Positions 1 to 64,000 of a stretch of 64,000 nt of DNA are shown here, piece after piece. This stretch comes from Syntrophales bacterium. GTDB lineage: Bacteria; Desulfobacterota; Syntrophia; Syntrophales; UBA2210. The DNA is taken from assembly GCA_963662405.2 (NCBI GenBank), contig CAXXKT010000001.1, positions 1,600,001 to 1,664,000 on the forward strand, given 5' to 3'. Within the stretch, counting starts at the first letter, position 1; each line of letters begins with the position of its first letter. Below the pieces are notes generated by a model that saw nothing but the letters and a program-made list of their open reading frames with translations, ran no database searches and was not told where the DNA came from. A program made the translations under genes and the position numbers.

Positions 1-440
1 CGGTAGGTGTTCGGCGGAAAGGAGGCGTGGTGGATCTCCGCGAGAAGATGAGTCGAGTAGGTCGGCTCCGGCATGATGATCCGGGCGTCGATTCGTATGG
101 AGCTGTATGCCCTCGCGATGGCGTCGCCGAGACCGTTGAAGAAGATAATATCTTCCTTGGTCATCTGGTACTTTCCCCGTTTGTTGACCTCTTCCGCGAG
201 GAATGCCCTGGTCTCGTCTATCCCCTTGGTGGGTGAATAGGCGTAGGAGCTGTCGTCGTTGATGATCTCCGTCAGGGTTTCCTTCATCCACTCGGGGATC
301 TTTTCTCCCTTCACCACCGGATCGCCGATATTTTCCCACGTAACCTCGATGCCGTATTCCTTCAGTTTTTCCGCTATATTAACGATATTCCGTATCTCGT
401 ACGATATCCCCGTCCCACTTTTTGCAATATCAAATCTCAT
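1..440 (-). CDS. PLP-dependent aminotransferase class I/II (5' part; runs off the window edge)
   Basis: Own translation from ATG at 440: MRFDIAKSGTGISYEIRNIV...WENIGDPVVKG...YAYSPTKG...IIFFNGLGDAI...EPTYSTH. NIGDP, YSPTKG and P-x-Y motifs of AlaT/AspAT-like enzymes; GGGAGA RBS upstream. Not in the ORF track because it is truncated. Confidence 0.85.
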   Translation of the reverse strand, partial: MRFDIAKSGTGISYEIRNIVNIAEKLKEYGIEVTWENIGDPVVKGEKIPEWMKETLTEIINDDSSYAYSPTKGIDETRAFLAEEVNKRGKYQMTKEDIIFFNGLGDAIARAYSSIRIDARIIMPEPTYSTHLLAEIHHASFPPNTY

Positions 441-717
441 GGCCGTGTTCTCTCCCGATAATTTATCTATAATCGTAAACCTATAGTATATGTTGCAAAA
501 TAATTCTACAAAAATCTCCCTGAGTCTGAAATTGCCCCGAAGAAAGGTCGTTTTGTCTGTGTTTGGCTGATATGGACTATTCACATCCGGTCGATTTGCT
601 GAGTGGGGATCCGAATGTATCGCCGGCAGGGCGCCGTTTCTGTCCCATGATGCCACTCTGCGGCAGAAAGGACAGGATCTCAGCAACCAGGCCGTAATTG
701 TGGAAGGGGGAACATCC

Positions 718-747
718 TTGACAGGGCCTTGACCGGAGGGGTATAAG
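718..747 (+). promoter_or_regulatory. sigma70-type promoter of the cobalamin operon
   Basis: TTGACA (718-723), 18-bp spacer, TATAAG (742-747), directly upstream of the riboswitch. Confidence 0.6.
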
Positions 748-756
748 CGTATTTTC

Positions 757-910
757 AATGTACGGGTGGATGTGAGGAAGAGGGGTGCAATTCCCCCGCT
801 GCCCCGCAGCCGTGAAGGGAGCGAACACCCACATAAGCCACTGTTCCGAGATAATCGGGGCGGGAAGGCGGGTTAGTAGGTCGCCCTGAGCCGGAAGACC
901 GGTCCGCTCG
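757..910 (+). ncRNA. cobalamin (AdoCbl) riboswitch
   Basis: Conserved B12-element motifs in the right order: GGTGCAATTCC, GCTGCCCCGCAGCCGTGA, GCCACTG, CGGGAAGGC, GAGCCGGAAGACC; precedes btu/cob genes. Confidence 0.93.
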
Positions 911-1030
911 CAGATCCTCGAGGGAGGCGTATCGCGAAGTGGTTGTATTTTGTTGTGACCCCGGGAGGTATATCGCCGTTTTGCCCTGTCGCGATGGTGC
1001 CATGTCCTCGTCCTGTTGCAAGGATGTGTC

Positions 1031-2056
1031 ATGGAAAAGTTGGTTGTTACCCCGTCGAGGATAGCCAGGGTCAGTGTGCTTCTGGCCGTTTTTTTTGTGA
1101 TCGTGGGGGGGGGCTCTGTTTTGACGGGTACCGCCGGTGTCGGTGCCGTTCGGGTTATGAATGGTATCGTATCTTGGTGGCGAGACGGTTCTCTTGCACT
1201 CGATCCCTCTGAACGGACCATCCTCTTTGAGATCCGCCTGCAGCGGGTCATCTTTGCCGGGATCGTCGGCGCGGCCCTCTCCACCGCCGGTGTCGTATTC
1301 CAGGCACTCCTCCGGAATCCCCTGGCTGATCCCTATATCCTGGGGGTGTCTGGGGGGGGCGCAGTGGGGGCGATTATCGGTATCCTCATCGGGGCGGGGG
1401 CCGTTCCCTTCGGCATCCCCGCGCTGGCCTTTCTCGGGGCGATCCTGACGGTAGCCCTGGTTTTCATGATCGGAAGCAGGGAAGGGGGCCTCGACTCCAA
1501 CACCCTCCTCCTTGCCGGGGTCATCGTCAACGCCTTCTTTTCGGCCGTTATCATGTTCTTCATGTCCACCAGTTCCAGCGCTGAGCTGCACACCATCACC
1601 TTTTGGCTGATGGGGGACATGGGTATGGCAGATGGCGGGAAGAACATGCTCATGATTTTTCCTCTCGCCGGGGGAGGCGTTCTCGTATATCGCTATGCTC
1701 GGTCTCTGAATCTGATCGTGAGCGGTGAAGAGACCGCCATGCAACTCGGCGTGGATGTGAGGCGCGTAAAGATTATTTTGTTTGTCGTTGCCTCATTGAT
1801 TACCGCTGTCGCCGTCTCGTTTGCCGGGATGATCGGATTCGTCGGTCTCGTGATCCCCCACATGATGAGGATGGTGCTGGGGACGGATCACCGGCTCCTG
1901 CTCCCGGCGTCCTTGCTCTTCGGGGCGTCGTTCATGGTGATTGCCGATACGGTGGCACGGGTGATATTTGCCGGCATGGAACTGCCGGTCGGCGTGATTA
2001 CCGCCCTGTGCGGGGCACCCTACTTTGTCGTTCTCCTGAGAAAGAGGAGGCTATAA
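1031..2056 (+). CDS. btuC: corrinoid ABC transporter permease (BtuC/FecCD family)
   Basis: IRLQR, QALLRNPLADPYILGVSGG, GMIGFVGLVIPH and ELPVGVITALCGAPYF motifs; first gene after the riboswitch. Confidence 0.88.
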   Translation: MEKLVVTPSRIARVSVLLAVFFVIVGGGSVLTGTAGVGAVRVMNGIVSWWRDGSLALDPSERTILFEIRLQRVIFAGIVGAALSTAGVVFQALLRNPLADPYILGVSGGGAVGAIIGILIGAGAVPFGIPALAFLGAILTVALVFMIGSREGGLDSNTLLLAGVIVNAFFSAVIMFFMSTSSSAELHTITFWLMGDMGMADGGKNMLMIFPLAGGGVLVYRYARSLNLIVSGEETAMQLGVDVRRVKIILFVVASLITAVAVSFAGMIGFVGLVIPHMMRMVLGTDHRLLLPASLLFGASFMVIADTVARVIFAGMELPVGVITALCGAPYFVVLLRKRRL

Positions 2057-2058
2057 CC

Positions 2059-2904
2059 GTGTCAATTATCACCGTGACGGATGTCGATTTCCGGTACAAT
2101 GATATCCTGGCATTGCAGGCTGTCTCCTTCGATGTTCGCCGGGGGGAGTTTCTCGGGGTCATCGGTCCCAACGGTTCCGGAAAGACTACCCTCATCCGGG
2201 TGCTCGACGGCATCCTTGCGCCGGAGAGGGGTGTGGTCAGCGTGCACGACACTGCGATCCGGGGGATGAAGCGGAGAGATATTGCCCGGGTGATCGCTGT
2301 TGTCCCTCAGGAGTCCCCCATGGTTTTCCCCTTCAGGGTCATCGAGGTCGTCATGATGGGACGATCGCCGCACCTGGGGATGCTCCGATTTGAGGGGGAA
2401 AGCGACCTCCGGATCGTCGAGAAGGCGATGGAGATGACGGATACGACTCCCCTGGCGGATCGCAGCATGAACGGCCTGAGCGGCGGGGAACGACAGCGGG
2501 TCCTGATAGCGAGAGCCCTGGCACAGGAGCCGGAGGTAATCCTCCTCGATGAGCCGACCGCCTTCCTGGATATACGGCATCAGGTGGAATTGTTTGATCT
2601 CATGAAGGCCCTCAACAGAGAGCGGGAACTGACCGTTCTCGCCGTTACCCACGATATAAATCTTGCGGCATCATATTGTGACCGGGTTCTTTTGTTAAAA
2701 GAAGGAAATATCCACCGGATGGGGACGCCGGGAGAGGTCGTCACGGAGACGAACATCAGAACGGTATATGAGACCGATGTCCTTGTCGATGCCAATCCGT
2801 TAAGCGGGCTGCCGCGCGTGACGCTCGTAGGCCCGGACCTGTCGCACGAGGAAAGGATCGTATCTCGAGGGACACGGCAGGTCTCTATGGAACGGAACCG
2901 ATAG
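2059..2904 (+). CDS. btuD: corrinoid ABC transporter ATPase (BtuD/FepC family)
   Basis: GPNGSGKT, LSGGERQR, LLDEPT, THDIN; GTG start after GAGGAGG. Confidence 0.88.
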   Translation: MSIITVTDVDFRYNDILALQAVSFDVRRGEFLGVIGPNGSGKTTLIRVLDGILAPERGVVSVHDTAIRGMKRRDIARVIAVVPQESPMVFPFRVIEVVMMGRSPHLGMLRFEGESDLRIVEKAMEMTDTTPLADRSMNGLSGGERQRVLIARALAQEPEVILLDEPTAFLDIRHQVELFDLMKALNRERELTVLAVTHDINLAASYCDRVLLLKEGNIHRMGTPGEVVTETNIRTVYETDVLVDANPLSGLPRVTLVGPDLSHEERIVSRGTRQVSMERNR

Positions 2905-3863
2905 TGACCGTTATGCATACAGGTGAAGGATATCTCTCCGGTGAGCTCCAAGAACGTTTTGCGGCGGCCGTCGCCCGGAACCGGGGTGGGGGACTGCTCT
3001 TCTCCGGCGGTCTGGACTCGGTCCTGGTAGGTGCCTGTGCGGGGACCTGCACGGCCGTCTCCGTACACCTTGCCTCATACGGAGGGGATCGATGGTATGC
3101 GGAAAGAGGGGCGACCTTTTTGGGACTGGACCACCACCCGGTGACCGTTACGGTGGAGGAGGCCCTCTCGGTCGTACCGGAAGTTGTCGGGATCATGAAG
3201 AGTTTCGATCCGGTCATCCCCAACGATATCACCGTCTACCTCGGGCTCCGGCGGGCGAAGGGCATGGGGATCGCGAAGGTAATGACGGGGGACGGGAGTG
3301 ACGAACTCTTTGCGGGGTACGATTTTATGCAGAAGATACCGGATTTGACGGGGTATATGACTCGGATGCACGCCGCCATGCGTTTCAGCTCCAACACCCT
3401 TGGAGATTCTCTCGGAATCGTGATACGGCAGCCGTTTCTGGATGCGGAGTTTTTCGAATTCAGCCGGGAAATCGGACTTGATCTGAAGATCAGGGATGAA
3501 GGGGGAAAACGATGGGGGAAATGGATCCTCCGCAAGGCCTTTGCCGGTGTGCTCCCGCCGGAGATCCTCTGGCAGACCAAGAGACCCCTCGAATACGGTT
3601 CCGGCATGACACGACTGCGGGGGATCATCGAAAAGCGGGTGACGGATGAGGAGTTTGAGGAGGGGAAGCGTGCCTTTCCCGTCCGATTCTGGAACAAGCA
3701 GCATTATTACTATTACCGTCTCTACCGGGAGGTGGTGGGGAAGATCCCGCCCCCCGAAGATAATGAGAAAGAATGTGACTGCTGCGGAGCGGGAATGCCC
3801 CGAGGGGCTTTTCACTGCAGGGTCTGTGGAGATGTTGTTGCATGGAACGAACGGAAGAGCTAA
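2904..3863 (+). CDS. asparagine-synthase C-terminal-domain (N-type ATP pyrophosphatase) protein with C-terminal Zn ribbon and no glutaminase domain
   Basis: LLFSGGLDS PP-loop, GDGSDELFAGY, KWILRKAF, KRPLEYGSG; C-terminal CDCC...CRVC. Confidence 0.8.
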   Translation: MTVMHTGEGYLSGELQERFAAAVARNRGGGLLFSGGLDSVLVGACAGTCTAVSVHLASYGGDRWYAERGATFLGLDHHPVTVTVEEALSVVPEVVGIMKSFDPVIPNDITVYLGLRRAKGMGIAKVMTGDGSDELFAGYDFMQKIPDLTGYMTRMHAAMRFSSNTLGDSLGIVIRQPFLDAEFFEFSREIGLDLKIRDEGGKRWGKWILRKAFAGVLPPEILWQTKRPLEYGSGMTRLRGIIEKRVTDEEFEEGKRAFPVRFWNKQHYYYYRLYREVVGKIPPPEDNEKECDCCGAGMPRGAFHCRVCGDVVAWNERKS

Positions 3864-4567
3864 AGGCCTTTGTCTCATGGAGCGGTGGCAAGGACGCCGC
3901 TCTGTCCTGCTGGCGGGCGCTGAAAGAGGGATACCGGATTACCCACCTCTTGAACATGATCGACGAGGATGGTCACCATTCACGATCACACCATCTCAGG
4001 GCTGAAATCCTGAGATTGCAGGGAGAGGCGATGGGGGTCCCGGTTGTTCAGGTCCCCAGCTCGTGGGAGACATATGAAGAGAGATTTAAGAGCGCCCTTG
4101 CCGACCTCAAACAGACAGGGGTGAAGGCGGGGGTCTTCGGTGATATCGACCTGGAAGAACACCGGCAGTGGGTTGAACGGGTCAGCAAAGAATCGGGAGT
4201 GGATGCCCTCCTGCCGCTCTGGGGGGAATCGACGCGGGAGGACCTGCTGGAGGAACTGATCGCTGCGGGTTTTGAAGCGGTTGTCGTCGCGGTCAGGAGG
4301 GATCTTGTGGGACCGGAGTGGCTGGGGCGGCGGATAGATCAGGACTTTATCCACGATATCAAGGGGGTAAAGGGCGTCGATATCTGTGGTGAAGGAGGGG
4401 AATACCATACCGTTATCCTGTCGGCCCCCTTTTTCAAAGGGAGGATCAGTATCGAAGAAACTGAGACACTGTTTCATGAAGACAACATCTTCCTTGAGAT
4501 CACGCGGTGTGCCTTGGCAGGAGGGGAAGAGGCACCGACAGGGCGCCCAGTACAACGAGCGGGGTGA
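3842..4567 (+). CDS. DUF71/COG2102 (diphthine-ammonia-ligase-like) ATP-binding protein
   Basis: SWSGGKD, VFGDIDLEEHRQW, LLPLW and DICGEGGEYHT motifs. Confidence 0.88.
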   Translation: MERTEELKAFVSWSGGKDAALSCWRALKEGYRITHLLNMIDEDGHHSRSHHLRAEILRLQGEAMGVPVVQVPSSWETYEERFKSALADLKQTGVKAGVFGDIDLEEHRQWVERVSKESGVDALLPLWGESTREDLLEELIAAGFEAVVVAVRRDLVGPEWLGRRIDQDFIHDIKGVKGVDICGEGGEYHTVILSAPFFKGRISIEETETLFHEDNIFLEITRCALAGGEEAPTGRPVQRAG

Positions 4568-4571
4568 TGAC

Positions 4572-5087
4572 ATGATGGTATTTGTAACGGGCGGTGCACG
4601 GAGCGGAAAGAGTACCTTCGCCCAGAATCTCGGAGAATCACGTCCGGGGAGAAGGCTCTTTATCGCGACCGCCGAGGCCTTTGACGAAGAGATGGAACGA
4701 AGGATCAAAATACACCGCGAACAGCGGGGGGACCGGTGGGACACCTGTGAAGAGGCGATCGATCTGGGCGGTGTTATCGGATCGGCCCGAGGAGAATATG
4801 AGACCATCCTGATCGATTGTCTGACCGTCTGGATGTCCAACCTGATGCACCGATATGAAGGAAGGGATAAAGAAATGTCGCGTATGACCGATGCCTTCTT
4901 TCAAGCGCTGGATCCGTTTCCGGGGGTCGCGATCGTGGTTTCCAATGAGGTCGGAATGGGAATTGTTCCGGACAATAGGCTTGCGCGGGAATACCGGGAT
5001 CTCCTCGGCTTTCTCAACCAGCGGGCCGCGCGAATCGCGGACGAGGTATACCTCCTCTGTTCCGGGATACCCGTGAAGGTCAAATAA
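4572..5087 (+). CDS. cobU: adenosylcobinamide kinase / cobinamide-phosphate guanylyltransferase
   Basis: VTGGARSGKS, RIKIHREQR, LIDCLTVWMSN, VSNEVGMGIVP. Confidence 0.95.
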   Translation: MMVFVTGGARSGKSTFAQNLGESRPGRRLFIATAEAFDEEMERRIKIHREQRGDRWDTCEEAIDLGGVIGSARGEYETILIDCLTVWMSNLMHRYEGRDKEMSRMTDAFFQALDPFPGVAIVVSNEVGMGIVPDNRLAREYRDLLGFLNQRAARIADEVYLLCSGIPVKVK

Positions 5088-5102
5088 TAGACAGGAGAAA
5101 CG

Positions 5103-6161
5103 ATGCGAAGATTGCAGTCTGTCCTGAACCGTATCCGCCCTCTGGACGAAAGATTCCTGGAACGGGCGCAGCAAAAGATCGACAGCCTCACCAAGCCGCG
5201 GGGGTCTCTCGGCAGGCTGGAAGAGTGTGCCCGGCGGTACGCGGCCATCAGGGAGGATCTGGCCCCTGCCGTTAACAGAAAAGTAATCTTCACCTTTGCC
5301 GGTGATCACGGGATTGTCGAGGAGGGGGTGAGTGCCTATCCGGGGCAGGTGACCGTCCAGATGGTCTTGAACATGCTTGCCGGTGGCGCCGGCGTCAATG
5401 CCCTCGCCCGTCATGTAGGGGCGGAGGTTGTCGTCGTGGATATCGGTGTCAATCATGACTTTGTCCCGCCCGGGAATTTGATCGTCAGGAAGGTGGGATA
5501 CGGCACGCGGAACTTTACAAAGGGACCCGCCATGACCCGTGACGAGGCCCTCCGTTCGATCCGGGTCGGTATCGATCTGGCCGATGAATATGCGAAGAAA
5601 GGGATGGATATCGCGGGGACAGGGGAGATGGGGATCGGGAACACGACCCCTTCCAGTGCCATCCTGGCCGTGTTGGGGGGGATCGAACCCGAGGCAGTGA
5701 CGGGGCGGGGAACCGGGATCGATGATCGAACACTCGGGGTGAAGACGAGCGTTATCGAAAGGGCCATCGCCGTCAACCGTCCTGACCCCGGAGATCCCCT
5801 CGATGTCCTTGCCCGGGTGGGCGGTTTTGAGATCGGGGGAATAACGGGGCTGATTATCGGTTGTGCCGCCCGTCGGATACCGGTGGTGGTGGACGGTTTC
5901 ATATCGACGGCGGGTGCCCTGATAGCCACGCGGATGAGCCCGGTAATCAACGAATACCTGTTTTACTCGCATCTCTCCGCCGAGGCGGGACACCGCCAGA
6001 TGCTCGAAGCGATAGGGGGGCGACCGATTCTGGATCTCGGTATGAAGCTGGGGGAGGGAACGGGGGCGGCGCTGGCGATGTCGGTTATCGAGGCATCGGT
6101 AAAGGTCATGAATGAGATGGCTACCTTTGCGTCGGCAGGCGTGGATACGGAGACGGTATAG
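5103..6161 (+). CDS. cobT: nicotinate-nucleotide-dimethylbenzimidazole phosphoribosyltransferase
   Basis: [38 protein letters not shown]. Confidence 0.96.
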
Positions 6162-6180
6162 CGATGGAAGGGACGACGAG

Positions 6181-6925
6181 ATGATTCAGCGATTCCTGAC
6201 CGCACTGCGGTTTCTGACGATCATACCGGTGCCGGGGGGACAAATCCTCAGTGATGAGGATATGGGGAGGTCGATGGCCCTGTTCCCCCTGATCGGTCTC
6301 CTGATCGGTCTGTTCCTGGCGGGGGGCAGGTATGTCCTGGGGATGATTTTCCCCGCCCCCCTGGCGGATATCCTCGTGATCGCCGTCCTGGTGGTGGTGA
6401 CCGGAGCCCTGCACCTGGACGGTGTTGCCGATACGATCGATGGTCTGGCGGGCGGAACGGACCGGGAACGGACCCTTGCCATTATGAGGGACAGCCGAAT
6501 CGGTTCATTCGGAGTCGTGGGGCTGGTGATCATCCTCATGCTGAAGGTGGTGGCCCTGATAGAGATCCCCGATGGGATGAAGGGAAGGGCCCTCATGCTC
6601 ATGCCTGTCTTGGGGAGGTGGTCGGCGGTTCAACTGGCTGCGTGGCTCGATTATGCCAGGATGGGAGAGGGAACGGGTCGTGCCTTTGCCCGATCCACGG
6701 GGAGAGGGGAATCCATCATCTCCACCGGCATCGCTGCCAGTGATCGCTGCGGGGATCTTCGGTATGGAGGGTATGGTTATGTTTCTTGGCATCGCCGTAC
6801 TGACTCTGTGCCTCGGATTGTTTTTCAGGAGGCGGATCGGCGGGGTGACCGGGGATGTTATGGGCGCGGCTTGTGAGATGAACGAGGTTGCCGTTTTGAT
6901 ACTGATATGTGCGTTCTTTATGTAA
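6181..6925 (+). pseudogene. cobS: cobalamin 5'-phosphate synthase, split by a +1 frameshift near 6738 (true pseudogene or assembly error)
   Basis: TGALHLDGVADTIDG and IMRDSRIGSFG in one frame; the C-terminal IGGVTGDVMGAACE is in the next frame (6653..6925 ORF). Removing one base at gcc-a-gtg joins them. Confidence 0.85.
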
Positions 6926-6953
6926 AGGACCATAAACCTGACGGGAGTGGATT

Positions 6954-7571
6954 GTGGAAACACCGACACGGATGTACCTGATACGGCACGGCCAGGTAAT
7001 GAATTATGAGAAATGTGCCTACAATGGCCACCGCGATGTGGATATCACCGAGCATGGCGTCCGGCAGATGGAAGCGGTGGCGGAGAGACTCAGGGGTAAA
7101 CCCCTGGCGGGGATTTACTGCAGCGATCTGATCAGGGCACGAAGGGGAGCCGATATCATTGCGGCTCCCCACGGCCTGACCCCCCGATCCCTTCCCGCCC
7201 TGCGGGAACTGGATGTCAAGCTGTGGGAGGGCCTGAATGCGGATGGTGTGGAGGAAAGGTTCCCGGGGGCCTTTGACGCCTGGATGAAACAGGGAATCGA
7301 CTACCGCATCCCCGGAGGAGAACGCGTCCGGGATCTGGTGAACAGGGTGATTCCTGCTCACCGGGAAATTTTGAATACACACAGGAGAGAGTCCGTTGTC
7401 CTGGTGGTACATGGAGGGGTCAATCGGGTGATCCTGGCGGATGCCCTGGGGGCCGGGTTCGATCGTCTCTATTCGATCGAGCAGGATTACGGTTGTATGA
7501 ACATTATCGATTATTTTGCCGACTATGCGGTCGTCAAGCTCGTCAACAAACGACTGCTCGACGGAGAGTGA
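6954..7571 (+). CDS. cobC: alpha-ribazole phosphatase (histidine phosphatase family)
   Basis: YLIRHG, SDLIRA, LRELD, VHGGVNR; lies within the cob cluster. Confidence 0.85.
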   Translation: METPTRMYLIRHGQVMNYEKCAYNGHRDVDITEHGVRQMEAVAERLRGKPLAGIYCSDLIRARRGADIIAAPHGLTPRSLPALRELDVKLWEGLNADGVEERFPGAFDAWMKQGIDYRIPGGERVRDLVNRVIPAHREILNTHRRESVVLVVHGGVNRVILADALGAGFDRLYSIEQDYGCMNIIDYFADYAVVKLVNKRLLDGE

Positions 7572-7577
7572 GGAAGA

Positions 7578-8493
7578 GTGCTTATCCGTACATCGCTCCG
7601 ATATCCGGGCCTCCTTTCGATGCTGCTCCTTGCGATCTTCTCGTTTCTGCGGGAGGCCGACGCCGTTCTGTACACCGACGAGGTGGGAAGGGATGTTGCC
7701 GTTTCTTCCCCCCCCCGACGGATCGTTTCTCTCGCCCCCAGCATCACCGAGACCCTCTTTGCCCTCGGCCTGGATCGGGAGATCGTCGGGGTGACCAGGC
7801 TGAGCGACTACCCAGAGGCGGCTCGATCGAAACCGCGGGTGGGTACTTTCATCAACATCTCTCTCGAACGGGTTGTTTCTCTGAACCCCGATCTGGTGAT
7901 CGGGACTGCCGATGGAAACCGGAAGGAGACGGTCTTACAACTGGAACGGGTCGGTATCCCCGTCTATGTCGTCAACCCGAAGAGCTGTGAAGAGATATTC
8001 CATACGATTCTGGATATCGGCAAGATAACGGGGCGGGAGAAAAGGGCGGAGGAACTCGTCACCGATCTGCGGGGAAGGATCGATCAGATTGCCTCGTCCT
8101 TGGAGGGCCTGAAAAGGCCCCGTGTCTTTCTTCAAATAGGGGTCAGTCCGATTATTACCGTCGGGAGCGGTACCCTCCATAATGAGCTGATACTCCGTGC
8201 CGGCGGGGGGAATGTCTACGATGGAGTAGCGGTGTCTTACCCTCGGTGTGGGATTGAGGATGTCATTGCCAGAAAGCCGGACATTATTATCCTTTCGTCC
8301 ATGAAGGAGGGGGGGAGATTTTCTCGAGGTCAGGGACGAGTGGAAGAGATGGAAGACTATCCCCGCAGTCAGCCATGAGAGGATTTACATTATCGATACG
8401 GACCTGATCGATCACGCATCACCCCGGATCGTCGACGGGTTGGAGAGGATGGCCGAGCTTATCCACCCGGAAGTCACCTGGAAGAAACGGTAG
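7578..8493 (+). pseudogene. btuF: cobalamin-binding periplasmic protein, frameshifted in a G7 run at 8309-8315
   Basis: RIVSLAPSITETLFALG N-terminus. With G6 instead of G7 the frame continues EGGDFLEVRDEWKRWKTIPAV...IDHASPRIVDGLERMAELIHPE to TAG at 8491-8493, a typical BtuF C-terminus. Confidence 0.85.
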
Positions 8494-8508
8494 AAAGGAT
8501 CTCTTATT

Positions 8509-9135
8509 ATGTTAGATTACTTTTATCAGGGAGGACCGGTTATGTACCCGCTCCTCGTCTGCTCCCTCGTATCCCTCACGATTGTTATAGAGAGGACCAT
8601 CTTCTGGATACGGGAGAAGCGGCGGCGTGATACAGAAATCCTGGACCGCTTTATGTCTTTTCTTGAGAGGGGGGAACTGGAAGCGGCGAAGACCCTGGTG
8701 ATGGACTGTCACGATCCCGTTGTCCGGGTTTTGGTATGTGGTATTGTCCACCGTGAGTTTTCACTCAGAGACGCCCTTCGGATGAGTGCCGATCAGGAGA
8801 TGGCGCGGATGAGACGATATCTTCCTATTCTCGACACGATGATAACCCTCGCCCCCCTGCTTGGTATCCTGGGAACCGTTACGGGGATCATATATTCTTT
8901 CAATATGCTCGGGACCGTGGGTGTAGAGAATCCGATGATAATAACGGCGGGAATCGGTCAGGCCCTCCTCACCACCGCTTTCGGCCTGACGATAGCGATC
9001 TTCAGTCTCATTCCGTACAATTATTTTCAGTCCAGGGTTGAGAAGACCGCGCAGGATATGGAGAAATACGGAACGACTCTTGAGATTCTCTTTGAAAGGA
9101 TTCAAAAAACGGAAAACGGCAAGCCTGGTCGGTAA
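8509..9135 (+). CDS. exbB: MotA/TolQ/ExbB proton channel
   Basis: APLLGILGTVTGII, GIGQALLTTAFGL. Confidence 0.88.
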   Translation: MLDYFYQGGPVMYPLLVCSLVSLTIVIERTIFWIREKRRRDTEILDRFMSFLERGELEAAKTLVMDCHDPVVRVLVCGIVHREFSLRDALRMSADQEMARMRRYLPILDTMITLAPLLGILGTVTGIIYSFNMLGTVGVENPMIITAGIGQALLTTAFGLTIAIFSLIPYNYFQSRVEKTAQDMEKYGTTLEILFERIQKTENGKPGR

Positions 9136-9141
9136 GTCCTT

Positions 9142-9591
9142 ATGAAGATTACACGAAAAGAGAATGGTCGGGCGCGGATCGAGATGGTACCACTCATTGA
9201 TGTGGTTTTTCTCCTCCTTGTGGCGTTCATATTTTTTGCCATGTCGATGACCGTATACCGGGGAATCCCCGTCGATCTGCCGGTCTCAGCGGCCTCCCTT
9301 GTTGAAGGTGAGGACTTTTTAGAGATCACGGTAAAGAACGATGGAATGGCGTATTTCAATGGGGAAGGGGTCGACCTCCAGGGCCTTCGATTGAGACTTG
9401 CCCGCCTCCACCGTGCATCTCCGGAGATACGGATTGTTGTCGCGGGCGACCGGGAGGCACCGTACGTATCGATCATATCGGTGATCGATGTGGTCAAAAG
9501 GGCCGGCATCACCGGGTTATCGTTGCGGACGGGGTTTCCCGATGAGGAACCGGACATGGTGTCGAGACAGACCGGGCGAGTCCGAGAATGA
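9142..9591 (+). CDS. exbD: ExbD/TolR biopolymer transport protein
   Basis: IEMVPLIDVVFLLLVAF, IPVDLP, AGDREAPY. Confidence 0.88.
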   Translation: MKITRKENGRARIEMVPLIDVVFLLLVAFIFFAMSMTVYRGIPVDLPVSAASLVEGEDFLEITVKNDGMAYFNGEGVDLQGLRLRLARLHRASPEIRIVVAGDREAPYVSIISVIDVVKRAGITGLSLRTGFPDEEPDMVSRQTGRVRE

Positions 9592-10361
9592 TGCAGGGGA
9601 GAGATTTTGCAATTGCGGCTGTTCTTGCCGTTGCGCTTCACTGCGGCATCGCGCTGGTGCGTATGCCGGTATCCGGGGCACCGCCACTTCTTACCAATCA
9701 GACGATCGCCATTTCTTTTCTTTCCCATGACTCACTGCCGGATGTCTTAGAGGATACAGCCCATGAAAATGAAGATAATGCGGCAAAGAGATGCCCTCCG
9801 AAAACAGCGGCGAAACACGATACGGTGAGGAAACAGGAACCGGTAACGGAAAGAGTGGCGCAGCAGATCGCGGAAAAGGGAGAAAAAAAAGCAGAAAAGA
9901 CGATCGCAAAGGAGGAGAAACAACGAAAACCGGTGGAACAGGCCGGGCCGGTGGAAAAAGACAGTATGCTCCTGGTTGAGACTCACGAAAGATCAGATCC
10001 TTCATTCGAAGGTCCGATCACGAAAACATCTCACCACGCACCGCCCCTACAAGAGACGAAAACGGCTCAACACATGCAATCGGAATCGGTTGCACCTCAT
10101 TACAGAAGCGCCCCGCCTCCGAAATACCCTGCGATCGCGCGCAGGAGAGGGTATGAAGGCGAGGTCCTTCTTGCCGTGGTAGTTTCGATTGATGGTACGG
10201 TTTCGAAAGTGACGGTGAAAAAGCCCTCCGGGCATTCTCTGCTGGATCGTGCCGCTGTGGAGGCTGTTAGCCGGTGGCGATTCGAGCCGGCCCGGCGGAT
10301 GGGCGTTTCCGTTTCATTGGAAGTGGATATTCCGGTGCGATTTGTGTTAGAAACGCCGTAG
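9588..10361 (+). CDS. tonB: energy transducer TonB
   Basis: N-terminal TM with ALH, charged linker, C-terminal PKYPAIARRRGYEG...LDRAAVEAVSRWRFEPA. Confidence 0.88.
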   Translation: MMQGRDFAIAAVLAVALHCGIALVRMPVSGAPPLLTNQTIAISFLSHDSLPDVLEDTAHENEDNAAKRCPPKTAAKHDTVRKQEPVTERVAQQIAEKGEKKAEKTIAKEEKQRKPVEQAGPVEKDSMLLVETHERSDPSFEGPITKTSHHAPPLQETKTAQHMQSESVAPHYRSAPPPKYPAIARRRGYEGEVLLAVVVSIDGTVSKVTVKKPSGHSLLDRAAVEAVSRWRFEPARRMGVSVSLEVDIPVRFVLETP

Positions 10362-10387
10362 TTTTTCTGAAAAGAGGGATCGTGTTG

Positions 10388-11332
10388 ATGAAAGCATTCG
10401 TTTGTAAAACAGGGGCACTGGTTCTCTTGGTGTCCCTGCTTTTCGCGACCGAGGCGTACTGCGTTTCGTCAAAGACTTACTATCGCCAGGGGAACAGTTT
10501 ATTCATCAAGAAAAAATATGACCGTGCGATAGAAAAATATCGAAAGGCAATTCAAGTAAATTCTCATGTCGCCGATTATCACTACAAGCTGGCTGAAGCA
10601 TACCGACTGAAGGAACTCGAAGATAAAGCCGTTGGGTGTTACAAAGATGCGATCGAGATCGATGCCCGATACTACGCGGCATACGCGGGTCTCGGCGAGA
10701 TATATTTCCAAATGGGACAATGCAAAGAGGCCGTCAGCCATTACAGACAAGCCATAAGGGTCTGTCCCACCGCAAGCAAGGACCACTTTTTCCTTGGCAG
10801 GATATGTGAGATACAAAAAGATACGGACGGTGCCATCAGGGAGTATGAACGTGCCATAAAGATAAACTCGGGCTATTTCGAAGCCCTTTCCAACCTCGCC
10901 ATGCGTTATGCCGATAAGGAGGAGTTCAGGAAGGCCGTGCGTTACTACGTGGAGGCGAGAAAGATACGGCCGTACGATGAAGATATTGTTGTGGGACTGG
11001 GTATAGCGTATACGCGGCTACGCGCTTTCAATGAAGCACAGGACATCTTTAACACGGCTCTTAGGATCAATCTCTTCAATCGTGACACTCGTTTTTACCT
11101 CGGGAAGGCCTATTATGGGATGGGAAACCTTGACCAGGCGATACGGCAAACGGAAAGGGCCCTGGAGATAGAGCCTAATAACCCGGAAACACATTTCACA
11201 TTGGGGCTCTACTATGCTAAAAAAGGCTGGGCCGATTTGGCCGTTGCGGAATATCGTGAGGCCCAGTTATTAGATCCGAATTATATCATGAACGCGGTTC
11301 AGAAGATTGAAGAAAGAACGGAACAACCGTAG
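10388..11332 (+). CDS. exported tetratricopeptide-repeat protein
   Basis: Signal-peptide-like N-terminus; repeated TPR patterns (A..Y..AI...P, LG..Y). Confidence 0.85.
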   Translation: MKAFVCKTGALVLLVSLLFATEAYCVSSKTYYRQGNSLFIKKKYDRAIEKYRKAIQVNSHVADYHYKLAEAYRLKELEDKAVGCYKDAIEIDARYYAAYAGLGEIYFQMGQCKEAVSHYRQAIRVCPTASKDHFFLGRICEIQKDTDGAIREYERAIKINSGYFEALSNLAMRYADKEEFRKAVRYYVEARKIRPYDEDIVVGLGIAYTRLRAFNEAQDIFNTALRINLFNRDTRFYLGKAYYGMGNLDQAIRQTERALEIEPNNPETHFTLGLYYAKKGWADLAVAEYREAQLLDPNYIMNAVQKIEERTEQP

Positions 11333-11352
11333 ATAAAAGAGGGAGATGTTAT

Positions 11353-11943
11353 ATGGACCATAACACAATGAGGGCACGCCTGGCAGAGATGATCGTGGAA
11401 CGAACCTTTCGTTACAGTGATGATCCGCCGTTTACACTTGCCTCTGGAAAACAGAGCAGTTTTTATTTCAATTGCAAACCCACGACACTCGACCCGGAGG
11501 GGATGAACCTGATAGGGAATATCATCTTTGATATGCTTGCGGGTACAGAGGTGACCGCCGTTGGGGGGCTTACTCTGGGAGCCGACCCGATGGCAAATGC
11601 TGTTTCCGTGATATCGTTTCAGAGAAACCGGCCCATCAATGCCTTCATCGTCAGGAAGGATGTGAAGGGGCATGGCACGCGGAGCGCAATCGAGGGGAAT
11701 GTCAAAAAAGGAGATCGAGTTGCCATCCTGGACGATGTAATTACCACGGGGCAATCCACCCTGCTTGCCATTCAAAAGGCTCGGGAAGAGGGACTGATTG
11801 TAGATCATGTGGTTACTCTCATTGATCGCCAGGAAGAGCGGGGAAGGGAGAATATAGAAAAAGAGATTCCGAGGGTCGAGTCTATCTTTACCCGGGCCGA
11901 TATCATGGGTCTCTATGAACGACGAAAGGAAACTCAGGCATGA
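11353..11943 (+). CDS. pyrE: orotate phosphoribosyltransferase
   Basis: FTLASGKQS, GGLTLGADP, VRKDVKGHGT, ILDDVITTG. Confidence 0.93.
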   Translation: MDHNTMRARLAEMIVERTFRYSDDPPFTLASGKQSSFYFNCKPTTLDPEGMNLIGNIIFDMLAGTEVTAVGGLTLGADPMANAVSVISFQRNRPINAFIVRKDVKGHGTRSAIEGNVKKGDRVAILDDVITTGQSTLLAIQKAREEGLIVDHVVTLIDRQEERGRENIEKEIPRVESIFTRADIMGLYERRKETQA

Positions 11944-12644
11944 GGTATCTGAAATGTCTCATGATGTTGTCCTGCCTGATGTTTTTTGTCTTTTTGGATG
12001 TCACTCAAGCTGGGGAAGGCGGTGCCCTGATCGTTGCCGGGTTTGAATCGGGGGAGATGAAAGACGGGGCGCCGGTGGGCTGGGAACTGGTTGAGAAGGG
12101 TGGAACCCCAAACCTTGTCCTTGAGAAACAAGGAACGCATTATGCCCTGCATTTGAAAAGTGACCGGCGTTCCTCCTTCGGAATAAAGAAAGAAATCAAC
12201 CTGAAGGTGGGTGAATATTCCTTCCTGAATTGGGACTGGAGGGCACTCCGTCTTCCGGATGGGGCGGATGTCAGGAATGCCGATACCGATGATCAGGCCA
12301 TCCAGGTCTATGTCGGATTCGAACCAACAGGCTGGCCCGCCAAACTGAATACCCCCGTTATCGGATATATCTGGGATGTTGAATGCCCCAAGGGCAGCAT
12401 GGTTACCAGTTCGCAACTCTTTGCGGGTAAGGTGCGACATATTGTTCTCAGAAACAAAAGCGACACCCTGGGGCAGTGGTACCGTGAGAAGAGAAATCTG
12501 GCGGAAGACTTCCGGAAACTGTTCCCCGATATCGATGGAGGTAAACCGAGAGATATCAATGGGATAGTGGTTTATATTGATTCCCAGGACACGGAAAGCG
12601 AGGCGGAAAGCTCTATCTATAATATTCGTTTCAGCAAAGAATAG
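11940..12644 (+). CDS. exported protein, DUF3047-like
   Basis: Signal peptide; LNWDW, DDQAIQVYV, IGYIW, W..EKRNL..DF and IDSQDT resemble DUF3047. Confidence 0.65.
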   Translation: MRYLKCLMMLSCLMFFVFLDVTQAGEGGALIVAGFESGEMKDGAPVGWELVEKGGTPNLVLEKQGTHYALHLKSDRRSSFGIKKEINLKVGEYSFLNWDWRALRLPDGADVRNADTDDQAIQVYVGFEPTGWPAKLNTPVIGYIWDVECPKGSMVTSSQLFAGKVRHIVLRNKSDTLGQWYREKRNLAEDFRKLFPDIDGGKPRDINGIVVYIDSQDTESEAESSIYNIRFSKE

Positions 12645-12731
12645 ATCATAGCACCAGATCAACCGATCTCCTCTGGAACGGTTGAGGGTGATGCATATAT
12701 TACGTTGGGCAAAAACAGAGGCTGTTCTCCT

Positions 12732-14072
12732 ATGAAAAGAAAAAGCGCGTCGTGGCTCGGTTCAAAAAGCTGGATTTTCCCCCTCATCATCTTTCTTTCC
12801 ATTGGTTTCCTGAACCCTGTCCCGGGGGCCGGACTGGAAACCGTTGATGAAACAGCCTCGTTCATACCGGATTCCCTCGTTGTCCTGACCGGTGCCCCGG
12901 TTATTGTTGTCGATAAGACGATGCAGCGACTCTTCGTCTATCGATTCGACGGCAACTCGTTCCAGCGTTTGTACGAGGCGGCCTGTTCGACCGGTAAAAA
13001 CCAGGGGACGAAGGTTCAATCAGGTGATGCCAGAACACCGGAGGGGATCTACTTTCCCACCCAGTTATTTCAGGATAGTGAGCTGAGCGCTACCTATGGC
13101 CCCCTCGCCTTTGATCTCAGTTATCCGAATGCTCTCGACAGGAAAGAGGGGAAGAACGGCAACAATATATGGCTTCACGGGACCGACAAATCCTTGAAAC
13201 CCTTCCAATCAAATGGCTGCATCGCCCTCGGCAATGGTGATATCACCGCCATTGCCGATTTCATTACCCTCAATGCGACGCCTGTTATTATTCACGACTA
13301 TATCAGGTGGGTCAATCCATCGATACGGATGGCCCAGAAAAAAGATATCATATCATGTATCGATACTTGGTCCCGAGGTGTCTGCAGTGGAGATGTTCAA
13401 CAGATGACCGAACTTTATGGGAAGGATTGTCGGCACGAAGAGGAGAGACACGGTCGATTTGCCGAGCAGATGCTGACATTGAAACGATACGGGGGGCAGG
13501 TGGCCCTGATCCCGGAAGACCTGATGCTGCTGAAACACGATAAGTATGTCGTAGCGCTTTTCCGACAGCAGTTTACGGTAAACGATCATTCCTACGACGC
13601 AGGATTACGGAAGCTGTTTCTGAAGAAACGGCAGAACGATTGGTACATCGCAGGTGACGTGCCGGTAGAGTCCGGGAAGGAACGCCGGTTCATGGCGGTT
13701 CTTGAAAAAATCAATGCCGACAGGGCGTATCGCGATGACGTGCGCAGGCTGATCGATACGTGGGCTACCAGCTGGCAGGAGGGAGATATGGAGAAATACG
13801 CCTCCTTTTATGCCAAGGATTTTCGATCCAGGAAGATGAACCGTAACGCGTGGCTTGCCTATAAGGAACGCCTCTCCCGGCTCAACAGTAACATTCGAAT
13901 CGATATCAAAGACCTCACGATCCGCCACCAGTCGCACCACAGAGCTATCGCGATCTTTGAGCAACACTATCGTTCGTCACGGGTACAAGATGTGGGGATG
14001 AAGACACTGTACCTGAAATATGTTGATAATTCTTGGAAAATATGCCAGGAAGTATGGCGTGTAAAGAGATAG
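12732..14072 (+). CDS. YkuD-family L,D-peptidase with two C-terminal NTF2-like domains (Csd6/Pgp2-like)
   Basis: GDARTPEGIY, YPNALD, IWLHG...SNGCIAL (His/Cys catalytic motif); NTF2-like W..SW...D..KY..FY and FEQHYRS...G.KTLY. Confidence 0.8.
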   Translation: MKRKSASWLGSKSWIFPLIIFLSIGFLNPVPGAGLETVDETASFIPDSLVVLTGAPVIVVDKTMQRLFVYRFDGNSFQRLYEAACSTGKNQGTKVQSGDARTPEGIYFPTQLFQDSELSATYGPLAFDLSYPNALDRKEGKNGNNIWLHGTDKSLKPFQSNGCIALGNGDITAIADFITLNATPVIIHDYIRWVNPSIRMAQKKDIISCIDTWSRGVCSGDVQQMTELYGKDCRHEEERHGRFAEQMLTLKRYGGQVALIPEDLMLLKHDKYVVALFRQQFTVNDHSYDAGLRKLFLKKRQNDWYIAGDVPVESGKERRFMAVLEKINADRAYRDDVRRLIDTWATSWQEGDMEKYASFYAKDFRSRKMNRNAWLAYKERLSRLNSNIRIDIKDLTIRHQSHHRAIAIFEQHYRSSRVQDVGMKTLYLKYVDNSWKICQEVWRVKR

Positions 14073-14088
14073 GAACAGGCTTCCTGCA

Positions 14089-14868
14089 ATGGAAAACAAT
14101 ACAAAAGCAAAAAGCTGGTTTGTCATTGTAATCGGAGAGCGAGAACGTCATGGGCCCTATGAGATTACACGAAAGGCCCTCATCTGCTTGTGTCTTTGCC
14201 TGATGGCGATTCTTGCTGTGACGGTGGTGGGTAGCTCCTGGTTTTGGAGCCGGTCACAGATAGCTACCGGCAACGAACTGAAGGGGGAGCTTGCAGCCGC
14301 CAGGCAGGCCATCGATTTGATCAGTCGTGAAAGGGAGGATTTGTTAGGAGAAAACGGTCAGTTGAAGAAACAGATCGCACGGTCTCTCACAAAGAAGGAT
14401 GATCACGTAAAGGCCTCAAAGAACGAGGATCACGTAACGGTGGTTGTCGATAAGGAAAAGGAAGAGGCCCCCGTCTCCATGAAGAAAGACGCTGTGGTGC
14501 TCTCTCCCGGACCGTTTGTTTCCGTTGAGGACATTCAGATTACACACAACGCCGAAAACAAGAAACTCAAGATCAGATTTGTCATCAGAAAAGAGAGTGA
14601 TGATGAGAACTACATTTCAGGGTATGTATTTATCATTCTTAATCCTGCTCCCGGTTCCTCCGATCCGCGCAAGATTTATCCGACGGTTGAACTTACTGAA
14701 GGATACCCTCAATCATATGACAAAGGGGAGAACTTTTCCATCGCTCGTTTCAAATACATTGAGGGCGCTTTTCATTCGATAGCGGACAGGGGTACATATG
14801 CCTCGTTCTCTGTTCTGGTCTATGGGGATAACGGGACGCTCAGACTGAAAAAAGAGGTGCCGTTATAA
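14089..14868 (+). CDS. bitopic membrane protein: cytoplasmic N-tail, TM, coiled coil, beta-rich C-domain
   Basis: Hydrophobic segment ~aa 28-52, heptad-rich aa 60-100; lies between two peptidoglycan peptidase genes. Confidence 0.7.
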   Translation: MENNTKAKSWFVIVIGERERHGPYEITRKALICLCLCLMAILAVTVVGSSWFWSRSQIATGNELKGELAAARQAIDLISREREDLLGENGQLKKQIARSLTKKDDHVKASKNEDHVTVVVDKEKEEAPVSMKKDAVVLSPGPFVSVEDIQITHNAENKKLKIRFVIRKESDDENYISGYVFIILNPAPGSSDPRKIYPTVELTEGYPQSYDKGENFSIARFKYIEGAFHSIADRGTYASFSVLVYGDNGTLRLKKEVPL

Positions 14869-14885
14869 CGTTCCTCGATGATCCC

Positions 14886-16718
14886 ATGAACATATTGAGC
14901 CATACCACACGGTGGTTTCCCCTCAGATTCAAAACAGTATGTATTACGCTCTGTCTCTGCTTTCTTGCATCCCTGGTGGCAATGACCCCGGTCTGTCACG
15001 GGAAGAACACCATGGAGACCTTTTTTCGGGATACCGACTATGAATTAAACGTTTACCGGATTAACGGAAAACTGCATGGCAAAACACTGCTGATCATAGG
15101 AGGTATCCAAGGGGACGAACCCGGAGGTTTCCTGTCCGCCGATCTGTATGCGGATATGGAACTCGTGCGGGGAAATCTTATCGTGGTTCCGCGGGCAAAC
15201 TTCTATTCCATTATCCTCAACAGACGTCAGGTAAACGAGGATATGAACCGTACATTTTCCGGATCGTCGCGGGAAAACTATGAGACACAGGTGGTTTCCA
15301 TCCTGAAACGGCTGATATCGGAGAGCGATTGTCTCTTGAATCTTCATGACGGATCCGGTTTCTACCGGGATACGTGGCAGGGTGAGATGAAAAACCCGGC
15401 AAGATATGGGCAGTCGATCATTGTCGACTCTGAAAGCTATAGTGATCTGGCCGGACATGAGATCCCTCTCGGCGAGATGGCGCGAAAGGCCATCTCAAAG
15501 ATCAATGAACAGATCGATAATTCCGATCATTTGTTCCACTTCAACAACCACCGGACCAGGGCCCCCGATTCCTCGCATCCGGAGCAGAGAAAGTCGGCGA
15601 CGTACTATGCCCTGTACGAGTGCGGTATACCGGCATTCGGAATCGAAACGAGTAAATCTCTCCCCCTGGAGACCCGAATCTACCATCACAATCTCGCGGT
15701 CAATTCGTTCATGGAAATGTTTGATATTATGCCGGAGATACCGGGGATCGGTCTGGCAGAGCCGCAGATAAGGTATGCCGTGGTAAAGATCAACGACGGT
15801 TCCCCGGTCGTTGTGGCAAACGGAGAAACACTGCACATCTGTTCGCATGACACCATAAAGATCGTTCATCTCGAAGGGAATTACACCCGTGGGCTCAGTG
15901 CCGATATAGAAGGGTGCGGTTCGGTGAACGACATGAATAAACCGTTTGTCTTAGACGCCCCCACGCGTGTTCTCATCAAAAAAGACCACCTGCTCTGTGG
16001 TATCTTTGACATTGCCTTGGGTGAGCGGTCTCCTCCCGGGCGGCTAACCACGGCGAAGCACGTTGTGGTCCTGTTCAAAGTCAAAATCAACGGAAAAGAG
16101 GGGTATTATCCCAACGGTTCTCATGTAGACATTGTCCGGGGCGATCTTCTGGAGTTGGTTGATGTCACCACAAATCCCGAATCACTGGCTGATATTGTCT
16201 GTAACTTCAAGGGATTCGTCGGCAACAGGAAAACCAATACCGGGGAGGACAGAGGGTATATCATAGACACGGCCGCAGACCTCTGGGAGCGTTACTCCCT
16301 GTATAATAAGGGAAGGGCCTATCAGGTCGTTGCCTCTGAAGGTGACGATACGGTCATTGGCCACCTTTTTTTCGACATACATCCCCCCCTCTTTGAATAT
16401 CTCCTTTTGTGCCTCAATGAAACGGATAAGAGATGGTTTTCTCACAACGAACGGATACGGTTGAAACGAACGGATACGATGAAGATCGTGGATGTCAAGA
16501 GTAACCTATCCCCCCAGCGGTTAACGATAGTGATCGAGGGGATGAAACGGTCCCTTCCGATAGATCTGGGGGAAATCGTTACCGGTGAACGGATCGTTTC
16601 CCTCCTTGAGAAAATGGATGCCGAATGCAGTATCCGCATTGGCTGTGATGAAATCCCTCTTGCGCTGTTACCGATAACCATTGTAGATTACCGATCAGCT
16701 TCGACCGGGGGGGGTTGA
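14886..16718 (+). CDS. M14/M99-type D,L-carboxypeptidase (Csd4/Pgp1-like) with C-terminal extensions
   Basis: GGIQGDEPGG (Gln in place of the first Zn-ligand His, as in Helicobacter Csd4), DMNR, LNLHDGSGFY, GQSII, AFGIETSKSLP. Confidence 0.85.
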   Translation: MNILSHTTRWFPLRFKTVCITLCLCFLASLVAMTPVCHGKNTMETFFRDTDYELNVYRINGKLHGKTLLIIGGIQGDEPGGFLSADLYADMELVRGNLIVVPRANFYSIILNRRQVNEDMNRTFSGSSRENYETQVVSILKRLISESDCLLNLHDGSGFYRDTWQGEMKNPARYGQSIIVDSESYSDLAGHEIPLGEMARKAISKINEQIDNSDHLFHFNNHRTRAPDSSHPEQRKSATYYALYECGIPAFGIETSKSLPLETRIYHHNLAVNSFMEMFDIMPEIPGIGLAEPQIRYAVVKINDGSPVVVANGETLHICSHDTIKIVHLEGNYTRGLSADIEGCGSVNDMNKPFVLDAPTRVLIKKDHLLCGIFDIALGERSPPGRLTTAKHVVVLFKVKINGKEGYYPNGSHVDIVRGDLLELVDVTTNPESLADIVCNFKGFVGNRKTNTGEDRGYIIDTAADLWERYSLYNKGRAYQVVASEGDDTVIGHLFFDIHPPLFEYLLLCLNETDKRWFSHNERIRLKRTDTMKIVDVKSNLSPQRLTIVIEGMKRSLPIDLGEIVTGERIVSLLEKMDAECSIRIGCDEIPLALLPITIVDYRSASTGGG

Positions 16719-16743
16719 AGAGAAGCAATTAAGGAGAACAGAT

Positions 16744-17097
16744 GTGAAAGAAAAGGATGTTTCCATTATCAATAAAGGGTGCACGCTCAAGGGGTCGCTG
16801 GATTTTAAGGGATATCTCATGATAGCAGGCACGGTGGAAGGTATCCTTCATGCCGAGTCTGTCATTACGGAAGAGGGGAGCGTCGTCAAAGCGGATATCA
16901 CATCGGAAAATCTGACCGTTGCCGGCGCCTTCGAAGGGAACATCATGGTGACCGGACTGTTGACCCTCCTCGGTACTTCTCATGTCCGGGCAGAGATACG
17001 GTGCGGCAGGCTGGTGATGGAAGAAGGGAGTATCCTAAACGGGAAAATCCTGCCTCCCTCAAGCGCAGACCCCACCTTTGGCCAAGCCACACTCTAG
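16744..17097 (+). CDS. bactofilin (polymer-forming cytoskeletal protein, CcmA family)
   Basis: SIINKGCTLKGSL...IAGTVEG...AGAFEGNI...LVMEEGSILNG beta-helix pattern; GTG start after AAGGAG. Confidence 0.9.
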   Translation: MKEKDVSIINKGCTLKGSLDFKGYLMIAGTVEGILHAESVITEEGSVVKADITSENLTVAGAFEGNIMVTGLLTLLGTSHVRAEIRCGRLVMEEGSILNGKILPPSSADPTFGQATL

Positions 17098-17150
17098 CGA
17101 TTACCAATGAAGTGCCTTTCCCTCGGTTTCAGAACGTCTTGACTTTTCGG

Positions 17151-17864
17151 TTATGGGGAAGCGGTGGCGGGCAGTCTTTGATGCTCGTGGAGCAGCCTGA
17201 TTTCTCCCGCCGCCAGGTGTGCCCTCCGTGTCGGTTCGGGCAGCCGGTATCCCCTACAACTTGCCAAGGTTACCGCTATGGCCTTCTCGCAACCGATCTT
17301 GTGTCCCGGTGAGATAAAAACGGGTTTCACGTTCTTCTTTGTCCGCAGAACGGCCCCCGTGATCTTTGCCTTGAAGAACAGGGGAGAATAATCGCCCACG
17401 TCGTTTCCCGGTTCATCGTACGATCCCACCAGTCGTGTCTTCCCGCACCCTATGGAGGGTGCGTCAAGGAAGAGCCCCATGTGTGATGCGAGACCCATCC
17501 CTCTCGGATGGGCGATTCCCTGCCCGTCGAAAATGATGATATCGGGCGAAGATGTAAGCTTCCGGAAGGCCTCCAACAGGATAGGACCTTCTCTAAAGGT
17601 AAGCAATCCCGGGATATAGGGAAAATCCGCAACGCCACTGGAGGATGCCTGTTCGATAATCTCCATGGTTTCAAAATCGAAAAGGACGACGGCGGCAAAA
17701 AAGGTGTTGGTGCTCTTGGCATACGATATATCGGCGCCGGCTATGGTTTGTATCGTGAGGGGGAGATCTTTGCTACGGAGGATAAGCCGTTCCCTGAGAC
17801 GGAGCTGTATCTCACGAGCTTTTTCATAGCTGAGGTCCCAGTCATGCAGGTGGTTTATCTTCAT
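17151..17864 (-). CDS. nfi: endonuclease V
   Basis: AGADISY, FPYIPGLLTFRE, DGQGIAHPRGMGLASH, YRLPEPTR. Confidence 0.95.
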   Translation of the reverse strand: MKINHLHDWDLSYEKAREIQLRLRERLILRSKDLPLTIQTIAGADISYAKSTNTFFAAVVLFDFETMEIIEQASSSGVADFPYIPGLLTFREGPILLEAFRKLTSSPDIIIFDGQGIAHPRGMGLASHMGLFLDAPSIGCGKTRLVGSYDEPGNDVGDYSPLFFKAKITGAVLRTKKNVKPVFISPGHKIGCEKAIAVTLASCRGYRLPEPTRRAHLAAGEIRLLHEHQRLPATASP

Positions 17865-17881
17865 CTTGTGATTCGATGGTT

Positions 17882-18820
17882 CTAGGGTGTGCTATTGCTT
17901 GACAGGACAGCTTTGGCCTTTTCGATATCCCTTTGTATCTGCCGTGTCAGTTCCTCGGGTCCTTTAAACTTTCGCTCGTCCCGCAGCCGGTCTATGAAGA
18001 AGAGGGTGATGTTTTTATCGTATATGTCACCCTCAAAATCGAGAAGATGGACCTCCGCCGAGGTTTCTTCGTTGCCAAACGTGGGGTTATTCCCTATATT
18101 GATCACCCCCCGGTACCTGATGCCTTCGAGCTCGGCAAAAACAGCATAAACACCTGCCGCGGGGATGACCTTTTCAGATTTTATGTTCGCCGTTGGGTAC
18201 CCCACTATATCGGTGCCTCGGCGATATCCCTTGACAATGGTACCGCTGACGCTGTAAGGCCTCCCCAGCATCTCCGATGCCAGGCTGACATTTCCCGCAA
18301 GGATCGAAAGGCGAATATTGGTGCTGCTGGCAATCATCCCGTCTGTCCTGACAACGCCGATTTCCTCAACCGCAAACCCGAATTTTTCGGCTGATTTTCT
18401 GAGAAATGCTGCGTTTCCACCCTTCCCCTTCCCAAAGACATAATCATATCCGATAAACAGTTTGCTCAGGTGCAATTTCTCCCACAATATATCCTCCACG
18501 AACCTGTCGGCTATGATATCGGCAAATACGGGAGAGAAGGTAAGCAGAATAACCGCATCAACCCCGCATGATGCGATGAGGTCGAGTTTTTCCTGCAAGG
18601 GGGTCAAGAGAAAGAAAGGTCTCCTCTCCGGGTGTATGATCTTCTGGGGGTGGGGATCAAAAGTGATCACCACGGCCTTTGTATTTTGCCCCTGGGCCTC
18701 AGCGACGATTTTTCGAAAAATCTCCCTATGGCCCAGGTGTACGCCATCGAAGTTGCCTATCGTTACGATGGCACCTGTCAGATCTTCGAGGGGGGTATCA
18801 GGATCTCTTATAATATTCAT
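17882..18820 (-). CDS. ribF: bifunctional riboflavin kinase / FAD synthetase
   Basis: IGNFDGVHLGH, TFDPHP, SSTNIR, GYPTAN, EVHLLDF, LRDERKF. Confidence 0.95.
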   Translation of the reverse strand: MNIIRDPDTPLEDLTGAIVTIGNFDGVHLGHREIFRKIVAEAQGQNTKAVVITFDPHPQKIIHPERRPFFLLTPLQEKLDLIASCGVDAVILLTFSPVFADIIADRFVEDILWEKLHLSKLFIGYDYVFGKGKGGNAAFLRKSAEKFGFAVEEIGVVRTDGMIASSTNIRLSILAGNVSLASEMLGRPYSVSGTIVKGYRRGTDIVGYPTANIKSEKVIPAAGVYAVFAELEGIRYRGVINIGNNPTFGNEETSAEVHLLDFEGDIYDKNITLFFIDRLRDERKFKGPEELTRQIQRDIEKAKAVLSSNSTP

Positions 18821-18908
18821 AACGCGTCCCGTCGGATTTGAGGAATAATCGCTCAATTATAAAAAAGCAGCATAGCATGTATGGAGTTATTTTCAAGGGG
18901 AATTTCTC

Positions 18909-18937
18909 TTGACAATCTCCGGGTCCATCAGTATAAG
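18909..18937 (+). promoter_or_regulatory. sigma70 promoter of tRNA-Leu
   Basis: TTGACA, 17 bp, TATAAG. Confidence 0.7.
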
Positions 18938-18957
18938 CGTTCGTAAGATTTTCTTGT

Positions 18958-19044
18958 GCCGAAGTGGCGGAATTGGTAGACGCGCTAGGTTCAGGGTCTA
19001 GTGGGCGTACGCCTGTCCGGGTTCAAATCCCGGCTTCGGCACCA
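18958..19044 (+). tRNA. tRNA-Leu(CAG)
   Basis: GCCGAAG/CTTCGGC acceptor stem plus ACCA; anticodon arm CTAGG-TTCAGGG-TCTAG; long variable arm; GTTCAAATCC T-loop. Confidence 0.96.
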
Positions 19045-19046
19045 TT
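19004..19046 (+). repeat. 43-bp direct repeat, copy 1 (attL-like, 3' half of tRNA-Leu)
   Basis: GGCGTACGCCTGTCCGGGTTCAAATCCCGGCTTCGGCACCATT is identical at 33044-33086. Confidence 0.95.
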
Positions 19047-19055
19047 TGAACGTAA

Positions 19056-19093
19056 GAGGGCGCAATCTGTAGGGGTTGCGCCCCTTTTGTTTT
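19056..19093 (+). terminator. intrinsic terminator after tRNA-Leu
   Basis: GGGCGCAA...TTGCGCCC hairpin followed by TTTTGTTTT. Confidence 0.7.
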
Positions 19094-19211
19094 GACAGGG
19101 TGCGGATGAGTGCACATCCAAATAGTTTACCGCATTCCTGCTCTGGCTTGGTATCCACCTTGGTCTTTATTGCTCCAGAATACTTCCTTATTATAGGAGC
19201 GCTTTGTTTCG

Positions 19212-19472
19212 GTATTGACTATACCAATCAATGGTATCCTTCCTGAGGGCCAAGACCTCTCCGAATTTCATTCCCGTGTGTAGCGCGCAAAGGAAAACTA
19301 GCTTTTAACGTGTTGTTGGCGAGAGGGTTGATGCCCCCCCCCCCCCCCATGTCATGGGTCCAACGGGAGCCCTTTCTTTCTTCAGGTACAGCATTTTCGT
19401 AATACTTGGTGCCGGGTTTACAGTGATGATCTCTTTATCAAGGGCATATTACGAAGGTTCGTTTATGCAGAC
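19212..19472 (-). pseudogene. tyrosine recombinase (integrase) remnant
   Basis: Minus-strand fragments YALDKEIITVNPAPSITKMLYLKKERAPVGPMT (19448-19350) and FLCALHTGMKFGEVLALRKDTIDW (19295-19224), matching box I (TGMRxGELLALxWxDIDW) with the catalytic R as K; interrupted by stops and a C15 run. Confidence 0.75.
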
Positions 19473-19512
19473 GTGATTAATGATGATCATACTGTTGTTC
19501 AATAGTACCTAT

Positions 19513-20127
19513 TTAGAATTGTTTCAGTATCACGTCAAGGTATGTCTGCAATGTTTCTCGATCAATTTTTTTGATACTGTCATCTTTAACCGTTTCATTA
19601 AGCGCAAGCTGAATCATGCCCCTTATGCACCATGCCATTGCGTTCTGGTTACCAGGTTTGAATTCTTTTGCCTTAATACCTTCTAATATGGTTTTTCTAA
19701 TGTACGTATGCATCTTCAGTTGAATGTCAACAACGATATAATCTTTGAAATTGAGAGACGGATTGCCCTTGGGAGGACCATAATAAATGCTAAACATGAG
19801 TCGTGAAAAATCCCTATGTTCCGTCACAAAAGAGAATGTCCTGTCAGCCATGTTCTTGAGCTTGATTTTAGCGCTGGGTGAATCATCTTCATGAGAGTCA
19901 AAAACAAGATAATGGAATTCTTCAAGATGTGTTCTCGCCAATTCTTGAAAGAGGCCCTCTTTATTTTTAAAATAATGATAAAGAGATGGAGCTGATGTCC
20001 CGGATGCATCAAGTATATTGCGGATAGTGGTTGAAGAATAGCCTTTCTGAGAAAAAATCCGTAAGGCCGCCATCATGATTTGTTGTTTTGTTCCGTTTTC
20101 GTCAGGTGTTTTCTTGCTTTCGTTCAT
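19513..20127 (-). CDS. TetR/AcrR family transcriptional regulator
   Basis: IMMAALRIFSQKGYSSTTIRNI...SLYHYFKNKEGLF HTH. Confidence 0.92.
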   Translation of the reverse strand: MNESKKTPDENGTKQQIMMAALRIFSQKGYSSTTIRNILDASGTSAPSLYHYFKNKEGLFQELARTHLEEFHYLVFDSHEDDSPSAKIKLKNMADRTFSFVTEHRDFSRLMFSIYYGPPKGNPSLNFKDYIVVDIQLKMHTYIRKTILEGIKAKEFKPGNQNAMAWCIRGMIQLALNETVKDDSIKKIDRETLQTYLDVILKQF

Positions 20128-20239
20128 AAATCCCTCTCCATATTATATATAACGTTTATTATCTATCGGTTTTGGCTATGATTGTCAATACATAAGGAAC
20201 ACTCTCTGGTAAAGATACTGTCGATTTTTTATGCGGTCG

Positions 20240-20410
20240 TAGACAGAATGCCACGGGTTTACCCGTGGATGAATGAGCCCGGAGGCGGTATAATGCTGTC
20301 ATGGAATACACAACAACAGCTCACAGCATATACTATTTTCGGTACTATGTGGTTTAGGTTTGCAAATACCGCCGACGGATCCTAGATCCTGGCATGTGTG
20401 TTTACCAAAC
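20240..20410 (+). mobile_element. IS200/IS605-family left end plus truncated tnpA
   Basis: Subterminal hairpin CCACGGGT-TT-ACCCGTGG (20251-20268); from ATG 20301: MEYTTTAHSIYYFRYYVV*VCKYRRRIL, a TnpA (Y1) N-terminus with Trp changed to TAG. Confidence 0.75.
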
Positions 20411-20666
20411 ATTACAAGTATTATAGCAATTGATATAATAATTGTGAGCATATTTTTTAGTTGTTAAAACGCAAAAAATGCTTTTTTGCGTATAATACGC
20501 TCGAAGTGAATCCGCCACAATATTCTCATAATTTATCAAGTTAATACAGATAATTATACGGTACAGGCACATCATCATTTGTACATATGGCATCCGTTCG
20601 TATCATTGGTACCATTCTAATAATACATGAATTTTTGTAAATAATAAATGAGAGGAAAAAAATACC

Positions 20667-20696
20667 TTGACACAATTATAACGAGCGTTATATAAG
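20667..20696 (+). promoter_or_regulatory. promoter with embedded palindromic operator (probable TetR site)
   Basis: TTGACA at 20667; TATAACG-AG-CGTTATA at 20677-20692 overlapping the spacer/-10; related half-site TATAACG at 20148 just upstream of tetR. Confidence 0.6.
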
Positions 20697-20816
20697 GTCA
20701 AATACGTTCTAATGCTTTTGAAATTGCCATAAGCCTTCGATAATAAATAATTGATAGCATGTTATACACTTTTGTGCTGATATTATATCATATGATATGA
20801 AAAAGAGGGTATCGTT

Positions 20817-21452
20817 ATGGACAGTCTGAAAGAAAGCATCACTTCTATACGAAATACCAACAAAATTCGTACCTGCGTCTTAACGATTGCGTTTTTCAAG
20901 ACGTTGAGAGAAACGCAGCAAAGTGTCCCTCTGCTTTGCATGTGACATGATGGACTGTCATTTTGTCGGCATGTAGCTATGGCTCGGAACACGGAGTGGA
21001 AAATGGGGGGGCAGTAACAAATTTTCCCATGTCTAATTGTATGTTCACTTTTGGTCTTACCCTTCTTTAGGAAGAAGGTGTTTTCGATCGAAAGCTTGAT
21101 GTCAGCGTTCGGGGTAAGGCAAAGGAAGATGCCACAAAGTTTAGGCAGTCTCTGATGCGAATCCCTTTTGGGAACCATGAAGCCGTTGCTGTTTCATCTG
21201 TTGCTTTTGAGAGACAAGGTGACGTTATGGATGTGAATGGTTCACCGAAGCACTTGTGGAAGATAGCCACGTGGTTAGTGAATTTGAAAAAGGTAGGGAC
21301 AACTGGTTGTCCGTTCACTTCTTACGGGTCAGGTGCTTGCTGATACCTGTGATCATGATGGCGTATGCGGAACCTGGTGAGTATATTGCCGCCATTGACC
21401 GTGAAGAGTTTCAGAAATAATCCTTGGATAAGAAGAGGGTTCGTCACAAGTG
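20817..21452 (+). pseudogene. degraded DUF169-like gene
   Basis: Fragments in shifting frames: MDSLKESITSIRNTNKIRT..., RIPFGNHEAVAVSSVAFERQGDVMDVNGSP...GSGAC, AYAEPGEYIAAIDREEF, resembling DUF169 motifs (RIP.G...AV, PDV...G.P, GAC); multiple stops. Confidence 0.4.
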
Positions 21453-21489
21453 ATCCATGGATAATTATTTTGAGCACTGGAGGTTGCCG

Positions 21490-22977
21490 ATGGAAAAGAA
21501 AAGGGAAATAGAAAGTGCGTTAAAAGCAATTGTTGGGGCGGATTATGTTTCTTCGGATAGCCCGGATTTGATCCCGTATATCGAAGATTCATACTCTGCA
21601 ATGATGGGGAAAGGTGTGCCATTACCAGAGTTTGTTGTGTTGCCCAAAGATGAGAATGAAGTGCAAAAGATTGTCTTCCTGGCAAACGAGTTCGGATTCC
21701 CGATTTATCCCCGCAGTTTTGGTGTGAATATCGCCGGATCCGCATTGCCGTATAAAGGGGGCGTGGTAATCGACCTGAAGCGTATGAATCGTATATGGGA
21801 AGTTAACGAAGAAACGATGACAGCGACCATTGAACCCGGTGTCGCATGGGGAACTCTTCGTAAAGAGGCTAAGAAAAAAGGTATGGATATCATTGCTATT
21901 GCTGGACCGTACCCGGTGAGTCCGGTGGGAAATTTTTTGCTGACCAATATTACGCCGTATTCTTCGAAGTACAGCTGTGATCGAGCTGTATCATTAACGG
22001 TTGTCTTGCCAAATGGAGAAATCGTCAGGACCGGTTCATGGGCCAGCGCAGTAGGAGGTGATATCAATCCGTATTTCAGATGGGCCTACGGTCCTGACGT
22101 AACCGGCATGTTCAGGGGATCTATGGGAAATTTTGGTATCATCACAAAGATGATCATACGTTTACGCAAGATGGCTGAGGTTGAAAAAAACGTGTTCTAT
22201 GGTTTTGATCAACTCGAGCAATGCATGGAAGCTTACAAGGCCATTGAACGTCTCGATATTCCCCGAAGCAGCTTGGTCATGAATAGGAAAATGGCATCAC
22301 AGTGCGTGTTGTCTCCTCAAAAAATCTATGATGCTGATAAACGAGAGTGGTGGTTGAAGGAATTGCCCGCTTTTATGATTTCGTTTGGATACGGCGGGAC
22401 CGAGGAAATGATTGCGTTGTACGAAAAGATCGCTGCACAGAAGATCATTGAGTTTGGAGGCCGCATATACAAGTTTCCGGACACGGAAGAAGGTCAGATG
22501 GCTCATAACAAAATCAATCAAGCTGTGGAAGGAAATAGCCGAACGGCTCTCAACATGTATGCTCCGCTGTCGGGATTTGCCGCAATTATTGGGTGCTTAC
22601 CGATTAAAGGGGTGCCGGAAGTGTATAAGACAGTCAGTGAAGTTATTAAAAAATATAATATCAAAGACGCAATTACGGGTGAAGCGCTCGAGCAGGAACT
22701 CATTATTATGTCCTATGAGCGAACCTCCACCGTCTATGTGGAGCAGGAAATATTATACGATCCTGCCGGTCCAAAAGATGATTTGAAAACGGTCATGAAA
22801 TGCTTGCGTGAATGTTATACGGAAATTGTCGGAAAGCATGGGGCAGCTCACACCATCCCCAACAAAACCATGCTGAATATGATGGTTCCAGCCTACACAA
22901 GTATTTTAAAGGGTTTCAAGCGAATGATTGATCCCAACAATATTATGTTGCCGGGGGGACCATACTCGTTGGAATAG
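21490..22977 (+). CDS. FAD-binding oxidoreductase (GlcD/VAO family)
   Basis: VVLPKDENEVQKIV, GGVVIDLKRMNRI, IEPGV, VVLPNGEIVRTG, GSMGNFGIIT, IDPNNIMLPG. Confidence 0.88.
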   Translation: MEKKREIESALKAIVGADYVSSDSPDLIPYIEDSYSAMMGKGVPLPEFVVLPKDENEVQKIVFLANEFGFPIYPRSFGVNIAGSALPYKGGVVIDLKRMNRIWEVNEETMTATIEPGVAWGTLRKEAKKKGMDIIAIAGPYPVSPVGNFLLTNITPYSSKYSCDRAVSLTVVLPNGEIVRTGSWASAVGGDINPYFRWAYGPDVTGMFRGSMGNFGIITKMIIRLRKMAEVEKNVFYGFDQLEQCMEAYKAIERLDIPRSSLVMNRKMASQCVLSPQKIYDADKREWWLKELPAFMISFGYGGTEEMIALYEKIAAQKIIEFGGRIYKFPDTEEGQMAHNKINQAVEGNSRTALNMYAPLSGFAAIIGCLPIKGVPEVYKTVSEVIKKYNIKDAITGEALEQELIIMSYERTSTVYVEQEILYDPAGPKDDLKTVMKCLRECYTEIVGKHGAAHTIPNKTMLNMMVPAYTSILKGFKRMIDPNNIMLPGGPYSLE

Positions 22978-23022
22978 CGGTCAAAAATAAATACCTTACC
23001 GTCGTTTTGATAGGAGGTTGCA

Positions 23023-24171
23023 ATGCTCAAAGACTATCGGGAAATAATTATGCACTGCTTGAAGTGCGGCGCTTGCCGGCTTGCTTGGGAAATCTACACC
23101 CCCATATGTCCATCGGGTGTAAGATACGGTTACGATTCACATTACGCTATCGGTCGTATTGCACTGGCAAAGGCGCTTCTGGAAAATCGGGTATCTTTGG
23201 ATTCTGACCTCATGCGCCGGGTATATACGTGCACGAGCTGCGGCGCTTGTGATGAACAATGCCATGAGGCAGTGGGCGTGGACCCACTGAGAGTCATTGA
23301 GGCGCTAAAACGTATGGCCGTCGAGAATGGGTGCGTGCCTCCTGAAGTGCGCGATTATCTTAAGTCTATGACTGTTTATGGCAATCCTTATATGTTGCCG
23401 GCGACAAAGCGGGGAGACTGGTCCGAGAAAAGTCATGTGGAGAAATATAACGGGCAGGAGTTTCTGCTGTATATAGGCGACACCGCTTCCTATGACAACC
23501 GGGGCCACCAGATAGCCGCTGCTGTTGCGAATATCTTTTCACAGTCTGGAGTGTCTTTCGGCTGTCTTTTGGCCGAAGAACTGAGCGACGGGAATGAGGT
23601 CATGAGGGTCGGAGACAAGTGGCAGTATGAATTAATGGCCCAATCGAACATCGAATTGTTCAAGGAGCTGAAGGTGCGGAAGATTGTGACCCTCTCCCCC
23701 CATGCCTTCAATGCCTTCAAAAATGATTATTCACAGTGGGGTGCCGATTTTGAAGTATTGCACTACACAGAATTGATCGCAGGATTAATCAAAGAAGGGG
23801 CGTTAAAGCTCACTTTGCCCCACGGCAAAAGGATAACGTATCACGATCCCTGTTTTCTGGGGCGTCACAACGGTATTTATGATGCGCCGCGGGAAGTATT
23901 ATCTTCAATCCCCGATGTAACGCTGGTTGAGATGGAACGCAATCGAAACAACGCCTTTTGTTGCGGTGGCGGCGGGGGAAACTTTTTTACCGACATGCTG
24001 GGTTCCGGTGAACGGAGCCCGGGCAGAATCAGAGTGAGGGAGGCATTGGAAACCGGGGCCGAAATTATAGCCACGTCATGCCCTAAGTGCTTAATAATGT
24101 TAGACGATGCAATCAAAGCCGAGGGTGCGGAGAACCGTATAGAAGTGAAGGACATTTCGCAGCTTTTATAG
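23023..24171 (+). CDS. Fe-S oxidoreductase with CCG domain (GlcF/HdrD-like)
   Basis: CLKCGAC...CP, CTSCGAC...C, TYHDPCFLGR, CCGGGGG, TSCPKC. Confidence 0.9.
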   Translation: MLKDYREIIMHCLKCGACRLAWEIYTPICPSGVRYGYDSHYAIGRIALAKALLENRVSLDSDLMRRVYTCTSCGACDEQCHEAVGVDPLRVIEALKRMAVENGCVPPEVRDYLKSMTVYGNPYMLPATKRGDWSEKSHVEKYNGQEFLLYIGDTASYDNRGHQIAAAVANIFSQSGVSFGCLLAEELSDGNEVMRVGDKWQYELMAQSNIELFKELKVRKIVTLSPHAFNAFKNDYSQWGADFEVLHYTELIAGLIKEGALKLTLPHGKRITYHDPCFLGRHNGIYDAPREVLSSIPDVTLVEMERNRNNAFCCGGGGGNFFTDMLGSGERSPGRIRVREALETGAEIIATSCPKCLIMLDDAIKAEGAENRIEVKDISQLL

Positions 24172-24184
24172 AAAGGATAGAGCT

Positions 24185-25819
24185 ATGATCAAAAAATATT
24201 ATGGCAATGACTCCGTTGTGAAGGCTATTTTACAAGACAAAGCAGAAACCTTAGGTGATAAACCATTTATGAAATTCCGCGACATGACGGTGAGTTATCG
24301 TTTTGTGAATGATACTGCGACCCGAGTTGCCAATGGGCTGTTGAATCTGGGGATGAAGCAGGGAGACCATATCCTCATTATGTTGCCCAACGGTTTCGAG
24401 ATCCTCTACAGCTGGTTCGGATCGGCAAAGATCGGTGTTGTGGAGGTGCCCGTAAACTTCAATCTCAAAGGCAATCCGTTGCTGCATATTATCAATGATT
24501 CGCGGGCCAAGGTGATGATCATTGATCACCAGTATCTGGATAGGCTTGAGTCCATCAAGGATAACACCACCGAATTACAAACGGTTGTTGTGCTGGGGGA
24601 AGACAGCGAACATGCGGCATTGAGTAAAAAGTTCAATGTTCTTAATTTCGATGCGCTGCTGGAGAGCGACAATCAGATACCGGATGTACTGGTGAAAGCG
24701 GGAGATCCGGCCACGATCATGTATACATCCGGTACTACAGGTGCGCCGAAGGGTGTTGTTCAGCCTCAGGCATTCGCATATAATTATGTAAAATTGTCCC
24801 TGTATCCTGTTTCAGACAATCCCGAAGACATCTTCCTGATGGAGAATACAATCCATTATTCCTATCTGCCGCTGTATCACACGGCTGCAAAATATGTCGA
24901 TGTGCTGGGAACAATGCTTGCCAATGGCACTTTTGTCCTTGCCGACGGATTCCATCCGTCGACTTTCTGGGAAGAATGTACCAAGAACGGGGCAACGACG
25001 GCGTATGTTCTTTTCACTGCTGCGTTCCTGATGATGATGCCTCCCCAGTCGACCGACGCCGATAATTCGGTAAAACGAGTGATGTGTCTGCCGCTTATCC
25101 CGGAGATCGGCGAATTCTCAAAGCGTTTTGGGGTCGATGTATGGACGTGCTACGGATTGAGCGAGGGAAGCGCCCCCTTTATAGGGAGGGTTCCTGAAAA
25201 GTTAAAGGATACCGCGTTAATGGGCAAGGCGGTCAGAGATGATATTGATATACGACTTGCCGATCAAGAAGGGTATGAAGTCCCCAGTGGTCAGATCGGC
25301 GAGGTCCTCCAAAGACCGAAAACACCTTATTCATGTATGCTTGGCTATTTCAATCAACCTGATAAAACTGTGGAGATCTGGCAGGATCTTTGGATGCACA
25401 CAGGGGACCTGGCTTACAGAGATAATGACGGATTTTACTATTTTGCCGGACGAGCCAAAGAAAGGATCCGTCGTCGGGGGGAGAATATTTCTCCGGAAAG
25501 CATAGAGAAAGAGGTAAATACCCATGCTGCAATAGCTGAATCTGCTGTGATTCCCGTACCATCTGATTTCGGAATGGCTGGCGAGAACGAGATCATGGCT
25601 GTAGTTGTGCTTGCTCAGGGAGAGAAATTGGAACCGGCGGATCTGATTGTTTATTTAGAGTCGCGGCTTCCTCGCTTCATGATTCCCCGTTATATCAAAT
25701 TTGTAACCGATCTGCCGCGTACTGCAACGGCTAAGGTTAAGCGAGTTCTGTTGCAGGAGAATTGGTCGGAAGGGGAAGTCTGGGATCTAAATCTGAATAA
25801 AGCGGACGTAAAAAAATAG
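24185..25819 (+). CDS. AMP-forming acyl-CoA ligase (CaiC-like)
   Basis: YTSGTTGAPKG, YGLSE, HTGDLA, RIRRRGENIS, LPRTATAKVK. Confidence 0.9.
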   Translation: MIKKYYGNDSVVKAILQDKAETLGDKPFMKFRDMTVSYRFVNDTATRVANGLLNLGMKQGDHILIMLPNGFEILYSWFGSAKIGVVEVPVNFNLKGNPLLHIINDSRAKVMIIDHQYLDRLESIKDNTTELQTVVVLGEDSEHAALSKKFNVLNFDALLESDNQIPDVLVKAGDPATIMYTSGTTGAPKGVVQPQAFAYNYVKLSLYPVSDNPEDIFLMENTIHYSYLPLYHTAAKYVDVLGTMLANGTFVLADGFHPSTFWEECTKNGATTAYVLFTAAFLMMMPPQSTDADNSVKRVMCLPLIPEIGEFSKRFGVDVWTCYGLSEGSAPFIGRVPEKLKDTALMGKAVRDDIDIRLADQEGYEVPSGQIGEVLQRPKTPYSCMLGYFNQPDKTVEIWQDLWMHTGDLAYRDNDGFYYFAGRAKERIRRRGENISPESIEKEVNTHAAIAESAVIPVPSDFGMAGENEIMAVVVLAQGEKLEPADLIVYLESRLPRFMIPRYIKFVTDLPRTATAKVKRVLLQENWSEGEVWDLNLNKADVKK

Positions 25820-25838
25820 ATATAAGGAGGATGCGACG

Positions 25839-26357
25839 ATGAGCAAAGTTGAAGTTCCAAAACTGGATTGGTACGAGAGATACAAGAGAATGGTTGATAT
25901 GGCCTATTCGCTTTTTATTACCGCAGAGTTACAAATTCACGCGGATTTTAAGGATCCGGAAGAGGCCCAACCAAGGATCAAGGCCCTGCACGGAAACTGC
26001 AGCAGTACGTGCGGCAGCAAGCTGGTAAAAGCACATGAGCTCAAGCCGACCGTTGAAGACGCTTTGAAACTTTTTATGCTCTATAGCTGCGAGGTGTGGG
26101 GATTCGGTTCTTATGAAACAGTCGCTGTGGATCTCAAGAACGACAATAAGGGGACCTTCGCGAATCTTGTTTGCCGCGGATGGGAGCTTGCCACAAGACA
26201 AGGTATCGTAGAAGAATTGAAGAAAACGAATTGCAGCAAAGGCTGTACCGCCGAATATGAAGCACTGCTCAGGACCCTTTCACCGGATTTGAAAATTACC
26301 ATGACCAAGGCGCGTCCCTTGGGTGATGATTGTTGCGAGTTCACGGTTGAAAGATAA
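25839..26357 (+). CDS. V4R / ATC-hydrolase-like small-molecule-binding protein
   Basis: C..W, C...C and C-terminal GDDCCEFTV motif; AAGGAGG RBS. Confidence 0.55.
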   Translation: MSKVEVPKLDWYERYKRMVDMAYSLFITAELQIHADFKDPEEAQPRIKALHGNCSSTCGSKLVKAHELKPTVEDALKLFMLYSCEVWGFGSYETVAVDLKNDNKGTFANLVCRGWELATRQGIVEELKKTNCSKGCTAEYEALLRTLSPDLKITMTKARPLGDDCCEFTVER

Positions 26358-26437
26358 AGCGGTATTCACTGTCGCTGATGCAGGTGGGTGAGGCGACGAA
26401 TACGGTGCCGGATGTATTGCGATCAAGGGACCTCGAT

Positions 26438-27325
26438 ATGAATGTTGAGAAATTTGGCCGAATAGTATTTGTTCCCGGATTAAATAAATCCCGTTATCCG
26501 TTCTGCAACTCAGTTTTCATCGATGATGACAGAAAGGTTGTTATCGATCCTGCATCAGATGATAAACTTTTACAAGAGATTGCTCCCGAGGAAGGGTTCG
26601 ATATCCTGATCAATTCTCATTATCACGAAGATCATTTTGCCTTTAATTATCTGTTCCCTCGATCTGAATTGTATGTTCCCATCAACGATGCGCCATGCTT
26701 TCAATCGATGGATACAATGCTTGAGTATTATGGAATGAAAGATACCCCGTATGAGCAGGTGTGGAAACGTGTTCTTATTGATTCATTTCATTATCAGGAA
26801 CGCGCTTCCGACAGGTTGCTTGAAGATGGAGAGATTCTTGATTTCGGACATACTCAATTAGAGGTGGTGCATACACCGGGTCATACCATCGGACATTGCA
26901 GTTTCTACTGTCCGCAAGAGGGTGTCTTGATACTCGGAGATTATGACCTCACCAGTTTTGGCCCATGGTATGGTGACGCATCTTCCGATATCAGACAGAC
27001 CAGGGAATCTGTGCACAAACTTCTGAATATCCCTGCGGATGTCTATATTACCTCCCATGAAGAAGGAATCATCAAGGGAGATATCAAGGTATTGGCCGAG
27101 GCTTATCTTGATATTATTGATCAACGGCAAAATGAAATAATGAAATTCTTGAGGAAATCGAGATCATTAGACGATATCGTCAGGCAATGGATCATATATA
27201 AAAAACCGAGGGAACCAAAGCAATTTTATGAATTCAGTGAACAGGCAATGATCAAAAAACACCTCGATCTTCTCATGGAAGACGGCAAATTGGAGATTCG
27301 GCAAGGAAAATACGTTTGCATATAA
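26438..27325 (+). CDS. metallo-beta-lactamase-fold hydrolase
   Basis: SHYHEDH, HTPGHTIGH, GDYD, SH. Confidence 0.9.
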   Translation: MNVEKFGRIVFVPGLNKSRYPFCNSVFIDDDRKVVIDPASDDKLLQEIAPEEGFDILINSHYHEDHFAFNYLFPRSELYVPINDAPCFQSMDTMLEYYGMKDTPYEQVWKRVLIDSFHYQERASDRLLEDGEILDFGHTQLEVVHTPGHTIGHCSFYCPQEGVLILGDYDLTSFGPWYGDASSDIRQTRESVHKLLNIPADVYITSHEEGIIKGDIKVLAEAYLDIIDQRQNEIMKFLRKSRSLDDIVRQWIIYKKPREPKQFYEFSEQAMIKKHLDLLMEDGKLEIRQGKYVCI

Positions 27326-27869
27326 TTCTATCGGTTTGGTTGGGGAAAATAAAGTTTCATGTTCATGCCTGTTTTCGCAGGGTGGTGCTGTTGAGCTGTT
27401 AGGATATATCATGCCTTTGCAGAGAGAGATGGCACGATGGTTTTTCAAATAAATTTTTTTGCCCGAAAATGAATGTAACGTACGATCAATAACAATAATT
27501 GGTAAAGATTAACGGATATTCTTTTAATTACAAAGTTATATAGAATAGGATGATGCTTGTAAACAATATAACAATAGATACAATACGTGGCGTAATCTTC
27601 AGCTTCCGCAATAAAGATTTATGCCGTGAAAGGTATCGCGTTAAAGGAATATCTCAAAAAAACCGGAGAAAAACATTGATGCTGGACGGGTTTTGACGCG
27701 CAGGTGATTTGGAGATGTATGATGAGCGGCTTTCTCTGCCAAGTCGGCAGGGTGTTATTGACAAAAGATCCGGGACAACTCGTCTTTTAACTCGCCTGCC
27801 GTCAGTTATGTACAGCCGATCGATTGCGTGAAGATCACGCGTAATTTACTAATGGAAGGAGAAAACACT

Positions 27870-28661
27870 ATGAGTCTACCAAATTTTTCGCTGGAGGGTA
27901 AAGTTGCACTGATTACTGGAGGCAGCCGCGGAATCGGCAGATCAATTGCCTTGGCGTTTGCGGATGCCGGTGCGGATATCGCGATTACCAGCCGGAAGGT
28001 AGATGCTTTGGAAGCTGTTGCCAATGAATGCCGGGCCTTTGGAAGGCGTGCACTGAGTGTTGCTGCTCATGCTGGCAAATTAGACGAACTATCAAACATG
28101 GTAAAGCAGGTTATGGAGGAATATGGCCGCATTGATATCCTGGTGAACAACGCCGGGACCAATCCGATGAATGTTCCTATTATGAAATATGAAGAAAAGT
28201 TGTGGGATTCGATCATGAATCTCAACCTCAAAGGTGCCTTCTTTCTCGGTAAAGAGGTGGCCAATATCATGAAAGAGCAAGGAGGCGGAAGCATTATCAA
28301 TATCGCATCCGTCGAGGGATTCATGGTGGGAGATCTGTCGAGTGCATACGACATCAGCAAGGCGGGGATCATTCATTTTACGAAAACTGCGGCTGCTGAA
28401 ATGGCCTTGAGCAATATCAGGGTGAATGCCATTGCCCCGGGCGGCACGAAAACGGCTCTGGTTCACGCATTGTGGGAAGATCAACAGATGTCAGATTTTG
28501 TTACACAGTTTGTCCCGATGCACAGATTTGCGGATCCCGATGAGATGGCGGGTGCCGCTGTTTACTTGGCGTCTGATGCTGCGAGTTATACGACCGGTAC
28601 CTGTATCGTTATTGATGGTGGTGCCAGTCTTGCCGTAATGTATCATGATCCTTTTGTGTAA
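27870..28661 (+). CDS. short-chain dehydrogenase/reductase
   Basis: TGGSRGIG, NNAG, YDISK, VNAIAPG, IDGG. Confidence 0.93.
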   Translation: MSLPNFSLEGKVALITGGSRGIGRSIALAFADAGADIAITSRKVDALEAVANECRAFGRRALSVAAHAGKLDELSNMVKQVMEEYGRIDILVNNAGTNPMNVPIMKYEEKLWDSIMNLNLKGAFFLGKEVANIMKEQGGGSIINIASVEGFMVGDLSSAYDISKAGIIHFTKTAAAEMALSNIRVNAIAPGGTKTALVHALWEDQQMSDFVTQFVPMHRFADPDEMAGAAVYLASDAASYTTGTCIVIDGGASLAVMYHDPFV

Positions 28662-29348
28662 AGAGGTGATGCCCACGGTTGAATGTCATGCAGGGAGCTA
28701 TAACGGCTGAAATGACATCTCATTTAAAGATGAGCACAGATGCGAGGAAGAAGCTGACACGAATGGCTCGTGATATCTTGGGGATGCTCACTGGGAATGA
28801 AAGGATCTCAGGAAACAAGTCTTCGTTGTGTGTCGTGGACTGAGTGCCATGGATTCACGTGTAGATAAGGAGATGAACTCGGCGGCGGTATGACGTGGAG
28901 ATGGTATATGTGCTCACCCCCCCCCAGCAGTGCTTACTGTCTCTGTTGCCATGGAGTTGTTATATCCACATACCGTCGCCATAGTCTTAAATCTCAGGAT
29001 GTGGAGGAGTGTCCGGTAGATGCTTAAATTGATTAGCTGTAACGATCTCACACATAATTCCTCGAGTCTCTGCATCCGGTTCTCCCCGGGGAAGCGGTGT
29101 GAGCACATCGGCGTTTGCCATATGTGTCTAGATCGTGAAACCGGTGAATTGAGGATAGCGAATACAAAATACCGTTATACAGCCAGCATGCTGGAGCCGG
29201 ATAGACGTGTGTTTCCCGATTTTCACAATCACATCGAAGAAATCGGAGTGGCAATGTATGGGGGGTCAGGCGTTATAAAAGAGACGCCAACTAGGAATAA
29301 TAACACGGGTCATAAGATGATGAGGCCCATTTGAAAGGAGGTATGCTG

Positions 29349-30893
29349 ATGAAATTTCAAGAACTTCTCGAAGATTATGCCCAGAAGAAGGAAAAGGCCC
29401 TTGGACAGGGGGGACCGGAAAAGATCAAAAAACAACATGACCGCGGCGCTCTCACTGCCCGTGAACGGGTGGCAACGATCCTGGATAAAGACTCCTTTAT
29501 GGAGTGGGGCCTCTTTGCAACCTCAGACAGACCCGGGATGGAAGACAAGACGCCTGCAGACGGAGTTGTGATGGGTTACGGTACCATCAATGATCGACGG
29601 GTAGGAGTGGTCGCCAATGATTTTACGGTGCTTGCATCCACCAATGCAAGAATCAACCTGAAGAAGAGTATCCAGTTCAAGACCCAGGTAAATAAAAACC
29701 TGGTTCCCCTCATCTGGTTCGGGGAGGCTGGTGGAGCCCGCATGCCCGACGTCCAAGGTTCAAAGGGGATCTGTTCGATAGGGGGAGGAGGTACTGACAC
29801 TCTTCGGGTAGAGTACGGACACATCAGAAACTATCCCTTTATCATGGCCGCCATGGGAGAATGCTACGGTATACCCGATTTTCAAGCCTGTCTTGCCGAT
29901 TTTGTTGTTCAGGTCAAGGGGAGTGCGATCTCAATCTCCGGTCCTCGAGCCCTTTCGAAGGCCATTGGTCAATCTTTTTCCGGAGAAGAACTCGGGGGCT
30001 GGGAGGTCCATGATAAGATCACTGGAATGGCCGACCGGATTGCCGAGAACGAGGGAGAATGTTTCGAAATCATTAAGGAATTCCTCGATTACATGCCGTC
30101 AAATAACCAAGAATTGCCACCGGTTCGTCCGGTACCGGAAGGTTCTGGTGACAACATGAATGGCATCCTTGAGTTTCTGCCGGAAAAGCGCACGCGTACC
30201 TACGATATGCACAAGATTATCGAATGCATCGTTGACGGGGGAAAACTGTTCGAACTGAAACCGAACTTCGGCAAGATGCTCATCACCAGCCTCTGCAGGA
30301 TCAATGGGGAAACCGTCGGCGTTATTGCCAACAACCCGGCCCATAATCTGGGGGCCATGAATACGGATGGTCTTGAAAAGCTTGCCAGTTTCATGTGCCT
30401 GTGTGATTCCTTCAACATTCCTCTCTTGTTCCTCCACGATACACCAGGCCACTGGGTAGGAAAGGAGGCTGAAGAGAAACGGGTGGGAGCCAAGGTGATG
30501 AATGCCCTTCAGGCCCTGTACCAGGTTACGGTCCCGAAGATATCGATTGTGATTCGGAAATCATATGGTCAGGCCGCGGCGAACATGTGCGCTCAAGGCA
30601 GCGGTCCCGATTACTTCGTTGTGTGGCCTACGGCGGAGGTGGGGTTCATGGATCCCACGATAGCCGCAGATGTGGTATTCGGCAAGCTTCCCGAAGAAGA
30701 GCGGAATAAGTTGACCGAGGCCATGGTCCAGGATTGTTCGCCATATCCAATGGCACAGGAATTCTATGCGCAAGACATACTTGATCCGCGTGAAACTCGC
30801 AACTATCTGATCGGTGTGCTAAAAATCATTCGTGATTCGGCAAACAGAGGGATGAGTGAACATCTCTTGTCGGGATGGCCCACCAAGTTTTGA
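29349..30893 (+). CDS. acyl-CoA carboxyl transferase (decarboxylase alpha subunit-like)
   Basis: LTARERV, PADGVV, GGARMP, LCDSFNIPL..LHDTPG, RKSYG, DPRETR. Confidence 0.88.
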   Translation: MKFQELLEDYAQKKEKALGQGGPEKIKKQHDRGALTARERVATILDKDSFMEWGLFATSDRPGMEDKTPADGVVMGYGTINDRRVGVVANDFTVLASTNARINLKKSIQFKTQVNKNLVPLIWFGEAGGARMPDVQGSKGICSIGGGGTDTLRVEYGHIRNYPFIMAAMGECYGIPDFQACLADFVVQVKGSAISISGPRALSKAIGQSFSGEELGGWEVHDKITGMADRIAENEGECFEIIKEFLDYMPSNNQELPPVRPVPEGSGDNMNGILEFLPEKRTRTYDMHKIIECIVDGGKLFELKPNFGKMLITSLCRINGETVGVIANNPAHNLGAMNTDGLEKLASFMCLCDSFNIPLLFLHDTPGHWVGKEAEEKRVGAKVMNALQALYQVTVPKISIVIRKSYGQAAANMCAQGSGPDYFVVWPTAEVGFMDPTIAADVVFGKLPEEERNKLTEAMVQDCSPYPMAQEFYAQDILDPRETRNYLIGVLKIIRDSANRGMSEHLLSGWPTKF

Positions 30894-31042
30894 TAACTGT
30901 TGGTTATCCAAGATATCATGGCGATTATATCGCGGCAAGGGGCTGTTACATAATGTATTTTATTGGCGTATACCTGTAAATAAAAAGAATATCCATGGCT
31001 GGTAGTGGAAGGCTTTAAACAAAATAATCAGGAGGAGTAGAA

Positions 31043-31258
31043 ATGAGCGTAGAGATTACGGCCCCGATGCCGGGGAACATTGTCGAGATTATGGTGAAAG
31101 TCGGCGATACGGTCAGTGAGGGTGATGAGGTGATCATCCTGGAGGCGATGAAGATGGAGAACCCCATCTTTGCCCCGGCGGACGGTGCGGTCAAAGAGAT
31201 CAAGGTCAAGGAAAAGGATGCCGTTGAAGCCGACCAGGTGCTGATGATCCTGGAATAG
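31043..31258 (+). CDS. biotin carboxyl carrier protein
   Basis: APMPG...LEAMKMENPI; AGGAGGAG RBS. Confidence 0.93.
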   Translation: MSVEITAPMPGNIVEIMVKVGDTVSEGDEVIILEAMKMENPIFAPADGAVKEIKVKEKDAVEADQVLMILE

Positions 31259-31267
31259 ATGAAAGGT

Positions 31268-31309
31268 GAGAAGGGATAAGGGGGGTAGGTGCTTCACTTA
31301 TCCCTTCTC
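31268..31309 (+). terminator. 13-bp inverted repeat after the BCCP gene (terminator or mRNA-stability hairpin)
   Basis: GAGAAGGGATAAG...CTTATCCCTTCTC followed by TTGTGTTT. Confidence 0.55.
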
Positions 31310-31373
31310 TTGTGTTTGATCCCGGTAAATCGCCAGAGAACGGTTTATCCGGGCGAGAGGAGTCGATAGTGAT

Positions 31374-31508
31374 ATGATTGACTGGGGATTAGCGATTAAG
31401 ACGGCCTGTGGTGGATTCGGCTTAGTCTTCGGGATACTGGTGCTGCTGTGGGGATCGGTGGAACTGACACGAGTGATTACCAACAAGATTGCCGGAGACA
31501 AGAAATAG
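31374..31508 (+). CDS. Na+-translocating decarboxylase OadG/gamma-delta-type membrane subunit (44 aa)
   Basis: Own translation MIDWGLAIKTACGGFGLVFGILVLLWGSVELTRVITNKIAGDKK; GF..VF..L..L OadG pattern; GAGGAG RBS; directly before the beta subunit. Below the ORF-track cutoff. Confidence 0.75.
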   Translation: MIDWGLAIKTACGGFGLVFGILVLLWGSVELTRVITNKIAGDKK

Positions 31509-31541
31509 ATGCAGTGATGGTGCTGAAGAGGAGGAGCGGAC

Positions 31542-32888
31542 GTGTTATTCGGATTACTTGAGACGGGATTTCCCCTTTTTTACTGGGGGAATGCCCTGAT
31601 GATCGTGATAGGTCTCGGCTTTATATATCTGGCCATTGCCAAGAAGATGGAGCCCCTTTTGCTAGTTCCGATCGGGTTCGGCATGATACTGGTCAACCTG
31701 CCCCTCGGGGGTATGATGGATTATGAGATGAAGATGAGGGCCCCCCAGGCCGGCACGGTGATGGAGGTGTCGATGCGGGAAGGGGATTCCTTCCAGAAGG
31801 GTGGGGTCATCTATAAACTCGACTCGGGGGAGATACGGACCCCCGTCTTCGGGCAGGTTGACAGCCTGAAGATATCCACGGGTCAGCATATCGAGAAGGG
31901 GCAGGTGATTGCCTCTCTCATTACGATGGAACAGACCAACCAGGCGGAGTACTCCACCCGTCCCGTGGGACTCCTTTCCCGGATCTTCCAGTTCGGTGTG
32001 ATGTGGCAGATCCTCCCACCGCTCATGTTTCTGTGCCTTGGCGCGTTGACCGATTTCGGTCCCATGCTCGCCAATCCCCGAACCCTGCTGTTGGGGGCTG
32101 CGGCGCAGTTCGGTGTCTATCTGGCATTCTTCCTGTCCCTGATCTGCGGCTTCAGCATGACGGAGGCGGCATCCATCGGGATCATTGGGGGGGCCGAAGG
32201 GCCCACCACCATCTATGTCACGTCACTCCTTGCCCCACATATCATCGGGGCTACGGCCGTCGCCTGTTATTCCTACATGGCGCTGGTCCCCATTATTCTT
32301 CCCCCGGTGATACGGCTCCTGACCACGAAGAAGGAGCGGCAGATCTACATGAAACCGTCTCTCCGAAAGGTATCGAAACTGGAGAAGATCCTCTTTCCAC
32401 TGATAACAACCATTATCGTCATCCTGATTATTCCCTCATCCGCGCCCCTCATGGGATGTTTCATGGTGGGGAACCTCTTCAAGGAGTGCGGCGTCACGGA
32501 TCGACTCAACAAGACGGCTCAGACGACCTTTGTTGACATCATTACGATTTTTCTGACTCTTGCCATCGGTGCGTCAATGCCGGCGCAGAACTTTCTGCAG
32601 CCCCGGACGCTCCTGATCCTCATCCTGGGTGTCATCTCCTTTGCCAGTGCGGCGGCGGCGGGGGTTATCCTTGCGAAGGTCATGAACCTGTTCCTGAAGG
32701 AGAAGATCAACCCGATGATCGGGGCCGCCGGTGTCTCAGCCGTCCCCATGTCGGCACGGGTTGTTCAGGTGATGGGGCAGAAGGAGAACAAGCAGAACTA
32801 TCTCTTGATGCACGCGATGGGGCCCAATGTGGCCGGGGCCATCGGCGCGGCTATTGCCGGTGGTGTATTCCTGGGAATACTGGGATAA
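31542..32888 (+). CDS. Na+-translocating decarboxylase beta subunit (OadB/GcdB/MmdB family)
   Basis: EPLLLVPIGFG, GALTDFGP, GAAAQFG, IGIIGGAEGPT, GAAGVSAVPMSARV, HAMGPNVAG. Confidence 0.93.
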   Translation: MLFGLLETGFPLFYWGNALMIVIGLGFIYLAIAKKMEPLLLVPIGFGMILVNLPLGGMMDYEMKMRAPQAGTVMEVSMREGDSFQKGGVIYKLDSGEIRTPVFGQVDSLKISTGQHIEKGQVIASLITMEQTNQAEYSTRPVGLLSRIFQFGVMWQILPPLMFLCLGALTDFGPMLANPRTLLLGAAAQFGVYLAFFLSLICGFSMTEAASIGIIGGAEGPTTIYVTSLLAPHIIGATAVACYSYMALVPIILPPVIRLLTTKKERQIYMKPSLRKVSKLEKILFPLITTIIVILIIPSSAPLMGCFMVGNLFKECGVTDRLNKTAQTTFVDIITIFLTLAIGASMPAQNFLQPRTLLILILGVISFASAAAAGVILAKVMNLFLKEKINPMIGAAGVSAVPMSARVVQVMGQKENKQNYLLMHAMGPNVAGAIGAAIAGGVFLGILG

Positions 32889-33006
32889 AAGCAATTACAA
32901 TTCCCTAGAATATTGCTCTATAAACCGATCGGTTACCATGGTCCATTGTTTTTTGTTCATTCAACTATTTCCTGAAATGCAATATCTGGAATGAATAGGT
33001 GCAAAT

Positions 33007-33086
33007 GCAGAATTGATAGACGCACCAGGTTTAGGATCTTATAGGCGTACGCCTGTCCGGGTTCAAATCCCGGCTTCGGCACCATT
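33007..33086 (+). pseudogene. degenerate tRNA-Leu copy containing direct-repeat copy 2 (attR-like, 33044-33086)
   Basis: 3' 43 bp identical to tRNA-Leu; the preceding 37 bp align without gaps to the tRNA 5' half with 9 mismatches; the 5' acceptor strand is lost. Confidence 0.85.
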
Positions 33087-33093
33087 CATATGC

Positions 33094-33126
33094 AAAGGGG
33101 TCGGCTTCAAGCCGGCCCTTTTTTTT
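33094..33126 (+). terminator. intrinsic terminator (likely the original tRNA-Leu terminator)
   Basis: AAAGGGGTCGGC-TTCAA-GCCGGCCC-T8. Confidence 0.8.
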
Positions 33127-33327
33127 GCCCGGGTTCGGATGGGGATGCAACATGTTAAGAACAAATATTTTGTTCCTGCCGTCACAGCTGCGAGTCTTAC
33201 CTCTGTGATTTTTCCCCTCGGATGAATACGGGGCTGGACGCAGTTTCCTGTTGAATAGCGAAGTAGTTTCTGTTAGTTAATATTACATGTTAATTGATAG
33301 CTGACCGCGTGGTGTGAAAGGAGGGTT

Positions 33328-33807
33328 ATGCGTTGCCTTGGTGTTATTACCTTTATTCTTATCCTGTCTTCCCTCCTGCCTTTTTCGCATCTGCGCGCGG
33401 GAGAGCTGTACCTGTGGACAGATACCGACGGAGTAATACATATCACGGATACTCGCCGCGCTTTGCCTCACGGCGATGATGTGGAAACGATCCGTTATCG
33501 TGAGGAAAACGATGAACGGAGGGGACAACCGAACCGGACAGGGGATGTTCCTGAAGAAAAAAGTGCGATAAACAGCCTCACGGATGACCAGGTATCCAGA
33601 GCCAAAGAGACATTGAGGCAAGAAAAATGGGAAAGTGAGTTAAAACGCGCCAGAGAAGAATACGAGCAGGCGAAGGTGCTGGTGGAGAAACGAAGGCGTT
33701 ACCATATTCGTCAGTCCGATAAGCACAGTAGAGACAGATATGAACATGCCCTTACACAACTTGCCGAGAAACGGGAACAGGTCAGGGCTTTGCAGAAGAA
33801 ACGGTAA
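33328..33807 (+). CDS. DUF4124-type exported protein with coiled coil
   Basis: Signal peptide then LYLWTDTDGVIHITD. Confidence 0.75.
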   Translation: MRCLGVITFILILSSLLPFSHLRAGELYLWTDTDGVIHITDTRRALPHGDDVETIRYREENDERRGQPNRTGDVPEEKSAINSLTDDQVSRAKETLRQEKWESELKRAREEYEQAKVLVEKRRRYHIRQSDKHSRDRYEHALTQLAEKREQVRALQKKR

Positions 33808-33858
33808 GAGATGACAATCGTTTAAACTATGAATAAAAATTCGAAGGAGGATTTATTC

Positions 33859-34662
33859 ATGAACAGAAGAATGTGGTTGCTTGTCGCGTGTGTCTTGGGA
33901 GCCCTTTTTATGACTACCGGTTGCATGGAACAATTCGTCCAACCTACCGCCAAGACGGATACGGGAGAGGAGATGCAGCTTCCACCATACAGTGGCCCCA
34001 AGGCAAAAGTCGCGGTCGCCAACTTTGAGTGGAAGGTTGGAGGAAGCAGCAGCACGACGACTATTTCGGGCATGGGACAGGACGTCTCTATCTCTCACTC
34101 CAGAAACGCGGGGTACGCTCAGGGGCTGCGGGATATGCTGACCACCGCCATGGTCCAAAGTAAGCGGTACCGTGTCCTGGAACGACAGAATCTCGGTGCC
34201 CTGAAACAGGAAATGTCGCTCGGCCAACAGGGCTACGCGGACAAGAGCGGTGTCAAGAAGGGCGGCATCAAAGGTGCCGATCTCCTGATCATGGGGGCAG
34301 TTACGGGTTGGGATCCCGCGACATCCGGGACCGGGGGCGGTATCGGTGGTGGCGGTCTTCTGGGTTCGGCAACAGCCATCGTGGGTGGTCTGAAGGGTGC
34401 CTTTAAAAAATCGTCAATGGCTATGGACATACGCATCGTTGATACCCGGACGTCGGAGGTGTTGGCAGCCACTCGTGTCGAGGGAGAAGCAAAGGATGTC
34501 AATCTCGGTGGTTTTCTTGGAGGTTTCGGTGGTGGCGGCGGCATGGTGGGCGGCCTGGGCGGTTTTGCCAAGACTCCCATGGAGAAGGCGATACGAACCT
34601 GCTTATATAATGCCGTGAAATATATCGCTGAGAACACCCCGAAAGAATATATGAAGTATTGA
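33859..34662 (+). CDS. CsgG/HfaB-family lipoprotein
   Basis: Lipobox TTGC; DMLTTAMVQSKRYRVLERQNL, GADLLIMGAVT, DIRIVDTRTSEV. Confidence 0.85.
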   Translation: MNRRMWLLVACVLGALFMTTGCMEQFVQPTAKTDTGEEMQLPPYSGPKAKVAVANFEWKVGGSSSTTTISGMGQDVSISHSRNAGYAQGLRDMLTTAMVQSKRYRVLERQNLGALKQEMSLGQQGYADKSGVKKGGIKGADLLIMGAVTGWDPATSGTGGGIGGGGLLGSATAIVGGLKGAFKKSSMAMDIRIVDTRTSEVLAATRVEGEAKDVNLGGFLGGFGGGGGMVGGLGGFAKTPMEKAIRTCLYNAVKYIAENTPKEYMKY

Positions 34663-34680
34663 TCTGATCCGATAATCAAT

Positions 34681-34731
34681 AACCCCGCGGCATGTGAGAT
34701 GACCGCACGGTTGTTTCTCTGCCGCGGGTTT
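34681..34731. terminator. hairpin between convergent genes
   Basis: AACCCCGCGGCA...TGCCGCGGGTT inverted repeat. Confidence 0.5.
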
Positions 34732-35271
34732 CTATTTGACCAGCCGGGAGATTTCCCTGAACCGGGTGGACCCGGCTCTCTTCATCATTTCGAAGAGGAC
34801 CATTTCCACGCTGGTTATTTTTGCCCCTTCATCTTTCATTCGTTCGATACCGACGGACCGGTTCTCTCCCGTTCGTGATGAAATGCAATCCGTGACGATG
34901 TGCACGTTGTATCCCCTGCGGATCAGGTCGGCCGTCGTCTGATAGACACAGACATGCGATTCGATGCCGGTCATGAGAATCTCTTTTCGCTTTATCTCCT
35001 CCAGTTCTCTCATGAAGCGGTCCTCCCCGCAGCAGCTGAAACTCGATTTGGGGATGGGGGTGACGTTTCCCAGCAGGGAGGATATCTCGGAGATCGTACC
35101 CCCCAGTTTCTCCGGGACCTGTTCCGTTACGAGTATCGGGATACCCAATAACTCCGTTCCCTTGATGACCTTTCGCAGATTGTCGAGCAGGGCATCTTTT
35201 CCATGCATGACTCGTGCGAGACTTTCTTGGATATCGACCACGAGCAGCAGGCTGTTTTCTATCGTTAACAT
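34732..35271 (-). CDS. isochorismatase-family cysteine hydrolase
   Basis: VDIQE, TEQVPEKLG, KSSFSC, GIESHVCVYQT. Confidence 0.9.
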   Translation of the reverse strand: MLTIENSLLLVVDIQESLARVMHGKDALLDNLRKVIKGTELLGIPILVTEQVPEKLGGTISEISSLLGNVTPIPKSSFSCCGEDRFMRELEEIKRKEILMTGIESHVCVYQTTADLIRRGYNVHIVTDCISSRTGENRSVGIERMKDEGAKITSVEMVLFEMMKRAGSTRFREISRLVK

Positions 35272-35334
35272 GTGCCAGTCATTCCCCCCCCGCTCTTCGC
35301 CATATTTCTCGGCGGCGGCGGTTCACGCAGGGTA

Positions 35335-35598
35335 TTAGAGGACGATTTCGATCGCCGGGTCTTCGCGCAGTTGGTTATAGACCCCTGTACGGTGCCTCTC
35401 ATCAACAACCATCACTTCAAGGTTCAAACAGTGGTATTTACCCGTTCTACTGGTATTGGACGGTGTGATCGTGCAGGCGCAGTCCCGGACAATTTTCCCT
35501 ATGGCCTCTTCCATTGCCTTTTCGTCAGGGCCGATTACTTTATAGATCCACCGGCAGGGATATTCCATGACGGGCCTTGGGCCGTTTTCGGTGATCAT
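35335..35598 (-). CDS. DUF493/YbeD-like protein
   Basis: EYPCRWIYKVIG and SRTGKY motifs. Confidence 0.8.
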   Translation of the reverse strand: MITENGPRPVMEYPCRWIYKVIGPDEKAMEEAIGKIVRDCACTITPSNTSRTGKYHCLNLEVMVVDERHRTGVYNQLREDPAIEIVL

Positions 35599-35630
35599 TC
35601 TTTTTTGCACCTCTTTCCCCGGTCGAGCAG

Positions 35631-36731
35631 TCAGTATCGAAAAATAGCGGCGAGGGGGGCATCGTTCGGCATTTCTCCCGGTTTGGTCGGATATACGGTG
35701 CCTCCATTCAGGATCGTCTGTATGGCCGCCAGATCAAGAAGGTCTTCATTGCCGGTCTTGGCCTTTGAGGTCAGCCTGACCGTATCGGTGGTCGGATCGA
35801 ACGTTCCCCATCGCTGAATTCCCACTGGGACGAATAGGATGCCAATACGTCCGTGGAAGGCTCCCCGGACGATCTCTTCGATGTTTTCGGATGTCAGGCC
35901 GGTCCCGGTATTTTGTCGGTACTGTGCCACCGCTTCGGTCTTTTTTGTCTTGGAGACCCTTTCCATGATTGGCCATGCGAGTTCGCTCAACCGCTCGGCA
36001 CTCAGCCCTTCCGGATTACCCGATATCGACGTGTCCAAGAGATGAGCGTAGGTGTTCGCCTCTTTGTATATGGGGAACAGATAGTCCACCCCGGCAAAGA
36101 TGAGGGGCGACTTGTGGTCTCTCAATAGTTCCCGCAGCCCTTTGTCGACGAGCTGAAAGTATTGTAAAATTTTGGCTTTTACATCTTCTGTGCCGGTATG
36201 ACGCTGGAGACGTTTTTCGAAGTCATCAAGATTCAGCGCTTCGTCAAGATTTGCGGGGAGGTTCTCAATGCCTGTTTCAACGATCCGTTGCAGTGAGCAC
36301 CGCACAAACCGGATTTCATTCTGGCTGATTGCGAGGATGGAAAATTCGGCATCTGAGATTAGGACCGGTATCAAAGGTTTCACGTGAAAGCGATCGGTTA
36401 CCACTACCAGTTCCTCGAAGGGTTGCGACAGCCGATAAAAGGTGAACCATTCCGATGACAGGAACAGGGCAAGCCCGTCGCTCTGAGAACTCCAAAAGGG
36501 TACATCTCCCGCCAGTTCCTGCGCCGGTGCGAGCATCTCCTTTATCTCCGAGGGACGCAGATCGCCGCTGGCGAGGAGGCGTTCCTCGGCGCTTCTGAGC
36601 AGATTTTTGTACCGTATCTGATTCTGCTGAATTTCAGGTCCCTTTCTAATCGTAGGCATATAGAGGGAAACACAAATTCCAAGCTGTTGATGCATCAAAG
36701 ACTTGAGTTCGTTTCCGGATAGTATGTCCAT
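35631..36731 (-). CDS. bacterial archaeo-eukaryotic release-factor-like protein (baeRF3/7; Balon-like)
   Basis: CVSLYMPT, IRYKNLL, GLALF, FHVKPL, PLIFAG, GNPE, GRIGILFV, DLLDLAA..TILNGGTVY, AAIFRY C-terminus. Confidence 0.75.
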   Translation of the reverse strand: MDILSGNELKSLMHQQLGICVSLYMPTIRKGPEIQQNQIRYKNLLRSAEERLLASGDLRPSEIKEMLAPAQELAGDVPFWSSQSDGLALFLSSEWFTFYRLSQPFEELVVVTDRFHVKPLIPVLISDAEFSILAISQNEIRFVRCSLQRIVETGIENLPANLDEALNLDDFEKRLQRHTGTEDVKAKILQYFQLVDKGLRELLRDHKSPLIFAGVDYLFPIYKEANTYAHLLDTSISGNPEGLSAERLSELAWPIMERVSKTKKTEAVAQYRQNTGTGLTSENIEEIVRGAFHGRIGILFVPVGIQRWGTFDPTTDTVRLTSKAKTGNEDLLDLAAIQTILNGGTVYPTKPGEMPNDAPLAAIFRY

Positions 36732-36762
36732 ACGATCAATCTCCTTTCGTTAAACAGGATTT

Positions 36763-37431
36763 CTAAGGTTTTTTTACGACGGTGGGAAGCCATCGGCAGA
36801 TTGGAGACAGGTACCGCGCCACCTGCCCTTTTCGGGGTATCATGAAGATGAAACACTTTTTCTGATCGGGAACTATCGCAATATGTCTGGTAATGCCGGG
36901 GTCGGGATTTCTGGTGATGAAATCCATGAGGCGAGAGCGTGTCTCAATAGTCTCATAGTACACGTGGAACGTGTGGTCCCCCCACGTTGTCGTTTCCCGG
37001 TTCAGGCGCTCCGGGTGGGTGATCTTTGCCCCGGCGAACCGGGAATACTGTTTTTCTATGAGGTGACATTCTTCCTCCGGTTTGTTCTTGACGTACAGCT
37101 CTATGAATAACCGGTCGTACTTTCTGATCAGTTTTGAAAATGGGAGATACAGCCATGAATGCCGGGGGAGCATGGTGATGGTGGCATCGACGCGCGACAG
37201 GAACGCCCCCTTCTTTCTGATGAAGAGATTGGCATGGTAGCCGATGGCCCCCCCGATATTCGTAAAGGTCTGATCGTCGGGGTGAAACACCTCCATGAGG
37301 TCGTTAAAGGCACTGAGAAAAAGCTCCTTGTTTTGTCTTCTTCCCCAGAAGTAACCGAATGTGAGGAGAAAGGAAAACGCGACAAAGAGAAAAAAGACAG
37401 GTTGTGTTAAAATGTGTTCGTATTTGAACAT
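36763..37431 (-). CDS. N-terminally anchored membrane protein (CCDC47/DUF1682-like by eye)
   Basis: TM followed by YFWGRRQNKEL...FN, later LPRHSWLY...DRLFIEL; immediately follows the ATPase gene. Confidence 0.6.
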   Translation of the reverse strand: MFKYEHILTQPVFFLFVAFSFLLTFGYFWGRRQNKELFLSAFNDLMEVFHPDDQTFTNIGGAIGYHANLFIRKKGAFLSRVDATITMLPRHSWLYLPFSKLIRKYDRLFIELYVKNKPEEECHLIEKQYSRFAGAKITHPERLNRETTTWGDHTFHVYYETIETRSRLMDFITRNPDPGITRHIAIVPDQKKCFIFMIPRKGQVARYLSPICRWLPTVVKKP

Positions 37432-37442
37432 AGAATCAATGG

Positions 37443-38369
37443 TTACCACGAATCGGGAATAATACCTTCCCGGACATCATACAGGGTGCCTTTCTCCCCG
37501 TCAAGGAGAGTCTTTGACAGCTCAATGCGTTCCAAGAGGACGTCCCCTGCCGTTTTCTTCATCTGATCTTCGACGTGCCTCGCCATCTCTTTATTTGTCT
37601 CCGTTATCTTGTTGTTGATGAGGAGCCGTAAGGGAAGGCCCAGTTCGCGGAGACCTTCGATCAAGCGTTGGGATTCCCTGAGCGAGAGGATATCGGGATT
37701 GAATACCAGGGCGACATGACAGTCTCCGCCGCGGAGGGCACTGTCCAGATCTTGGTAATTTTTGTCCAGCTTCTTCAAACGTTTGAGGATGTCGTCATCC
37801 TCTTCTCTGTAGTCAAGGATGGTTTCTTCCGTGCTCAAGGTCCCCCTGATCCGGTGGATGGTGTAGCGCTTTTCGAGAATCTGCCGCCGTATCTGCATCA
37901 GGCGCTCGATCCAGGTGATGGTCACCTTCGGAAGAGCGAGGAACCGCAGGGTTAGCCCCGTCGGTGGAGTGTCGAAGATGATATAGTCAAACCCGGTCTC
38001 GTCCCGGATGGTTTTCTCTATGCTGGTCAGGAGGGCGTATTCCTCTATCCCGGGGGAGTATTTAAGGATCGAGAAATAGGTGTCGAGATTCAGAGTCTTC
38101 AGGTAGCTGTATGTGTTGGAGAGGACACTGGTCTCTTGTTCCAGATATTCGCGGGACAACTTCTGGAGGTTTACCTCGCTCAGAAAGAGTGTCTTCGTGA
38201 ATTTTTTCTTTCCGTTTCTGATCGTAACCCCAAAGATATCACCAAGGTTATGCGCCGGGTCCAGCGAGACGATCAAGACGCGGGACCGCTGCGAAAGCTG
38301 CCATGCCGCGGCGGCTGCCATGGTCGATTTCCCGACCCCCCCCTTTCCGGTAAAAAAGAAGATCTTCAT
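37443..38369 (-). CDS. ArsA/Get3(TRC40)-family ATPase, single domain
   Basis: GKGGVGKST, SLDPAHNL, SPGIEE, FDTPPTG, LINNK; only one Cys. Confidence 0.9.
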   Translation of the reverse strand: MKIFFFTGKGGVGKSTMAAAAAWQLSQRSRVLIVSLDPAHNLGDIFGVTIRNGKKKFTKTLFLSEVNLQKLSREYLEQETSVLSNTYSYLKTLNLDTYFSILKYSPGIEEYALLTSIEKTIRDETGFDYIIFDTPPTGLTLRFLALPKVTITWIERLMQIRRQILEKRYTIHRIRGTLSTEETILDYREEDDDILKRLKKLDKNYQDLDSALRGGDCHVALVFNPDILSLRESQRLIEGLRELGLPLRLLINNKITETNKEMARHVEDQMKKTAGDVLLERIELSKTLLDGEKGTLYDVREGIIPDSW

Positions 38370-38645
38370 TCAATCGATCCCTATGGTTCCGGCCATTTCC
38401 GCAAGCATGTCCCCCGCGTCCTGAGCCCTTCTGTTCAGGACCTTCATCTCCCGCTCCATGAAGGGCATCAGTTCAACAGCTAGAAACGAAGGGGGGGCGG
38501 GGAGTCCGATGAAGGATCCCAAGAGGAGCAGGGCGAAGATGTTCTCGAGTTCCTTTACCTCGACTCCGGTGAGAGCGGTGACGTTGTCCCGGTGAGAGGC
38601 GTCGAAATCGGAAAGGATCCGTTTGAAAAGTGAGAGAAATCCCAT
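38370..38645 (-). CDS. small CstA/ArsA-associated protein (91 aa)
   Basis: MGFLSLFKRILSDFD...ELENIFALLLLGSFIGLPAPP...ELMPFM; its stop abuts the ATPase start. Confidence 0.75.
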   Translation of the reverse strand: MGFLSLFKRILSDFDASHRDNVTALTGVEVKELENIFALLLLGSFIGLPAPPSFLAVELMPFMEREMKVLNRRAQDAGDMLAEMAGTIGID

Positions 38646-38676
38646 GCTGATATCCCGACACCTGTGGTTGATAGAG

Positions 38677-38705
38677 CCGGTGCATGGGCTCAGCCCATGC
38701 ACCGG
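38677..38705 (-). other. perfect 13-bp-stem hairpin 3' of cstA copy 1
   Basis: CCGGTGCATGGGC-TCA-GCCCATGCACCGG. Confidence 0.75.
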
Positions 38706-38724
38706 ATGATGTTATTGTAACATG

Positions 38725-40449
38725 TCACTCAACCCTGTACGCCTTCGACTTGATGAAGTCCCAGAAGAAGATGAAGTTCAGGATCAGCATCACGATCAGT
38801 ATGATCATGACGGTCCATCCCGGGACCGGTTTCGCGGCGATAGCACCTGGCTGAACCACGACTACGAACCATAGGATAGCACAAGTCACGGTAATCCACA
38901 ACAACCAAGCCGGGATGACGGCCGCGCCGGCGAAGCTCGATTTCAGTTTCTTGGCTGCGAAGGCGGCCCCGGTCATCAGGGCGATGGATGCGATGAGCTG
39001 GTTCGCCGCGCCGAAGGAACCCCAGATGATCAGCCAGTTTCCGCTCGCCGCCAGCCAGATCCCGATCGCCGCCGGGATGATGGAGGCGATCCAGCGGTTG
39101 GTCAGTAGGTTGTATACCCCCGCGGCTTTGTCCTTCAGGGGCAGGGCCATCTCGGAGAGGCAATAGCGCGCCAGGCGGTTGGTGGTATCCAGGGTCGTCA
39201 TGGCGAAGGAGGCGACCCACATCCCGGCGATGATCTTGACGATCTTTGTCGGGATGAAACCCAGCCACGTCGCATTAACCATGTCGGCATACGATTGGAT
39301 AAAGAGATTTGCCTTGGACAGTTTGACCGATGCTGCGGCCTTGGTGAACATGGCGCCCCAGTTTCCTGCGTTTAGTGTCTCGGCCGTCACCCCCGCGTTC
39401 TGGAGTGCCGTGTATCCGAACCCGGCAATGGAGACGATAACGATCGTAGAGAGGAACCCCTCGGTGAACATCGCGCCATAGCCGATCAGAAGCCCGTCAG
39501 TTTCCTTGGTGAGCTGTTTGGACGTTGTGCCTGAGGCCACCAGGGAGTGGAACCCGGACAGGGACCCGCAGGCGATGATCAGAGGGATCGCCGGCCAGAA
39601 GGGTGTCGGTTTGCCTCCCAGGAGGATCGGGGAGAAGGTCGAGAAAGCGGGCACCTCGAAGCCCCTGAAGGCGAAAACGGCGGCGATGAAACCGATCAGG
39701 AGTCCCGTATAGAGCAGCCACGAATTCAGGTAATCCCGCGGCTGGAGCAGGACATTGACCGGGATGGCGGCGGCGATGATGATATAAAAAAAGGTCGCCC
39801 ACATCCACCCGGTGTAGCTCAGCGTGATCCCTTTCAACGCTCCCAACCAGATGGCGGCGCACAGCATCAGGATACCGATGACCGTCGCAACGGCAAAACT
39901 CATCTTAGTGCGATACATGAAAATGCCCAATATCAGAGCTGCTACGATCATCCAGGCAAATGCAGAGCCGATCTCAGGGGTCTTGACGAACATCCCGCCG
40001 ACGATGGCGGCGAAGGCGGCCACGACGAGGATGAGGAGGAAGAAAACGATCCAGTAGAAGGCCGTCCCCGTCCGTTTCCCGATCAGATCGGTCGCGACGA
40101 ACTGGACCGATTTTCCGTCGTAACGGACCGATGCCATCAGGGCCAGGTAGTCATGGACGGCCCCGATAAAGATGTTGCCGAACCAGACCCATAGAAGACC
40201 CGGGACCCACCCCCAGCAGATCGCCAACGCCGGGCCGATGATCGGAGCGGCGCCGGCGATCGAGGCGAAATGGTGTCCGAAGAGGACCTCTTTTCGTGCT
40301 GCGATGTAGTCGACCCCGTCGTACAGACGTTTCGACGGAGTCTCGTTGCTATCCGATGCCATCACCACTTCTCGTTCCAACTTTTTTCCGTATGTGAAAT
40401 AGAGTATCAGGTAAAGAAGGAACCCTATAATAATAATGAGAGTTGTCAT
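38725..40449 (-). CDS. cstA: carbon starvation CstA-family transporter, paralogue 1
   Basis: LFGHHFASIAGAAPIIGP, GAVHDY, LLQPRDYLN, IACGSLSGFHSLV, IGYGAMFTEG, TTLDT, FGAANQL. Confidence 0.93.
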   Translation of the reverse strand: MTTLIIIIGFLLYLILYFTYGKKLEREVVMASDSNETPSKRLYDGVDYIAARKEVLFGHHFASIAGAAPIIGPALAICWGWVPGLLWVWFGNIFIGAVHDYLALMASVRYDGKSVQFVATDLIGKRTGTAFYWIVFFLLILVVAAFAAIVGGMFVKTPEIGSAFAWMIVAALILGIFMYRTKMSFAVATVIGILMLCAAIWLGALKGITLSYTGWMWATFFYIIIAAAIPVNVLLQPRDYLNSWLLYTGLLIGFIAAVFAFRGFEVPAFSTFSPILLGGKPTPFWPAIPLIIACGSLSGFHSLVASGTTSKQLTKETDGLLIGYGAMFTEGFLSTIVIVSIAGFGYTALQNAGVTAETLNAGNWGAMFTKAAASVKLSKANLFIQSYADMVNATWLGFIPTKIVKIIAGMWVASFAMTTLDTTNRLARYCLSEMALPLKDKAAGVYNLLTNRWIASIIPAAIGIWLAASGNWLIIWGSFGAANQLIASIALMTGAAFAAKKLKSSFAGAAVIPAWLLWITVTCAILWFVVVVQPGAIAAKPVPGWTVMIILIVMLILNFIFFWDFIKSKAYRVE

Positions 40450-40798
40450 TTGCGTTACTCCTTAATTGACTGTAATTTTATCGTTTCGATAGATGTCCAA
40501 CAAAACCAACGAACATTCTTTTGACTTTGAATAGCCCACAACACCTCCTTCCTCGAATTTCAGGTGCGTGCACTACTCCTTCAGGAGGTCAAAGTCAAAT
40601 TTTTTTGACAATTTTTCCTTTGGGCGATCAATATCCGTGGTGATGTAAGGATTTGTAGTTTTGGAGAAAACTATTTCCCTGAGAAGTATTTGATAGAAAG
40701 TACCCGTTTTCCTATCCGGTATGATGGCACTATAAGCGAAGCAATTTGCGAAAAGGCAGGAGTGGTGATACTCAAATAATCTGCGATCTCATGCATGA

Positions 40799-40833
40799 GA
40801 GCCGGTACATGGGGTAAACCCACGTACCGGCTC
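40799..40833 (-). other. hairpin 3' of cstA copy 2, homologous to 38677-38705
   Basis: Minus strand GAGCCGGTACGTGGG-TTTAC-CCCATGTACCGGCTC (one G-U pair). Confidence 0.7.
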
Positions 40834-40856
40834 CACATCACTGCTGTGCAAACATG

Positions 40857-42581
40857 TCACTCAACCTTGTACGCCTTTGACTTGATGAAGTCCCAGAAGA
40901 AGATGAAGTTCAGGATCAACATCACGATCAGGATGATCATGACGGTCCATCCGGGACCCGGTTTCGCGGCGACGGCGCCCGGCTGAACCACGATGACGAA
41001 CCACAGGATGCCGCAGGTCACGGTGACCCAGAGGAGCCAGGCCGGGATGACGGCCGCGCCGGCGAAGCTCGATTTCAGCTTCTTGGCCGCGAAGGCGGCC
41101 CCGGTCATGAGGGCGATGGACGCGATGAGCTGGTTCGCCGCACCGAAGGAGCCCCAGATGATCAGCCAGTTCCCGCTTGCCGCCAGCCAGATACCGATCG
41201 CCGCCGGGACGATGGAGGCGATCCAGCGGTTGGTCAGGAAGTTATAAACTCCAGCAGCGCTGTCTTTCAGGGGCAGGGCCATCTCGGAGAGGCAATAGCG
41301 CGCCAGGCGGTTGGTGGTATCCAGGGTCGTCATGGCGAAGGAGGCGACCCACATCCCGGCGATGATCTTGACGATCTTGGTCGGGATGATGGTGAGCCAC
41401 GTCGCATTGACCATATCGGCATACGACTGGACGAAGAGGTTGGCTGCGGAAAGCTTTGCCGCTCCGGATACCTTCGTAAAGGCGGCGCCCCAGTTCTCGA
41501 AATTGAGCTGTTCGGTCGTCACTCCCGCGTTCTGGAGTGCCGTGTATCCGAACCCGGCAATGGAGACGATAACGATCGTGGAGAGGAACCCCTCGGTGAA
41601 CATCGCCCCGTATCCGATGAAGAGACCGTCGGTCTCCTTGGAGAGCTGCTTGGATGTTGTCCCCGAGGCGACCAGGGAGTGGAACCCGGAGAGGGAACCG
41701 CAGGCGATGATCAGGGGGATCGCCGGCCAGAAGGGTGTCGGTTTGCCCCCCAGGAGGACCGGGGAGAAGCTCGAAAAGGCCGGCACCTCGAATCCCCTGA
41801 AGGCGAAGATGGCGGCGAGGAAGCCGAGAACCAGTCCCGCGTAGAGCAGCCACGAGTTCAGGTAATCCCGCGGCTGGAGCAGGATATTGACCGGGATGGC
41901 GGCGGCGATGATGATGTAGAAGAAGAAGATCCACATCCAGGTATTGTAGCTCAGCGGTATTCCCTTCAGATACCCTACCCAGATAGCGGCGCACAGCATC
42001 ACGATTCCGATGATCGTCGAGACGGCGAAGTTCATCTTGGTGCGGTACAACAGGACACCCAGGATCAGGGCGGCCACGATCTTCAGGACGTACGCCATGG
42101 CGATGCCGGGAGTCTTGACGAACATGTTGCCGACGATGGCGGCGAAGGCGGCCACGACGAGGATGAGGAGGAAAAAGACAATCCAGTAGAAGGCCGTCCC
42201 CGTCCGTTTCCCGATCAGATCGGTGGCGACGAACTGGACCGATTTCCCGTCGTAGCGGACCGACGCCATCAGGGCCAGGTAGTCATGGACGGCGCCGATG
42301 AAGATGTTGCCGAACCAGACCCAGAGGAGCCCCGGGACCCAACCCCAGCAGATCGCCAGCGCCGGGCCGATGATCGGGGCGGCACCGGCGATCGACGCAA
42401 AGTGGTGTCCGAAGAGGACCTCTTTTCGTGCGGCGATGTAGTCGACCCCGTCATACAGACGCTTCGATGGGGCCTCGTTGTCGTCCGAGGCGACCACCAC
42501 GCCGCTTTCCAGCTTTTTGCCGTAGGTAAAATAAAGGATTAGGTAAAGCAGAAAACCGATAACGATGATTAATGTTGTCAT
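40857..42581 (-). CDS. cstA: carbon starvation CstA-family transporter, paralogue 2
   Basis: Same motifs and same 574-aa length as paralogue 1; AAGGAGG RBS. Confidence 0.93.
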   Translation of the reverse strand: MTTLIIVIGFLLYLILYFTYGKKLESGVVVASDDNEAPSKRLYDGVDYIAARKEVLFGHHFASIAGAAPIIGPALAICWGWVPGLLWVWFGNIFIGAVHDYLALMASVRYDGKSVQFVATDLIGKRTGTAFYWIVFFLLILVVAAFAAIVGNMFVKTPGIAMAYVLKIVAALILGVLLYRTKMNFAVSTIIGIVMLCAAIWVGYLKGIPLSYNTWMWIFFFYIIIAAAIPVNILLQPRDYLNSWLLYAGLVLGFLAAIFAFRGFEVPAFSSFSPVLLGGKPTPFWPAIPLIIACGSLSGFHSLVASGTTSKQLSKETDGLFIGYGAMFTEGFLSTIVIVSIAGFGYTALQNAGVTTEQLNFENWGAAFTKVSGAAKLSAANLFVQSYADMVNATWLTIIPTKIVKIIAGMWVASFAMTTLDTTNRLARYCLSEMALPLKDSAAGVYNFLTNRWIASIVPAAIGIWLAASGNWLIIWGSFGAANQLIASIALMTGAAFAAKKLKSSFAGAAVIPAWLLWVTVTCGILWFVIVVQPGAVAAKPGPGWTVMIILIVMLILNFIFFWDFIKSKAYKVE

Positions 42582-42961
42582 CCCGTACCTCCTTATTGTG
42601 ATAGGTCAAGAATTGGACAAACACGATACCTCTCTATCCTGCGATAAAACCTCCCCCATACTACTACGATTCTAGCAAAGCTACCTCTTAAGAAATTCAA
42701 AGTCAATTTTTTTTTGTTCTGTTGTCGTTTAGAGAGAAAGTCCATGATACGGCGGACACTGGAATTTATCGCACCCTTCGTTCGTGTTGTTCTGTTCTTG
42801 AATCTCTGTCTACAAGATATTGCCAATTCGGTAAAACAGGGGATGACACAACATAAATGCCGGCAGTCAATGTACGACTGAAACGTTTTATTGGGACAGG
42901 TGTGTCCGGTGCCGTGTCACGGAGATAACGCCCCGGAAGCGGGCCGTCTTAATCTGACGGC

Positions 42962-42993
42962 TTACGTGCTCCTGACATTACGTGCTCCTGACA
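42962..42993 (+). repeat. 16-bp tandem duplication
   Basis: TTACGTGCTCCTGACA x2, immediately before TTGACA at 42995. Confidence 0.85.
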
Positions 42994-43059
42994 CTTGACA
43001 GAGACGGTAATCATTTATAACATACATATCATGTGCGTTATAACGGAAAACGGGGGTGA

Positions 43060-44019
43060 TTGTCGCAGAGAATGAGCGTAATCAACAGGACGGTATCGTG
43101 CATAGTTATTATTGCGTTCCTGAGCTTTTCAATGTATGCAGAAGCAAGAGGGGACAAGATGGAAGCCGTACGAAAGCCAATGCTTGCGGGGACATGGTAC
43201 CCGGCGGATCCGGTTCGACTCAGGACTGACATAGAAACCTATATCGCCGATGCACGGGAGGAGATGACCGATGGAAGTGTGGTGGGAATCATTGCTCCCC
43301 ATGCCGGATATATGTATTCAGGGGCGGTTGCAGCACATGCCTACAAGGCCGTACGGAGAGATCTTTTTGACGTGGTGATCCTGGTGGGGCCCAGTCATAG
43401 GGCTTATTTCAAAGGTGCATCCATCTACGATGGAGATGGGTACGAGACCCCTTTGGGAATTACCCCTATCGAAAAGGTCCTGGCCGAGAAGATAGTGGAA
43501 TACGGCAATGGCTTCGTGTCACTGGTGCCGGATGATTGTCTCCCCGAAAATTCTCTTGAGATCCAGGTTCCCTTCATACAGGTGGCGTTTGGGACGATTC
43601 CTTTCGTCCCGATTTTGATGGGAACGCAGGATTTGATTACGTGCAAGGCCGTGGCGGATGCGATTATTCAAGCAGCGAAGGGGCGTCGGTTTTTGATGAT
43701 TGCCAGTTCCGATTTCTCGCATTATCACAGCTATGATAAGGCTGTTGCCATGGATTCGGCTGCGCTTGCGTATATTGAGAAGATGGATGATGAAGGATTC
43801 TTGCGGGGGATTGAACATGGCACATTCGAGGCCTGTGGCGCCGGACCGGTGGCCGTGACCACGATGGTGGCCCGCGAGATGAAAGCCGATACCGTGAAAG
43901 TCTTCGCGTATATGAATTCCGGTGATATCACGGGGGAGAAGAACGGAGTTGTTGGGTATGCCGCCGTTGTCTTGTACCAAAAAGGCGTTGACGGCATGCA
44001 CGGGGAAGAGGGGCAATGA
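43060..44019 (+). CDS. AmmeMemoRadiSam system protein B (MEMO1-like); start uncertain
   Basis: RKPMLAGTWYP, APHAGYMYSG, GPSH, SLEIQVPF, ASSDFSHY, ACGAGP, VVGY. Confidence 0.9.
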   Translation: MSQRMSVINRTVSCIVIIAFLSFSMYAEARGDKMEAVRKPMLAGTWYPADPVRLRTDIETYIADAREEMTDGSVVGIIAPHAGYMYSGAVAAHAYKAVRRDLFDVVILVGPSHRAYFKGASIYDGDGYETPLGITPIEKVLAEKIVEYGNGFVSLVPDDCLPENSLEIQVPFIQVAFGTIPFVPILMGTQDLITCKAVADAIIQAAKGRRFLMIASSDFSHYHSYDKAVAMDSAALAYIEKMDDEGFLRGIEHGTFEACGAGPVAVTTMVAREMKADTVKVFAYMNSGDITGEKNGVVGYAAVVLYQKGVDGMHGEEGQ

Positions 44020-44561
44020 ATCTGACGAAGGAAGAAAAGGGTCTTCTCCTTGCGATCGCGCGGGAGAGTATCGAAGCCGGGGTTATTGGTCAGAAGGTGT
44101 CTCGTCGCGAGGTTGCAGCCGATTTCCTGAAAGAGAAGACGGGGGCCTTTGTGACCCTCAAAAAACATGAACGGTTGAGAGGGTGCATCGGCTTTATCAG
44201 GGGGGAGAAACCACTGTATGAGACGGTTGAAGAGATGGCGCAGGCGGCGGCCTTCAGGGACCCTCGATTCGGTCCGGTGCAAAAAGATGAACTTGATGAC
44301 CTTGATATCGAGATCTCGGTCCTGACCCCGCTGGAAGAGATTCATGATGTTGGTGAAATCGAGGTTGGTCGACATGGGATCTATTTGGTTAAAGGGTTTC
44401 ATTCCGGTTTGCTCCTCCCGCAGGTAGCCCCCGAATATAACTGGGACAGGACCACTTTCCTGAGGGAAACCTGTCACAAGGCAGGTCTCCCTCAGGACGC
44501 GTGGGAAGACCCGGACGCGAAGATTTATATTTTTTCCGCGACTGTTTTCAGCGAAGGGTAG
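44016..44561 (+). CDS. AmmeMemoRadiSam system protein A (AMMECR1-like)
   Basis: GAFVTL, LRGCIG, AAFRDPRF, EISVLTP, LLLPQVA, KAGL. Confidence 0.92.
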   Translation: MNLTKEEKGLLLAIARESIEAGVIGQKVSRREVAADFLKEKTGAFVTLKKHERLRGCIGFIRGEKPLYETVEEMAQAAAFRDPRFGPVQKDELDDLDIEISVLTPLEEIHDVGEIEVGRHGIYLVKGFHSGLLLPQVAPEYNWDRTTFLRETCHKAGLPQDAWEDPDAKIYIFSATVFSEG

Positions 44562-44616
44562 GTTGGGCGGGTTGACATGTTTTTGCTTTCAAACCACGAT
44601 TTATGATAAAAACCTC

Positions 44617-44645
44617 TTGACAAACAACAAATTTCTATTTAGTGT
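44617..44645 (+). promoter_or_regulatory. sigma70 promoter of the tRNA cluster
   Basis: TTGACA, 17 bp, TAGTGT. Confidence 0.55.
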
Positions 44646-44751
44646 TCCTGATTCGATTTGCGGGATAGAGAAAGCCCTTGTTTTGCAAGGGCGGAGGGTG
44701 GAGTTGACCCGTACAGTTCTTGAAAGTGATTTGATATACATAAGTTAACTT

Positions 44752-44827
44752 GCTGGCGTAGCTCAATTGGTAGAGCAGCTGATTTGTAATCAGCAGGTCG
44801 CGGGTTCGAGTCCCATCGCCAGCTCCA
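44752..44827 (+). tRNA. tRNA-Thr(TGT)
   Basis: Cloverleaf; anticodon arm GCTGA-TTTGTAA-TCAGC; CCA end. Confidence 0.96.
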
Positions 44828-44845
44828 GTTACTGTTGATTAGTGT

Positions 44846-44930
44846 GGAGGGGTTCCCGAGTGGTCAAAGGGAGCAGACTGTAAATCTGCCGGCGAAGCCT
44901 ACGGAGGTTCAAATCCTCCCCCCTCCACCA
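44846..44930 (+). tRNA. tRNA-Tyr(GTA)
   Basis: GCAGA-CTGTAAA-TCTGC; long variable arm; CCA. Confidence 0.96.
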
Positions 44931-44958
44931 TATTTTTGCCGTTTTGGGCTTCCACAAG

Positions 44959-45034
44959 GCGGGAGTAGCTCAGTGGCTAGAGCATCAGCCTTCCAAGCTG
45001 AGGGTCGCGGGTTCGAATCCCGTTTCCCGCTCCA
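44959..45034 (+). tRNA. tRNA-Gly(TCC)
   Basis: TCAGC-CTTCCAA-GCTGA; CCA. Confidence 0.96.
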
Positions 45035-45077
45035 TTTTTTGATGGGTTGCCCGATACGTGGCTACCGGTGTTTATTG

Positions 45078-45153
45078 GCCCACGTAGCTCAGTCGGTAGA
45101 GCACATCCTTGGTAAGGATGAGGTCACCAGTTCAATCCTGGTCGTGGGCTCCA
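45078..45153 (+). tRNA. tRNA-Thr(GGT)
   Basis: ATCC-TTGGTAA-GGAT; CCA. Confidence 0.96.
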
Positions 45154-45183
45154 CTTTGGTGAAGGCGGGTATATGTTATGGGA

Positions 45184-45333
45184 ATGAGAGACATCGTTAT
45201 TCTCGCATGCAGTGAGTGTAAGCAGAGAAATTATACGACTACGAAGAACAAGCGGATTACGAAGAACCGCCTTGAAATGAAAAAGTATTGTAAATTCTGC
45301 CAGCGGCATACGGACCACAGAGAGACGAAGTAG
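45184..45333 (+). CDS. rpmG: 50S ribosomal protein L33 (Zn-binding C+ form)
   Basis: Own translation [49 protein letters not shown]; below the ORF-track cutoff. Confidence 0.95.
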
Positions 45334-45444
45334 GACTCAGTGGATGCGCTGGCTGTGACCGGTCGGAGTTTTTCCCGGAAGGTGGTTGGCCAGGGTATCC
45401 CGGGTGCATTCGAGGGTGGTGAATGAGGGCATATTGTTTGGTAC

Positions 45445-45521
45445 AGGCCAGTAGCTCTAACGGCTAGAGCACCGGACTCCAAATCCGGGTGTTGGGGGTT
45501 CGAATCCCTCCTGGCCTGCCA
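45445..45521 (+). tRNA. tRNA-Trp(CCA)
   Basis: CCGGA-CTCCAAA-TCCGG; CCA; typical position before secE. Confidence 0.96.
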
Positions 45522-45547
45522 TTTTATTTTTCCTGAGGAACGGGTGG

Positions 45548-45751
45548 ATGGAAAAAATACGGTCGATAATAACCAGGATGACGCGCTTCCTCAAGGAGGC
45601 GAGAGCTGAGCTGAAGAAGGTGACATGGCCGACCCCGAAGGAGGCCCTCGCCTCGACGTCCGTCGTGATTGTCGTGGTTATTATTTTATCAATATTTCTT
45701 GGTATCGTAGATCTCGGTCTTACCAGGATAATACGATTGGTGCTGAGCTAA
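45548..45751 (+). CDS. secE: preprotein translocase SecE
   Basis: FLKEARAELKKVTWP plus one TM. Confidence 0.95.
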   Translation: MEKIRSIITRMTRFLKEARAELKKVTWPTPKEALASTSVVIVVVIILSIFLGIVDLGLTRIIRLVLS

Positions 45752-45755
45752 TAAT

Positions 45756-46286
45756 ATGGCTTTCAACTGGTACGTTGTGCACACATATTCAGGGTTTGAA
45801 AACCGGGTCAAACGCTCTCTCGAGGAACGGGTGGTCACCTTCGGGATGCAGGATTATTTCGAAGACGTTCTGATCCCTGAGGAGGACGTGGTCGAGCTCA
45901 AGAAAGGGGAGAAGAAAACCTCGAAGAGGAAATTTTTCCCCGGATATATACTGGTGAAGATGGAGCTGACCGATGAGACGTGGCACATGGTGAAGGAAAC
46001 CCCCAAGGTAACCGGATTTATCGGAACGAAAGACAGGCCGTCTCCGATATCCGATGAATCTGTGCAGTCGCTGAAGACCAAGATCGACGAGGGGACCCTC
46101 AAGCCCCAACCGAAATTCAAATTTGAGCTGGGAGATCATGTGCGGATCGTTGATGGTCCCTTTACTAATTTTGACGGGGTTGTTGACGAGGTTAAACCGG
46201 AGAAGGGAAAATTGCGGGTGATTGTGTCTATATTTGGTAGATCCACCCCCGTAGAACTTGATTTTATACAAGTAGTTCAAAACTAG
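45756..46286 (+). CDS. nusG: transcription termination/antitermination factor NusG
   Basis: [17 protein letters not shown] motif, [10 protein letters not shown]. Confidence 0.97.
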
Positions 46287-46335
46287 AGGTTCCGCAAGGA
46301 AATTTTGAAACGAGAAGAAAATAGAGGGGAGTCTC

Positions 46336-46761
46336 ATGGCTAAGAAGGTTATCGCAAGCATCAAGCTTCAAATCCAGGCAGGCAAAGCAACGCCTTCGCC
46401 GCCTATTGGTCCCGCCCTGGGCCAGCACGGGGTGAATATCATGGAATTCTGCAAGGCGTACAATGCCTTAACGCAGAATCAGGAGGGGATGATCATACCG
46501 GTTGAGATAACCGTCTATGCCGATAAATCTTTCACTTTTATCACGAAGACACCACCGACATCCGTTCTTCTGAAACAGGCGGCGAAGATCGCAAAGGGTG
46601 CCGGGGATCCTAAACGTGAAAAGGTGGGCACGGTGACACCCAAACAGATACGTGAAATCGCTGAGATTAAGTATGAAGATCTGAACGCCGTCGATATGGA
46701 CGGGGCGATGGCCATCGTTGCGGGGACGGCGCGATCCATGGGTATTGAGATCGGCAAATAA
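46336..46761 (+). CDS. rplK: 50S ribosomal protein L11
   Basis: [20 protein letters not shown]. Confidence 0.97.
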
Positions 46762-46784
46762 ATCTACTTCGGGGTTTGAACAAG

Positions 46785-47495
46785 ATGTCTAACAGAGGCA
46801 AAAAGTATTTGGAAGAGAGAAACAAGGTGGAGCCCGGTAAGCGGTATTCACTGGGAGAGGCCGTGGAACTTTCATTGTCGACGGCACGGGCGAAATTCGA
46901 TGAAACGGCCGATGTCGCCATCAAGTTAGGGGTCAATCCCAAACACGCGGACCAGATGATACGCGGGAGTGTCGTGCTTCCGCATGGCCTCGGTAAGACG
47001 GTCAGGGTACTGGTCTTTGCGAAAGGGGACAAAGAGCGAGAGGCCCTTGACGCCGGGGCGGATTTTGCCGGTTCCGATGATCTTATCGAGAAGGTCAGGG
47101 ACGGCTGGATGGATTTCGATCGGGTCGTTGCTACGCCGGACATGATGGGGAGTGTCGGAAAGCTGGGAAAGATCCTGGGGCCGCGCGGGCTGATGCCCAA
47201 TCCCAAGGTGGGCACGGTGACCTTTGACGTTAAAAATGCCGTCGAGGAATTAAAGGCGGGAAAGGTCGAGTTCAGAGTGGAGAAAGCGGGGATCGTTCAT
47301 AGCCCCGTAGGAAAAATCTCATTCGGAGCGGACAAACTGACGGAGAATATCTTAGCACTTGTAGAATCGCTACTGAAGCTGAAGCCGGCATCCAGCAAGG
47401 GGACTTACCTAAAAGCCATTTCTCTCTCCACGACCATGGGCCCGGGGGTTGGTATAGATCCCTTGGATGTCAGGAATATTTTACGGGTCGTATAG
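46785..47495 (+). CDS. rplA: 50S ribosomal protein L1
   Basis: [23 protein letters not shown]. Confidence 0.97.
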
Positions 47496-47504
47496 AAGAC
47501 GAAG

Positions 47505-47600
47505 AAGAAGTCAGAGACAGCAGGTACCGCGGGTTTAATCGAGCTGAGGATCGGCCTGCCGAGACTATAAGGGAGTTTAAGCAGTATCTTTTCCTGTATA
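47505..47600 (+). promoter_or_regulatory. ribosomal protein L10 leader (cis-regulatory RNA)
   Basis: AGACAGCAGG...TTAA...CCTGCCGAG motif upstream of rplJ. Confidence 0.75.
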
Positions 47601-47682
47601 GCGGTCTGACTTTCAGAGGATCCGGGTTGCTGCTCGGCGACCGGGATGTCTAGGAAATGACACAACGGAAGGAGGCCATGTA

Positions 47683-48210
47683 TTGAATCGAAGTGCAAAA
47701 GAACATGTTGTCGCTGAGCTTCACAAAAAGCTGAAGGATGTGAAGCTGGCTGTTCTTGCGGATTACAGTGGTATCAGGGTCAAGGAGATTACCGGCCTGA
47801 GGAATGAGCTGCGAAAGGTGGAGAGTGAGTTCAAGGTGGTGAAGAACAATCTCCTCAGTATCGCTCTCAAGGATACCGATTTCATGCCGTTGGAGGATCA
47901 CCTCAAAGGTCCCAAGGCGCTCATGATGAACTTCGGGGACGTCGTTGCGCCCACCAAGATCTTGGTTGAGTTCGCCAAGAAGAACAATAAGCTTGAGATT
48001 GAGGCGGGGGTTTTGGATGGTGCCCTGTTGGACAGAGATCATATCAAGGCCCTGGCCGAACTGCCGAGTAGAGAGGTCCTTCTGGCAAAGCTTCTCTCTA
48101 TCTTGGTGGGGGTCCAGACCCAGTTGGTCACGGTCTTGAGTGGGGTTCCCCGTGGTTTTGTTCAGGTGCTCGAGGCTCATCGGCAGAATAAAGAGCAAGA
48201 AGGAAATTGA
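47683..48210 (+). CDS. rplJ: 50S ribosomal protein L10
   Basis: DYSG, VVKNNL, LAELPSREVLLAK; TTG start after GGAGG. Confidence 0.95.
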   Translation: MNRSAKEHVVAELHKKLKDVKLAVLADYSGIRVKEITGLRNELRKVESEFKVVKNNLLSIALKDTDFMPLEDHLKGPKALMMNFGDVVAPTKILVEFAKKNNKLEIEAGVLDGALLDRDHIKALAELPSREVLLAKLLSILVGVQTQLVTVLSGVPRGFVQVLEAHRQNKEQEGN

Positions 48211-48238
48211 TTAGATACAGGAAAGGATAGGAAAAACA

Positions 48239-48631
48239 ATGGCAACCGAAAAGAAGATTACAAAAGAAGAAGTTGTTGAGTTTATTGAGAATATGACGGT
48301 TCTTGAGCTGTCCGAGATGGTGAAGGAACTGGAAGAAAGACTTGGTGTTTCTGCCGCGGCCCCGGTGGCGGCGGTGGCGGCAGCCGGACCGGCAGCAGCG
48401 GCGGCCCCGGCGGAGGAAAAGACGGATTTCGACGTAATCCTGACCGGATTCGGGGACCAGAAGATTCAGGTCATCAAGGTTGCCCGGGCCGTGACGGGGC
48501 TTGGGCTCAAAGAGGCCAAGGATCTGGTTGAGGGGATTCCCAAGCCGGTGAAAGAAGGCGTGTCAAAGGATGAAGCCGAAGAGATAAAAAAGAAGCTGGA
48601 AGAGGTTGGTGCTACGGTAGAGATTAAGTAG
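48239..48631 (+). CDS. rplL: 50S ribosomal protein L7/L12
   Basis: [25 protein letters not shown]. Confidence 0.97.
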
Positions 48632-48686
48632 GTAACTAACGGTTACTCAAAGTTACATTACAGGGAGATTCAATGGAATGGGTCTG

Positions 48687-48732
48687 GAAGCCAGAGGTCA
48701 GAGAGGTTTTTCTGTTCTGGCTTCTCTCTTTT
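48687..48732 (+). terminator. rplL-rpoB attenuator-like hairpin
   Basis: GAAGCCAGA...TCTGGCTTC followed by TCTCTTTT. Confidence 0.55.
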
Positions 48733-48761
48733 ATGAAGGGTAGACCATTATAAGGATCACT

Positions 48762-51700
48762 ATGGGTACGTATAGAAAAAGTTTTGGTCGCATCAAAAAG
48801 ATCGTTGAGATACCCGATCTCATAGAAATTCAGAGAAAGTCCTATGAAAAATTTCTCCAGGCCGATACAGATCCCGGGAAGAGGGGGATCTTCGGCCTTC
48901 AAGGGGCCTTCAAGAGTGTTTTTCCGATTGTTGATTTCAGTGGAAAATGCTCACTGGAATTTGTCAGTTACAAGATCGGCAACGCCCGATATGATGTCAG
49001 GGAGTGCACGCAACGGGGAATGACCTATAATGCCCCGCTGAGGGTCGTGGTACGCCTTGTCGTCTTCGACAGCAATGGCCGTGCCAGCGATCAGAAGATC
49101 ATACGTGACATCAAGGAGCAGGAGATCTACTTTGGTGAGATCCCGCTCATGACCGAAAAGGGGACCTTTAACATCAATGGTACCGAGCGGGTCATTGTCA
49201 GTCAGCTCCATCGATCGCCGGGGATCTTTTTCGGTCACGACAAGGGGAAGACCCATGTAAGCGGGAAGCTGATCTATTCTGCTCGGGTGATTCCCATCCG
49301 CGGTTCGTGGCTCGATCTTGAATTTGACCCCAAAGATATTCTGTATGCCCGGGTAGACCGACGGAGGAAAATGCCGGTGACGGTTCTCCTCAAGGCGATG
49401 GGATATTCCGCCGAAGACCTGATGGCCTACTTTTACAATGTCGAGAAAGTGAGCCTGACGGGGGGGCATGTCTCCCTGATTGTCGATGAAAACCTCATTG
49501 GCGAGAGATTGCCGGAGGATATCAAGGATCCTAAGAGTGGTGAGGTTATTCTCAAGAAGGGGCGAAAGATTTCTCGAACCTTCCTGAGAAAGGTTGAGGA
49601 TGCGGGACTCGACCGGTTGGATGTTGGCGATGAGTATCTCCCGGGAAAGATTCTCGCCGCGGATGTGACGGATCCCGAAACCGGTGAAGTCTTCCTGAGA
49701 TGTAACGATGAATTGGATGAAGAAAATGTGCGGCTCATCCATGAAAGGAAGATCACGGACATCAAGCTGATTCAGCTCGATGAGGAGGGGGTAAACGCCT
49801 ATATCCGGAATACCATGCTCATCGACAAGATCGAGACCGAGGAAGAGGCCATCATTGATATCTACCGGCGATTGAGGCCGAGTAACCCCCCATCGCTCGA
49901 GACGGCCCACCGGTTTTTCAACAGCCTGTTTTTCAGCCAGGATAGTTACGATCTTTCCGACGTTGGACGTGTGAAGATGAACTATAAGCTTCGCATGGAT
50001 GTTCCCTCCGATATGACCGTTCTCCGTCGAGAGGATGTCATGGAGTCGGTTAAGTATCTCATCAACCTGAAAAATGGTGTTCCTGAATACAGCGTGGATG
50101 ATATCGATCACCTGGGCAATCGGAGGATCCGATCCGTGGGGGAACTGATTGAAAATCAGTACCGCATCGGCCTGGTGAGAATGGAGCGTGCCATCAAGGA
50201 GAAGATGAATCTTCTCGATATAGAAACGATGATGCCCCACGACCTTATCAATGCAAAACCGGTAACTGCGGTGGTGAACGAGTTTTTCGGGAGCAGCCAG
50301 CTCTCGCAATTCATGGATCAGACCAATCCCCTCTCCGAGATTACGCACAAGAGGCGGCTGTCGGCCTTGGGTCCCGGGGGGCTTACACGAGAGCGGGCGG
50401 GGTTTGAGGTACGGGATGTGCACAACACCCACTACGGACGCGTCTGCCCTGTCGAGACGCCGGAAGGTCCCAATATCGGCCTGATCGTATCACTCAGTGC
50501 CTATGCTCGGGTCAATGCATTCGGGTTTATAGAGACGCCATACCGGGTGGTGAAGAACGGACGGGTGCTTGATGAGATTCGTTATCTCACCGCAACCGAG
50601 GAAGAAGATTACATCATTGCCCAGGCAAATGTTTCTCTCGATGAAAAGGGATACTTTGTGGGCGAGCTTATTACGGCACGCAAAAGCGGAAATTACATCA
50701 CCGCCAGCCCCGGGGAGATCGATCTGATGGATGTTTCCCCCAGCCAGCTTGTTTCGGTGGCTGCCGGGTTGATTCCCTTCCTGGAACATGACGACGCCAA
50801 CCGGGCCCTGATGGGATCCAACATGCAGCGGCAGGCCGTTCCCCTGCTCAAACCGGAGGCCCCGCTGGTGGGGACCGGCATGGGGGCGGTTGTCGCGCGA
50901 GATTCCGGTGCCGTCATCGTTGCAAAGGAATCCGGCGTCATTGAGGACGTCGATGCGTCGCGGATAGTCATCAGACGTGATGTCACGGATCTGAACGCAT
51001 CGGACATCGGTGTTGATATCTACAACCTGACCAAATATCAGCGTTCGAACCAGAACACCTGTTTCAACCACAAACCGATCGTGGCCAAGGGGAGCAGGGT
51101 TAACAGAGGAGATATTATCGCCGACGGCCCGGCAACCGATAACGGTGAGCTGGCCCTGGGCAGGAACGTAATGGTTGCCTTCATGCCGTGGGGTGGGTAC
51201 AACTATGAAGATTCCATCCTGGTCAGTGAGCGGATCGCGAAGGATGATATCTATACCTCTGTGCACATAGAGGAGTTCGAGACGTTGGCAAGGGACACCA
51301 AATTGGGGAAAGAGGAGATTACCCGTGATATCCCCAATGTGGGAGAGGATGCCCTGAGGAACCTGGACGAGAGTGGAATCGTTCGAATGGGTGCGTCGGT
51401 CAAGGCGGGGGATATCTTGGTAGGCAAGGTGACTCCCAAGGGTGAGACCCAGTTGTCTCCTGAGGAAAAGCTGCTGCGCGCCATATTCGGGGAAAAAGCC
51501 GGTGATGTGCGGGACACTTCCCTCAGGGTGCCCCCCGGTGTCGACGGCGTGGTGATCGATGCCAAGATCTTTACACGCAAGGGTGCGGATAAGGATAGCA
51601 GGTCCCGGGAGATTGAAGATGAAGAGATAGAGAACCTCCTCAAGGACCGGGATGACGAGATCCGGATTATTGCCGATAATGTCGGGAAGAAGGTGTCCGA

Positions 51701-52850
51701 ACTCTTGGTAGGAAAAATCTCAGCCTCAAAGCTGTTAGATCCGAATAGTCGGAAAACCCTGTTGAAAAAGGGAGATACAATTACGCGGGAGGCCCTTGGA
51801 AATGTGCCGACCCGACTCTGGAAAGATATCACACTCGATGATTATGACGTTGAAGAGAGAATGCGGGCGCTCCTGGCGGGCTTGGCTGAACGAGTGGAGA
51901 GTGTGGAGACCTTTTTCGCGGAAAAGATAGAAAAGATGAAAACGGGAGACGAGTTGCCTCCCGGTGTGATCAAGTTGGTCAAGGTGTATGTTGCCATCAA
52001 GAGAAAACTCTCCGTTGGTGACAAGATGGCGGGACGGCACGGTAACAAGGGGGTCCTTTCGCGCATACTCCCCGAGGAGGATATGCCCTTTTTTGAAGAC
52101 GGAACCCCGGTTGATATTGTTTTGAATCCTCTGGGCGTCCCTTCACGTATGAACGTCGGACAGATCCTCGAAACCCATCTCGGATGGGCGGCGAGGGGAT
52201 TGGGAGAGAAGATTCAGAATATCATGAGCGGTTCCGGTATGGAGGAAGTCAAGAAAGAGATGAAGCAGATCTATGCTTCCCCCGAATTCGACACCTTTGT
52301 CGATGGGGCGACCGATGAAGAGCTTCGAGCACTTGTTCATCGGTTGAGGCGGGGAGTCCCACTGGCTACCCCGGTCTTTGACGGTGCCCATGAAAAGGAG
52401 ATCAAAGAAATGCTCGCGGCGGCCGGTTTGCCCGAAACGGGTCAAACGAGGTTGTATGACGGCCGAACGGGAGAGGCCTTTGATCAGCCGGTGACGGTGG
52501 GGATGATCTATATGTTGAAACTCCATCATCTGGTTGACGATAAGATCCATGCCCGGTCCATCGGTCCCTATTCTCTGGTTACTCAGCAGCCACTGGGCGG
52601 GAAGGCGCAGTTCGGTGGTCAGAGACTGGGTGAGATGGAGGTCTGGGCCATTGAAGCCTACGGTGCAGCCTACGCCCTGCAGGAGTTTCTAACCGTCAAG
52701 GCGGACGATGTGGCCGGTCGAACGAGAATGTATGAGGCAATCGTCAAGGGTGAACATAATCTGGAGCCCGGCCTCCCGGAGTCTTTTAACGTATTGGTTA
52801 AAGAACTCCAGGGCCTGGCCATCAATGTCGAATTGCTTGAGGATGCGTAA
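48762..52850 (+). CDS. rpoB: RNA polymerase beta subunit
   Basis: [42 protein letters not shown]. Confidence 0.98.
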
Positions 52851-52898
52851 GAGAAACCGGGTCCTCTAAAACTGTTGGGGAAAAGGGAGTGATATCGA

Positions 52899-55800
52899 GT
52901 GGAAGATATCTACGGTTTTTTCGAGAAACCTAAGGATCCGGTGAGATTCAACGCTATCAAGGTATCGTTGAGTTCGCCGGAAACGATCATATCGTGGTCT
53001 CGTGGTGAAGTTAAGAAGTCCGAGACGATTAATTACCGGACCTTCAAACCGGAGAGGGAAGGCCTGTTCTGCGCGAAGATCTTTGGACCGGTCAAGGATT
53101 ACGAATGTCTCTGCGGCCGGTATAAGAGAATGAAACACCGGGGAATGGTATGTGAGAAGTGTGGTGTTGAAGTCATCCAGTCGAAGGTGCGCCGGGAGAG
53201 GATGGGGCACATTACCCTGGCATCACCTGTTGCGCATATCTGGTTTCTCAAGAGTCTTCCCAGCAGGATCGGAAATGTCTTGGATCTCACCTTGAAAGAA
53301 CTCGAGCGGGTCCTATACTTCGAATCGTGGATTGTCATGAATCCGAAAGATACCGCTCTTAAGAAAAAGGAGCTTCTTTCGGAAGACCAGTATATGGAGC
53401 TTTTGGACGAGTACGGAGAGGATGCCTTTCAAGTGGGGATTGGTGCGGAGGCAATCAGAACGCTTCTCGAAGAGATCAATCTCGAAGAACTGGACAGCGA
53501 GCTTCGAGTCGATCTGAGGGAGGCAACCTCGGTCACGAAGAAGACAAAGCTCGTGAAACGATTGAAGATTGTCGAGACGCTCAGGAAATCAGGAAACAGG
53601 CCGGAGTGGATGGTCCTGACGGTCCTTCCGGTGATTCCTCCCGACCTGAGGCCTTTGGTCCCGCTGGATGGTGGGCGGTTTGCCACCTCCGATCTGAATG
53701 ATCTCTACCGGCGGGTCATCAACCGGAACAACCGCCTGAAGCGGCTTTTGGAATTGAACGCCCCGGAGATCATCATCCGCAATGAAAAGAGGATGCTCCA
53801 GGAGGCGGTCGACTGCCTCTTCGACAACGGGAGGCGCGGTCGCGCGGTTACGGGTTCCAACAAAAGACCCCTGAAGTCCTTGTCTGACATGCTCAAGGGG
53901 AAACAGGGCAGGTTCAGACAAAACCTTCTTGGGAAGCGGGTTGATTACTCGGGGCGGTCCGTGATCACGGTGGGACCGGATCTGCGGCTCCACCAGTGCG
54001 GGCTCCCCAAGAAGATGGCCCTCGAGCTGTTCAAGCCGTTTATCTACAACCGGCTTGAGGAAAAGGGGTATGTGACGACCGTCAAGAGCGCGAAGAAGAT
54101 GGTGGAGAAAGAGGGGCCGGAGGTATGGGATGCCCTGGATGAGGTCGTTCGTGAATACCCCGTGATGCTGAACAGGGCCCCGACCCTTCACAGACTCGGA
54201 ATCCAGGCCTTCGAGCCGGTCCTGATCGAGGGAAAAGCCTTGCAGCTCCATCCTCTTGTCTGTGCGGCCTTCAACGCCGACTTTGACGGTGATCAGATGG
54301 CGGTGCATGTTCCCCTGTCGGTGGAAGCCCAGGTGGAGGCCCGTTGCCTTATGATGTCCACCAATAACATCCTTTCACCCGCCAACGGGAAGCCGATCAT
54401 TGTTCCTAGCCAGGATATGGTGCTTGGGATCTATTACCTGACCCGGTCGCGTGAGTATGCCAAAGGCGAAGGAATGATTTTTTCGGGGCCGGACGAAGTG
54501 CGGAGCGCGTATGATGCGGGTGCGGCATCGCTCCATGCCCGGATCAAGGTACGCATGGATGGGAAACTGGTCGATACCACGGTTGGCAGGATTCTCCTGT
54601 ACGAGATTATACCCGATGAGATCCCCTTCACCCACATCAATAAAGTGATCAATAAGAAGGAGATAGCCAATCTGGTCGATTACAGTTACCGCTCTTCGGG
54701 GGCAAAGACAACGGTTGTTCTCGCAGACCGGTTGAAGGATCTCGGTTATAAGTATGCCACGATCTCCGGTCTCTCGATTTCGATTGGTGATCTCGCCATT
54801 CCCGAGAGTAAGAGCGATATTGTCGGCGGTGCTCAGAAGGATGTTTTTGATATACAGAAGCAGTACATGGACGGGCTGATAACCGACGGTGAACGGTATA
54901 ACAAGGTAATCGATATCTGGGCTCATGCCACGGAGAAGGTGGCCGATGACATGCTGCGAAATATCGGGACCGAAGAAATGGAGGGGCCTGATGGGGTGAG
55001 TGCCCCGGTGGAGAGCTTCAATTCAATTTATATGATGGCTGACTCAGGGGCCCGTGGAAGCGCGGCTCAGACGCGCCAGCTTGCCGGTATGCGAGGGCTC
55101 ATGGCAAAGCCGTCGGGAGAAATTATTGAAACCCCCATCACCGCTAATTTCAGGGAAGGGCTGACGGTCTTGGAGTACTTTATCTCCACCCACGGCGCTC
55201 GGAAGGGTCTTGCCGATACGGCTCTCAAGACGGCAAACTCCGGGTATCTGACCCGACGGCTGGTCGATGTGGCACAAGATAGCGTTATCATGGAAACGGA
55301 CTGTGGTACCCTCGATGGTATCTATGTCTCCGCCTTGGTTGAAGGCGGCGAAATCATAGAAACGGCGGGTGAGCGTGTCCTCGGGCGGGTGGCCCTTGAG
55401 GATATTGAGGACCCCTTCACCGGCGAGGTCCTTGTGAAGGCGAATCAGGAGATCGACGAGGCGCTTGCGGAGAAGATCGATAAAGCCGGGTTGAGCAGGG
55501 TACTGATACGATCCGCACTTACCTGTAAAGCGAAACATGGGGTCTGTGCACTGTGTTACGGAAGAGACTTGGCGCACGGCCACTTGGTCAATATCGGTGA
55601 AGCGGTTGGTATCATCGCGGCGCAGTCCATCGGTGAACCGGGGACGCAGTTGACGATGCGAACCTTCCATATCGGCGGGACCGCGAAATTCGAGGAACAC
55701 TCAACCTTGGAAGCCCGGCATGACGGGATCCTCAAGTTTGTCAACCTCAACATTGCCCCTGTTAAAGACGGCGGATTGGTCGTTATGAGTAGAACCGGGG

Positions 55801-57044
55801 AGGTCCATGTCCTCGACCAGGAGGGAAGGAATCGAGGCAAATATACCGTTCCCTATGGTGCGTATCTGCGAGTAGCGGAGGGGGAGGAAGTCAAATCCGG
55901 AACCCTGATCGCCCAGTGGGACCCCTATTCGATTCCGATTCTCTCTGAGATCGACGGTACGATCAAATTTGGTGACATCATTGAAGGGAAGACCATGCAG
56001 GAGCAGGTGGATGAAGTCACCGGTCTTTCAAGAAAGGTCATTGTGGAGTACCGGGCCGCCGATTTGCGTCCCCGGGTCTCGATCAAGGACAAGGAAGGGA
56101 AAACGGCCCGGGTGCCCGGAACAAACACAATCGCACGGCACCTCTTGCCGGTGGGGGCGAATATCGGCGTTTCGGAGGGGGATGCCGTCAAGGCGGGTGA
56201 CATTATCGCCAAGATCCCCCGGGAGACCACGAAGACGAAGGATATCACCGGGGGGCTTCCTCGGGTCGCCGAACTCTTTGAGGCCCGAAAACCGAAGGAG
56301 TATGCCGTCATAGCCGAAATCGACGGAGAGGTCTCGTACGGTGAGGATTCCAAGGGGAAGAGGAAAATCGTTATCACTCCCGATGTCGGAGATTCGAAGG
56401 AATACTTGATCGCCAGAGGGCGCTATATCAGTGTCCAGGAGGGGGACCGGGTCATAGCCGGCCAGGCCCTGATGGATGGATCCAGCAACCCTCATGATAT
56501 CCTCAATATCAAAGGTGAGAAGGAATTGGCACGCTACCTGGTTGATGAGGTGCAGGAGGTGTACCGTCTCCAAGGCGTCAAGATCAATGACAAACATATA
56601 GAAATCATAGTCCGTCAGATGCTCAGGAAAGTGCGGGTGACTGATTCCGGTGATACCGCCTTCCTCGTGGATGAACAGGTGGATAAAAATATGTTCGAAG
56701 AGGAGAATCGCGAGGCGATCGAGCAAGGGCGAAACCCGGCCACCGCCGTTCCGGTGCTCCTGGGGATCACCAAGGCGTCACTTCACACCGACAGTTTTAT
56801 TTCTGCCGCATCATTCCAGGAGACGACCCGGGTGTTGACGGAGGCAGCCCTCTCCGGGAAGGTTGATTACCTCCGGGGTCTCAAGGAAAACGTGATTATG
56901 GGGAGGCTCGTCCCGGCGGGTACCGGGCTTCCCATGTATAAGAATCTGGGAATTGCCGTTGCGGCCGATGATCAGGTTCCTGAGGGTCTCGAAATAAATG
57001 AGGACGATATAGAGAAAAGCCTTGACAGTCAAGTCGTGAATTGA
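52899..57044 (+). CDS. rpoC: RNA polymerase beta' subunit
   Basis: [12 protein letters not shown], Zn-finger Cys pairs, [12 protein letters not shown] start. Confidence 0.98.
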
Positions 57045-57050
57045 TACAAA
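57022..57050 (+). promoter_or_regulatory. str-operon promoter overlapping the end of rpoC
   Basis: TTGACA, 17 bp, TACAAA with an extended -10 TG. Confidence 0.55.
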
Positions 57051-57118
57051 CCGCTACTTTGCTAGCCCAGATTGGGAGCGGATTTACCAGAGAGAGCAGG
57101 GAGGATTTTGGAAGAATA

Positions 57119-57490
57119 ATGCCGACGATAAACCAGCTGATCAGGAAAGGCAGATCAAAGGTGCAGAAGAAGACTTCGGCGCCGGCGCTTGCCAGTTGTC
57201 CCCAGCGGAGAGGGGTTTGTGTGAGGGTCTATACGACAACCCCTAAAAAGCCGAATTCGGCCCTGCGAAAGGTGGCCAGAGTCCGTCTCACCAGCGGGTA
57301 TGAGGTCACCTCCTATATCCCGGGGATAGGACATAATCTTCAGGAGCACTCCGTCGTCCTCGTGAGGGGAGGCAGGGTGAAGGATCTTCCCGGTGTCAGG
57401 TATCACATCGTGAGGGGTTCTCTTGATGCCGTCGGGGTTCAGGATAGAAAACAGGGCAGATCGAAATACGGCTCCAAAAGACCAAAGTAG
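57119..57490 (+). CDS. rpsL: 30S ribosomal protein S12
   Basis: [29 protein letters not shown]. Confidence 0.98.
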
Positions 57491-57504
57491 ACAGGAATAG
57501 CTTT

Positions 57505-57975
57505 ATGCCGCGTAGAAGAGAAGTCACGAAGAGAAAGATATTGCCGGATCCCAAACACAACAGCCCCTTGGTGGCGCGTTTTGTCAACAACCTGTTGAAG
57601 AAGGGGAAGAAGAGTGTTGCTGAATCGATCCTCTACGGAGCGTTCGATATTATAGAAGACAAGATGAAGGAAGCGCCCCTCCAGGTCTTTGAACGGGCGA
57701 TGGATAATGTGAAGCCGGTTCTCGAGGTGAAATCGAGGCGAATTGGTGGCGCCACCTATCAGGTCCCTACGGAGGTTGCTGCGGATCGGAGAACGGCCCT
57801 GGCGATCAGGTGGTTGATAGGAAATTCCCAGTCCCGGGTTGGCAAGAGTATGAAGGAAAAGTTGGCGGCTGAACTCATGGATGCGGCTGCGGGACGAGGA
57901 GCATCGGTTAAGAAGAGGGAAGATACCCACAAGATGGCTGAGGCGAATAAGGCATTTGCCCATTATCGATTTTAG
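57505..57975 (+). CDS. rpsG: 30S ribosomal protein S7
   Basis: [25 protein letters not shown]. Confidence 0.98.
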
Positions 57976-58121
57976 AGATAAGCGAGGCGCTTGGGTAGAG
58001 CCCGAAGAGGGCCATAGGGCGGGTGTAGATAAGCTAAAGCGGGATGTCAGACAGAGATAAACGAGCAAACGCTTTGAATAAGGAATCAGGTAACCATTTT
58101 TAAATAAAGGAGGTAATGGTT

Positions 58122-59315
58122 ATGGCTAAGAAGAAATTTGAAAGGACAAAGCCGCATTTAAATATCGGAACAATCGGACATGTGGATCATGGGAAGACCA
58201 CATTGACTGCAGCTATAACAAAGCATCTGGCTAGCAAAGGTCTTGCTGATTTTATGCCCTTTGACTCAATCGATAATGCCCCCGAAGAGAAAGAGCGAGG
58301 CGTTACCATCAATATCGCTCATGTTGAGTATCAGACCGAAAAGCGGCATTATGCCCATGTCGACTGTCCGGGGCATGCTGACTATATAAAGAACATGATA
58401 TCGGGAGCGGCCCATATGGATGGGACAATTCTTGTGGTGGCGGCATCGGACGGTCCCATGCCGCAGACGAGAGAACATATTCTCCTTGCCCGTCAGGTGC
58501 AGGTGCCATATATTGTTGTGTTCATGAACAAGGTGGACTTGGTTGATGATCCGGAGCTCCTCGATCTGGTCGAGCTGGAGCTGAGAGAGCTGCTCACGGA
58601 TTACGAGTTTCCCGGCGACGACCTTCCGATCATCAGGGGCTCTGCCCTGAAGGCCTTGGAAAGTGACGACCCGGATTCGGAAGAGGTTAAATGCATTTGG
58701 GAGCTGATGGATGCCGTTGACACCTCTATCCCGGAACCCGAGCGTGACCTCGAGAAACCGTTTTTGATGCCGGTCGGGGATGTCTTTACGATCTCCGGTC
58801 GTGGAACGGTGGTGACGGGCCGGGTTGACAGGGGGATTATAAAGACGGGTGAAGAGGTTGAGATCGTTGGGATTAGGCCGACCTTCAAGACGGTCTGCAC
58901 CGGTGTGGAGATGTTCCGTAAGACCCTCGACGAAGGAAGGGCCGGTGACGATATCGGTGTCCTCCTGAGAGGTACCAAGCGTGAGGACGTCGAGCGGGGT
59001 CAGGTTGTCGCGAAGCCCGGTTCCATAACTCCCCATACGAAGTTTAAGGCGCAGGTTTATGTCTTGACGAAGGAAGAGGGCGGGAGGCATACTCCCTTTT
59101 TCAACGGGTATCGCCCGCAGTTCTACTTCAGGACGACCGATGTGACGGGTGTGGCCACCCTTCCCGAGGGAATTGAGATGGTGATGCCCGGTGATAATGT
59201 GGAGATGGTGGCTGAACTGATTACCCCTATCGCCATGGAGGAAAAACTGAGGTTTGCTATCCGTGAGGGTGGCAGAACTGTCGGGGCCGGTGTCGTTAGC
59301 GAGATCATAGAATAG
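58122..59315 (+). CDS. tuf: elongation factor Tu
   Basis: [27 protein letters not shown]. Confidence 0.98.
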
Positions 59316-59337
59316 GTCCTATTTGGTAAAGGTTTCG

Positions 59338-59646
59338 ATGGAAAATCAAAAGATAAGAATTCGTCTCAAGGCTTACGATTATAAGCTCCTTGATAGGTCC
59401 GCACAGGATATTGTAGAAGCTGCGAAGAGGACCGGTGCGCGCGTTGCGGGACCGATCCCCCTTCCGACTGTTATCAATAAGTATTGCGTGAACAGGTCTC
59501 CCAATGTTGACAAAAAATCGCGGGAGCAGTTTGAGATACGCACGCATAAGAGACTTATCGATATCGTTGAGCCGACGCAGTCTACTGTCGATACGTTGAT
59601 GAAGCTTGATCTCTCTGCCGGTGTCGATGTCGAGATAAAGTTATAG
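59338..59646 (+). CDS. rpsJ: 30S ribosomal protein S10
   Basis: [22 protein letters not shown]. Confidence 0.98.
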
Positions 59647-59730
59647 TTTTGACGGGGAATGAGGAGATGGGATCGGAAGTTTCATCTCCTCATTTTTTTC
59701 CGAAAAGATGCATGGGAAGTCAGAGTTGAC

Positions 59731-60360
59731 ATGAAAAAGGGACTGATAGGCAAGAAATTAGGGATGACCCAGCTCTTCTGGGATGACGGATCAGTGATCC
59801 CCGTTACCGCCATTGAGGCGGGACCTTGCGTTGTTATTCAAAAAAAGGTTCAGGGTACGGATGGATATGATGCTATCCAGCTTGGGTTTGATCGGGTCAA
59901 GGAAAAGGCCGTTACAAAACCCTTGAAGGGGCATTTTAAAAAGGCGGACCGGGGATCTTTTCGGATTCTTAGAGAATTCAGGTTGGAGTCCATCGACGAA
60001 TATGACGTGGGGTCGGAACTCAATGTCGACATCTTCCAGGTGGGTGAGTATGTCGATGTGGTGGGAACAACCAGAGGTCGGGGCTTTGCCGGTGTAGTCA
60101 AGAGGTACGGATTCAAAGGCGGCAAGGCCACCCATGGATCGATGTTTCACCGGGCACCGGGGTCCATTGGCGCCAGCGCGTGGCCTTCCAGGGTATTCAA
60201 GGGGAAAAGACTCCCGGGACATATGGGGAACCGGCGACAAACCGTCCAGAACCTGATGGTAGTGGGTGTGCGGCCTGAGGAGAATATTATTCTCGTGAAG
60301 GGTGCTGTTCCCAGCAGTACGAACGGAATTGTCTTGATAAAGGATTCTATTAAATTATAA
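59731..60360 (+). CDS. rplC: 50S ribosomal protein L3
   Basis: GKKLGMTQ, HRAPGSIG. Confidence 0.97.
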   Translation: MKKGLIGKKLGMTQLFWDDGSVIPVTAIEAGPCVVIQKKVQGTDGYDAIQLGFDRVKEKAVTKPLKGHFKKADRGSFRILREFRLESIDEYDVGSELNVDIFQVGEYVDVVGTTRGRGFAGVVKRYGFKGGKATHGSMFHRAPGSIGASAWPSRVFKGKRLPGHMGNRRQTVQNLMVVGVRPEENIILVKGAVPSSTNGIVLIKDSIKL

Positions 60361-60373
60361 GGTAGATGAAATA

Positions 60374-60997
60374 ATGCCGCTTCTGAATGTATATGATATA
60401 GATAAAAATACAACGGTGCAGATTGAACTGAGTGATGAGGTCTTCGGTGCTGATGTTAACGAGCACGTCTTGTATGAAGTGGTAAGGATGCAGCTTGCCT
60501 CCAGGCGTCAGGGGACTGCCTCCACAAAGACACGTTCTGATGTGAGAGGGGGAGGGAGAAAGCCGTGGCGTCAGAAGGGAACCGGACGCGCGAGGGCCGG
60601 AACTTCGCGATCTCCTCTCTGGAGGGGCGGCGGTACGGTCTTTGGGCCTCATCCACGGGACTACTCATATAAGGTACCCAAAAAGGTCAGACGGGTGGCG
60701 CTGCGTTCTGCACTGAGTATGAAGGTGAAAGAGGACAAGGTCATTATACTCAGGGATTTCCCAATGGATAGGATCAAGACGAAAGAATTTCAGCAGGTGG
60801 TAGACCGTTTTGAACTGGGGACCACCCTCTTTATCCTTCATGAGAGAAATTCCATACTGGAGAAATCATCTCAAAATATCAAGACGGTGAAGATGATGCG
60901 CGCGGAAGGAATCAATGTTTACGATCTGTTGAAGTACGACACGCTTGTTCTGTTGGAGCCATCCGTGAAAATGATAGAAGGGGCATTGTTATCATAA
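60374..60997 (+). CDS. rplD: 50S ribosomal protein L4
   Basis: [20 protein letters not shown]. Confidence 0.97.
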
Positions 60998-61284
60998 TGG
61001 ATATGTATTCCGTCATCAAGAGGCCGGTTGTAACAGAGAAGAGCACGATAGCCAGGGAAGAAGACAACAAGTATCTCTTCGAAGTTGAGCGAGGGGCGAC
61101 GAAGGTCGAGATCCGCAACGCGGTGGAGAAGATATTCAAGGTCAGTGTGGTGGATGTGCATACCATTAACGTAACCGGCAAGAAAAAGAGGGTCGGGCGA
61201 GTTATAGGCAGGAGACGGAATCGGAAGAAGGCCGTCATCACCCTTGCCCCCGGGAATTCCATAGAGGTTCACGAGGGAGTATAG
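60997..61284 (+). CDS. rplW: 50S ribosomal protein L23
   Basis: PVVTEKS, KKAVITL. Confidence 0.96.
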
Positions 61285-61309
61285 CAACAAGAGATTTGGG
61301 AAGACGATT

Positions 61310-62131
61310 ATGGCACTCAAGACGTATAAGCCCACATCCCCTGGGAGGAGATCGCAGACGGGGTCTACCTTCGAGGAGGTAACAAAAGCAACGCCCGAGA
61401 AGGCCTTGGTGAAGCCGCTGAAGAAGAGCGGCGGGAGAAACAACCTTGGCCGTATGACGAGCCGGCATATCGGTGGCGGGCATAAGAGACGATTTCGGGT
61501 TATCGATTTCCGGCGCGACAAGGTGGATATCCCGGCTAAGGTAGCCGCTATCGAGTATGATCCGAATCGCTCCGCGCGGATTGCCCTGCTGCACTATGCA
61601 GATGGCGAGAAGCGCTACATCCTTGCCCCGTTGGGCCTTGAGGTGGGCTCTGTGATAGTCAGTGGAGAGCGGCCGGATATAAAGATAGGAAATACGATTC
61701 CCCTGAAAAATATACCTCTGGGCTCTCTTATTCACAATCTTGAGCTTAAGATCGGGAAGGGGGGGCAGTTGATCCGGAGTGCGGGGTCGTATGGACGGCT
61801 CATGGCAAAAGAAGGATCGTATGCTCAGGTTCGTCTCCCTTCGGGCGAGGTGCGGAAAGTCCTGATGGAATGCAGGGCAACCATCGGTCAGCTGGGTAAC
61901 ATCGAGCATGAGAATATCAGTATTGGAAAAGCAGGTAGGACGCGATGGCTGGGACGAAGACCCAAGGTGCGCGGGGTGGTCATGAACCCGGTGGATCATC
62001 CCATGGGGGGTGGGGAAGGTAGGTCGTCTGGTGGAAGGCATCCCTGTACGCCGTGGGGGGTTCCCACAAAAGGGTATAAGACAAGGAAAAACAAATATTC
62101 TGATAAGTATATCGTGAAGAAAAGAGGGTAG
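61310..62131 (+). CDS. rplB: 50S ribosomal protein L2
   Basis: [21 protein letters not shown]. Confidence 0.98.
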
Positions 62132-62134
62132 AGC

Positions 62135-62419
62135 GTGGCGCGTTCAATAAAAAAAGGTCCTTATGTCAATGAAAAACTTCTGAAGAAGGTCCGGTCAGCG
62201 GAGACCTCAGGAAGCCGGGCGGTGATTAAAACGTGGTCTCGTCGTTCCATGGTTGCTCCCGAGTTGGTAGGCCATACCTTTGCGGTTCATAATGGAAAGA
62301 AGTTTATTCCCGTCTATGTAACCGAGGATATGGTCGGACATAAGCTGGGCGAATTTGCGCCGACAAGGACTTTTTATAGTCATGCGGGTGACCGGAAAAC
62401 AAGGTTGAAAAAGAGATAA
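62135..62419 (+). CDS. rpsS: 30S ribosomal protein S19
   Basis: [20 protein letters not shown] start. Confidence 0.97.
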
Positions 62420-62437
62420 CCGCGGGGTTTATGACGG

Positions 62438-62776
62438 ATGGAAGCAAAGGCAGTTGTCAAATATGTTCGGATATCGCCGCAGAAGGCACGATTGGTGGTC
62501 GATCTGATCCGAGGGAAGAAGGTTGCTGAAGCGGATGCAAGGCTCGGGTTTACCGATAAAAAGGCAGCCCGTATAGTCAGGAAGGTCCTCAAGTCCGCGA
62601 TGGCGAATGCAGCCCAGAACCCCAATATCGACGAGAATATCCTCTACGTGCGAAAGATATTCGTGGATCAGGGTCCTGTACTGAAGCGATGGAGAGCGCG
62701 TGCACAGGGAAGAGCGGCGTCTATACGGAAGAGGACAAGCCACATTACGGTTATACTGGATGAGGGTAATCTCTAG
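62438..62776 (+). CDS. rplV: 50S ribosomal protein L22
   Basis: [19 protein letters not shown]. Confidence 0.97.
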
Positions 62777-62788
62777 GGAGGTGAAGGT

Positions 62789-63442
62789 TTGGGACAGAAG
62801 GTAAATCCGATCGGGTTCAGATTGGGTGTTAATAAAACCTGGAATTCTCGGTGGTTCGCTGAAAGAAACTACAGTGAGCTCCTCCATGAAGATATACGGG
62901 TCAGGAAAGAAATAAAAACCAAGTTCTTTCATGCCGGGATATCACGGATAGAGATCGAGAGGGCGTCCGATAAGGCGAAGGTGAACATATACACCGCCCG
63001 CCCGGGGATCATCATCGGGCGGAAGGGGACCGAGATCGAGAAGATCAAAAAAGATCTTGAGAAGATCATGACGGGAGAGGTCATCATCAATATCCTGGAG
63101 GTTCGCAAACCCGAAACCGATGCCCAACTCGTGGCCGAAAATATCGCCCTTCAGCTTGTACGAAGAGTCAGTTTTAGAAGGGCTATGAAACGCGGGGTGA
63201 CCACGGCCCTGAAGTTTGGGGTCAAAGGAATCCGTGTGGCATGTGCGGGAAGATTGGGGGGTGCGGAGATGGCACGGCGGGAATGGTACCGTGAAGGAAG
63301 GGTTCCACTCCATACCCTGCGCGCGGATATCGATTATGGCTTTGCAGAGGCACGAACGACCTATGGAATTATCGGTGTCAAGGTTTTGATATTCAATGGT
63401 GAGGTCTTGCCGGAGAAGAGAGAAAGTCAGAGTCAGGTGTAA
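62789..63442 (+). CDS. rpsC: 30S ribosomal protein S3
   Basis: [29 protein letters not shown] start. Confidence 0.97.
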
Positions 63443-63460
63443 GGACAGGGATATATACTA

Positions 63461-63883
63461 ATGCTAGCACCAAAAAGAGTAAAATACAGGAAGATCCAGA
63501 AAGGGCGGATCAAGGGCGCGGCCCATAAGGGGCTGAAGGTGGATTTCGGTGAGTTTGGACTTCAGGCGATGGAAAGCGGCCGGATAACGGCCCGGCAGAT
63601 CGAATCCGCTCGTATTGCGATCACGCGTCATGTCAAACGTGGCGGCAAGATATGGATACGGGTTTTCCCGCACAAATCAATCACCCGAAAGCCGGCTGAA
63701 ACACGTATGGGTAAGGGAAAGGGATCACCCGAAGAATGGGTGGCCATCGTCAAAAAGGGGGCGATCCTATATGAGATGGAAGGGGTCCCTGAAGATGTGG
63801 CTCGTGAGGCATTGAGGTTGGCTTCGCACAAGCTTCCGGTGGCTACGAAGGTGCTATCGAGGGAGATTTTCGATGAAAATTAA
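63461..63883 (+). CDS. rplP: 50S ribosomal protein L16
   Basis: RQIESAR, RMGKGKG. Confidence 0.97.
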
Positions 63884-64000
63884 GGAAATCAGAGACCTGG
63901 GTGTGGATGAGTTGCAGGAAAAGGAAAGGGGCTTTGCTGAGGAGCTTTTCAGACTTCGCATCAGATTTGCGACGGGGCAGCTGGAGTCTTCATCTATGAT
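63873..64000 (+). CDS. rpmC: 50S ribosomal protein L29 (partial)
   Basis: MKIKEIRDL...[15 protein letters not shown]; runs off the window. Confidence 0.92.

Follow-up and report, generated by a model that had tools for sequence, protein, structure and literature searches.

A bacterial cstA-cstX-ATPase-cstY gene cluster with tandem cstA copies and a predicted CCDC47-type protein

The cstA cluster and its tandem transporter genes

A gene cluster comprising cstA, cstX, an arsA homologue, and cstY has been known since 2010 as ArsA cluster 14, and in the accessible part of that report the ATPase was proposed to energise CstA via CstX (Castillo and Saier, 2010; PMC2963123). No experimental test of this module was found in the literature searched. 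For E. coli CstA, pyruvate uptake requires the small neighbouring protein YbdD, according to the accessible part of PMC5847655, and the function of single-domain bacterial Get3-like ATPases is not known (PMC6593721). CCDC47 is a eukaryotic factor that assists in the assembly of membrane proteins; its globular domain, at residues 76-370, is followed by latch helices (PMC12572126), and the PAT complex is said in a 2026 review to lack obvious bacterial homologues (PMC13261788). TtfA is described in the accessible part of PMC6593404 as a stable MmpL3 cofactor that is required for transport.

The window examined here, a 64,000-nucleotide stretch of DNA from a Syntrophales bacterium, contains five open reading frames between positions 36763 and 42581, all on the minus strand, whose existence was confirmed (Table 1). 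Their coordinates and spacing agree with the first-pass annotation, which had described five co-oriented genes with the last three tightly packed: the cstX stop codon abuts the ATG of the ATPase gene, and 11 bp separate the latter from cstY. The features by which Castillo and Saier recognised their cluster recur in this locus, namely cstA, a cstX of approximately 90 codons, a single-domain ArsA homologue, a single-TM cstY product of approximately 210 aa, and no ars genes. The gene cluster is already known, and the copy in the window adds only its tandem cstA.

Table 1. Positions of genes and other features of the cstA cluster within the window
Feature	Position	Strand	Description
cstA1	40857..42581	-	574 aa, CstA-family multi-TM transporter; PF02554 E 6.5e-123
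cstA2	38725..40449	-	574 aa, CstA-family transporter; PF02554 E 1.2e-121
cstX	38370..38645	-	91 aa, DUF7990 (PF25952)
ATPase	37443..38369	-	308 aa, single-domain Get3/ArsA family; TIGR00345 over cut-off
cstY	36763..37431	-	222 aa, N-terminal TM anchor and predicted CCDC47-type globular domain
G+C-rich hairpin	40795..40841	-	directly 3′ of the cstA1 stop codon; no U tract
13-bp hairpin	38677..38705	-	between cstA2 and cstX; arms resemble the cstA1 hairpin
TTGACTTTGA motif	42697..42706	-	follows an A run upstream of cstA1 (pairwise alignment)

A neighbourhood survey bore out the expectation that these genes co-occur in other genomes. Among the 98 cstY loci counted, which are those with at least 3.5 kb of upstream sequence, cstA, cstX, and the ATPase gene are present at 95 (51/52 close and 44/46 distant loci), and the order cstA-cstX-ATPase-cstY is conserved from deltaproteobacteria to archaea. 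For genomes that have cstX without cstY, all 20 loci retrieved hold cstA, cstX, and one or more ATPase genes. In a sample of 301 genomes, with several CstA subfamilies spanned, CstA was found in 157 and CstX in 49, and most of the cstA-bearing genomes have no detectable cstX. Of the 49 genomes with CstX, 37 lack CstY, and of 14 with CstY, 2 lack CstX; divergent cstY genes could be missed in these counts. At some loci cstY directly follows a transporter gene with neither cstX nor the ATPase gene between them, the transporter being CstA at L109 and L184 and an MFS protein at L107 and L108; L172 and L175 have cstX-ATPase-cstY and a flank devoid of cstA. The core that travels together consists of CstA, CstX, and the ATPase, with CstY as an optional extra.

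The proteins encoded by the two cstA copies share 89% identity, with their differences clustering at residues 151-270 and 361-390; the genes share 86% identity in DNA and 72% at third codon positions. Judged by these identities, the tandem arrangement is a true local duplication; an assembly artefact or collapsed repeat is ruled out by the 86% DNA identity. The copy at the conserved position beside cstX is cstA2, whose product has 12 hydrophobic segments over the Kyte-Doolittle threshold. These two genes are the only cstA matches in the genome, and among 41 related loci with 7 kb of upstream sequence, one shows a tandem duplication of this kind. The two near-identical paralogues probably share one accessory set. 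No solved CstA structure was found by sequence search.

The hairpins listed in Table 1 are more stable than expected of shuffled sequence, with z -5.2 for a 91-nt RNA spanning the cstA1 hairpin and z -2.9 for an 88-nt RNA spanning that between cstA2 and cstX, and with 0/200 shuffles equally stable in each case. A second copy of TTGACTTTGA lies upstream of cstA2 at 40589-40598 (pairwise alignment), such that the motif, present upstream of both cstA copies, is a candidate element that we offer as a lead only. It was not called by the sigma-70 scan, and the sigma-70 and terminator scans performed near chance (7 versus 4.8 and 11 versus 7.5).

The Get3/ArsA-family ATPase and CstX

As the first-pass annotation had noted, the ATPase is single-domain, carries the motifs GKGGVGKST, DPAHNL, PGIEE, and DTPPTG, and has one Cys. 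Its placement among Get3/ArsA proteins comes from HMM and phmmer scores: 167.7 bits against the TIGR00345 GET3/ArsA/TRC40 model (cut-off 135), and 90 bits against the arsenical ArsA model (cut-off 650). The best single-domain PDB matches are the archaeal homologues 3ug6 (E 1.4e-29) and 3zq6, with which the protein aligns through the insert between helices 7 and 9; among the matches listed, that to ArsA (9nbl) ends near residue 149. The P-loop and switch I Asp are intact and a region of TRC40-insert length is present, and the hallmarks of ArsA, tandem domains and three metalloid cysteines, are missing. A second ArsA in the genome has two domains and is encoded among gas-vesicle genes.

That the ATPase drives arsenite or antimonite efflux is exceedingly improbable. 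Its Pfam family bears the name ArsA_ATPase, and single-domain ArsA pairs function with Acr3 in some Firmicutes, according to the accessible part of PMC2963123. Against such a role stand its lone, non-conserved Cys, its score far under the arsenical cut-off, and a 100%-complete genome with no match to ArsD or Acr3 and no ArsB match over the cut-off. Nor was any ars gene present among the nine flanking ORFs scanned (from 29-45 kb). Arsenite and antimonite efflux is rejected on these grounds, in keeping with the first-pass annotation, which had seen no ars genes nearby and considered arsenite efflux unlikely.

The CxxC motif is absent from this ATPase and from all 50 of its close homologues, being present in 4 of 140 homologues overall, and no Cys is conserved among them. 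A Met-rich hydrophobic groove is likewise missing: helices 4-9 contain a single Met here, the groove median is one among 132 homologues, and at least four occur in 31 of these 132. The function of Get3-like proteins is not settled by their Met content, CxxC is missing from some functional Get3 proteins as well, and the TRC40 insert is no predictor of TA targeting (PMC6593721). Groove-region residues including Y87, Y89, L90, N94, F99, and W153 are invariant in the 50 close homologues, and this invariance, together with the Met-poor groove, fits a fixed partner for the ATPase.

CstX was assigned to its family via matches on its clusters; its distant relationship to the cory-CC-star family shows in a sub-threshold match to NF041419 (E 1e-5). 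The description of this protein as a small, hydrophobic membrane protein holds as to size, but it is only mildly hydrophobic (GRAVY 0.35), with a single marginal hydrophobic segment at residues 39-57. Its AF2 model (pLDDT 76; helices at 3-46, 53-76, and 80-87) is a helical hairpin and not a multi-TM protein, with a predicted hydrophobic turn and a predicted acidic, amphipathic C-terminal helix. Pfam and PDB sequence searches made to assess homology to Asterix gave no match, and fold searches returned generic helical hairpins only, with neither Asterix nor Get1 among the matches listed. Of 152 CstX homologues, 141 share the tail motif or net acidic tail, and 131 of 132 ATPases have a net basic helix-7/insert stretch; this charge match is not specific, because archaeal Get3 homologues share the basic helix-7 stretch in our alignments. 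A complex prediction for two ATPase copies, CstY, and ATP with CstX as partner, run from 50-row alignments and without controls, scored 0.22 against a mark of 0.32 and carries no weight in either direction.

CstY and its predicted fold

The name cstY is applied to the gene for the 222-aa protein by size, topology, and context. In Foldseek searches, the AF2 model of this protein (pLDDT 96.5) matched 7tm3_4 (E 1.6e-8), followed by a second match at 6.9e-8. The chains 7tm3_4, 7tut_4, and 6w6l_7 are putatively CCDC47, and 9i78_4 was read as CCDC47 as well. The latter reading follows from the residue range 76-370 given in PMC12572126. The VIA search aligned 210 residues of CstY with CCDC47 (Z 16.7, rmsd 3.4, 11% identity; second match 15.3) and 152 with TtfA (Z 10.1; next non-TtfA row 6.4). 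The predicted fold is thus closer to CCDC47 than to TtfA, the latter being the only prokaryotic structure clearly sharing it in this search.

By sequence the relationship is faint. CstY scores 18.4 bits (E 0.0013) against the Pfam CCDC47 model (PF07946), short of the 27.7-bit gathering cut-off, and its best-scoring relative reaches 27.1 bits (E 2.8e-6), also below that cut-off; at E up to 0.01, matches were obtained for 19/115 CstY relatives and 0/22 controls. No CCDC47 match emerged when CstY alignments were used as profiles to search PDB sequences, indicating that sequence alone does not bridge the two proteins. A six-frame genome search with the Pfam model is uninformative, since it misses cstY itself and matched 0/14 control genomes. 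The proposal in the first-pass annotation that this protein is CCDC47-like, weak as it is by sequence, is nevertheless upheld by predicted structure. We did not find the CstY-CCDC47 link in print in our literature search.

Residue 222, the last of CstY, aligns to residue 368 of 9i78_4 and 397 of 7tut_4, and the AF2 model has none of the C-terminal latch helices or coiled coil used for ribosome and Sec61 binding. As modelled, CstY is a shortened CCDC47 relative, with an anchor and a globular domain, that stops before the latch helices. No longer or fused CstY was found between 421 and 2000 aa, which is weak evidence, with 390-420 aa outside the search. Homology of the 222-aa protein to archaeal CstY is borne out by relatives that share the gene order, among them L172, which adjoins the gene for archaeal ribosomal protein S26e, and by an ESM cluster of relatives that is 70% archaeal. 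For 20 distant CstY proteins, a taxonomic look-up yielded taxa for 3 clusters only. A quick-mode CstY tree, in which 54 of 112 inner branches are open, served only to choose the distant clade.

Candidate roles of the module and comparison with known systems

We tentatively favour a reading in which the module serves a mature CstA-family peptide/monocarboxylate transporter as an ATP-switched accessory; CstX would be the adaptor and CstY an optional cofactor. The steps of this scheme are all inferred from gene order and fold. CstX would bind CstA and sit in the inner leaflet via its hydrophobic turn, leaving the helices and the acidic amphipathic tail in the cytoplasm. The ATPase would dimerise as Get3 does, its groove gripping one fixed partner, the CstX tail, and not varied TM helices, and the ATP cycle would bind and release CstX such that uptake is turned on or off, or licensed, by the energy state of the cell. 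Held by its TM anchor and its globular domain, CstY would stay bound as a stabilising cofactor, like TtfA for MmpL3. This reading is suggested by the fixed order of the core genes and the direct placement of CstY after transporter genes, by the fold that CstY shares with an MmpL3 cofactor, by the dependence of E. coli CstA on YbdD, and by the acidic CstX tail and basic helix-7/insert stretch. Counted against it are the greater proximity of CstY to CCDC47 than to TtfA, the loci L172 and L175 that lack cstA, and the 31/132 ATPases with at least four Met residues. Of the alternatives raised in the first-pass annotation, a transporter accessory that gates CstA would fit the evidence better, and a machine that inserts CstA less well.

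A dedicated biogenesis machine, in which the ATPase would cover hydrophobic stretches of CstA or CstX, CstX would serve as a membrane receptor or as a chaperone within the membrane, and CstY would be a transient PAT-like CstA-folding factor, is somewhat unlikely. It draws on the match of CstY to CCDC47 across anchor and globular domain, on the TRC40-insert-length region and archaeal Get3-type matches of the ATPase, and on the expectation that bacterial homologues of such ATPases bind hydrophobic sequences (PMC6593721); two eukaryotic biogenesis folds within one operon are hard to dismiss as chance. However, CstY stops at the end of the globular domain (76-368 of 9i78_4), leaving out the main ribosome and Sec61 contacts, and CCDC47 pairs obligately with Asterix (PMC9816642), whereas most genomes with CstX lack CstY and 2 of 14 with CstY lack CstX. 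The GET/PAT analogy drawn in the first-pass annotation accordingly stands as to the CCDC47 relationship and the conserved module, and is weakened by the missing latch, the non-obligate CstX-CstY pairing, the lack of CxxC and a Met-rich groove, and the absence of cstX from most cstA genomes. The proposal of Castillo and Saier, that the ATPase makes the CstA symporter ATP-driven, in analogy to ArsA and ArsB, and that CstX provides the coupling, we regard as unlikely. Co-occurrence and congruent trees across 26 operons speak for it (accessible part of PMC2963123), as do the switch I Asp kept in 140/140 full-length ATPases from cstY loci and a host lineage that, its closest named relatives being Syntrophales/Syntrophaceae MAGs, appears to consist of energy-limited anaerobes. 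Yet E. coli CstA imports pyruvate with YbdD, and the accessible part of PMC5847655 mentions no ArsA-type partner; the E. coli-type family is listed in NCBIfam as a pyruvate/proton symporter; one of the two ATPases at L107, with Asn replacing the switch I Asp, is as compatible with a switch as with a motor; and no test of the idea was found in the literature searched. Quite improbable is a role in metal or Fe-S handling, with the ATPase and CstX acting as loader, receiver, or sensor of a metal or thiol ligand tied to the CstA cargo. A DUF59/FeS_assembly_P gene (PF01883) occurs at 44/80 distant and 8/80 close cstY loci, 37 of 50 close homologues of CstX have a Cys in the tail, the related cory-CC-star family takes its name from a Cys-Cys end, and YbdD/YjiX terminate in Cys-Cys (accessible part of bioRxiv 2022.07.06.499078), but CstX in the window has no Cys, this cluster has no DUF59 gene, many DUF59 copies among the matches listed lack Cys, and the ATPase has no conserved Cys.

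The fold link among CCDC47, CstY, and TtfA suggests that this domain began as a transporter-bound cofactor. A bolder proposition, which we consider doubtful, is that CstY is the prokaryotic ancestral CCDC47, forming with CstX and the Get3-like ATPase a single-client CstA assembly machine that eukaryotes later generalised; were this so, eukaryotes would have arrived at PAT-complex CCDC47 by adding latch helices and at Get3 by adding a Met-rich groove. A prokaryotic CCDC47 relative of soluble-domain size, encoded beside one defined client and a Get3-like ATPase, makes a small, testable system, which bears on the role of the CCDC47 globular domain without its latch and on what prokaryotic Get3-like ATPases bind.

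Like the operons of Castillo and Saier (accessible part of PMC2963123), this locus encodes a CstX of approximately 90 aa, a single-TM CstY of approximately 210 aa, and a single-domain ATPase (approximately 300-330 aa in those operons) lacking the ArsA cysteines, with no ars genes. It differs in its tandem-duplicated cstA and in a bacterial CstY with a predicted CCDC47 fold, whereas the accessible part of that report places CstY in five archaea only and gives no fold. E. coli CstA similarly depends on a small co-encoded protein (accessible part of PMC5847655), but YbdD belongs to DUF466, a family that CstX did not match, and E. coli CstA is a long form (model length 701) in contrast to the 574 aa found here. 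With Get3/TRC40 and its prokaryotic homologues (groups 9-10; Farkas et al., 2019; PMC6593721), the ATPase shares a single SIMIBI domain, an intact P-loop and switches, and the insert between helices 7 and 9, but it lacks CxxC, has one Met in helices 4-9 (at least four in fungi), bears a strongly charged insert, and has its gene in a transporter operon. CCDC47 of the PAT complex (PDB 7TM3/7TUT, 9I78) has a TM anchor and globular alpha/beta domain like those predicted for CstY, which in turn lacks the luminal N-terminal region and latch helices, falls below the Pfam cut-off, and is encoded beside a single transporter with a small neighbour that is not an obligate partner. TtfA (PDB 6T84; accessible part of PMC6593404) likewise combines an N-terminal anchor with the same cytoplasmic fold and associates with one transporter; it differs in that MmpL3 is unrelated to CstA, in having no ATPase known for its system in that source, and in being essential, whereas CstY is optional.

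The gene cluster and its duplicated transporter gene

The first-pass annotation had described five co-oriented genes, the last three of them tightly packed, and analysis of the window confirmed that all lie on the minus strand and encode two CstA proteins, a 91-aa protein (CstX), a 308-aa Get3/ArsA-family ATPase and a 222-aa protein (CstY). The tight packing was also confirmed: the cstX stop codon directly adjoins the start of the ATPase gene, which is followed by cstY after 11 bp. The closest named relatives of CstY, at 80-89% identity, belong to Syntrophales/Syntrophaceae-type deltaproteobacterial MAGs.

The association of these genes is already published, and the cluster itself is no discovery. 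In the accessible text of Castillo & Saier (2010), 26 operons link cstA with the gene of a single-domain ArsA homologue; a CstX of about 90 aa is present in 24, and a single-TM CstY of about 210 aa is reported from five archaea (PMC2963123). The 91-aa and 222-aa proteins of the window are assigned to CstX and CstY on the basis of their size, topology and place in the operon. No follow-up study on cstA-ArsA operons was found in the literature searched.

Both CstA copies are 574-aa members of the PF02554 family in a Pfam search, with 89% identity as proteins and 86% as DNA. They are identical across residues 61-150, and their differences are concentrated within 151-270 and 361-390 (window 38725-42581), a pattern that possibly reflects partial gene conversion or a divergence in substrate preference. 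Each copy has the same short TTGACTTTGA motif upstream and a strong hairpin downstream, so the gene was truly duplicated together with its flanks. A tandem cstA occurs at one of 41 close cstY loci with 7 kb upstream. The TTGACTTTGA motif may represent a promoter or a regulatory site carried along in the duplication, and the hairpin between cstA2 and cstX could set the level of the transporter transcript above that of the accessory genes. Farther downstream, behind cstY, the baeRF3-family and DUF493/HP0495 genes may share a starvation transcript.

Features of the cluster and neighbouring genes in the window
Feature	Position	Strand	Remark
cstA1	40857-42581	-	
cstA2	38725-40449	-	
cstX	38370-38645	-	
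ATPase	37443-38369	-	
cstY	36763-37431	-	
TTGACTTTGA motif	42697-42706, 40589-40598	-	After A run, upstream of each cstA; pairwise comparison
Strong G+C hairpins	38677-38705, 40795-40841	-	3' of each cstA; similar outer arms, no U tract; RNA folding
baeRF3-family ribosome-hibernation-factor-like gene	35631-36731	-	Starts 31 bp after cstY
DUF493/HP0495 gene	35335-35610	-	Next after baeRF3-family gene, same strand
Na+-transporting decarboxylase beta subunit	31542-32888	+	Biotin-lipoyl-like domain inserted near N-terminus; adjoins carboxyltransferase gene

Conservation and core of the module

That cstA-small protein-ArsA neighbourhoods occur in other prokaryotes, as initially stated, was borne out by a survey of close and distant cstY loci. 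Among the best 80 of 135 confirmed close loci in GTDB, tblastn detected the ATPase in 79, cstX in 76 and cstA in 70, and an ORF-based HMM count on the same loci gave 79, 74 and 68, respectively. Partners missing from close loci are mostly accounted for by contig ends. The best 80 of 93 metagenome loci from a distant clade contain the ATPase in 76, cstX in 66 and cstA in 61. When the count is restricted to loci whose upstream flank reaches 3.5 kb or more, all three partners are present in 51/52 close and 44/46 distant loci, although the loci are related and include some duplicates, such that these co-occurrence counts are not independent. The exceptions are L079, which has cstY alone, L172, which adjoins the gene for archaeal ribosomal protein S26e, and L175. 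A DUF59/FeS_assembly_P gene, mostly between the ATPase gene and cstY, occurs at 8/80 close and 44/80 distant loci (52/160); some copies carry CxxC and many have no Cys (e.g. L116:5702-5995, L110:7540-7812). In 23/80 close loci (e.g. L034:7001-8356), a second cstY follows in tandem; the products of both paralogues are about 40-58% identical to CstY of the window and possibly form a heterodimer.

In a sample of 301 genomes from the window's phylum, CstA was detected in 157, CstX in 49 and CstY in 14; cstX and cstY occur together in 12 genomes, cstX without cstY in 37, and cstY without cstX in two. Twenty of the 37 were inspected, revealing cstA-cstX-ATPase in 20/20, with an ATPase pair in 18. 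No cstY-like gene was present in any of these 20 stretches, some of which reach contig ends and in which a very divergent cstY could escape detection. Since all 20 hold the other genes without it, CstA, CstX and the ATPase constitute the core, with CstY optional. At four loci, cstY directly follows a transporter gene with neither cstX nor the ATPase gene between: cstA at L109 and L184, and an MFS transporter gene at L107 and at L108, whose cstY-like products are weak family members (E about 1e-8). At L107 (6382-13292), the divergent cstY-like gene converges on a cstA-cstX-two-ATPase cluster, in which one ATPase has Asn at switch I and a 183-aa gene has no assigned family. The cstA cluster is absent from L108 (7054-9107).

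Properties of CstX, CstY and the ATPase

CstX belongs to Pfam DUF7990, with a weak relation to the NCBIfam cory-CC-star protein, and has one marginal hydrophobic segment. In its model, of moderate confidence (pLDDT 76), a Pro/Gly-rich hydrophobic turn connects a long first helix to a second one, and a short helix closes the chain. Such a shape points to an anchor that is re-entrant and confined to one leaflet, leaving both termini in the cytoplasm. In comparisons bearing on a relation to Asterix, sequence searches of Pfam and PDB gave no match, and the fold search listed generic helical hairpins only. A conserved acidic amphipathic motif occupies the tail in 141/152 homologues. At loci with two cstX paralogues (L129, L139, L147, L158), the first copy does not carry this motif.

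The CstY family numbers 241 representatives at E <=0.001 among 1.84 billion. The Pfam CCDC47 family matches 19/115 aligned members at E <=0.01, the best at 2.8e-6 and all below the cut-off, several of these matches spanning just the TM segment and the next helix, and no other Pfam family matched more than once. No CCDC47 match at E <=0.05 was obtained with 22 unrelated ORFs bearing an N-terminal hydrophobic stretch, two of 24 candidates having been removed as antisense frames of cstA or ATPase genes. Foldseek comparison of the AF2 model (pLDDT 96.5) returned 7tm3_4 (E 1.6e-8) and 9i78_4 (E 6.9e-8). A scan of 48,161 chains ranked 7tut_4 (Z 16.7, rmsd 3.4, 210 aligned, 11% identity), 9i78_4 (Z 15.3) and TtfA (Z 10.1) above a next row at 6.4. 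We take the matched rabbit and human chains to be CCDC47.

The alignment with 9i78_4 spans its residues 76-368, which equals the TM-plus-globular block of CCDC47 (76-370; PMC12572126, available text), and this chain is accordingly read as CCDC47. CstY ends where the latch helices of CCDC47, reported to wedge between ribosome and Sec61 (PMC12572126), would begin. The original CCDC47-like label thus holds, for a shortened, latch-less relative. Comparison with PDB 6T84 further shows a fold common to mycobacterial TtfA, the modelled CstY and hence CCDC47. The available portion of a 2026 review describes the PAT complex as without obvious bacterial homologues (PMC13261788). We found no publication tying CCDC47 to CstY, TtfA or prokaryotes, and no paper naming both TtfA and CCDC47, in a literature search that leaves out most subscription journals; nor did we find in print the wide bacterial distribution of CstY, its relationship to CCDC47 without the latch, or the fold it has in common with TtfA.

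The ATPase exceeds the TIGR00345 cut-off (167.7 bits versus 135) and scores 90 on the arsenical ArsA model, whose cut-off is 650. It has one Cys, and a search of the genome (100% complete) for ArsD, Acr3 and ArsB yielded no match to the first two and none over cut-off to ArsB. The earlier view that arsenite efflux is unlikely is upheld by these results, and a role in arsenic efflux is extremely improbable. Among single-domain structures, the best alignments are with archaeal homologues and span an insert between helices 7 and 9, which is 43% charged. All 140/140 ATPases retain the switch I Asp, CxxC occurs in 0/50 close homologues and 4/140 overall, and the groove is Met-poor (median 1; at least 4 Met in 31/132). 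The accessible text of Farkas et al. (2019) describes bacterial proteins of this type as uncharacterised and cautions against predicting tail-anchor targeting from either the insert or the Met content (PMC6593721). The second ArsA-family protein of this genome is two-domain and lies amid gas-vesicle genes (GvpL/F, GvpG, Gas_vesicle, AAA ATPase; L114, G000:C3:404000-420000).

Possible functions and comparison with known systems

The first-pass annotation had proposed an accessory system for CstA that is a prokaryotic counterpart of GET/PAT machinery. That the genes form a conserved module is supported, while the GET/PAT analogy is weakened. A dedicated GET/PAT-like assembly machine is rather unlikely, given that CstY has no latch, that many cstA genomes have no module, and that cstX usually occurs without cstY, though Asterix and CCDC47 are described as obligate partners in the available text of PMC9816642. 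Castillo & Saier (2010) proposed that ATP hydrolysis is coupled to CstA transport through CstX (PMC2963123); such ATP-energised uptake we regard as unlikely. Metal or Fe-S handling, suggested by the DUF59 genes and by tail cysteines, is quite improbable.

Our tentative preference, short of an even chance, is for an ATP-switched accessory complex acting on the mature CstA transporter. CstX would be bound to CstA within the inner leaflet, and the ATPase dimer would grip the CstX tail, its cycling gating or licensing uptake, with CstY as an optional stabilising cofactor. The charge match between the CstX tail and helix 7 of the ATPase supports this scheme weakly, because archaeal Get3 homologues are likewise basic at helix 7. 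The observed elements are gene order, folds and motif conservation; every binding step and the way in which control runs are inferred. The four genes make the origin of CCDC47 and the role of prokaryotic Get3-like ATPases directly testable. Precedents for an accessory complex are provided, in the available texts, by TtfA, a stable partner that MmpL3 requires for its function (PMC6593404), and by YbdD, on which E. coli CstA depends to take up pyruvate (PMC5847655).
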